From: Pecten maximus
Taxonomy: Eukaryota
Direction: 5' to 3'
Assembly (NCBI RefSeq): GCF_902652985.1
Contig: NC_047032.1
Location: 18,662,001 to 18,726,000 of the forward strand
DNA: 64,000 bases
Position numbers and translations under genes: made by a program
Shown here: positions 1-64,000 of the stretch, piece by piece
Position numbering within the stretch: the stretch's first letter is position 1
How the letters are laid out: every line of letters starts with the position of its first letter
Notes under the pieces: model-generated
Told to the model about the DNA's origin: nothing
Database searches by the model: none
What the model saw: only the letters and a program-made list of their open reading frames with translations

Positions 1-428
1 GAGTCATATCATCTGCGGATTTATATTATATGCCTGTCTACATACACATAAATAGCAGGATGAGTTTATCTTTTATTGTAGATTATTGAATGTCGTACCT
101 GCTATCCATTTCCCTCGGGGACAACTGCGTAGTATTATCGCCGCGAAATTAATCAACAGTAACAACGTGAGATTGAAAATTTTGATAAACAATTCATGGA
201 AAACATATCTTTAAAGCATTTCAGAATATGATAATGGTTTTCTGAATATTTAGTTTAAGGGAATATATCATGAAGTTACAACAATCACATTAAATATCAT
301 ATAGAATTTTTTATACTAGATAAAAAAAAGGATGTTTAAGTTGTATGCTAGTCACATGTAAAAAAAACATTACAAGCTGACTCTCCTTGGATATTGGCAC
401 TTGTAAAAATACTAGTTCAATTACGGAG

Positions 429-625
429 TTATTTTAACAGTGGTCCAGAACATGCTGTGTCAAAGTAACATTTCCAGAACGCCCAGCGCTCAGCCAAAGT
501 GACGGCCTTACGCATACAAGTCCGCTTTGGCTTAGAAGGTGGGGTCGGTGGTTCATACAGGGGATTCTTTGCCATAACCTTTCCTTGCTTGTAGTTAGGC
601 TTATATCGGCGGTAACATTCGAAGC
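429..625 (-). CDS. Last coding exon of a secreted Pro/Asn/Arg-rich protein with colipase-like Cys domain ((G)FECYRRY...CSGPLLK*)
   Basis: Acceptor tgcctattttgcag at 626-627; phase 1 matches the upstream 72-nt exon; open frame to TAA at 429-431; supplies Cys 9-12 of the domain. Confidence 0.88.
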
Positions 626-736
626 CTGCAAAATAGGCAAACACAAATTTTGATTTACGCATATTCTCAACCTGTACAGGAAAAAAAGGAGCAATTACCT
701 TTTAATGTGGAATATACAACGACTTGTTTTGTTTAA

Positions 737-1168
737 AGCGAATGTAACTTTGGTTTCCATACTCATTGGAAGATGATTAATTCTTTTAAATAGGGAAATG
801 GGTTTAAGATAAAGCAATGCACCAGCTTTTATCGTAAAACATGTTCTGTAAATACATATTTTGTTCAAAACACGTTTTATATCGATCGATATTTGTAAAC
901 CATGCTACTGGAAATAGGCCGAATGAAGTCGGGTGCGAGTAATGAGTCTATGCAGTATTCTGCTTACGAACGGTAAAATTGCATTCTTGTAGGATCTACC
1001 GAATTGAAATACTATTCTTTTGCACTGATTTCTGTATTTAATATTAACTAGGAATGCGGACAATTGAAATATCGAAATTAAGGGAAAGTCTAGGTTTTTT
1101 AAACAATATTTTAATATATTTCGCCAGATAATAGTTTCCAACTGACTTCTTTTACAGTTATAACCGCT
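737..1168. mobile_element. MITE with TTAA target duplication (Kolobok/piggyBac-type non-autonomous element)
   Basis: TTAA at 733-736 and 1169-1172; imperfect TIR agcgaatgtaact versus agcggttataact. Confidence 0.55.
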
Positions 1169-1458
1169 TTAAATCATTCGAATTAATAGTCTATTCCAAC
1201 TCCCTATTCACTTTTCTTTTATCTGTTTTTTTTATCGGGTTTTGTTTTTTGTTCGCTTCTAATCATCACCACTCTAGGTCATTGTACTACCGAAAAGTCA
1301 AAGAATGACAAAACATTCGCAGGATGCAGTATAATTAACTTTGGCTCAAATATAACCATCAATTTGGTTTGAAAGGTGCTATTATCTTGTGTTTCTTTTG
1401 CACACCATTTGCCCATACACTTTAGAAAAGAGCATATTTCTCCAATGTCTTCTGTTAA

Positions 1459-2193
1459 GGATCTGCTCTTGTGAAAAGTCGAAATTTTCTGATGACAAAC
1501 TTTTAAAATGTTATACCTCATTTCCAAGGGGAGAATACCGAGATATAAAAAAGAATCGCTGTTACAATGTGTTATCGGACATGGAATGTTTTTAGAATTG
1601 ATAAACCGTCTATATTCTTTTTTAGATTAGAAGCTAGATTGACCAAATCAATTATCTCTAATCAGAACAGCAAATTATGTAACCCATTCCCCTAAATTTT
1701 GAAGTATAAAATACCCAATTTTCACCATTTTTCCTACATTTAACGCTTCATATAAAAAGTTCTGCTGACTAGCATTTTAAGATATTCTGCAGATCGGGGG
1801 GTCGGTGTGCTTTAATTTTTGTACCGAACTGATATTTACTTTTCAGCTTTTTGGGTATAAATTTTAAAGTGCTGAAGTTAAAATAAAAGAGAAAATGAAA
1901 TGCCAAAAGGCTATTTGTTGTGGATTATTTTCCATGTATTAAATATTGTACATTTTTAAAGTAAAGATTAATTAGAAATATTCATAACTGCCATAGCAAT
2001 TATGTTTTAAGTAAAAACAGTCCAAAAATATGAAACCTGAGCCATAAACAAAATGCAAGAAAAAATTCGTTTAAAAGCAAATAAATCTGCTAACTTCAGA
2101 AGTCTGTTTTTTTTCATATATATATTACAAATGCATTTTATGCAAGATCGAAACGAGACTTCAACGTGACTGAAACCTCAGAAGAGCAGATCC
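1459..2193. mobile_element. MITE with TTAA target duplication (Kolobok-like)
   Basis: TTAA|ggatctgctctt ... aagagcagatcc|TTAA: perfect 12-bp TIR extending imperfectly; no coding capacity. Confidence 0.78.
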
Positions 2194-2744
2194 TTAAGCA
2201 TAAACATTAGAGAGCCTAAGATTAAAGAAAGCTAATATCGTTGCGCAGTTGAAGGGACATTTCAGATACCGGGATAGATCTAGGGCACAAAATAAAAGTG
2301 ATTCCTTTTTTTCTTAAAATCGGAATGTCTATAGCAACAACGTTAAACTCCGTAAAAGTAAGTACAATTAAACATGTAGGTCATTTAACATATTACCGAG
2401 TCCGAATGAAAACATGAAATAATGATCATCTCGCAGGTATTCGTGCCTTTTTAAGACTTTGAGATTCGTCCTTATCCTATATGCTAGATTTACATTCTGA
2501 GGTATACACAAACATGTTTTTAATCTCTTCAAAGTCCAATACAGATTTAAAGTTTATGTATTCACAACTGTGACTCCTCTTCTATATCTGAACAATTCAT
2601 TAGGACCTTTCCATTTTGTATGACTCCCTTTCTAGATTGTCATTCTTTGATCCGAAGCATCATTGACGAGTTATAGAAGAATATAGCTATATGAAACGGT
2701 TCATCCGTCGCTTATCAGGTATTGCTTAAAGGTGAGATAAATAG

Positions 2745-2922
2745 AGGTTACACAACGGGTGGTTGTTGGATATGGAATTTATTTTACACGAGTAAGTTAT
2801 TTTTTAAAAGTTACAAAAGACACGAGCTTTAGCGAGTGTTTGTTTGGCAACCTTTTAAAAAATAACTTACGAGTGTGAAAATAAGTTCCATATCCAACAA
2901 TTTCGAGTCGTGTGGACCTGTT
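2745..2922. mobile_element. Palindromic foldback element (MITE/Crypton-like non-autonomous repeat)
   Basis: Arms ttgttggatatggaattt...aagttatttttt and aaaaaataactt...ttccatatccaacaa around the centre cacgagctttagcgagtg. Confidence 0.6.
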
Positions 2923-3664
2923 TTCGACCACAATAATATCGGCTTGAATCAAAGGAAAACGTTGCCAAGTATAATTTCGCGTATGCAAATAAAGTGTACC
3001 GGTGAACGGCCGGGACCTGGTGATGTGACATCATTAGATTATTGATGACGTCAATAACAATTGCAGCTTGGTCAAAGTCACCGTGTTAGCCAATCAAATG
3101 CGTACAGAGGTATTAGCCAACATGGTGGTATAAACAGATTGTTAATCAACAGCTGTAACGATTAACTGATGGTCTGAGAGTTGAATAACAAATGGTATTG
3201 TGGTAGAAATATAGTTTTATAAAGACCCGGTAGAATCAAATATCAACCGAAGGTGAAGCCTGATATCAATAGTTTACATTACATATACCAGGTCGGTATA
3301 AAACTGTAATATCGAATCAAGGGTTCTTATTTTTTTATGTTAGGTAGTGTATGAAACTTATTTACAAAAGGATGTAAATGCATAAAATGTATCTTGTTAA
3401 CAGGAGAAATTTGATTGGGGCACTGCGACGTTACATCTTACAATTATAATGACGTCATCAACGCCATATAGACCCTGCGTTCCTCAATATAGAAACGTCA
3501 GATTAATAAAGTGTCTCAAAATACTGTCCTACACGTGACCACGTTTTAGCCAATGAGAATGAAGGAAATATCTATTACTTACAGTGAAAGATCATTCACT
3601 TGTATGTCCTTTGGCGTAATTCTCAATTACTTATCAGATAATGTAGAAATTAACATCAAATTAC

Positions 3665-3736
3665 CTGTCTTGCACGCACAGAGATCATCACAAGTCTCCC
3701 CCAGTCCAGGTTGTTTCATCTGGCAAGTACCGGAAG
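3665..3736 (-). CDS. 72-nt internal exon ((A)SGTCQMKQPGLGETCDDLCACKT(G)), absent from the ORF track
   Basis: Acceptor ccttttacttcag, donor G|gtaatt; phase 1-1, joins the flanking exons in frame; four Cys complete the colipase-like pattern. Confidence 0.88.
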
Positions 3737-4941
3737 CTGAAGTAAAAGGAAAAGGTACTTTTCTAACTGAGAGATAAATTGTTTAAGTTCATTCTCAAGC
3801 TATAAGTTTGAAAAATATTTGGTTTATAAGAAGACTGTGTTTATTTTTAAGAGTATGTAGCTTGTAATTTAAGAGGATTTTGTTTTTCTTTACTCATGTT
3901 CTTTTTCCACCAGGCTTAATATTTGTCTTTGGCTAATACCCGAACAAAAAAACTCGAATATCGAAATGATGTATTTACCCCTCTGTAAAGATTAATGAAA
4001 CACAGAGCATGTTATTGGTATTAATTTTATACATGGCACAATAGGTTTAATGACATGAACATTAAAACTGCATGAAAATAAAGAAGTAAACATATATTGT
4101 CTTGGCGTCGGTGGTATTATGTATGTGACGTAGCCGTCAAGTTAAAGAGGACAGTTAGGGAAAACATCTCCGCTGATACCGTCAAACAGGCTCTAACACT
4201 TCAAGGGGATTTCAGTCAATTAATAATGTTGTTTGATCAAAACCAAATTAACTTATTTTAATTATAATTGTTAATGACTGACATTTGGAACCCAATGTTA
4301 CTAATTATAAGATAGAGGCCAGTGAGGGGTCAGTGTGCATTTGCGCAGTAATATACAGCGCATCCTTTGTCCTTTTCCATCCCCGATTTATCGTGAAACA
4401 AAGGGAAGTAACTCTGATAGATCAGAAAACCAGCGACCAAACTTGATATAGACAAATTATATTGTATGTTTGAATTGCATTGAATTATTTAGATTATTTC
4501 TATGAACCTTAAGGGTTACAATTCAATAAGAACACTAACAAGGGAAAAAACTATACACTAGACGTGGTAAATAGTGTACATTGTACACGACGATTTGACA
4601 ATATTTCAATAAAAACCTGATCTATACTTATATACACACTTTACAACACACACATTTAACAATGTTTAATCATGCATGGATTGTTAAAGTATAATACTTT
4701 GCAGATGATAATTAATAGAGAAATGATACATAATTTATCAATTAATAGTTGTATAGCTTTGACAATGTATAAGGAACAATATGATGTGTATAATAGAAAA
4801 TAGCTTATTTGCTTGTCCTTAATATTTTGAAGATTTTGTAAATATATATGAATACCTATACTGAAATTAAATATCATTTGTGTGAAATATAATTTAGCGT
4901 GGTGCCGTTCAGTTTAACAACATTGCTGATTTTCGACCTAC

Positions 4942-6082
4942 CGAGTCCATTTTTGAGCGCGTTTGGTCCGTAAGTATCAGTATCCAACATGGTTCCTGAT
5001 TGGTCAAAACAACACCCAGCGCTGCATTCCGCTGTATGGTGACATTTAAGGCCTATACCATCAATTGTCGTTTTGGGTGGAGGAGGGAGCCTAGTTGGCG
5101 CAGGCGTCGAGGGCGTAAGTCTTGAAGTTGGGTTTAGCGATGTAGGCATGTAGAAGGGATCAGTCGGAGGGGGGAAGGTAGGGGCGTACGGGGATGGTGC
5201 CGTGGGTGGAAACATTGGTGGATTGGTAGGCGCGGTTGGTGGCATAGTTGGCGGTATAGTTGGTGGTGTAGGCCCTTGACCTTGATTGTTGAACAGAGCA
5301 GGACCCGGGAAGGGAAACCGTGGCTGTCCCGGAAAAGGAGCTTGGGGCTCAAATGGTTGCTGGTGGAAGGGTTGCTGGGTTGTCCTTTCATGTATGGGCC
5401 TCTGACGTGGCTTTCCAGGTTGCCTGCCCCGTTTCCTTTTCATCCAGTTTGAGTTTTTGCCTTGCCTGTTGATTCGTCGGTTGCCGCCTTGCCGCCTGGG
5501 GTTTGGATTGTTCCTCCAGTTTCTGTTCTGTTTCGGAGGTTTTTGAAACAATGGTATTTTGTTTGCCAACAATTGAGGCGGAGGGTTGTTCATTATCTTG
5601 TTGTTTACGCTGACTTTGATGAGTGGTTTATTTTTTTCCACAGACTTTCTTTTCCCTCCCCCTCCTCCTCCGATCCCTCCTCCCTGAGCCCTTCGAATAT
5701 GTTGTGATGGTGGTAGTGGGGGTTTCATATTGATCAAACTGTCAGCCATTGGATGCGAATTTTGATTTGGCCTTTGTGGTTGTACCGATGGTTCAAACTT
5801 GTAGGATGGCGACGGGTTTGCGTTACCGAAATTAAACCCAGAAGGGACAAAACTCTGGATACCCGCGACAGATGGAGCTTGTGTAGTTATTGCCTCTTTC
5901 TGAAATTGAAAAGGTTGAGCAAACTGTCGTAATTCAGGGCGGTATGTTGGAAAACCATTCGTCCTCGTATTCTTGTGGGGTTGTATAGAGTTCTGCTCCA
6001 ATGGATGCGACTGCTGTTTCATGTTTGAACGAAAAGGACCATTGTTCGATCTTTGGTTGTTGTTCGGACTGATCCAAGAATT
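4942..6082 (-). CDS. Large 1141-nt exon: N/Q/P/R-rich low-complexity region, P/T-rich linker and start of the Cys domain (CHHTAECSAGCC)
   Basis: Inside the 407-aa ORF; acceptor tttacattacag at 6083-6084, donor G|gtaggt at 4941; phase 0 to phase 1; GC-rich relative to its flanks. Confidence 0.9.
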
Positions 6083-6419
6083 CTGTAATGTAAACATGTA
6101 AAACCTTATTTATCAACCTTTTTGTTAATTTTAAAACCATTCAGAAAAAAACCTTATTTCGGCCTCCTATAGCTCGAGATTGTAAAATGTATTCTATTTC
6201 AGTACTGCCCGCGGGCTATACGTTTTCAAATTGAATTGTATTTTGAAATTTTATTTCATGTTCCATTTTAACAAATGCCTTATTTTGCTGCAGCCCTGCA
6301 CGGAAAGATTGTTAATCCCTCATCATATTTTCATTTATATCCAAGATTAACATTGAAAATTACCTTATTTACATTAATCCCGAGATAAAATGGTATATTA
6401 GACGTCCTTAGATTTCATC

Positions 6420-7145
6420 AAAAGTAACCCTTATCTGCGTTTTATTTTCAAGAAAAGTAAGCCTTATCTACTTTAGATTCGAGTAAGAAGTAACAACAAT
6501 CTGTGCTTGATTTCAATTAAACTTTTCCTTAATTTACGTTAGATGTCAATTGCAAGTAATCCTGGCCTATGTTAGATATCAATCAAATGTAACCCTGATC
6601 TACATTATATATCAATTAAAAATTTCATAGGATGTCAAATAAAAGTTACTCTAATCTGTTAGATTACCATAAATTCTAATCTACGTTAGATTACCGTACA
6701 TCTTAATCTATGTTAGATTACCATTAGTGAAATATATGTTAGATTACCATTGATTTTAATCTATGTTAGATTTCAATTTAAAGTAACCATAAATCTACGT
6801 CGGGTTTTAGATTTCCATTAAGATTAACCCTGATCTACATTAGATTTCCATTTATCCTAATCTATGTAAGATTGCAATTTAAGATTACCCTAAAATCTTC
6901 GTTGGGTGTTAGATTTTTATCAAAAGTAACCCTGATCTTCATTATATTTCGATTTATCCTAATCTATGTAAGATTGCAATTTAAGATTACCCTAAAATCT
7001 TCGTTTGGTGTTAGATTTTTATCAAAAGTAACCATGATCTACATTAATTTTCCATTAATCCTAATCAATGCTAGATTTTAATGTAGAGAAACCCTAAAAT
7101 GTTAGATTTCCATACAATAGTCCTGATCTTCTTAGATTTCCATTA
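6420..7145. repeat. Degenerate tandem repeat (ttagatttccat / aaagtaaccctgatctac motifs) with a near-perfect ~100-bp duplication
   Basis: Recurrent ttagatt and gtaaccct motifs; about 6850-6945 is repeated at about 6950-7045. Confidence 0.65.
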
Positions 7146-7548
7146 AAAATGGTTGCATTTTATTTGAATTTACCTTAATCCACTAACCTTACCTTAAACT
7201 TACCTTACGATTACTTTACTGCATCTTAATATATACACTTTACGATTACCACATATCCGACAAACAGAATGATCGATTGACAATAAAAGAGGTAGTATAT
7301 TAATGTCATGCCAAATGTTAAAACCGTTACGTTACTACAGCCCTTCAAATGCTTGATCTCTTTTGATATCTTGAATTGTAGTAAACAGATAATTATTAAC
7401 ATGCAGGGTTATGGGTTACTTTGGTGTTTGACAAATTACAATAACAAATTAAAATTTACGCATTCATCATTATGTATGTACTGACGTACTCTGAATTTCA
7501 GATTTCTCATATTACGTTAATTACAAAAGGTTACATACACAATGTCAG

Positions 7549-7765
7549 CCGTGCGTTCCTTTATCGTGTTCGTACCGGTACGAACCTTCTAATGGAACGC
7601 ACTGTAGCAGTAGAACCGAGCCGGTTGTTGTTGATCGATTGTTCAAACGTACCACTTACCAGGATGGCGGATCTTGGGGACTCGCTTGATATTCAATCGC
7701 GTTCCATTATATGATAGCATATCTATTTGGTACAAGTGGTACGAACCCGATAAAGGAACACACGG
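7549..7765. mobile_element. Small MITE with ~28-bp TIR and a degenerate 9-10-bp TSD
   Basis: ccgtgcgttcctttatcgtgttcgtacc versus ggtacgaacccgataaaggaacacacgg; flanks acaatgtcag and acaatgccac. Confidence 0.72.
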
Positions 7766-8225
7766 ACAATGCCACATAACACTGAATTAAGTTTTAAAAT
7801 AATCAAACACTTTTTATATCAACTCTTATGCGACAACAGTAGTACCATACTGTATATTTAGTAATATTTTGGGGTATCTGTTTTTATGTATTATCTGTCA
7901 CTAAATTTTACTAATATTAGTTGTATTTGTAGCATCCTTGATTACATCCTTGTACATGAACATTACATTTTAGTTTGCATATATCAATGCATTGTGTGTT
8001 TTTACGTGTACTTCAAGTTCTTGAAAACGGCATGTGGTGTGCACATTATTATTGAGCACCTGTTCCGACCAGGAAAAAAATCAGCTACTCGAAATAAACC
8101 AATTCAACAGTAAAACAGTAAAAACATGACTATAAACCAATGCCCACGTGACTTTAAAAATGAATAACCAACTTATGAGACAATCAGAAAGAAACACATT
8201 TAAATATCATAATGTAACACTATAC

Positions 8226-8516
8226 CTTTGGTTGTTGCTGACGGTTAGTGAATGGGGCATCAGTCACCATTTGTTGCCGACGACCAAAGAACGGATTCCT
8301 ACCATTAGACGGAAACTGACGTCGAAAGGGTGCACTTGTAACCGTCGCCTGAGTTCTATGAAATCCTTGTCCCATCTGAGGCCTGGAAGTTCCGAACGAG
8401 GCTGGTCGGGTAAATCTTTTTGAATTTTTTGCGGAAAATACTTGTCTGGTTGGCTTCCCAGAAAACCGTGCATTTGCATTTCCATTGTTTTTGTTTGAGA
8501 AGCTTGCACGTAAGTT
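8226..8516 (-). CDS. 291-nt exon (NLRASFSNK...QQQPK), R/F/N/Q-rich
   Basis: Acceptor tttcatttgcag, donor AAG|gtatag; phase 0-0; composition matches the next exon. Confidence 0.85.
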
Positions 8517-9198
8517 CTGCAAATGAAAGACGTGCATATTATCAAACTGTTCATCGTTTATATATACAAATGTATGTAGAATTACAATCTGCAATGGAAA
8601 TCAAAGAACATATATTATATGTATATGCATATTTGCATTAAACAATGTAAAAGTTAACTGGTATATACATTGTACATGTATGCGAGTAATTAAACTGAAT
8701 AATATGATAAATTATGTATTGTGTACAATGCAATGCATGCAAATGTAAAGTTTGCTTCTACGAAGGTTTATATATGTGTGTGTGTGTGTGTGGGATAGGA
8801 ATATTCAACCGAGGGTTCAAAATATGTAATAAAACCCAAGGCTTGCTTATATCATGATTTGAGTTTGGAATTTATTGTATAGCGTTGTTTAAATGTAAAT
8901 AATTTAATGTAGTTTTAATGTAATGATTGCATGGTATTGTTTATGCTATATAATAGAATCATATTTGAGGATTATATTCCTATTGTTTTCCACCGTTTAT
9001 TAATAGCTATTTTTGATATTTATAATTTTATTAGTTCCCTGCTGATGAAAACGGGGGGAACTATATGCTTCCAGTCCATCATTTAGTTACTTGTGTACGT
9101 AATACCAAATTTTGTCAGCGATCCAGCGGCTTTATTTCTTCAGAATTTTTTCTTCATCAATCTTCACACAATGATTAAGGATCATCATGTCTCGGACA

Positions 9199-9427
9199 TT
9201 TGGTTTGGTTTGTTTAGTTTAACGTTCTATTAACAACCAGGGTCATTTAAGGACAAGCCAGGTTTGGGAGGCGGAGGAAAGCCGGAGTACCCGAAGAAAA
9301 ACCACCGACCTACATGTATGGTCAGTACCAGGCAACTTCCCGATGCTGGTTTCACACTCGCAAACCAGAGGTGGATGGCTAGTGATAAAGTGTCGGGACA
9401 CCTTAACCACTCGTCCACCGCGACCCC
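9199..9427 (-). mobile_element. tRNA-derived SINE (V/Meta-type core), copy 1
   Basis: Minus strand begins ggggtcgcggtggacgagtggttaagg (A box); core gggtactccggctttcctcc; (aaacc)n tail; homologous to three other copies in the window. Confidence 0.85.
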
Positions 9428-10225
9428 AAGAAGCTATGTCTAATGGAATAGAAAGTTCGCTTTAGGGTCAAAATTAATCTCACTGTTACTATTTTTAGCG
9501 TGGATGGTAGGAGATTTAATTGCATGACATGCAATATACAATGTATTTGATATGTGCTTCTTATATCAACCGTTTTAAGCTAGCATGTCTTGCCAGACGA
9601 TTCCTATATTTCACTACATATTCGCAATATACACATATTAAGTGTACACTTCAACAACCATGTTTACTACTTAAGACCTGTCTACATGTTTAAAAAAACA
9701 CGATATCATTCTTTGTTTATCGTAATTGTTGTTTAATATCTTTGTTAACACTAATTCAAATGAATTGGATAATACATATAAATCATTTCACCGTTAGCAT
9801 ATGTTATGATAATGACATTCGTAGGTCTACTTATAGGAACTTCTCTCATCAACATATTTAATTAATTAACCTGGTGACATTTTACACATCAATCAAGGTG
9901 TAACGTTTCGCTAATAGGCTACACGCTATTGATTTATTCGAGTTACACTTTTAATTTATAGAAGGACATTACCGTACATATGACTTAACGGGAAATGTAC
10001 AAATTTCCGGTACAATTGATGAATTTCCCGAAGTCTATCTCGAGATCACTCCATTATTTCTGATATGGCTCCATAGCATGTAAATATATCAAACTTAATT
10101 CTCAATTCATTTTATAAATCTTATGTTTAACAATCGTGCTTAGGTATATGGGTTACGGACAGCTAACTATCAAAGTACATCAATATTTTAGCAGAAGACA
10201 CCTGATTTTTGGACATTAATTTAAA

Positions 10226-12948
10226 GGCCTGTTTCCAGTAATGTTAATTCTCCATAGGAGCCTGCCCCCGTATAATTTCTTATCTAGCTCAACTACAGTT
10301 TTTTTCTTTTCCGAAGAATAATTTTACACCTTTCCGACACCCAGATTTCATAATGTCAGTGAAAATGTATTTTTATAAAGTTGTCATTTTGAGCATCAAA
10401 GACATAAGGTTGTAAATAAAAGAAGGTTATCTCGAATTGTAATTCGCAACATAGTATACATTTCTTTTGATAAATATTTCCAAAACATCGTGTTTATTCA
10501 TAAAACAAAAATTTTCTCGGATGAAAATGCACTTGCAGAGACACAATTATGAAGAAAAATGCCATAAAATTGCAATTTTCTCCCGTTATATAGTTTTGGA
10601 TGCAAATTTCCATCACAAAATCGGATAGAGCTTTACTTGTTTCATATGCGTACCAAAAATCAGCTTATTCCATGTGGTGGAACGTTCTCATATCGCCGCC
10701 TGAATGTGGTTGTAAATTGAAAGAAAAGGAGAAATGAGTAACAACCTTGTCTGAAACCCTATTATATAGCTTATTATATACAAAATTTTATATTGAATAT
10801 CAGAGCGGATATTTTCATGACAGTTTTATGATATCTAACGACTAAATAAACAGTATCGATATAAAGATTTACACTGAGGACACCCTGATACATGAATACT
10901 GTTCTATCTCAAGTTGTCCTCTTTTGAATTTTCTGATCGTGTGGCCTTGTACATTTATCCGTATCTTCTTGTCTTTGTCTATACGTTTACGGAATCATTG
11001 ACACGACGCTAGCTATTCTCCCATCTCCAAAGCGTTGTGGCTCTGTCAGGGTTGGGACCCTAACTTGTCTCACTTTCTTTGTGCCTGCCGACCACGCCAT
11101 ATCGAATAGTTAGATTATCCATATGAAATACTTTATTTTGTTCTAAGTAATCAATCAATTCTGCGCTTCTTGGAGGTATTGAATGTGATTTATTATATTG
11201 TCTTGTTATTTTGTGTAGTTAGTTGTCCGTTATTTATCACACATTTTCGCATAATTGTACCAAACTACTAAGCATTAGCTGTTTACAGCAATCATCGATG
11301 GCTTGCTATTTTGTTACTTTATCGACGCTTCATAAACCAATCGTTATTGTTTCAAGATGGAGGGTAAATGTGTTGGAAAAGGCTGTCAACTATACTTCAA
11401 GAAACGTAGTGGCAATAAGAACAGAAGTGCACGCAATGTAAATAGTCCACAATATAAATGGCTCCTAGATACGCTGGTGCAACAAGGATTGATGTCAGCA
11501 AAGGAACAAGCACTTATTTGCCAGAAGTACTACATGAAGTATCTTCGGAACAAAAATCAGCCTGAACCTGAACCCAAGCAGAATCAGGAAATAGAGGAAG
11601 AAGACGACTCCCCGTCCCATATCCTGCCGTTGCTGACCCTTCATGATCTTTTGAATGGATGATCTTCACACAAAAAATGCTGTCTCTGTCTTGTTACCTT
11701 TGCAATAAATAGAACAAAATCATCAGTCTTACCAAAACGTGTAAGACATCACCTGATCTATTCACACAAACTGTGGTGTCCCACTATGAGACTATGAGGT
11801 GTGGCTTTACCAGCACTCCCCAGACCTTCTCCGATGTCAAATACATTCTCGACACAAAAGCCAAACGAAATATAACGTTTCGATACGGTTCACTGTTTCA
11901 CCCGATGATGAGGCCCCAATAAAGGACTACTACTGCCAGTGCTCAGTTGGAGAGAGAACGATGTGAATGTGTGCGCACATCTCCAGTATCTTGTACTACC
12001 TTGGGTATTACAGGGCGCTGGAAAACCCTCGACCATTACAACCACATGTGAAGAAATTCCGACAAAACTTGAACTAGTTTTCCATGCGGCAACGGAGTGC
12101 ATATGTCGAAGGTATGTTTGGGGCTCGACATGAAAGATCCCCGTTACCATGTGACTAACCAAACTTATAAATATAGGTATTATACAATCGCCCGTAGCTA
12201 TGAACACTCCCGTAAATGCGAAAACCAACCAAAATCATAAGGAACACGTTTTGTTTGTTGTTCTGTCTATTTGTCAGCTAATGTCTTCAACCACGGGGAC
12301 TTGTGAAGTAGCCATCTTGGATTTTTTTTATGAAAAATTGTTTCTCTCACTTTTTTTCATATCTGTGTACATATTCTCAACATACCGAGCAAATACTCTC
12401 GTGTTTTTGTTAATTATCTAAAGAAAGTCGAAAATCGGCAATTCAACCATAGGCTAATTCAACCCAAGATTTGAAAAAGTTCAACCACTTACATGTTGAT
12501 GATTTTTCCTCTCATCAATAGCATATTACGTACTGTTTAATAGGATAAAAATTGGTTTGCATCCAACGCCCATAAAAGGGTGTATTCTCTAAAAAACACA
12601 GTTTTTGTGTCTAAAATGTTATCATCGAAAATGGCATTTTTGAGATTGTTTCTTCCATAAAACAGCCCAATGGCGCGATGGAAACATGATTTTTTTGTCA
12701 CAATCATGCCAGGAATGTATTCTTTACGGTGACCATCATTTGATTATATTTTCATTAATATTTTACATAACATGCACATTGTATCAACACTTAGACAGCT
12801 TCTGAAAGGTACAACTTTGAGGAGCCATAAAAAACAAACCAAGTGACCTAAATCTTTATACTTTTTAGATTTGTGACCACAACGGCATGGGCATGCACCA
12901 CCAACAAGAAATTTGAATCAGAGAAGGGGCCATTTTGGAAACAGGCCC
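10226..12948 (+). mobile_element. Internally deleted DNA transposon with a SWIM-finger transposase relic (PIF/Harbinger-ISL2EU-Spy group)
   Basis: TIR ggcctgtttcca / tggaaacaggccc; flanks AAA|...|TTT; N-terminal relic 11357-11800 (SSHKKCCLC...HKLWCP); C-terminal relic about 11825-12014 (IHSRHK...YYCQCSVGERTM*MCAHISSILYYLGYYR). Confidence 0.7.
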
Positions 12949-13164
12949 TTTAGTTGCCAACGTAACTACATCCGTATAGAAAATTGATTTATTCTACTCC
13001 ATGTGACATAGCTACATATATCATGTTATGTAATGCCTTGTACCGAACTGAAATGACATCCCATCCAGGAAAAAACTATAAATTAATCCAATACGATATG
13101 CTCCGAAAATTAATGAAATGTAAATTACATACAGTCTGTTGCGTTAGGACTCGGGCTACCCTAA

Positions 13165-13284
13165 CCCTAACTCTCACTCTAGATATATAACCAGAAACGA
13201 TGGAGAGTTTCTCTCGACCTAGACCCCTAACTCTCACTCTAGATATATAACCAGAGACGATGGAGAGTTTCTCTCGACCTAGAC
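13165..13284. repeat. 60-bp tandem duplication preceded by a short (CCCTAA)n run
   Basis: ccctaactctcactctagatatataaccagaracgatggagagtttctctcgacctagac occurs twice. Confidence 0.85.
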
Positions 13285-16200
13285 ATATCGATATAACTAT
13301 CACTTACTTTGCGATGATCGCAGGGTTCTTTTCTAAAGAAAATTGTATTTGAATGTCAAATTCTATTGTTCAATCATTTTTATTCAATAGATCGATAATA
13401 GATCCCAAAACAAAGAGTAAATGCACTATTCATTAATAAGTTCGTAAGGCTTGAGAGACAGTGCGATCCACACATCATTCTACGCATGTCAAGATTTGCT
13501 CTCTGATTTTCGTCTCCTTTACTGCATCTTACTATATACACGGCCATAAAAAGTCCCCATATAATTTAATATTTTAATAATCACATACTTTTACAGAATC
13601 ATATTAACTTTTGAAGGGATAATTCACAGAGTGAAGTGTCATGATACATCGTTAAACAACGATATTTTCTGCATTTTTGGAATATTTCGGATGGGTTATT
13701 TTCATGAAAATTTGCAAATGAATAATCTTCAAAAGATTGCAAAATAAAGTTTCTGATTCATTTATACTATTTCACCAAGTCAAAAAAAGTGTTTTGGTCT
13801 TCTAAGGATTGGACTATTTATATAATATCATAACATGTAATGGAGAATGCTGATAAACGCTATTTGTTATGTTGTTCACTTTTCCTAATAAAGAATACGG
13901 ATACGAAAATGACAAAACAAACTTCTAAAATAAGAAAGACATAGATAAAGAAAGGATGTATCCTTGAACTAACTGATCACGTTTCGACTTCACATCATAT
14001 ATATATTCTTTTTAATCGGTTAGGATTCTCCATCTTTTTATGAAAGCCTTGTCATTGCAGATAGTGATATTTTGTTGTTTTCATTGGTACTGTCATTGTT
14101 TCCACTTTGAGTAATTGTTTTGTGGTCATGTGCCTTTGTGTACTTTTTTCATTTCTGAAGTATATAAATTAAGAATTGTCATTCATACTGAATCCGTAGT
14201 CGGTTTTGCTTATATAAATTCATCTATTTGATCAGGATTTTAATAAATGGCTCAGATCAATTTGAATCCTCATAATTATGTCACATTGTGAAAGGAAAAT
14301 GTTTAGTCGCGTCATAATGAAACATCTGTAAAAGAAACCTTACCTGTTGTCAGTCATAAACTCATACAGCAGTACATCATCTCAATTAGAGTGAACAAAA
14401 ATTAATGATGTCTTTATTTTCGACAACTTTATGTATATTGATACTCATTAATTGTATATGAAATATATATTTTTACATAATGCGTATGATACATATCCCC
14501 ATACATTCATATTACAACATCTGTTTCATGTCTACAGTAGTCTATCACATTATATTACCGTTGTAGCATTGTCGTAATAAATTGCTTACATGAGTTCCTG
14601 TCGCCATGAACCCGTGAATAATGTAATTATCTATTGAATAATATGCACTTTTATAGGTCCTTGGCTCACAAATCATTATGTGAAATGGAGCTGACACGTT
14701 TGCTAGATATCTAAATACATCAACCATTCAATTTATGGTAGATAGGCGTAGTTTCGACAGCACAAAACTCTTTAATTTTTATAGCGGCGACAAAGGTGAT
14801 TTTTGCGACGGAAAATATATCAAAAATAATAAATGGATGTGATGAACTGGAATATTCATAGTGATGGGATGAATGTTTCGGAATGTTTTTGCAGTCATAA
14901 TGTGCACGTCATTTTTAAAAATATGTCATCATCATTGTCCTTCTATTGAGCGGGTTAACCAGAATTTCTGTAACCCCTTACCAGGAAAATTATTTCAACT
15001 GTTGACCAGCTAGACAAGATTTAGAGAAAGCCCTGTCAATACCAACGCCTTGACAATACTAATTATTGTTGTCTTTAAAACTCATGAATTCACAGTGTGT
15101 TGAAAAAACATTTTGGAAACACATGGAACAAATTATTGCCACATTAAGAGATCAAGTTTCACCAGGTATTATTTTTATTATCCTAAGTTTCCAACGTTTT
15201 TATACTTCATTGTCCTAAATTTGTGTGCCGGCTGACGTTGATGAAGCAGAAGATGCTTACTCTTGCAGAGGACGTTGTCTTATTATTCCTGATTTATTCA
15301 AATGTTTTTCTCTAAAAATCTTCTTTTTTTTTCAAATCTTGGGGCATTTATCAATTTTAGATTGGAATTTCGTTATAATGTCGGTTATTCGTGTTGCTTT
15401 AGTCCCTAGCTTCATTTACGTGTTTCATCAGAACGATACGACGGAATTTTGCAGCTTTATACGATGTATTCATTTTTCGTCATTAACTTCATTTGTACCT
15501 TTGTTCTTTTCCAAAAGCTGTATTCAAGTGTGTGTTTATTTACCGGAATTTTAAATAACGTTGACATATAAATTAAGCATGCATTTATATGGTTATAAAG
15601 AGAACGACTTTGGACACTGAAAGAATATGGTTCTTTTTGTTTATCAACATTTAAACAATAACTAAAAAACTGTTTGAGGTCAACATATCTGGTATGATAT
15701 CGTGAGCTGTTCTGTGGCTTTTATCAACAAGTTACAACATTAAATTTTCGATTTGAGCATTGCAGCTATATCAGAAAAAATAATAGCACTTATGGCAATA
15801 AACCATATAGTGCCGTTATCAGAGGGCACATGAATTATTGGTGTTGTGCAACCTGACGCCTATTTGGCGAAAGTGATAATCGAGTTATCTCCCTTGTTAA
15901 AGGAAGACAACTTTGTGAAGATCAGCCAGAGAGTTATCAGGCTAAGTTTATCAAAAATTTACTTGCTTAAATACTTTATTTCTTCAATATTCAGATGTAA
16001 TACATTTCAATGATATTTGATGATATATTGTCAGTGTAAAAATTGCTTATATTAATAATGTGTACCGGTTGATGGCACCGGATCGTTGTTCAATATATGA
16101 AATGGCGTGGTCGTCCATATTTCTTCATATCTCGTATATGATATATTTGAGACCGCTGATGATAGTCAAACAAATCTTCAAGCCATCGGATTGAAATATC

Positions 16201-16544
16201 TGGCTCAACAATTTTGAGATTCAGTCCAATTGTAGCATATTTTGTCGCACCGTGCTTATGTTTAAATCAAACGCCAATGGTCGACTCGACCCAATCGCAC
16301 CACGTTGGGTCGAGTTGTCTTTTATTCAAATTGGGTCTTTGTCGGACTTAACCGATGGCATCACGTATATAGGGTCGAGTTGTCTTTTATTGAAATTAGG
16401 TCAAAGTATGTTAATGTATATTGATTATGGAACTTGGAAGCAATTCATAAAAGTTGATACTTTAATAATATATGAAATTACCCGTATACTCTACTATTCA
16501 TCTGCTAATAATATATCAAAACAGTGATCATGTATTGGAGCAGA

Positions 16545-17643
16545 AAATGTAGGACAGGGGGTACCATGGAGCCAGCTGTTAGTCAACCGGAGGAGGCTAC
16601 AGTAGAGCAACCGTTGGTGTCAGCTGAGAATGTGAGGCCACAGTCGGTTCAACAGGAACAGATCACAGCTGGCAATTAACAGACATCAAGGGAACCTGAG
16701 TACATATACAATGGGTATGACAATACTAACACATATATGACAAGTGTAAATGATAATTTAGGCTTGCATATAGCAGCTAATGTTAAACAAACAAAACAAA
16801 AAAATATCAATGGTGAATATATTGAGCTTGCCCATATGTTGTCACACTCCATGGGGATATCTGACGGTACCCACAAAATTTCTTTGATTGATGGGGAGTT
16901 ATAGTAGTGAAGCCCAAAACACAAACCCCTAAAATATCTGATATAAGTAAATGGACTGATGCATTTATAATATATAAGTATCTACACCCCTGTTCAATTT
17001 AGGCTTGCATGTAGCAGCTAATGTTAAGCAAAAAAATAATCAATGTGGAATATATTGAGCTTGCCCACTTGTTGTCACACTCCATGGGGGTATATGAAAA
17101 TACCCACAAAATTTCTTTGATTGATGGGAAGTAAGTAGTGAACCCACAAAATATCTGATATAAGTAAATGGATGGATGCATTTATAATATATATAAGTAT
17201 CTACACCTCTGTTCATTCAGGGCAACTGCATGGGCTATTGAAATATATGCAGATTGTTTGCCTTGGGGCACAATGATGTGGTGGTACTGGATGGTTGAAG
17301 TATGATGAGCAGTACTGGCTTAGAAAGTTAAAAAAAAAACAAAAAAAAAACCACATGAACATGGGACATTATTGACAATGAAATGTACTTGATATATATG
17401 CAGCCACAGAAGCAGGCGTTGCCACAGACACTGAATCATAACTTACAAAAATGCTTTGATTTCAATTACAAGGGCAGTTGTGCTCGGTCACATTGTACTT
17501 ACTCTCATAAATGTATTCGGTGTAATGGAGGGTATGCCACTCTCTATTGCTTTAAGGCAAACAATAGAAATTCCAATTCCTTTCAGTCAAAACCAAACTT
17601 CATACACTCAGTCTACGGTCCCAGAACAAAACAAGCAAGATAA
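16545..17643 (+). pseudogene. Ngaro gag-like ORF1 relic with a Cys/His zinc finger and an internal ~240-bp tandem duplication
   Basis: CFDFNYKGSCARSHCTYSHKCIRC at about 17452-17523; WLKYDEQY motif near 17290; 16755-16996 is duplicated at 16996-17215. Confidence 0.72.
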
Positions 17644-17799
17644 GGAACACAAACAGTTATGGCTTTAAAAATGTCCAGCTCATAAGCACTGGGTTACTAA
17701 ATATACAAACATGTCTGTAGGGAGGCTTCTTCTCCAAGGGTTTAAAGAGTTTCTAAACTTCATTATTTTTGCCCCAAGGGGAAAAAAAAAAAAAAAAAA

Positions 17800-18700
17800 A
17801 AATATGCAGGAAGTAGAATTAGGTAGGGTGGCAGGTTATTTTGATAACAAACCCATCGCACAGTGGAATAGTTCTCAAACAGGATGGAAAGTCGTGCCTA
17901 ATAACACATCTCTCGTTGCAATTAGGGGATAGCATGGATAGCAATATTGACCCTGATATGGTTTCAGCCCAATGCTCATCATTGGATAAAGTTGTTGAGA
18001 TGATAGCTGAGTTGGGCGAAGGTGCATTATTGGGGAAGATAGAGACCATCCAGCTGATTTTCCATTGTTAGGTTTTAAGTTTCAAGACAAATACTTGGAC
18101 AAATGTTTACCTATGGGTTGCTCAGTGTGGGGTAGTTTATTGAAAAGTTTTCATCTTTTATTGAGTGGATTGTTGGAGAGAAGTCTGGTGAACAAAGTTT
18201 AGATCATTATATAGATGACTTCATATTGCTGGGAAGGACAAAAGGATACATGTGCTAGCCTCCTAGGCTTGAAACATGTCGAGACATTGGTATACCTATC
18301 GCTGAGTAGAAATCTGAGGGTCCAACTACAACTGATATCCTTAGGTCTTGAAATTGACACAGTGGACATGGCAATTAGGGTCCCACAGGAAAAAGTTGTG
18401 GTATTAAGGGCAGAGATTTGGGAAGTTTTAGGTAGGGGGTAAAGGTTAGATTACAGGATTTACAGTCTGTAGCAGGGATAATGTCATTTCGTACTAATTC
18501 TTGAAATATTCTTACTCTGTAGTAAGGTTTTTGTATGCCTAACAGGACATAAAAAAAAAAAAAAAAAAAAAAAGTTGAATAAATACTCTAGCTATTGGTA
18601 TATTAGAGCTGACCTAGAGATGTGGTTGCAATTGTTAAGTCAATTCAATGGCAAATGCTGTTATTTTTAGGGAAAAGTCTTGGAATAGTAATGTGGATTT
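17800..18700 (+). pseudogene. Ngaro reverse transcriptase / RNase H relic
   Basis: EVELGRVAG, LITHLS, LGEGALLGK, DKCLPMGCS, HYIDDFI, LGLEIDT and DLEMWL, broken by many frameshifts and deletions. Confidence 0.85.
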
Positions 18701-18719
18701 AGTGTTGGGATTAGACATG

Positions 18720-19120
18720 CCAGATTACCTATTACTGTTGATCTGTTAGCAGGCATTATATCAGTCTTGACAAAAATGTAAAATATGCAGTTCCCAATAT
18801 GAGGTTAGCTTTGTTTAGTTGTGCCTGTTCATTGGCTTTCTATGGATTGTTTTCGTGTTGGAAAAATTACTGTCAGTAGTAGTAGGGACATGGCTTACAG
18901 GGTTGTAACTGTTGCACAAGTATCACTTCAGGGAAGTGCTGCTAAAGTAGTGTCCTCACCAAAGCATGCACTAGCTTTGGCTGTAACATTAATTTTCTTT
19001 ACAAGTCCCATTCATTCAGAATTGGGGTAACTACATCGACCTCCCCATGTGGTATGTCTACTGAAGATATTATGGAATGTGGTAGGTGGAAATCCAGTGT
19101 TTACAAAAGATACATCATAA
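18720..19120 (+). pseudogene. Ngaro tyrosine recombinase relic
   Basis: LAFYGLFRVGKIT near 18835; HSFRIGVTT...GRWKSSVYKRYI at 19009-19116. Confidence 0.85.
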
Positions 19121-19179
19121 TTCCAACCCCAAAAATAATTGTAAAGTGTTAGTACGCATTTTAAGATTTGTAGGTACCT

Positions 19180-19702
19180 GAGGGAAGGTCTGGATTCTTG
19201 TCATCAATCATTAAATATGACTTTGTTCACAGTCGGGTTTGCCCAGGAGGGGTACACCTTGGGCTGTCTCGCATTGGATTACAGTGTGGTGGCAGTTTAA
19301 AGGAGGTACATGTATGGTCATTTCGGACATCAAAAGTAAAATTTGTCACTTGGGAAATTTGAAACTGATCAACCAGCAAGGCTTGTCATACACTGTTGGG
19401 GTAATGACATAGGTAACACTTGGGTTGGGTGCATTGAATATAATTAAAGAAGATCATGTATTTCCTGATGTCTGAGTTCCCTGGGACATTATTGATATGC
19501 TTGTAAATATTACCCCGAAGCCATAAGTCATTAAGCACTTAAACAAGTCTGAAAGAGATTGAACAATACAATTTCTGATCATGTTTTATAGCATAGTGGA
19601 GCTGTTGTACTTTATACAGACTTGAAATTAGATAACCATTTTTTTTCTGAAAGATGGGGTCCACGTGTCTCCTTTGGGTAATGACCTCTTTCTTAACACC
19701 TT
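19180..19702 (+). pseudogene. Ngaro accessory SGNH/GDSL hydrolase-like ORF relic
   Basis: KVWIL at the start; LVIHCWGNDIG (GxND block) near 19382; DGVHVSPLGNDLFL (DxxH block) near 19653. Confidence 0.72.
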
Positions 19703-22700
19703 AAAAAAAAACAAAAAAAAAAAAAACAGGTTCTTCCCTAACAGTTACTAGTTCACAGTTACAAGTAACATGGAACAATAATGACATGTTAGGATTTTGG
19801 TCACAGCCTTGTACCGGGAAATGTGTCGCCTCCTCTTCTGTCTTCGTTTGGCTGTGAATGAGTTTCATGTGGATAACTCATTCATATGGCAGATTTCGCG
19901 GTACAAGCATTTATTGGTGATTATTGAGTTATTGATTGATATTGATTGATGTATATTGCGCATATTGATGCGAATCAGTGATATCTGTTTCCCAGTATCT
20001 ACTAATCAGTATTGTCATCTGATTGATTTGTAGTCAGCTGAAATCTGTTTCCCAGGATCAGCTGATTAATTGATTTGAATTGTTGTTGAATTGGTTGAGA
20101 ACTGTTTCCCAGGATCAGCTGATTAATTGATTTGAATTGTATTGTTTAATTGGTTGAGAACTGTTTCCCAGAATCAATCGATTAATTTGTTTGATTGAAA
20201 TTGAATTTATTGTTGGCGTGCCATTATGGTCTATTGACAGACCGGCCGCCATATCTTGGCAATAAAGCTGTGACCATAAATCCAAATTTAAATTGTTTGT
20301 GATATGTGCATCTATTGATAATAGCACTTATGGCAATAAACCATATAGTGCCGTTATCAGAGGGCACATGAATTATTGGTGTTGTGCAACCTGACGCCTA
20401 TTTGGCGAAAGTGATAATCGAGTTATCTCCCTTGTTAAAGGAAGACAACTTTGTGAAGATCAGCCAGAGAGTTATCAGGCTAAGTTTATCAAAAATTTAC
20501 TTGCTTAAATACTTTATTTCTTCACCCTCCCATAATCCCTCCCCTTTAGGATAGGATCTGTGTTCTGCTGTTGTTTTTTCTTTTTGTTATAGCGGTGGTG
20601 TGAGAAGGCAGGATAGTCACAGCTCCTGACCCCTTTTCGACGACGGATTCACAGCCCCAATTGAAATCTATTCCTTAGTGACGAGTATTGTGACGAACTT
20701 CTATTCCTTATTGACGATTATTGTGACCTGCTTCAAATGGCGGATTTCGCGTTATAAACTTTCAGAAGTCAATTTGACTTGTTCAGATTTCGCGGAACGG
20801 CAGATTTCGCGGTACAAGCATTTATTGGTGATTATTGAGTTATTGATTGATATTGATTGATGTATATTGCGCATATTGATGCGAATCAGTGATATCTGTT
20901 TCCCAGTATCTACTAATCAGTATTGTCATCTGATTGATTTGTAGTCAGCTGAAATCTGTTTCCCAGGATCAGCTGATTATTGATTTGAATTGTTGTTGAA
21001 TTGGTTGAGAACTGTTTCCCAGGATCAGCTGATTAATTGATTTGAATTGTATTGTTTAATTGGTTGAGAACTGTTTCCCAGAATCAATCGATTAATTTGT
21101 TTGATTGAAATTGAATTTATTGTTGGCGTGCCATTATGGTCTATTGACAGACCGGCCGCCATATCTTGGCAATAAAGCTGTGACCATAAATCCAAATTTA
21201 AATTGTTTGTGATATGTGCATCTATTGATAACTAAGAATACCGACATAATAACGAAAGCATCACACCAAGTCAAAGGAGATAACACGAAGGTTAAACAAG
21301 TATAGATTTGGAATGCGAAAAAGGAAACTAAGACCAAGTGGTCCGGAGAGTAAGCGTCTCCGGTTTCACCGACGACACCCGCTTTACATATAAAGGTCAA
21401 ATATAGGTCAAATATAGGTCACAATCTCTACTGAGAGTTAAGACCACTAACGTATCATCTGGATATCGCATATGTAAATATGATATTTCCAAATAAATAT
21501 GAGATCAAGATATCGGCCATAAAACGTAATCGTCCAAAAATACTGTACATGAACTTTTCACAAGAAGAAAAACTTCTATGCATGAATTAATGTAAACAGA
21601 CATACAGTATAACTGTTTAATAAAAAAAGGTATCTAACATTTTTAGAACTCTTCAGATATGTGCTTCAAAGTATCCAATTCGAGGAGGGAAATTAACATT
21701 TGTTTCCCTGCTGTTTCCATTTATTGACTTGCGTTATTCTTATTTGATCACTAGCGTTTAGTACATTTATTGCACCCTTTACAATAGCACTGTCTATTTA
21801 TACCGAATATTATACCAAGTGAAGAGGTCAGTGCAGAAATTATATTTCTCTTGACAAGGATAGATTCCCTTGCTTTATCCTAGATTCCAGGCGTTGGCTT
21901 CACTCCATGTAGGTAGCCCATGGTTAATTAACATTTCCTGCATGAAACATGTGTAAAATTAAATGTGTTTTTACTTTCTGTTCTGTCAAGGATATACACG
22001 TACTCTATGATATATTGTTACGTTATTTGTTTTAATCTATTTACGCAAATATATGCATAATTAAACGTGTTTCTTGGATTTAAGTACAAATGCATACAAT
22101 GAATATAAGATTAAGTTTACATAATATTATATTTAAACGTGATACATATATAGCCTAGAAAGAGAGGCTTTGCGAGCAGAATTAAAAACTTCTCCGACTT
22201 GTTTTCTAAGAACCTCATATGATATGTATGTTTTATCACATTACCAATGAGACTATAATTTAAAATTTTAAGTCAAAGTGTGGATAGCACCATCAAACTG
22301 AGTCAGCCATACCAGTGTGCCATTTCATTCATGACGTAACATAAACGGGTTTATAATGACGTCATAAATGATCTCAGATATGTACAATCAATGAAAATTC
22401 AAACATATATTATACTAGTGACTAATACAAAAATATAACAGGATTTTATTTAGTTGAAAACAGTCCGATTATGTGAGTAAAAGGTAAACTATAATTAAGG
22501 CTATTTCATATATTTATTTCATTTCTGTAAATACTTTCTCCTTTTTTTGAAATTATTGAAATCTTACAAACCAATTCATCCATTTTATATGTTTTTTTTT
22601 AAAATGATAACATGTAACATTTATTTAATTCAAATTCAAACATGCATATATCTAAATATATGAATGACTATCAAATGGATTTATGGATCACTAGACATTT

Positions 22701-25059
22701 TCTAATTTCATTCCTTTATGATATATTACTGTAAAAAACCGATAGCACGTCTTGAGTGCATGTCATCCTCCAGGATATAAATCATTTAGCTGATTCAATA
22801 TGAAATATTCATATTTTCTGTTTCTTTAATAACAGTGAAATATTCATTTTCTAGATATGTTGATTTGCTAGATCCGATAAAATAATTTGTCGAGGTATAC
22901 ATTATATATCTTTTGTTATAAAACTTTAATATTTTATCGCAAACTCTGCCAGGAAAGATCAGCAGACAAAGGTATGACTTTAGTATGTTTTTTCAAGTAT
23001 AACCTGTGGTCATATGAGTATATTTTTGTGCACATATACCATTGAAAATAAGGTTTAACAAAGAAAGTGACTTTATGTTGACATTTTTATTGCAAAGGAT
23101 AGTGCATTTTCTTATTCTAATTCTAGGTCAACTCTTGTATAATCCAGCATAAAACAAGAGAAAATAAAAGCATTGTGACGTCGAATATGTCTTGACAATT
23201 TCTTATAATAATATAATAATACAGCATCCATTCATTTTTCCTTGACATTTTGACAGGCGATGGACCATTTGTTTACGAAAACTCTTTATATAGAAACATT
23301 GTAATGGAACGTATATTCCCTGTTTATAGGCTAATACAAAATACTATATTTCATTTGTGTGGTGAAGATTGTTCACCACCTCTGACACCTGTTGACTTAT
23401 ATCAGCCTTATTTCCGTTTATTTACATGTTTATGGCAATGCTGCTATATAACTTATTATCATAAGTGTGATTGAGATGACTATGAATGACACTCATAGAG
23501 TGTTCGCTACGTTACAGCGTTATAATTGGAGACATGGGGATTGCGAAAGTTCATCTCCAAACTATGTTTGCTCTTAAGGATCAGACGCTCTTGGAAAAAT
23601 ATTTTAATCATAGAATAATTTACTTTAATGTGTATTGAATTGGATATAAGCTCATCGGGTAACATAGTGTCTACACAGCTATGTCAGTTATAACTATTTT
23701 AGATACCATAGCGGGACATTGTTATACCATAATTAGATATTTAATTTAACAAGTAATTAAATTGAACTTTTAACTTTTCAAATATTATGTATTACCTTAG
23801 TGACCGTTACATAAGCAAAACTCCATTCAAGGAGTTAAATATCAACTGTTAATTATCGACCGTACAGTAGGTAAGGGAGACATGCCGTAATGTTTGCTAG
23901 TAAGATCTAAACACATACAAAGGGGGATTCTTCTAATAGTGAGAACTAAAAACATACAGAGGGGGATTTCCCTGATAGTGAGAATTTGTACTCTATTAGG
24001 TGGCAGAAAATTCGCGGTCAGTGTACCAGGGCGGGCTACCTACAGACTTTGATTGATAAAAGCATTATTCCGGCTGGTTCGGGCAATCAAACGGAGACAT
24101 GGAGACAAGAATGATGACGTCGGCGGATGTCATGGAGACACCAACAGCCAAGTTTATATGAGAGCGGGTGTCGGGAGGCAAAGCAGTATTGTCTGTAACG
24201 ACATTTCGGCGGGTACAGCAATAATTTCCTCTCCCTGAGACCCCACAGGGAATTGTTTGTTAATCAACTTCGACAAATTTAATTTCAATGGAATTAAGAC
24301 TGATTATCATGATTGAATGCTATTGATGTCTTTCATGATTAAGTTGATGAATCCTGATGAGTAAACACAGAACAAAATGTTTTATGTTGTTTATAAAGAA
24401 CGGTGTATGATATTGATGAATGATGTTTCAGCTACAACAAGTACTACACAAATTACAAAAATGAACATTGAAGTCATGAGATATAACCACGCCTAAAAAC
24501 CGCATATACATTATCTTTCCACTGTTATGGTTTATCAAAAAGCCACATTTGTCGTTTGTGGTAGAGATATGAAGGTCCCAAATCTCAACTCCCCACCTCA
24601 CTCATCAAAAAGCGACACATGCCATAGACAACAGCATGGATGGAGGATACATGTATACATAAGTAATGCAATATAGCATCCCATTTGATATAAGCATCAC
24701 AATATAGATGTATAGTTTCATACTTGTTATGCGGCACATGCAATGTATTGTGTAACTTGTTTTAACCTATATCATCGTCTTTTGTACAATCGCTCGGTGG
24801 ACAACATCTGCTGTTAACTTTTTCGAAATCACACTCATACAGTAGACACTGAAAATTTGCTGTAAAACCATATAACTGTCAGAGATACCAGTGATTGTAG
24901 AGAGAATCTCATAAATCTAACAGCTAGCATCAAAATCCCGAAGCAGTTACTGCAATCACTGAAATAATACAATTATCCAGCAATCAACAGTGCAATCATA
25001 CTTTAAGCTGGCTGTTCAATTCATCGGCTTATTCGGAAACAGTGAATCCAATGATATCC

Positions 25060-25420
25060 AAAAGCTGGCAGTGGAATACCACAACTGATACTAAAATACC
25101 ACAACTGATACTAAAATACCACAACTGATGCTGAAATACCATCACTAATATTGATATACAACAACTGATACTGAAATACCACCGCTGACAGTAGAATCCC
25201 AGAAATGATGCTGAAATACCACAACTGATTCTGAAACACAACAACCGATAATGAAATACAACCGCTGATAGTAGCATAACACAACTGATACTGAAATAAC
25301 ACAGCTCATACTAAAATAATACCACTGATACTTAAATGCCAAAGCTGGTGCTGAAATACCACCGTTCATACTGTAATACTACAGCTGATACTGAAATAAT
25401 ACAGGCAAAACTGAAATAAC
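25060..25420. repeat. Minisatellite, ~20-bp unit (ctgaaataccacaactgata), about 18 diverged copies
   Basis: Direct reading of the periodic motif. Confidence 0.85.
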
Positions 25421-28074
25421 GGTTGGCAGCGAGATTTCACAGATGACTCCAGCATTTAACATTCATTTTCCTCAGTGAAAACGTACAGCTGACAACTAAT
25501 AATAAAGTAGCCGATTCTTAAATTCTTCAAATGACTTAAAAGTACTGTAGTTGAAGATGAAATGCAAGAGCTGAAACAGCTAAAATTCCCTATACACTAA
25601 TATACGTCTGTAGGTCTTTATCTGCGACACTATTACTGCAGAAGAAAATCATAATCAAGGTTTTGAGGATGGCAATCTTGCTTATTCAGTCGCATATTTC
25701 GGATTCAATATCCTGTCTAATCTGATGCGGTTTTTCATATAATTAGAGAATGAGGTCAAAGACCATTAAGGAAGCCTAAAAATAGGCCGCGTATTTCCTA
25801 CAGAAAATGTACAGTGTACATATGTGTATACCAAGCCTTAGTCAGTCTTGTTCGTTCCTACCATCACGTTAGACCTTTCACATCACTCACGGGCCCTTAA
25901 TGGACGAACCAGCTGTATGATGCACGTCATTTTGACTCTACGGTGTCCAAGTCTCGATTTGTTTTAAATAGTGGTAATACCTTGTGTGGTTTTTGTACAA
26001 TCTTCAGACAATAACTGGAATGTACATGCTCGGTTTAGGACCTCTATAGCAAGAACAGCATCCATCATCCGTAAGAAGTGTCACTACAATGGTTTGCTCG
26101 TTATGTCAGGGACCGAAATATGTCTAGTGTTGTTGACCTGTTGAGGAAACCTGGTGGTCTACACTGGAAACATGGCATAAGAATATACGCATTTATACCG
26201 TCAATAAAATCATACACAGCCGTTTTGCCACATCCAGTGACCTTTAACATTCATCATGTCCTAACTCAAGTTCTATCTGGTAAATGGCCAGCTAAAACAG
26301 TGTTTCTTTGAATAAAAAATAAATCTGACAATAACATACATGCATGCTATATTTAACCTCGATAATTCCCTTCTAATACTGAAACATGGCTTTGAAACTT
26401 GTTAACTACGTTAATCAATATATTAAATTGAAAGTAGCATGCACACAAATATATGTTCATATCACATAAATTATTTTGCTTACAAACATTAATCATACAT
26501 GGACATTTACAATAATTGTTCACTTATTTTGGATATACCTTCGATTTCTCGCATGACCAATACATTTCTACGTACCTGCGTTGGCAGATCAGATATAGTA
26601 CGTGACGACAGTACAGGTCAGGTAAACCTAGACAATTATGTTTTATATCTTACCAATGACAGATATATCCACAATTTTACCTGTGCGAGGTTGTCTTATC
26701 CTACCCTAGGGTTGAGACAAGCTACATCTGGTCTTTGCTGAACAATTCCATGATGTCATATTGGCAATTCAAATACGTCACATTAACAATACCATGACGT
26801 CACGACGACAGTACAATGACATCACGCCGACAATTCAATCACGTCACATCAATATTGTGTTACATTGAAGTACTGTCAACATTAGAAACATACCAGGGTA
26901 CACAGGGTAAACAAACATCAGTCTCGCTTGGGAGTGAGACAGGGGGGTCTTAACCTTCGGGATCAGATTCTTAAGTTGCCGAACACATTTAATCCAATTG
27001 GATTTCTTTGGGGCCCGCCTAAGCTAATAGGGGTACAGCGTCTGGCTTTATATTTTCAAAGTACAAAACTGTCAACTCACCGTAATGATTCATTTATTTA
27101 ATTTAACTATGCACAATGAGTATATCTGCATCAAAAGGTTAAGGCACATGTATCAGAACAAGTGCAACTTTATAACAGTAACCGTTGGAGTTATTCTTTA
27201 ATTCATACACTAAGGCACACCCAGTGTAAATAGACCGTATCCACACAAAGCCGCCATATTGGACTTTTAGTGTTACGTGCCTTGAATCGGAGTAAAGACA
27301 TTTCCGAATTCCATTCATACACATGATGATCGATAGTTTACCAATTAGAGACGCAGTTTTTTTTGACAATCGAAAGGTATAGATTGTTCGTTGTTCATAA
27401 CACTTACTTAATGAGTTTTCTGTTTTGTTTATGCCACCAAAAATATATTACAATGATCATGACAAATTACGCTCGTCGGTTGGCCTGACCCGCTTGGCGG
27501 CCTGCCGATCTCAAGCAGAGGGTCACATCACTTATGTATGGTTTTGTTTATGTTTTGACAAGTGCGTTGGTTTATGGGTCTTACCTAATATATCGCAAGT
27601 TAATCAAGCACAAACAACATATTCATTCCTCCTTACTAATTGGAATATTGAAATGAATTGTCACCAGTTGAATAAAAAGAAAATGTTTAACTTTTCAAAA
27701 TTGTAACAAAGTTTAATACACTTTTAGGTATAAATCTAAGTTTAGTACACAAGTTAAATGGAATCTTTAAGCACAGACTTTTACTATTCATAATAATTTC
27801 ATCTATCCTATAATAAGTGAGTTGTACTGTTAAAACTTTCTTGTTTTTTTATTTGAATATAAGATTGCTTCAATAAACCATTTGTCATTATCTACAATAC
27901 ATGGTATGTCTTATAACTACTAACAATATCATATAATGTATCATATTGACAATATATTATATTGACTTGAAGATATTTGTGGTGATGGATTTTAGACTGC
28001 ATACTGCAATGTATCAGATACAGATACAAACATGCATGCTTGATTGACTTGTTCTTCCTACAAGTAAACCTGTA

Positions 28075-28426
28075 ACTATATCAGCATCACCTAACTTATG
28101 CACCATGTCATTCATGTGTTAAACATGCTTATTTTGTCAATAACTAACCATGTCAGCATCACCTAGCCTATGCAACATGTCATCCATGTGTTAAAACATG
28201 CTTATTGTGTCAACAACTAACCAGGTCAGCTCACCTAACCTATGCAACATGTCATCCATGTGTTAAACATGCTTATTGTGTCAATTACTAACCATGTCAG
28301 CATCACCTAGCCTATGCAACATGTCATCCATGTGTTAAAACATGCTTATTGTGTCAACAACTAACCAGGTCAGCTCACCTAACCTATGCAACATGTCATC
28401 CATGTGTTAAAACATGCTTATTGTGC
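28075..28426. repeat. Tandem repeat, 71-73-bp unit, 5 copies, with a 144-bp dimeric structure
   Basis: tcagc(a)tcacc at 28081, 28153, 28226, 28297 and 28370. Confidence 0.92.
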
Positions 28427-28889
28427 CAGTTTGCTTAAATGTTTTGCTATTCAACTTTGAACCATGCTCAAACGTCTCATCTTGTCAACGTGCCAGCTTT
28501 AACCCCCTTCTTTCCTGCATCATTGCACTGCATTTTGCTCAACATTCTTTAACTGCTCGCTGTTATATCTACAGTCCTTGATAACACAAACTTTGCAAAC
28601 AAATTGTTTGCTTTAACTTTGCCGTGATAATGAACAAATACAGGTTATTGGTGTGATAAACTGTGTTTATGAATTGCCTTGAAATGTTGACATATTTTAC
28701 TAAAAATAGAAATGTTCATTTTGACATTCCTTTGTTGCAATATTTTTCAGACAAAATGCATGCATACAATATATAGAGTAAATGTTTATGAAAATTAAAG
28801 TTTGTGACATTATCCCGTTCGTGTAAATGTACAGTATGCTTATTTTGTCTTTGTTTTTCTTTTCCTGTATTTCATTATCATATCTAACA

Positions 28890-30020
28890 ATGTAAAAAAA
28901 GTCTGTGTTGCATTAGTAGGTGTTGCAATGGTGGATACAAACTAAACTTTTGGAAAAATAGTTTGTGCGTTATTCATTCAAGTAGCTATCGTACTGACCC
29001 ATGTATATCCAAGCCTCCCTTTAAACTTTTCCCTTTCCCCAGTGAATCTTCCCTTTGCATGGTTTGGACAAAAGCTGCCAACCCCAGAAACCCAAGAAAT
29101 CCAACAAAAATATGGGAACCCAATACAGACTCTAGGATCCGTTCCTCTCATTTTGAGAATGGTTTACCATCAGAGGAAAATCAATTTCCAATATTTAGGG
29201 TTTGAGACCATTAAAAACGCACAGTAAGCCTTCAAAAATGGACGATTTAGATTCACCACAAACACAAAAACAAAATAATTACAAAACTACAGTCAACAAC
29301 ATGATACCTCAACCTGACAATGAATCTAAAGACAGCATTAATGTCCATCAGGATCATATATATGTTGATGTAAAGAAAGGCTGCTTATTATTTTTAGGCA
29401 AATATTCTCAGATAAAAGATCTGAAAAAGTAAGTCCAAACGCTAGGTCAAGAACTGGTAAAAATGAACAGTATTCATGATAAAAATGTGAAGAAGCCTTT
29501 TGGATACAACAGTGTCTTAAATGACAAAGACATGAACTTCCATACAAGAATACCAACAGTTAAAGCTTTAGATGCCATCTTTAATGTCATAAAGTCCAGT
29601 ATAACTCACATAAAATACTTGCATAGTGGCACAATTGTAAAGTTTGTCTGTAATCATCTTAGGTATAAAACGAAGCCCTAAAACGGTGTCTATCATCGAA
29701 GGATGAAATGTTCACGACGCTGATGAAAGTTCGATTGGGTACACTGAATCAGGAACTTGCATTGACATTTTTGATTTCAAAGCAGACTGTGTCAAATAGA
29801 TTTACTTTTTTGACCAAACTGTTTGCCAAATTTCTTGGAACTCTAGTATTCGATCCACCAAAAGATTTTCTGAGGCAAAATTTACCTTCATCATTTCAGA
29901 ACTTGAAATATAGGTATGTAAGGCACATCATTGATTGCACAGAAATATGTTTGGAGATTCCACAAAATATATCAGTACGAGCAACTCCATAGAGTGATTA
30001 CAAACAACATAACACTTCAT
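28890..30020 (+). pseudogene. THAP + HTH + DDE_Tnp_4 transposase relic (ISL2EU/Harbinger-type), 3'-truncated
   Basis: THAP-like KLFPFP...W...WEPNTDSRIRSSHF; HTH LMKVRLG...LALTFLISKQTVS; DDE start IIDCTEI...SDYKQHNT; stops and frameshifts throughout. Confidence 0.82.
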
Positions 30021-31088
30021 TAGGTTCACCCCACACACATCATTACACTTTTTTGACAGTCACTCTAAAGACTTCGAATACGATTTGATGTCTGGAGACT
30101 GTTAACAACAAGGTCAAGACGAAGGTCATATTTTGTCTTGGGTGGAAGAGTAACATATACAAGATTTATTTGAGAGGAAAACTATATGATATTGAGATAA
30201 CAGGGCGATCGAAAAAATATACATTTCCCTAGCTTTACAGCATAAAAGTAATAAAAATGAAGACAAAACATGTCCATTTATTTGTTAGTTCTGGGAATAC
30301 AAGGAAATAAAAATCCTCCGCTAATAAAACCAGTTTTACAGTAACTTGACGTTACATTACAATTTCGTTTACATTTCGGTATTTGCTGTATATTTTTACT
30401 CATAAACGGCGAATCAGCTGCGGTATGTGGCCTCCATACAGACGTAGCGATGGTTGGTTCTTATAAGTCTACAAGTCGTTAATGTCGTTTTACGAATGTC
30501 AAGACAGTCGACAATGATTAACAGAACATTGTTAGACATCCATTGTCATGCTAAATATGTCAAATGATATGTAAGTAGTTAATTGTCATTTAAACAATTC
30601 CTAAGCATCTCTTTCACTTGTTGTAATATTACATTATAATTTAAATAATATATATCATTGTACTTCTCTATTTTTTTTCCCTGTACATTTTCAACTAAAA
30701 CTGTTGGTGCAGACGTAAAATTGTGATATATGGCTTTAATTATGTTTGGATTGCTGCTTCCTTTCCATTCTAATGACCCAGTTGAGCATTTATTAATATA
30801 CATTTTATACAAATTTCGGTATAATCTAGAAATCCCAGTGGTTTGAGCACGAGTTTTCTTCTTTTATCTTTAATATGCGTATTGTACTGGTTGCCTTATC
30901 TGTGTATTCCATGTACTTTGCATCGGCTGTGTCTATTTTGTATTCATCGCTACGCTAATTGTGTTAAATTGGAAAATAATTACTATTGCATGGCAGATTT
31001 ATGTACCAAAACATGGATTGTTAACAACATTTTGTATTTAATTGTTATCTATTTTTGTGAGGAAAATGAGACACTTAGCAAAGCCCGC

Positions 31089-31091
<3 letters not shown>

Positions 31092-31152
<61 letters not shown>
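31092..31152. repeat. (GA)n microsatellite, about 30 units
   Basis: Direct reading. Confidence 0.98.
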
Positions 31153-31154
<2 letters not shown>

Positions 31155-31220
31155 TCCAATGTTATGCAGATATGATAAATGAACGGTCTTCATAATATCG
31201 CATTTATTTGCACTGCTTTC

Positions 31221-31392
31221 ATTTAAGCATTGAACTGTTACCAAATGGTAGTATACAGTCAATATGAACACAATTTGGGTGACAGATAAATAGAATGTCG
31301 CCCGTTACGGCTACATGAAATATTTATCTGTCACCCAAATTGTATTCATATCGACTGTATATTACCATTTGGTAACAGTTCAATGCTTAAAT
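31221..31392. repeat. Long near-perfect palindrome with ~72-bp arms, probably the end of a foldback/Crypton-like element
   Basis: atttaagcattgaactgttaccaaatggta...gacagataaata versus tatttatctgtc...taccatttggtaacagttcaatgcttaaat. Confidence 0.88.
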
Positions 31393-34300
31393 TTACATTC
31401 ATAATTTTATTTTATTTACTGCAGCTTAAGACACATTTAAATTTGCCGCTTCCCCTATCACTGACGTCATCAAGTTCAAATATCGGAACAGCCGAAATTT
31501 CCAGAAGGAATGATATACACTGTAGTCCATCATGTCGTTATTAATAGCAATCACATGAAATGTTTTTGCACACATTTGGTTTTATATTATAATTTATAAA
31601 ACGTTTGTAGATATCCTCAATTGTTCAAAATTGCATAATTTCTGATTGCTTAAAAATAAAGCCGTTTTTCGGCGCAATGATATACGGTTAACATTAAGAA
31701 GTGATGCGGCGTTCAACGGGTACTGCACAGGACAGACTCGATTCCTCGGAAAAACTTATGTTTCTATCGACTGGATTTACGTTATTTTCAGAGGAATATC
31801 ATTTCTTCAATTCTAAATGAAAGTCGTTTTGACAGTAGGTGAAAACGATTCCAAGGATATTTCGTTCGAAACAGAATCCAGTCTAACCCGTCACATCAGT
31901 GTCGCTAACAGACGATGTTCAACTTCACAGGGGCTCGATTTTGGAGTATGGTAGGCCTTTGACATCAGTGAATAACCACATAACCATAATTCAGTATGCA
32001 TACACAACCAGAAACAATGTCGATACTGCCGATTTGTCGCAAGATTTTTTTAATAAATGCTGGACTTTAAATGTTGTCGTGTCTAGCCTTTCCTACAATT
32101 CGACAACGAGCCCCTGTGTGACGACAGTGACAATTTGATTACTTCCTAAAGATGAGGAATAGAGCTTGTAATAATTTTCATTTTTTTCTATTATTAAATT
32201 TTACTCTGATAACTTGCGTTGCTTAATTTTTTTGTGGTGGTTTATGTAGATAAATGCTAGCATTCGAAAGCTCTCTAGGTCGAATGTAACTGGGGACCAT
32301 TGTTTTAACCTACAACACATGAAGCTGTATTCCTAAACTGACCGAATCACTGTAAGTTGTAGTATACGGTCTCATGAATACAATTTGGTTTACTAACGAC
32401 ATATAGGCAAATGCAAAACAGAATGTGAATATATAAGCAAAGAATACATTATAAAATCGCACTCCTATATAGGTACACTTTAATTTGAGTTGGGCTTTAT
32501 AATTTATTCACTGTAGAAAGCAGACACACATCTTATATATTTCAACAGGTTCACATAAGTCACGTGGTACAAAATCAATGAATCATGTAAAGTTGTAAAT
32601 CGCACTGTGTGACAACCACAGCCAAGACCCCTATCATAACAAGATTGTCATACCTTGTTTATTTAACTGATATATATATATGATTAATTCTTGTTTTATA
32701 AAAAAAGGTTTTGTTTTTATAAAGAAAATGTCATTGTTGAAATAGTTTCTGTATATAGCCTACACTTGGGACAAGTCAAATCCGTTATTAATTAGATCAC
32801 ACTGGTATCAAGCCGGAAGCTTTTACATAAACATGCCCTAGTCAATTTGACGCTTGTTTCTTTGACAGGTTACTTGTTTAAATTACAATTAGTGTTTAAC
32901 GTTAACTGATTCATATTGAAATGTACTTAATAACCGTCACATCATACTGATCCAGTAAAGATCAAGATCGATGATGATTGTTTCATCGGAAACATCACCT
33001 ATTAGTTGAATATATATCATTAAATGAAAAATATTATTAAATAGATTGATAAATAAATATAAACATAAACCAATGTATCAATCAACAAGTCAATAAATAA
33101 AGAATAAATAAATGAGTAATATAATAAGTAAAAAACAATGAAGTAATCAATCAATCAGTGAATAAATTAGAATGTTTGAGAATGGACGAATATTAATGAA
33201 TAATATATTAATGTATATCAAACCGATGGTGCGTTGACGTTTCTACGAAATAAAAATCAAGAGTTTTACCTTTATGTTAATGTTATACATCAATATGTGG
33301 TTTTGTTTAGGTTTATTACTGCATAGTTGTTAAATTTCACGGGGCTATTACTTCGCGGTTGTCTGCTCGTCTGACATAGTTTGCGGATTTACATTTTGCG
33401 CGATCTTACATTTGTGTGTGTGTTTTGTTTAAATTATGTTAAGCAGCTAACAGTCCGAAACATCTGTTGGCCTTGTTTGACTATTGATGAAGAGATGGAG
33501 ATAAACATATTAATATTCAAACATATTAGACAATTTCTGTTTTAAACTCGTTCCTGTTAATACATTCACAGGCTAGGGTCATGACGGTTTCTATCATGTC
33601 AAAAACATATTTTTAGTAATACACATAGCAATGCTGATGGGATTAATGACATATTTTGTACAGTTGAGCTCTGTGACCTTCATGTTTAATTTACTATCCA
33701 TATTCAATTAGGGAACATTTATGACCTCATATACATCTCAAGTCCTTATAAACCATCGCTGTCAAATCACTTTAAAGTGATACGTTCTCCCTCGTCCATG
33801 GATAATTGTTTCGATATATTGTATTGCTTTTTATCAAAATTCATTTAAAGAACATAAAATCTTATGAAAGTGCTGTAAACAATATTTCGGAGGTTAAAAT
33901 GGTCATAGCTGTTTGCAATTTAACAAAAATATGTTTTGCACAGAAACTTTATCATTAACCATACGATCACCCGTTATATTTACTTATCAATTCAGAGAAT
34001 ACAAAATTATGAAAGATGTAGCCTTTGAATTTTTTGCTGGAACTCTGATAACCAAAGACTCTGCTTTACTCGAAGTTAAAAATTCGATTTCGATAGTTAA
34101 CATTCTATATAGGACATGCATTTTTGACTCGAATGTAATATACATTGTAGATTATATATAAAATAGATGATAATAACGTTTTTTTCACTGATCCGACTAA
34201 TTATGAGTTAACGAGATTCGACATTTACGTTCTTTTGATAATTGTGGACTCAGCAAGAAGTTGACAACACTATGAAATTCATATTATCAAATGGATGATA

Positions 34301-35645
34301 TGAACATTTTATGAACCATTTTCCTTTAATATAGAATCTTATATAATTGTTTCAATTAAGCAGTAACTCATTTACGTTTGTACACCATTTGTATATGCAA
34401 ATGGGAATGATAATGACATTTTTTCCGGCATAGTGTGCTGTAGTGACTTCTAACCTTTACCTACGATTTAAATAAATGTTATCATTTCTATATTGCACAC
34501 CAGCACACTCTCTGTTTTTTTTCACGTTCTGGTTTGTATGTCGTAAGGACCTTTGCTATGGCCAGTGAGGATTCACATAGATAACAAAATGTCAGCTCAT
34601 ATAGGTAAAACAGACAATGTTATATCTGTATAATATACCATTAGTTAATTTTGAAATGTAATACAGCCAAATGTTTTTGTTTTTTGGATTTTTTTTAGCG
34701 AGAGAAGGGGGGATGGGGGGGGGGGGGGGGGCGGTTGGGGTGGGGGGGGGGGGGGACGGTTGGGGGGAGGGATGTGAATTTTGTTTCCTTGTCATTGGCC
34801 GACACATGATACCACTCAATCACCAGCCAATCAATAATAAATTTAATCAAATTAGCAATTCGAATTTCATTTTGTTGCGCCTTGCGGAACGTTGGATTAT
34901 ATATGAATATATAAATCCACACACTATACTCTTTCTTTGGGGAATATACCATAAATAGTTTATCGTAATAAATGTCATTATGTATACTTCCGCCAGTATC
35001 ATGGTTCATTGTGTCGCCTTAATAGTAATTATGTTCACTCGTTATGAAAATCATATGGTAAAACTGCATATCTAATGGCAGTAAAATCTAATTCCATACC
35101 AAAACATGTAAATTACGACGTGACTGTCCGACTCAAAGAAGACAAATCTGTTTCATAATCAACTTGTTACATTACGGTATCGCTATTTTTGTTATATTGC
35201 CCTTATTGTTATATATTGTGTTTATTGTTGGTATTTTTAATGTAGTAAAAAGGAACCTGTCTTCACAATCTCTGAAAACGTAATAAAATAAGGTGCAATA
35301 TCGTTGATCATGTGTTGTGAATAATTACTTATTGTGTTTTTTTATCAATACAGGTATGTATAAATAACACTGCCTAAAGGCGCTTAATCATATTGCCAAC
35401 CTTTGATAACATTACATTTTGAAGTTACAAAGTAAGATTTATATAATTACATAATACTGTTATGTATCACATTTATATGATCTAACACTATTATACAGAA
35501 CGTTTTTTATGGTACCATAAAGTTGGCATGTTTTAAAGTAGTAATATGACCTTGTAATATCATATTTACATATTCTAAATATAGTATATATGATCGACGG
35601 AATATCATATTGACAAGTAGTTATGTAGTTATCATATCGCATAAA

Positions 35646-37932
35646 ACTGATAACATTTCATTATTTAGTTATATCACATCGACATGCACTGATAACATTT
35701 CATGATGTAGTTATATTACATTGACATGTACTGATAACATTTCATTATTTAGTTATACCACATTAAAATGTACTGATAACATTTCATTATTTAGTTATAT
35801 TACATTAACATGTACTGATAACATTTCATTATTTAGTTATACCACATTAAAATGTACTGATAACATTTCATTATTTAGTTATATCACATTGACATGTACT
35901 GATAACATTTCATTATGTAGTTATATCACATTGACATGTACTGATAACATTTCATTATGTAGTTATATCACATTGACATGTACTGATAACATTTCATTAT
36001 GTAGTTATATCACATTGACATGTACTGATAACATTTCATTATTTAGTTATATCACATTGACATGTACTGATAACATTTCAATATGTAGTTATATAACATT
36101 GACATGTACTGATAACATTTCATTATTTAGTTATATCACATTGACATGTACTGATAACATTTTATTATGTAGTTATACCACATTGACATGTACTGATAAC
36201 ATTTCATTATGTAGTTATATCACATTGACATGTACTGATAACATTTCATTATGTAGTTATATAACATTGACATGTACTAATAACATTTCATTATGAAGTT
36301 ATATCACATCGACATTTACTGATAACATTTCATTATGAAGTTATATAACATTGACATGTACTGATAACCGTTCAATATGTTTTTATATCACATTGACATG
36401 TACTGATAACATTTCAATATGTAGTTATATCACATTGACATGTACTGATAACATTTCATTATGTAGTTATATCACATTGACATGTACTGATAACATTTCA
36501 TTATGTAGTTATATCACATTGACAATGTTACTGATAACATTTCGTTATGTAGTTATATCACATTGACATTTACTGATAACATTTCATTATTTCGTTATAC
36601 CACATTGACATGTACTGATAACATTTCATTATTTAGTTATACCACATTGACATGTACTGATAACATTTCATTATGTAGTTATATCACATTGACAATGTTA
36701 CTGATAACATTTTATTATGTAGTTATATAACATTGATATGTACTGATAACATTTCATTATGTAGTTATATAACATTGACATTTACTGATAACATTTCATT
36801 ATGTAGTTATATCACATTGACATGCACTGATAACATTTCATTATGTAGTTATATAACATTGACATGTACTGATAACATTTCATTATTTAGTTATATCACA
36901 TTGACATGTACTGATAACATTTCATGATGTAGTTATATAACATTGACATGTGCTGATAACATTTCATTATGTGAAGTTATATAACATCGACATTTACTGA
37001 TAACATTTCATTATGAAGTTATATAACATTGACATGTACTGATAACATTTCAATATGTAGTTATATCACATTGACATGTACTGATAACATTTCAATATGT
37101 AGTTATATCACATTGACATGTACTGATAACATTTCATTATGTAGTTATATCACATTGACATGTACTGATAACATTTCATTATTTAGTTATATCACATTGA
37201 CATGTACTGATAACATTTCATTATGTAGTTATATCACATTGACATGTACTGATAACATTTCATTATTTAGTTATATCACATTGACATGTACTGATAACAT
37301 TTCATGATGTAGTTATATAACATTGACATGTGCTGATAACATTTCATTATGTGAAGTTATATAACATCGACATTTACTGATAACATTTCATTATGAAGTT
37401 ATATAACATTGACATGTACTGATAACATTTCAATATGTAGTTATATCACATTGACATGTACTGATAACATTTCAATATGTAGTTATATCACATTGACATG
37501 TACTGATAACATTTCATTATGTAGTTATATCACATTGACATGTACTGATAACATTTCATTATTTAGTTATATCACATTGACATGTACTGATAACATTTCA
37601 TTATGTAGTTATATCACATTGACATGTACTGATAACATTTCATTATGAAGTTATATAACATCGACATTTACTGATAAAATTTCATTATGAAGTTATATAA
37701 CATTGACATGTACTGATAACATTTCAATATGTAGTTATATCACATTGACATGTACTGATAACATTTCAATATGTAGTTATATCACATTGACATGTACTGA
37801 TAACATTTTATTATGTAGTTATACCACATTGACATGTACTGATAACATTTCATTAATTAGTTATATCACATTGACAATGTTACTGATAACATTTCATTAT
37901 GTAGTTATATCACATTAACGTGTCCTGATAAC
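35646..37932. repeat. Satellite array, 42-bp unit (ctgataacatttcattatgtagttatatcacattgacatgta), about 54 copies
   Basis: Direct reading; 14-aa periodicity in the spurious ORFs. Confidence 0.98.
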
Positions 37933-40900
37933 AATTCACTATGGAGATACCATTACACATTGACATGTTTAAATAACATGTTATCACATAATCAGCCTTG
38001 TTTCCCAGTGAAATCGCCCATGCACTATTGTTCGTCACTATAGTAATCGACACCGAATCATTTTTCATTGTTGGCGTAAGTGAAACTTCGAGTGTGACGT
38101 CACTATAAACGACAATGGCGTGAATCGAACATGTTGCAACAAACTGTCTGTTTCGATTTGGTTTTTTTTTTTTTTTCTTATTTTGACTTTAAAACCTGTC
38201 AAATGTATTTCTCTGAATGATTGTGATTAAAGAGATCCTAAATGAGCTTTCATTTCACATGAATTTTGATGAAACAAATCTCAATTTTTGTTTTTATAGT
38301 TTTACAGCTATCATAAACTTGACATGTTTTACATTATATCATGCCATGTCAAAGTGATCTGCAATTGTTTAGTTATGTCGCATTTAAATGTAAAATTAAC
38401 CCCCCTTTTTTGCTACATTTCATGAATATTGTTGTTGATTTAATATTGTAGTATTATGTTGTTATCATATCAAATTGACATGTATACGAGTGTTACCTTT
38501 ATATATATCTGTTGTATTACATCAATACATTCAGTGATTACCATTCAGCCCTTAGGATTAATACATTAATTCAGAAATTATAACATCTGATATTTTAAGA
38601 CAATTTTGATTAACAAAAGCATTGTCATTAGCAATGATGCTGGAGGCGAGATTTGTTGCTTTCCAGACGGGATATAAAAAAAAATTTTAAAAAAATGGCA
38701 TAGCAAATAATTAGCACTGCAATGCTGATGTGGCAAGCCTAGATTGAGGACATTACATGTCTCAGGCATTTCCAATGACGTCAAATGTCAAAAAACGAAT
38801 ATTTAACGGTTTTTAATGTAAAATCACTGAACATACAAATGACGACCTACCATAAACTGATGGCTTGTCTCGCTAATGTAATAATGTAATTATTCCTAAA
38901 AAAAACTATATATATTATCTCAACTGCTATGAGACCTTTTTTCCCCTTCAAACAATGATTATACAAAATACTCTTGTATTGGCTTGAGTAATTAATTAGA
39001 GAGTCTATTAACAGGGTCATACTATGTGTCTAACACATATGTGCATATATGGCAATAAGATACAGCTCCGTGCAACGTCCTACCATCCCTAACTAACTAC
39101 TTTTATCCTCCTCTTGACTCACATCCCTCCCACATGAGTCCTTAGCCTCATGCTATATGTTTCAATTTACGTTAAACGTCGCCGTTCACGTGAATTTAAT
39201 CAGCAAATCAAATGCCGCATTTAAAAAAGATGATGAGGAAAGCACGTCTACTCTCTAACGTCCAGAGTCTGATAAGCAGATGTGCCTTCATAGGACCTAA
39301 GTCCTTGTAAATAGACAAATTACAACGTAAACTCATCACCGAGTCCAATATGATATGAAATTTGCCTTGAGTAGGTAAAACATATGATAAACTAGGCCAG
39401 ATGACATATGTCCTTTACGACAATAACTGTTTTTTATGACAAAATGGCGGTGGCTTAATGACAACAATAAAAAGGAGAAATAATCCTATAGATGTACTTC
39501 AGATTAATGGAAAAGTACTGAATAAGAATAAAAGAATAGTAAGAAATGTTTTATTTATAGAAAAATCAGTAAATTTCAACAATATAATAGTGAAACCTCT
39601 TACGGAAGAGGAAGTGCTTCTGTTTCATCGACGACGACGTTACATTATCGAAATGAGAAAAGGTCACGTTGCATATGAACGAAAATCTTCCTTCATATCG
39701 TATACGGTAACATTTATCATAGCATCATACTATGTCAAAAATGATAACCCTTACATGTATTTCTTGTCATTTTCCAATTTGCAATTGAATACAATTTCCT
39801 GATAATTGATGTCTAGCATTTGTGATCAAGGCTCGGTGGTTAAAACCTGAACAAGGACGTTAGGGTTAGGGTTAGCCCCGGCAATCAATCATACAGTATT
39901 TATATAGTGTTGGTGTTACTATAACCTCAGATATGAAATTACCACACGGACACATTTCTTAGACAATTTGGTTATGTTTAAGTTAATGTATGACCATTAA
40001 GTATACCCTCTCCTGCGTGCTAGATGCATGTTATGAAATATTGGAAATATTGAGATATTGATAAACAAACAGAATTCAGACATGCAGACTTAGACGTAAC
40101 TATACCTCAAATTCGATACACAACGTGAAATATATGAACCCAACTTACATTTACACATAGACCTTTGCAACACTGCGGAAAAATAGGATATTTCTTAAGT
40201 TTAAGAAACCGGGGATTAGATGAGTATTAGCATATTATGATATAATCCCCAATTTAGATGAAATTTGGGCAAATAATATTGTTTATCAAAGTTACTAGTA
40301 AGTTGAAGATGTAAATAATAGCACGCAAAGTGTTTTTTCACAAATACTGATAGCGCTATTTATAAACATTGTTTCATTTGATGTTAATTAGATGTAAAAC
40401 ACCAGATCTGTGGGTTCTTTAATGTCCATCGCATTCCTACCTGTCATCTCTATAGGTCGCAAGGACTGTCTGTGGTAACAAATGGATGACCGTTTTATCG
40501 TTATATATAAAGGGAGATATCATCGCCTCATATAACGATGGTACCTATATAAGCTACAAACCTTAGAACCAGTGGCACGTTTACGATAGACAATCTCTGT
40601 ACAGGGCAAGGGCATTTTTATTGCCTTTTACATATGCATGGTTATTAGCATCGTCTGAACACGTTCGTGCACTAAAATGGTAATATGTGACTAATTCCAT
40701 GTTGTAGTAGGAAGGCTTAACAGCATTGTATTAATATTCTTGTTATTTAGTTAGAAATATGGCAAATTCTCAAATAAAATAATAATTAATTTCATAATTT
40801 CTGACATTTTATACAGACATGTATCGTATGGGCATTAACATTTATGCAAGATTTATTGCCCTCAGTTCAAAGTCATGCCTTAGTGTCGCTCTAATTCACA

Positions 40901-53229: not shown

Positions 53230-54629
53230 TTTAACCATTAATATTTTGAGTTTCTATTAGGGAGATGCATCTTTACAGTTTTTACTAGTGAAATATTATT
53301 ATTATATTGATTTCACCAATCAAAACACAGCTTGCAAACGACAATAGGGACAATTAAAATCTTGCCTTGTATATTTTGCTAATAACAGAATATATAACAG
53401 TATCGTCAGTAATACCAAATATATTTTACTCATGTGATGAATAATAGATATAAAAATGAAATATTTGCCCCACTCGTGAAATAGCCGTAGATCTTAATAT
53501 TTTGTATATATTGCTTCATCTCTTTTTGTTTCTCAGAATCAATTTTAGATTCCTAGGTATACTAGGTATACTTAACAAAGCAATGTTTTTTTCTGAATCT
53601 GAATCATATATATACATGTATGTTAACTTTTTTCAAAATATATCGATAAACAACATACTTTAGACTCTGATAATCGACGAAAATATTATCGATCTTGTAT
53701 TTTCCCTAATTTCAACAAAACAGTGCGTATATAGACATGTCATTTCTAATAATGATATTAGAGATTGAATCCCTCTTCTTGTTTTATTGAAACTTTTCTG
53801 TAAATATAATATATTGGATTTTGGATGATCATTGGCCATAGCTGTTGATAGGAACACTCAAACAAAACACAGGATGAGCTTTATACTCAAATATGCATGT
53901 GTAATGAAAAGAGCCAATATTCCAAACGGCTCCCATCACTGAATTTTTTAAATCTTTGTTCTCGGTCCCCGTTCCAAAGTGGAACTTTTTTTTCAAAAAT
54001 AAAATTGGACATCCAACAATACTGCCTTCTTTCCTAATACAGAAACCTGTTCTTTGCCCTTTTATCCCGTATTTCCTAGGCATGTATCCAACCCTCACTA
54101 GCATTACGATACAATTAACCAGACAGTTTGTTTTCGATTTATTTTTATTTCATTTCTGTCTGCTCACAGATATCGACTTCATCTATTGAAAGTCATAAGA
54201 TGTAAAGATAAAATGTATCTAACATAAAAACAATCAATATTACAAAGTGCTGAAGTGATGTTTCTGAAAGACAGATAATTCCAGCTGCCCATATGATACC
54301 CAGTTCAACCCTCAGGTAAATGATAAAGGGGCGCATGTACTTGACACCACACGGAGCATATTTTTGTCGGCCAATCTAATTTATTTCCGGGGGTGTCTTC
54401 ACATTGCACACATGACTAGGAATTTAACAGCCATAACTAATTATCTTATATCCTATATCTAGCTTCACGCAATATATCCGTGTTAGATGTTATCTAGTTT
54501 GTAATGGTAATGCCTTTAGACAACTTGATACTTATATCATAGAGGATTTTCCTTGGTTCATGTTGACACTCTGGTCATAGTAGATATTTCATAATGGATG
54601 TGATAACAAGGATAATGCAGAAAATGTAA

Positions 54630-57048
54630 CTGTTGTGGTACAGGTTACATGTAATATGTTGTGGTACAGTTTACACGTGATCTGTTGTGGTACAGTTTAC
54701 ACGTGATCTGTTGTGGTACAGTTTACACGTGATCTGTTGGTACAGTTTACATGTGATCTGTTGGTACAGTTTACATTTGATCTGTTGTGGTACAGTTTAC
54801 TGTTGTGGTACAGTTTACACGTGATCTGTTGTGGTACAGTTTACTGTTGTGGTACAGTTTACACGTGATCTGTTGTGGTACAGTTTACACGTGATCTGTT
54901 GGTACAGTTTACATGTGATCTGTTGTGGTACAATTTACTGTTGTGGTACAGTTTACACGTGATCTGTTGTGGTACAGTTTACTGTTGTGGTACAGTTTAC
55001 ACGTGATCTGTTGTGGTACAGTTTACACGTGATCTGTTGGTACAGTTTACATGTGATCTGTTGGTACAGTTTACTGTTGTGGTACAGTTTACACGTGATC
55101 TGTTGTGGTACAGTTTACTGTTGTGGTACAGTTTACACGTGATCTGTTGTGGTACAGTTTACTGTTGTGGTACAGTTTACACGTGATCTGTTGTGGTACA
55201 GTTTACACGTGATCTGTTAGAACAGTTTACATGTGATCTGTTGGTACAGTTTACATGTGAACTGTTGTGGTACAGTTTACTGTTGTGGTACAGTTTACAC
55301 GTGATCTGTTGTGGTACAGTTTACACGTGATCTGTTGGTACAGTTTACATGTGATATGTTGGTACAGTTTACATGTGATCTGTTGTGGTACAGTTTACAT
55401 GTGTTCTGTTGTGGTACAGTTTACATGTGATCTGTTTTGGTACAGTTAACACGTGATCTGTTTTGGTACAGTTTACATGTGATCTGTTGTGGTACAGTTT
55501 ACATGTGATCTGTTGGTACAGTTTACATTTGATCTGTGGGTACAGTTTACATGTGATCTGTTGGTACAGTTTACATGTGATCTGTTGTGGTACAGTTTAC
55601 ATGTGATCTGTTTTGGTACAGTTTACATGTGATCTGTTGGTACAGTTTACATGTGATCTGTTGGTACAGTTTACATGTGATCTGTTGTGGTACAGTTTAC
55701 ATGTGATCTGTTTTGGTACAGTTTATATGTGATCTGTTGTGGTACAGTTTATATGAGATGTGTTGGTACAGTTTATATGAGATGTGTTGGTACAGTTTAC
55801 ATGTGATCTGTTGTGGTACAGTTTACATGTGTTCTGTTGTGGTACAGTTTACATGTGATCTGTTTTGGTACAGTTAACACGTGATCTGTTTTGGTACAGT
55901 TTACATGTGATCTGTTGTGGTACAGTTTACATGTGATCTGTTGGTACAGTTTACATGTGATCTGTTGGTACAGTTTACACGTGATCTGTTGGTACAGTTT
56001 ACATGTGATCTGTTGGTACCGTTTACATGTGATCTGTTGTGGTACAGTTTACATGTGATCTGTTTTGGTACAGTTAACACGTGATCTGTTGGTACAGTTT
56101 ACATGTGATCTGTTGGTACAGTTTACATGTGATCTGTTGTGGTACAGTTTACACGTGATCTGTTGGGGTACAGTTTACATGTGATCTGTTGTGGAACAGT
56201 TTACCTGTGATCTGCTGTAGTACTGTTTACATGTGATCTGTTGTGGTACAGTTTACATGTGTTCTGTTGTGGTACAGTTTACATGTGATCTGTTGTGGTA
56301 CAGTTTACATGTTTTGTTGTGGTACAGTTTACATGTGATCTGTTGTGGTACAGTTTACATGTTATGTTGTGGTACAGTTTACATGTGATCTGTTGTGGTA
56401 CATTTTACATGTGATCTGTTGTGGTACATTTTGCATGTGTTATGTTGTGGTACAGTTTACACGTGATCTGTTGTGGTACATTTTGCATGTGTTATGTTGT
56501 GGTACAGTTTACACGTGATCTGTTGTGGTACATTTTGCATGTGTTATGTTGTGGTACAGTTTACATGTGATCTGTTGTGGTACATTTTGCATGTGTTATG
56601 TTGTGGTACAGTTTACACGTGATCTGTTGTGGTACAGTTTACATGTGATCTGTTGTGGTACAGTTTACACGTGATCTGTTGTGGTACAGTTTACATGTTA
56701 TGTTGTGGTACAGTTTACATGTGATCTGTTGTGGTACATTTTACATGTGATCTGTTGGTACAGTTTACATGTGATATGCTGTGGTACAGTTTACTGTTGT
56801 GGTACAGTTTACATGTGATATGTTGTGGTACAGTTTACTTGTTACGTTGTGGTACAGTTTACACGTGATCTGTTGTGGTACAATTTACATGTTATGTTGT
56901 GGTACAGTTTACACGTGATCTGTTGTGGTACAGTTTACACGTGATCTGTTGTGGTACAGTTTACATGTAATATGTTGTGGTACAGTTTACATGTGATCTG
57001 TTGTGGTACAGTTTACACGTGATCTGTTGTGGTACAGTTTACATGTGA
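54630..57048. repeat. Minisatellite, 26-bp unit (tgttgtggtacagtttacaYgtgatc) with 24- and 18-bp variants, roughly 95-100 copies
   Basis: Direct reading. Confidence 0.98.
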
Positions 57049-57807
57049 AATGGCAGAATGATTCGTGCGTTACTTCATTTAGTAAGAAATAGGAATCGTA
57101 TCATTCTGCTATGTCGATACTTTCCAGATGGCCTTATCTAGAGATTCCACCGGACAATAAAATTAATTGATTTAACTTTTACTGTTTGAACTTGTTATGA
57201 GCTACAATGTACAATAATGAGCATAGCACCAGTATACTGAGACTATTTCATATATTTTAATATAATAAGCTGAAAGGATGTTGTAAAAGTGGTGTTCATG
57301 ATTCGGTTTTACCGGAATATCCAATGATTAATAAAATAGATAAAGGTCTGTCTTGTGTCTATAGCAGGTAGTGCGAGAGTTTGTTTTGTCAGATTTGAAT
57401 TTATAAAAACATAAATATCGATTCTTTTATGAACCTGTAATGGAAATGGCAGCTATATCAGACTATACTTTGTCTTTATTTTAGTTTCATTATTTAAAAT
57501 GAAATGGAAAATTGCTGAATGTTCTTTGTGTTCATGTGGATATTTCTCCAACTATCTGTCATATTGACTCACACCGAATGTCTTAACTCCTTTGACATAC
57601 AAAATCAGTGATGACGATTCACTGTTGTCTAAAGGATGCTTGATTACCGAATATAATGGGGAAACATTTTTACTTATCAAATGTATTTAGATTGACTCCG
57701 GTCAAATGAAGCTTAAACAAACGATTTTTTATACCTGGAATCCTACGTCTTGCTATTTTCAATTTACATATGGCGAGATAAACTTTCATTGGACATCAGC
57801 ACAACGC

Positions 57808-58281
57808 ACCCCTATCCCCCACTCAACCCACAATACCCCCCCCCCCCCCCCAATCTCACCCCACCACTACCACCAACCTACCCAACTACCACTACTACCA
57901 ACACTAACACCACCAACATTACCACCACACCACTACCATCCCCCCACCACCACTACCACTACACCACTACTACCACCATACCACTACCATCCCCCACCAC
58001 CCACCACCATTACCACCATACCATACACCACACCCACCCCCCCCCCCCCCCCCCCCCCCCCCCACCCCCACCACACATCTCTCCTACACCCACCCCCCAC
58101 CATTCCACCACCCACCCCCCACCACCCACCCACCACTACTATAACCACCACCACCACAACCACCACAACCACTACTACCACCATACCACTACCATCCCCC
58201 ACCACCACCACCATTACCACCATACCACCACAACTACCCCCCCCCCCCCCCAACAAACCACCACCACCCAGCTACTACAAC
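57808..58281. repeat. C-rich low-complexity tract ((CAC)/(CTA)/poly-C) running into an assembly gap
   Basis: Direct reading; N-run follows from 58282. Confidence 0.92.
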
Positions 58282-58465
58282 NNNNNNNNNNNNNNNNNNN
58301 NNNNNNNNNNNNNNNNNNNNNNNNNNNNNNNNNNNNNNNNNNNNNNNNNNNNNNNNNNNNNNNNNNNNNNNNNNNNNNNNNNNNNNNNNNNNNNNNNNNN
58401 NNNNNNNNNNNNNNNNNNNNNNNNNNNNNNNNNNNNNNNNNNNNNNNNNNNNNNNNNNNNNNNNN

Positions 58466-59763
58466 CACCAAAGCATGTGTAAAACAAGTGGAAAAACAAA
58501 TATTTGAATTCATATGGGATGGTAAAACAGAAAAAATTAAACGTGCATCCATGATGGGTTATTACAAGCAAGGAGGATTAAACATACGTGATATAGAATC
58601 ACATACATTGTATTGATATGTTGAATATTAATTGGATTAAAATGTTAATAAGTGATTCCAAAGAAAACTGGAAAGTAATTCCTATGGACATTTTTGATGT
58701 TTTCGGGCCTAACCTTCTCATTTTTAGGATGAATATTGAGAAACTAAGTAATCTTCCGAAACAAAATATCAGCCAAATTCCAGAATTTTATAAATCAGTT
58801 CTAGATTCTTGGTTAAAATTGGGGGGAGGATTAAAACCACACTGTTCAAACTTTGCTGATATTAGAAAAGAGATACTATGGGGAAATAGAAATATCAAGC
58901 TAAAGGGCAAAACATTAGTAAACAAGAACTGGGCAGATAGTAATCTGATCACAATAGATGACATCACGAACAAAGAAAGGATAATCGACGAAATGAGTAT
59001 TCGCAACAAATTAATAAATGAGCGTAACTGGATCAGTGAAGTAACACAAATTAAAAAAGCAATTCCAACAGAATGGAAACGAATAATAAGAAGTGAAAAT
59101 TCGATTAAGACAGAAATAAAACATCAGATAAACTATTCCTTATATCAACATAAATACAATATTCATATTAATATCGAAACCATGAATAATAAACAAATGT
59201 ACAGGCTAGCTGTGACCAGAAAATTTAAACAGTCTTATAGTAAAGATATTTGGAACCGGAAGTTCAATATTGAGAATACTCAAACGGCCACAGATTTAAT
59301 GTATTTTATCTTTAGTCAACTAAAAGATAATAAACATAAAATATTTAGGTGGAAATTGTTTCATAATATCGTACCAAGTAAAGAACATTTAGAGCGATGG
59401 AAAATTGAAGAAAGTAACCTCTGTAATGTATGTCATGTTAAGGAAGACTATGTACACTACTTTATAGAATGTAAGTTCCTAGACTTATTTTGGAGGGGAA
59501 TTGAAGAAACATTCAAAACATATGGATATACAATAAATGTGAAAAATTTACAATACATCATTATAGGATATAAAATCAGTCAAGAAAATCACATTGAAAT
59601 TAATATTATCTTTACATTAATAGGCTACGCCATATATAGAGCCTTTCATATAAGTGAACAAAAGCGTAAAACTGTTGATATGCAAAGGCTGTTTAAAGAA
59701 GAGCTACTTATCATTAAAAACACCACGAAACTTAAACATTTTGCGTTAAAATTTAACCTCTAA
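58466..59763 (+). mobile_element. 3' part of a non-LTR retrotransposon ORF2 (L1/Tx1-like) with a zf-RVT-type zinc finger
   Basis: IFEFIWDGKTEKIKR...KQGGLNIRDI; FRWKLFHNIV; CNVC...EDYVHYFIEC; frameshift near 58615; 5' end lost in the gap. Confidence 0.88.
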
Positions 59764-60454
59764 ATGACAATCTACGAGCATCTTATTATATAAAAAGGGG
59801 ACACGGATCCTGGTCAATTATACCAATAGTTCAGTAGATGTGGCAAGAGTTGATATGACCAACACGGAAACTGGACTTTTGGTATAATTGATCAGGTAAC
59901 CGCAAAATTATGTCAAATGTGTTTAAGTTCGCATTGCTTATGGCAAGAAAATAATTATATGCTTACACTAGACAATTATATTCTTTTAATCAAATATTTA
60001 TTAAACCTAAATAAAATAAAGTAGAATGCACAGTGATGAGATCAAAATGAGAGTATAAACAACAAAGATAAAAAAAAATGTGAAAAGCCAACATACAAAA
60101 TCAATGTAAAGGTATTAATGAAAACAATTTGATTTGTTATAGAGTCCCTTATAAAGTTATATAATAATACTGTTTCCAGAGAAATACTTTACAATCTACA
60201 GATAAATTACTTCTATCAAAGGAGATTTACGGCTTTTGGCTTATTCACTATTTCTAGAGGAATGTTCTGACATCTTAGAAACTTATTTTGTAAAGGTAGT
60301 TATTCTGGCTGCTTGATTCTAGAACTTGAATATTGTTTTAAGATCTTCCTATCTTTCTAAATTATGTCTGTCAGTTCTTGTTGTTATATTTTAAGTTGTT
60401 GCCCTCGAATGACATCCTGGTAGCAAGTAAACGCATTGTTTCGAATTGTCTGAC

Positions 60455-60459
<5 letters not shown>

Positions 60460-60507
<48 letters not shown>
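60460..60507. repeat. (TC)n microsatellite
   Basis: Direct reading. Confidence 0.97.
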
Positions 60508-60508
<1 letters not shown>

Positions 60509-61007
60509 CCATTCAAAGTAGGTTTCTTTTTTTATACTTGTTTCTTGGTTTTTTGATCGTCTATGGTGCTCTTCTACTATCGCTATATGCCCTCTAGGCC
60601 CGTATATATCTTGGGCATTGCAAGTAAATTCTTTGACTACTTAATTACTGCTTTTCTCTTTTGATGGTTATTTTTTTCCTCATAGGTTCTTGCTGTCCTT
60701 TCTGTATAATTTTATAACCGGATTGTTGTTCACCAGAAGTAATTAAGCATATTAACTATACTATATATTAGAATCCCCCAAAAATGTCCTTTTTAATAAT
60801 TATTGGCAATTCACACTTTTTTAATTCAAATCGTNNNNNNNNNNNNNNNNNNNNNNNNNNNNNNNNNNNNNNNNNNNNNNNNNNNNNNNNNNNNNNNNNN
60901 NNNNNNNNNNNNNNNNNNNNNNNNNNNNNNNNNNNNNNNNNNNNNNNNNNNNNNNNNNNNNNNNNNNNNNNNNNNNNNNNNNNNNNNNNNNNNNNNNNNN
61001 NNNNNNN

Positions 61008-61580
61008 CATCACTACCACCCCCCCCCCCCCACTACCATACCGCTACTACCACCACCACCATTACCACCATACCACACACCACTACTACCACCACACCAC
61101 TACTACCACCACAACCACCACCACTACCACCATCAGCACCCACCACCACCCCCCCCCCCCCCCCATCCACCCCGACCACCACCCCACCATCTACCCCCCA
61201 CTACCACACCCACCACACCACCACCACCACCACTACCCCCCACCCCACCACTACCCTACCACCCACCACATACCACCAACACTACCCCCCACCACACCAA
61301 CCACCACCCACCACTCACTCACCACCACCCCCCCTACCCCCCCACCACTACCACCACCCACCCCCCCCCCCCCCCCCCCCACCCCCCCCCCCCCCCCCAC
61401 CCACCCCACCCACCCACCCCACCCCCCCCTCCTCCCACCACCTCCCCCCCTCCCCACCCACCACTCTTACCCCACCCCGCCAACCACACCATTACCCCTC
61501 TCTACCACCCCACCATTACCACCACCATCACCACCACACCACCACACCACCACCATCACCACACCACCACCATCACCACT
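61008..61580. repeat. C-rich low-complexity tract following an assembly gap
   Basis: Direct reading; same composition as 57808-58281. Confidence 0.92.
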
Positions 61581-62327
61581 TCTTACGACAGTTAAAACGT
61601 GTTTGGACAATTTAACAACGTTCATACAGATTGATTTATGTCCACATTACTTCATCAGGACCTGTAACTTGTAAGTGATTTTTTTATTTGAATTCGGGGA
61701 ATCCTATTGATCAATGGAGGTTGTTTCACGACTTCTGTTTGTTAATATTTACTTCCCCGTCAGCCTCTGTTTTATCGAAGCACACACCTTAGTTTATCAG
61801 TTCCCTACCGGGATTAATCAAACTGATAGATGCCAGGGACAAGAAAATACGTGTAACCTTGATAGTGCATTAAAATTGTTGGTTAATTATATGCAAAGTA
61901 TCCAAGGCGTGATCGTGAATGAACATGTCAGGTTGTTTTCATACATTATATAGCGTCATAAATAAAATCAAAGACATTAGGCCAAATAAATGTTGTTATG
62001 TTTCAGGTTTTCCCCTGTCTACCATACTCAAATATGTCATTGCAGTTATCAAAGAAGCGCCATTATAATCAGAATGTCCCTTTTCAAACCTTATAGCTAA
62101 GTAAAATAAAGTAAGAAAAGTCTTTTTTCTTATTATTTTACTTTAATACCCATAATTTGCATAACAGGGTCTGTAAGTGAAAGGAAATACTTCTAAATGT
62201 CAAACACAATGTTAAATGCTGTTACAACTTCGCGATATATATTTACATTTTACAAACAATATTTGACAACTAATTCAATGTCAGTAACCAGACAATGCCA
62301 ACACAGTATTTGACAACTGTTGCAATG

Positions 62328-62690
62328 TCATTTCAAGTTTTTCGTCATAAATTCGACCATCCTTCCTATGGCCAGATCGCAGCATTCCTTGTTGTAGTTA
62401 TCAGAGGTTGGATTGGTAAATGCGTGCCCTGCTTGGTAGGAATGGAATTCATATTTCACTCCTCCACGATCTAGCTTTTCTTTAAGTTTGGCCTGGGACT
62501 TCGGACAGGAGAAACCTTCCACAGCATCATTAGCACCGAAATGACATTGGAGGGGAATGGTGATTTTAGATAGGTCTGCAAGTCCATCACCGGAGATTCC
62601 ATAAAATGGAGCTGCCGCCTGTATTTCTGGTACAAGAGCGGCCGCTGCCAACGACAAAGCTCCGCCCATGCAAAAGCCCGTCACACCAAC
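62328..62690 (-). CDS. Dienelactone hydrolase family protein (carboxymethylenebutenolidase / usf-like), last exon
   Basis: Acceptor tatgtgcag; GFCMGG nucleophile Cys, HFGAND Asp and AGHAF His; stop at 62328-62330. Confidence 0.93.
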   Translation of the reverse strand, partial: VGVTGFCMGGALSLAAAALVPEIQAAAPFYGISGDGLADLSKITIPLQCHFGANDAVEGFSCPKSQAKLKEKLDRGGVKYEFHSYQAGHAFTNPTSDNYNKECCDLAIGRMVEFMTKNLK

Positions 62691-63036
62691 CTGCACATAA
62701 TTTAAGTGTTGTTGATTATTACAGCGGCATATATAAAAAAAAAGAAGAAATGTATAAACGACGATCACACAACTTTGCCCGTATCTAAGACAAGGTAGTT
62801 CAGCGATTGAACAACACTTCTCAAGACTAGAATCTGACCATGTACATGTATATCGGCAAGCGAAGTGGAACTCGAGTATATATAGTAGAACACTGTTTTA
62901 CTACATACTTATACATGTGTACATGTACGTCACACCTCTCACAATGAAAAAGTAAAGGTGACAAATCACTTACTACCACACCCCAATACACACATAATCA
63001 CCTTTCATGGAAAAAAATGATTAGATGCCAATGAAT

Positions 63037-63251
63037 TGTTTATTTTGTGAAACATTACCTTAACAGCCAGGGTCATTTAAGGACGTGGCATGTTTTGGAG
63101 GTGTTGGAAAGTCGGAGTACCCGGAGAAAAACCACCGGCCTACAGTCAGTACATGGCAACTGCCCCACGTAGGTTTTGAACTCGCAACCCAGAGGTGGAG
63201 GGCTAGTGATAAAGTGTTGGGACACCTTAACCACTCTGCCACCTCGGCCCC
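63037..63251 (-). mobile_element. tRNA-derived SINE, copy 4, in the hydrolase intron
   Basis: ggggccgaggtggcagagtggttaagg (A box), gagttcaaaacc (B box) and the shared core. Confidence 0.88.
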
Positions 63252-63641
63252 TCACATGGCCATGAAAAGGCTGTGTTTGTGCAGTTGTGCAAATATTGTA
63301 AGAAAGGGGAGATAATCAATAAGGAGTCAATTAAATTTGAACGACAAAGTTTGTGATTAACTATAGAATTAAAAACAAATACAAAATACAAAATGAAGGT
63401 TATCCGAGTTGAAAACTGTACTGAGGATTACTACTCGCGCAAACTCCCATTCGCAAAATATTGAAAGATTCAAGTCCAAGAATTAAACAAGGTCCAATAC
63501 ATCATGTCTTTTTTAGATGATCATGATGTTGAGGATACACATTATTTCATACGTTAGTGCCTTTTTCATAAACAATTACCAGAATTATTAATAAATGTAT
63601 TGTTTCTAACAAACTTAAGTTGAAAAGAAAAATGTACACAC

Positions 63642-63962
63642 CTTTTCACAGCCCATTGTCTTTAGTTCCCTTGCTGCTCCCGCAATGTCATCAATCGCCC
63701 CAAGCCAGTCCAGATCGCCCATATAATGACCAGCTTGTTCGTTGTCTATGGCAACTTTCCCTCGGTAAAGATCGGGAACAATCGTGACGAAGTTTCCTTT
63801 TCCTCCAATCATCGATGCCTCGTTCTGGATTTGATCGTTAAGTCCCCACCATTCTTGCAGAACAATCAGTCCTTTTTTGGTTTTTGAAATGTCCCCTGTT
63901 ATCACATATGGACAACTTCCCAGCTTGTTTTGTGACGGAAACGTTGGTCTTGTAGAAGCCAT
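63642..63962 (-). CDS. Dienelactone hydrolase family protein, upstream coding exon
   Basis: QEWWGLN and VPDLYRG motifs; donor AAG|gtgtgt, phase 0; spliced product is 227 aa; an acceptor-like tract upstream suggests a further exon beyond the window. Confidence 0.92.
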
Positions 63963-64000
63963 CGTAACTGAAATCTGCTAAAAATGAAAGGGAAATATTT

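Follow-up and report, generated by a model that had tools for sequence, protein, structure and literature searches.

One open question about DIRS-order elements is how their reverse transcription is primed and brought to an end. A locus in the 64,000-nucleotide stretch of Pecten maximus DNA analyzed here (the window) gives part of it a concrete form: what makes two copies of a repeat stay identical up to base 20524 and part at the next one, where a C-rich tract begins? A preliminary description of this DNA proposed that the tract is a cis signal shared by YR retrotransposons, which pauses RT or marks a priming or template-switch point and so sets the length of the repeat.

The Ngaro Element of the Window

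The element lies on the plus strand at 15780-21231, and self-comparison resolves it into split direct repeats in the order A1, B1-A2, B2. A1, the left repeat of 207 nt (15780-15986), recurs as the internal copy A2 (20318-20524), with different flanks around the two copies. B1 (19888-20321) starts with GGCAG, a variant of GGCG, is 99.8% identical to the right terminal repeat B2 (20799-21231), and forms the internal junction copy together with A2. Between A2 and B2 lies U, a unique spacer of 274 nt (20525-20798) opened by the C tract.

Broken gag-like, RT, YR, and SGNH/GDSL-hydrolase coding remains occupy 16680-19420, as revealed by tblastn with the ORFs of an intact relative (L092), whose matches fall at 17121-17616, 17807-18436, 18949-19134, and 19201-19420. 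Three of the L092 ORFs match RVT_1, Phage_integrase, and Lipase_GDSL_2, the latter two below the curated cut-off; a Pfam scan of the window element's own coding fragments gave no relevant match. The YR piece, with just 27% of its columns filled, groups with the split-repeat clade in the tree, and this grouping and the tblastn matches identify RT/RH and YR of the Ngaro type. Hydrolase-like remains follow the YR at 19201-19420 (a weak match in a decayed copy), and a DIRS-derived MT-region query found no match on this decayed element. Since the broken coding region still matches the RT, YR, and hydrolase-like ORFs of the intact relative, the element is, judged by its sequence, a decayed Ngaro element.

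The family to which it belongs comprises many near-identical copies that share one short 68-aa YR frame and have repeats 99-100% identical, and RNA-type contigs cover the window element, running through U without a joint. Taken together, these features make it likely that the family is non-autonomous and has moved in trans, retaining the tract. At L017/L018, a tandem B-A-U-B-A-U-B array, probably produced by unequal recombination, carries a damaged tract in its second unit.

A C Tract at the Base Where the Repeat Ends

Identity between A1 and A2 is 100% across the 207 nt and breaks off at the very next base, which is the first of the tract CCCTCCCATAATCCCTCCCC (20525-20544, plus strand, offset 0 from the A2 end). 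The preliminary description had placed the boundary at this base and had read the antisense strand as four G tracts with loops of 1, 5, and 1; both observations were reproduced. On the sense strand the C runs measure 3, 3, 3, and 4, and the cDNA (antisense) strand conforms to the canonical G-quadruplex definition (G3+ N1-7 x4). No other canonical G3x4 motif with loops of 1-7 occurs in the window outside low-complexity C/G tracts, which lie at about 34.7, 57.8-58.3, and 61.1-61.5 kb. Such a motif is indeed rare in an AT-rich element, as had been stated: of 2000 first-order Markov simulations of the Ngaro element (37% GC), 1.6% contained a canonical motif at any position. When the antisense strand is folded with ViennaRNA (RNA parameters), the minimum-energy structure contains a quadruplex at 20525-20544.

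Relatives of the window copy end their repeat at the same place. A search of the P. maximus genome returned 43 matches, 12 of which end at query base 207, the end of A. A boundary-copy sample was formed by 20 family loci taken whole plus the window copy; a full A1-B1-A2-B2 call was obtained in 12 and no call in 8, and at one locus (L145) the call fell wrongly on a satellite in the flank. In 12/12 callable full copies, A1 ends at one and the same base and does not continue through the motif. The tract starts at offset 0 in 20/20 distinct A2-U units, 17 of which keep four C3 runs. Comparison of A1 with A2 within copies showed 29 shared and 6 private variants. Because copy-specific variants are common to A1 and A2 up to base 186 of 207, 21 nt short of the boundary, the A repeat is, on this evidence, re-equalized almost as far as the tract.

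The DIRS Element of the Window

A DIRS element runs on the minus strand from 50737 to 45857. Its left terminus (50672-50737) and right terminus (45857-45974) are inverted, and its internal complementary region (ICR, 46099-46222) is complementary to both ends, the arrangement of DIRS1-like elements. Within the ICR, 46182-46222 matches the left end (50697-50737) and 46099-46188 matches the right end, where 45857-45946 is its inverse complement; a further part of the right terminus, 45907-45974, is inverse-complementary to the left one. RT and YR coding pieces lie at 46470-48662 (RVT_1, E 1e-11; Phage_integrase, E 0.006, below cut-off). Directly past the ICR end at 46099, at offset 0, stands the counterpart of the Ngaro tract, two CCCTCCC units in the form CCCTCCC-N8-CCCTCCC (46098-46077). 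The earlier report of an equivalent motif at the equivalent position was therefore accurate, with a central loop of 8 nt that falls just beyond the strict 1-7 definition.

On both sides, this element is embedded in a 55-61 bp satellite (45779-45863 and 50734-53229). Elsewhere in the window, an ORF with a zf-RVT domain (58597-59760) belongs to a LINE-type element tail interrupted by C/A-rich simple sequence, a proline/glutamine-rich ORF on the minus strand (4874-6109) ends in a cysteine cluster, and exons on the minus strand at 62328-63977 presumably represent a dienelactone-hydrolase-type host gene.

Position and Strand of the Tract across 59 Families

YR loci of the P. maximus genome were gathered by searching with a Pfam model and with two proteins of the window, and 140 stretches were taken, with preference for long open YR frames. 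Boundaries were called by self-BLAST, blind to the motif. The 142 elements comprised 69 with a boundary call and 73 without one (no RT, incomplete, or satellite-masked). Four of the 69 calls were satellite artefacts (L040, L041, L043, and L145), and the 65 elements left form 35 families at 80% identity, 20 split-repeat and 15 DIRS.

An outside sample was drawn from eukaryote-type elements in metagenome-assembled genomes and metagenome contigs, whose content suggests marine invertebrate hosts; it provided 13 split-repeat and 11 DIRS families. The split-repeat part began with 57 loci, of which 10 full and 3 A-only calls were kept. Those dropped include a contig-end repeat (L165), an internal tandem repeat (L191), two inverted-repeat calls beside Ngaro-type YRs, both without the tract (L185 and L208), and seven B-only loci without a definable boundary, in 7/7 of which a four-run C tract lies between B1 and B2. 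The DIRS part comprised 84 loci, with an ICR call in 17 (11 families). Altogether, 59 families of Ngaro, PAT-like (two), and DIRS elements were covered, fungal, algal, vertebrate, and protist elements being outside the set; p-values overstate independence here, since the families share ancestry. Viral contigs, scanned twice, yielded no relative. The two PAT-like families (L030 and L054) are likely so assigned, given that they form a separate YR clade among the split-repeat elements and that L054 has a weak Dam match. Within groups the median YR identity is 33-36%, between groups 17% (56 of 59 rows; WN, WD, and L229 left out), and groups whose elements keep the tract have YR proteins only 8-27% identical to each other. 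An RT tree of 8 rows, one of which was a false pick, was left out of the comparison.

A sense-strand C tract stands at the end of the junction copy in 56 of the 59 families (L121 counted), at offsets of -2 to +2 in split-repeat elements and 0 to +8 in DIRS. More precisely, a CC-N1-2-CC unit starts at -2 to +2 in 19/20 own-genome and 10/13 outside split-repeat families, and at 0 to +8 in 14/15 own-genome and 10/11 outside DIRS families, the two DIRS misses beginning with CCC. CCC occurs within -3 to +10 in 15/15 own-genome DIRS families, 14 of which have the CCC-N1-2-CC core; in the outside sample the tract is present in 10/13 split-repeat and 11/11 DIRS families. At the paired control boundary, the core was found in 0/59 families, against a background of 0.5-2.7%. 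Among own-genome split-repeat families, four runs of at least two C start within -3 to +10 of the A2 end in 19/20, ten of them canonical G3x4; the four-run form follows A1 in 0/20, with a background of 0.8%. The G-rich form on the sense strand was found in 0/35 own-genome families.

The single own-genome miss, L121, has its tract 74 nt past the called boundary. In a follow-up search, seven other matches end at query 238-239, where this tract starts, which indicates that L121's own A1 is truncated; for two of the seven, a full A2-U match follows 5-7 kb downstream.

The C tract is thus a real and widespread cis signal of YR retrotransposons, and its position is strongly supported. As to the preliminary proposal of a shared signal, its tie to the junction-copy end stood, with positional enrichment across families (56/59, compared with 0/59 for the core at control boundaries). 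Its form had to be revised: the canonical G3x4 motif is present in just 17/59 families, and what they share is a four-run C/G tract.

Architecture of the Tract and Its Exceptions

Four C runs occur in 52/59 families (L121 counted), far above shuffles; apart from the canonical tracts, the families have two-tier or long-loop forms, and three are T-rich. In the 20 own-genome split-repeat families, the two-tier four-run order was observed 18 times, with 4.1 expected from composition, and the three-tier order 10 times, with 1.3 expected. A second half-unit follows within 62 nt in 21/24 DIRS families (1.9 by shuffle). Run lengths range from CC to C24, the spacing of the half-units varies from 1 to 48 nt, and the short loops take any base (T 62, A 42, and G 6 of 110). 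A fixed strand, a four-run order, and free loops are the marks predicted for a quadruplex-type sequence on the antisense strand.

A recurring run pattern of 3,2,2,4, equivalent to 11 G on the cDNA and one G below three tiers, is found in L099, L105, L121, L123, L127, L130, L140, and L169, often trailed by an extra CCTCC.

Departures from the four-run form are of several kinds. Half or three-run tracts occur in L076, L192, L225, and, by the strict test, L289, and L064 has a lone CCC run. Three Ngaro families (L174, L187, and L190) are T-rich in place of the C tract and are nested among tract-bearing relatives, where they account for about two losses inside a tract-bearing clade; L174 and L187 retain a sense pyrimidine/antisense purine run. 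In all three, B starts G/C-rich. RT pausing occurs at A/T runs on DNA templates, and in these T-run families another kind of pause signal may have taken the place of the C tract. In five DIRS families the central loop measures 27-48 nt. According to PMC8501965, quadruplexes that combine one long loop with two 1-nt loops do form, becoming weaker as the long loop lengthens. Hairpins that would stabilize the long loops were considered and set aside, as their support was marginal (p 0.04-0.57, 6 loops). For L068, ViennaRNA predicted no quadruplex.

A Proposed Stop and Template Switch

The proposal that best organizes these observations, and to which we give an even chance, is that the tract acts as a folded stop, predicted to be of the G-quadruplex type, on single-stranded antisense cDNA, where it would force a template switch and fix the end of the repeat. 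A C-rich RNA strand cannot fold into a quadruplex, so the geometry indicates a stop while the cDNA is being copied in the sense direction and not a pause in first-strand synthesis. Junction copying on the cDNA would meet the G tract exactly where repeat identity ends, and from this coincidence we infer the stop or template-switch signal.

In the proposed sequence of events, RT would first make antisense cDNA from an RNA without its outer ends, and RNase H would leave this cDNA single-stranded. Sense-direction synthesis across the junction copy (B1-A2 in Ngaro and PAT, the ICR in DIRS) would then rebuild the missing ends. In both designs the G tract provides the next template bases, at which synthesis would halt; the stalled end could pair with the terminal repeat and continue. 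A1, or the right terminus, would in this way be rewritten in each cycle from the internal copy, up to the tract base. In LTR elements, a modified base of the tRNA primer ends plus-strand strong-stop DNA, and the tract stop would be its counterpart. A broader claim, for which we see somewhat less than an even chance, extends the scheme to all three animal YR designs (DIRS, PAT-like, and Ngaro): a cDNA G-quadruplex would serve as a programmed stop and template switch that defines repeat ends, an ancient required step replacing the tRNA/PPT boundaries.

Work on other elements provides some support for this sequence of events. DIRS-1 cDNA is antisense, single-stranded, and mostly linear, the ICR is needed after first-strand synthesis, and its deletion leaves first-strand cDNA intact (PMC7192593). 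In Ty1, a quadruplex inserted on the template (minus) strand yields shortened cDNA ending at the motif; quadruplex stabilization brought no increase in this stop, which counts against the stop model (PMC8074290, in part). Several features of the survey also weigh against a folded stop. Canonical G3x4 is confined to 17/59 families, and many of the others have the two-tier form (3,2,2,4), which is weaker. The partial, single-run, and T-rich families point the same way, as do the weak folds to be expected of the 27-48 nt central loops in five DIRS families, the marginal hairpin support, and the missing quadruplex prediction for L068. A sharp stop would, moreover, leave less play than the offsets of up to 8 nt seen in DIRS.

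Alternative Explanations

The tract might instead mark the start of a strand. A fragment of the C-rich RNA that survives RNase H on the cDNA would prime the second strand, and its own 5' end would block the copying of the junction; alternatively, a G-rich primer would anneal on the RNA as at a PBS. Geometry, strand, and exact offset would be the same as under the stop model, and the polypyrimidine/polypurine run kept by L174 and L187 is in its favor. Known PPT primers are purine-rich RNA, unlike the pyrimidine-rich RNA of these elements, and the loops often interrupt the purine run (A 42 and G 6 of 110). No matching G-rich donor was found: the longest sense-strand complement measures 6-10 nt in 34/35 own-genome families, and the 14-nt complement of the remaining one is a local palindrome. 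Self-priming by a G-rich stretch inside the element was rejected likewise, no complement being found in the 35 own-genome families. A priming role also leaves the four runs and the distant second half-unit unexplained. In the available text of the sources, priming sites set LTR edges (PMC3902901) and no primer of DIRS reverse transcription is known (PMC7192593), both of which suit a primer; against it, the latter describes first-strand cDNA that stays intact without the ICR and DIRS-1 cDNA that still transposes after plasmid-kit preparation. On balance, we consider a primer site unlikely.

A protein roadblock, which we also hold to be improbable, would have the CCCNCCC units bound by an element protein (Gag zinc knuckle, RT, or YR) or by a host poly(C)- or G-tract-binding protein, and the bound protein would stop synthesis or position the switch. 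It would fit the observed geometry as well. The units resemble Sp/KLF/MAZ and poly(C)-binding-protein motifs, and two half-units at a variable spacing of 1-48 nt suit a dimer or multi-domain binder. A footprint would also accommodate the lone half-units of L076 and L225 and the 2-8 nt offsets of one DIRS subset. Runs from CC to C24 with free loops are, however, loose for a sequence reader, and the element proteins of the two groups, very distant from each other, would have to read one motif. Such binding is compatible with the folded stop, as a protein may bind the fold.

Far less probable is a transcription or RNA-processing element (a GC/GT-box promoter, a terminator, or the pyrimidine tract of a splice acceptor) kept in U because A1 and A2 must differ there. 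The motif resembles GC/GT boxes. GC boxes function in both orientations, yet the strand of the tract is fixed, and an element of this type has no need to abut the repeat end to the base. An acceptor-like pyrimidine tract with AG lies deeper in U in 11/33 split-repeat families (background 11%), and plant LTR quadruplex motifs cluster by promoters (PMC3902901, in part), both of which favor this explanation. Four runs of RNA-type contigs, which show presence only, pass A2, the tract, and U without a joint, and splicing at the tract was rejected for this reason. In the window's U, a splice-acceptor-like pyrimidine run with AG lies at about 20575-20592, with no joint in the contigs. The contig starts at 15957 and 20495 were discarded as transcript starts; both precede the A branch points by 30 nt and arise from the assembly.

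Chance or a deletion artefact in the window copy, for which the decay of that copy would speak, can practically be dismissed, the deletion being ruled out by the same boundary in 12/12 callable copies and the tract recurring in 56/59 families.

Significance of the Tract and a Second Boundary Signal

With the folded stop as the working model, the tract would offer a first handle on how the ends of DIRS-order elements are rebuilt. A signal of 15-25 nt at the same functional point of inverted-repeat and split-repeat designs suggests one shared mechanism, and it links DIRS to the split-repeat elements, two groups whose common origin is debated. Mutations could be aimed at it precisely in the DIRS-1 transposition assay that already exists, and in annotation it is of practical use for marking where A2 and the ICR end. 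If the tract folds, it would represent a quadruplex needed by a retroelement, not just tolerated.

A second conserved boundary signal was observed at the other repeat. GGCG occurs within -6 to +16 of the B start (19888 and 20799 in the window) in 16/30 split-repeat families, with a background of 3%, and is possibly the other priming or switch point.

Comparison with Known Systems

The tract apparently constitutes an undescribed cis signal in known element families. No description of it was found in the literature within search reach; a passing mention may exist in the original accounts of these elements (Cappello 1985; Goodwin and Poulter; those on PAT, TOC1, and kangaroo), which lie beyond that reach. 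PMC9210276, PMC3266345, PMC3783388, PMC6681497, PMC4157794, and PMC8547959 describe the repeats and, in their accessible parts, no such signal.

With the Ngaro superfamily (A1-ORFs-B1-A2-B2) the window element shares split direct repeats, RT, YR, and a hydrolase-like ORF after the YR. In the parts available, the Ngaro literature describes no A2-end signal and draws B1A2B2 without a unique spacer, which measures 48-950 nt in the elements studied here (PMC9210276 and PMC8547959). The DIRS-1 ICR model (Cappello, as presented in PMC7192593) likewise rebuilds ends by ICR copying on single-stranded antisense cDNA; as given there in the accessible text, it offers no reason for copying to end at the ICR edge and names no primer, and the tract is a candidate for that edge signal.

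Comparison with LTR elements situates the tract among signals that fix a boundary. PBS and PPT are likewise short cis signals that abut the repeat and fix its edge. On the RNA, the tract adjoins the repeat on its 3' side (offsets of -2 to +2 in split-repeat elements), a PBS-like place just 3' of the full B-A block. Unlike a PBS, it begins with CC(C) and has a variable sequence without TGG or a tRNA-like constant start, in the boundary sequences inspected. Whereas a PPT is purine-rich RNA 5' of the repeat, the tract is purine-rich on the opposite strand, lies 3' of the repeat, and has a four-run layout. LTR retrotransposon quadruplexes are similarly strand-biased, and one on the minus strand can interrupt reverse transcription; in the accessible text of PMC3902901 and PMC8074290, these quadruplexes lie inside LTRs near promoters or are inserted and inhibitory, whereas the tract described here is native, stands outside the repeat at a fixed offset, and is apparently retained.
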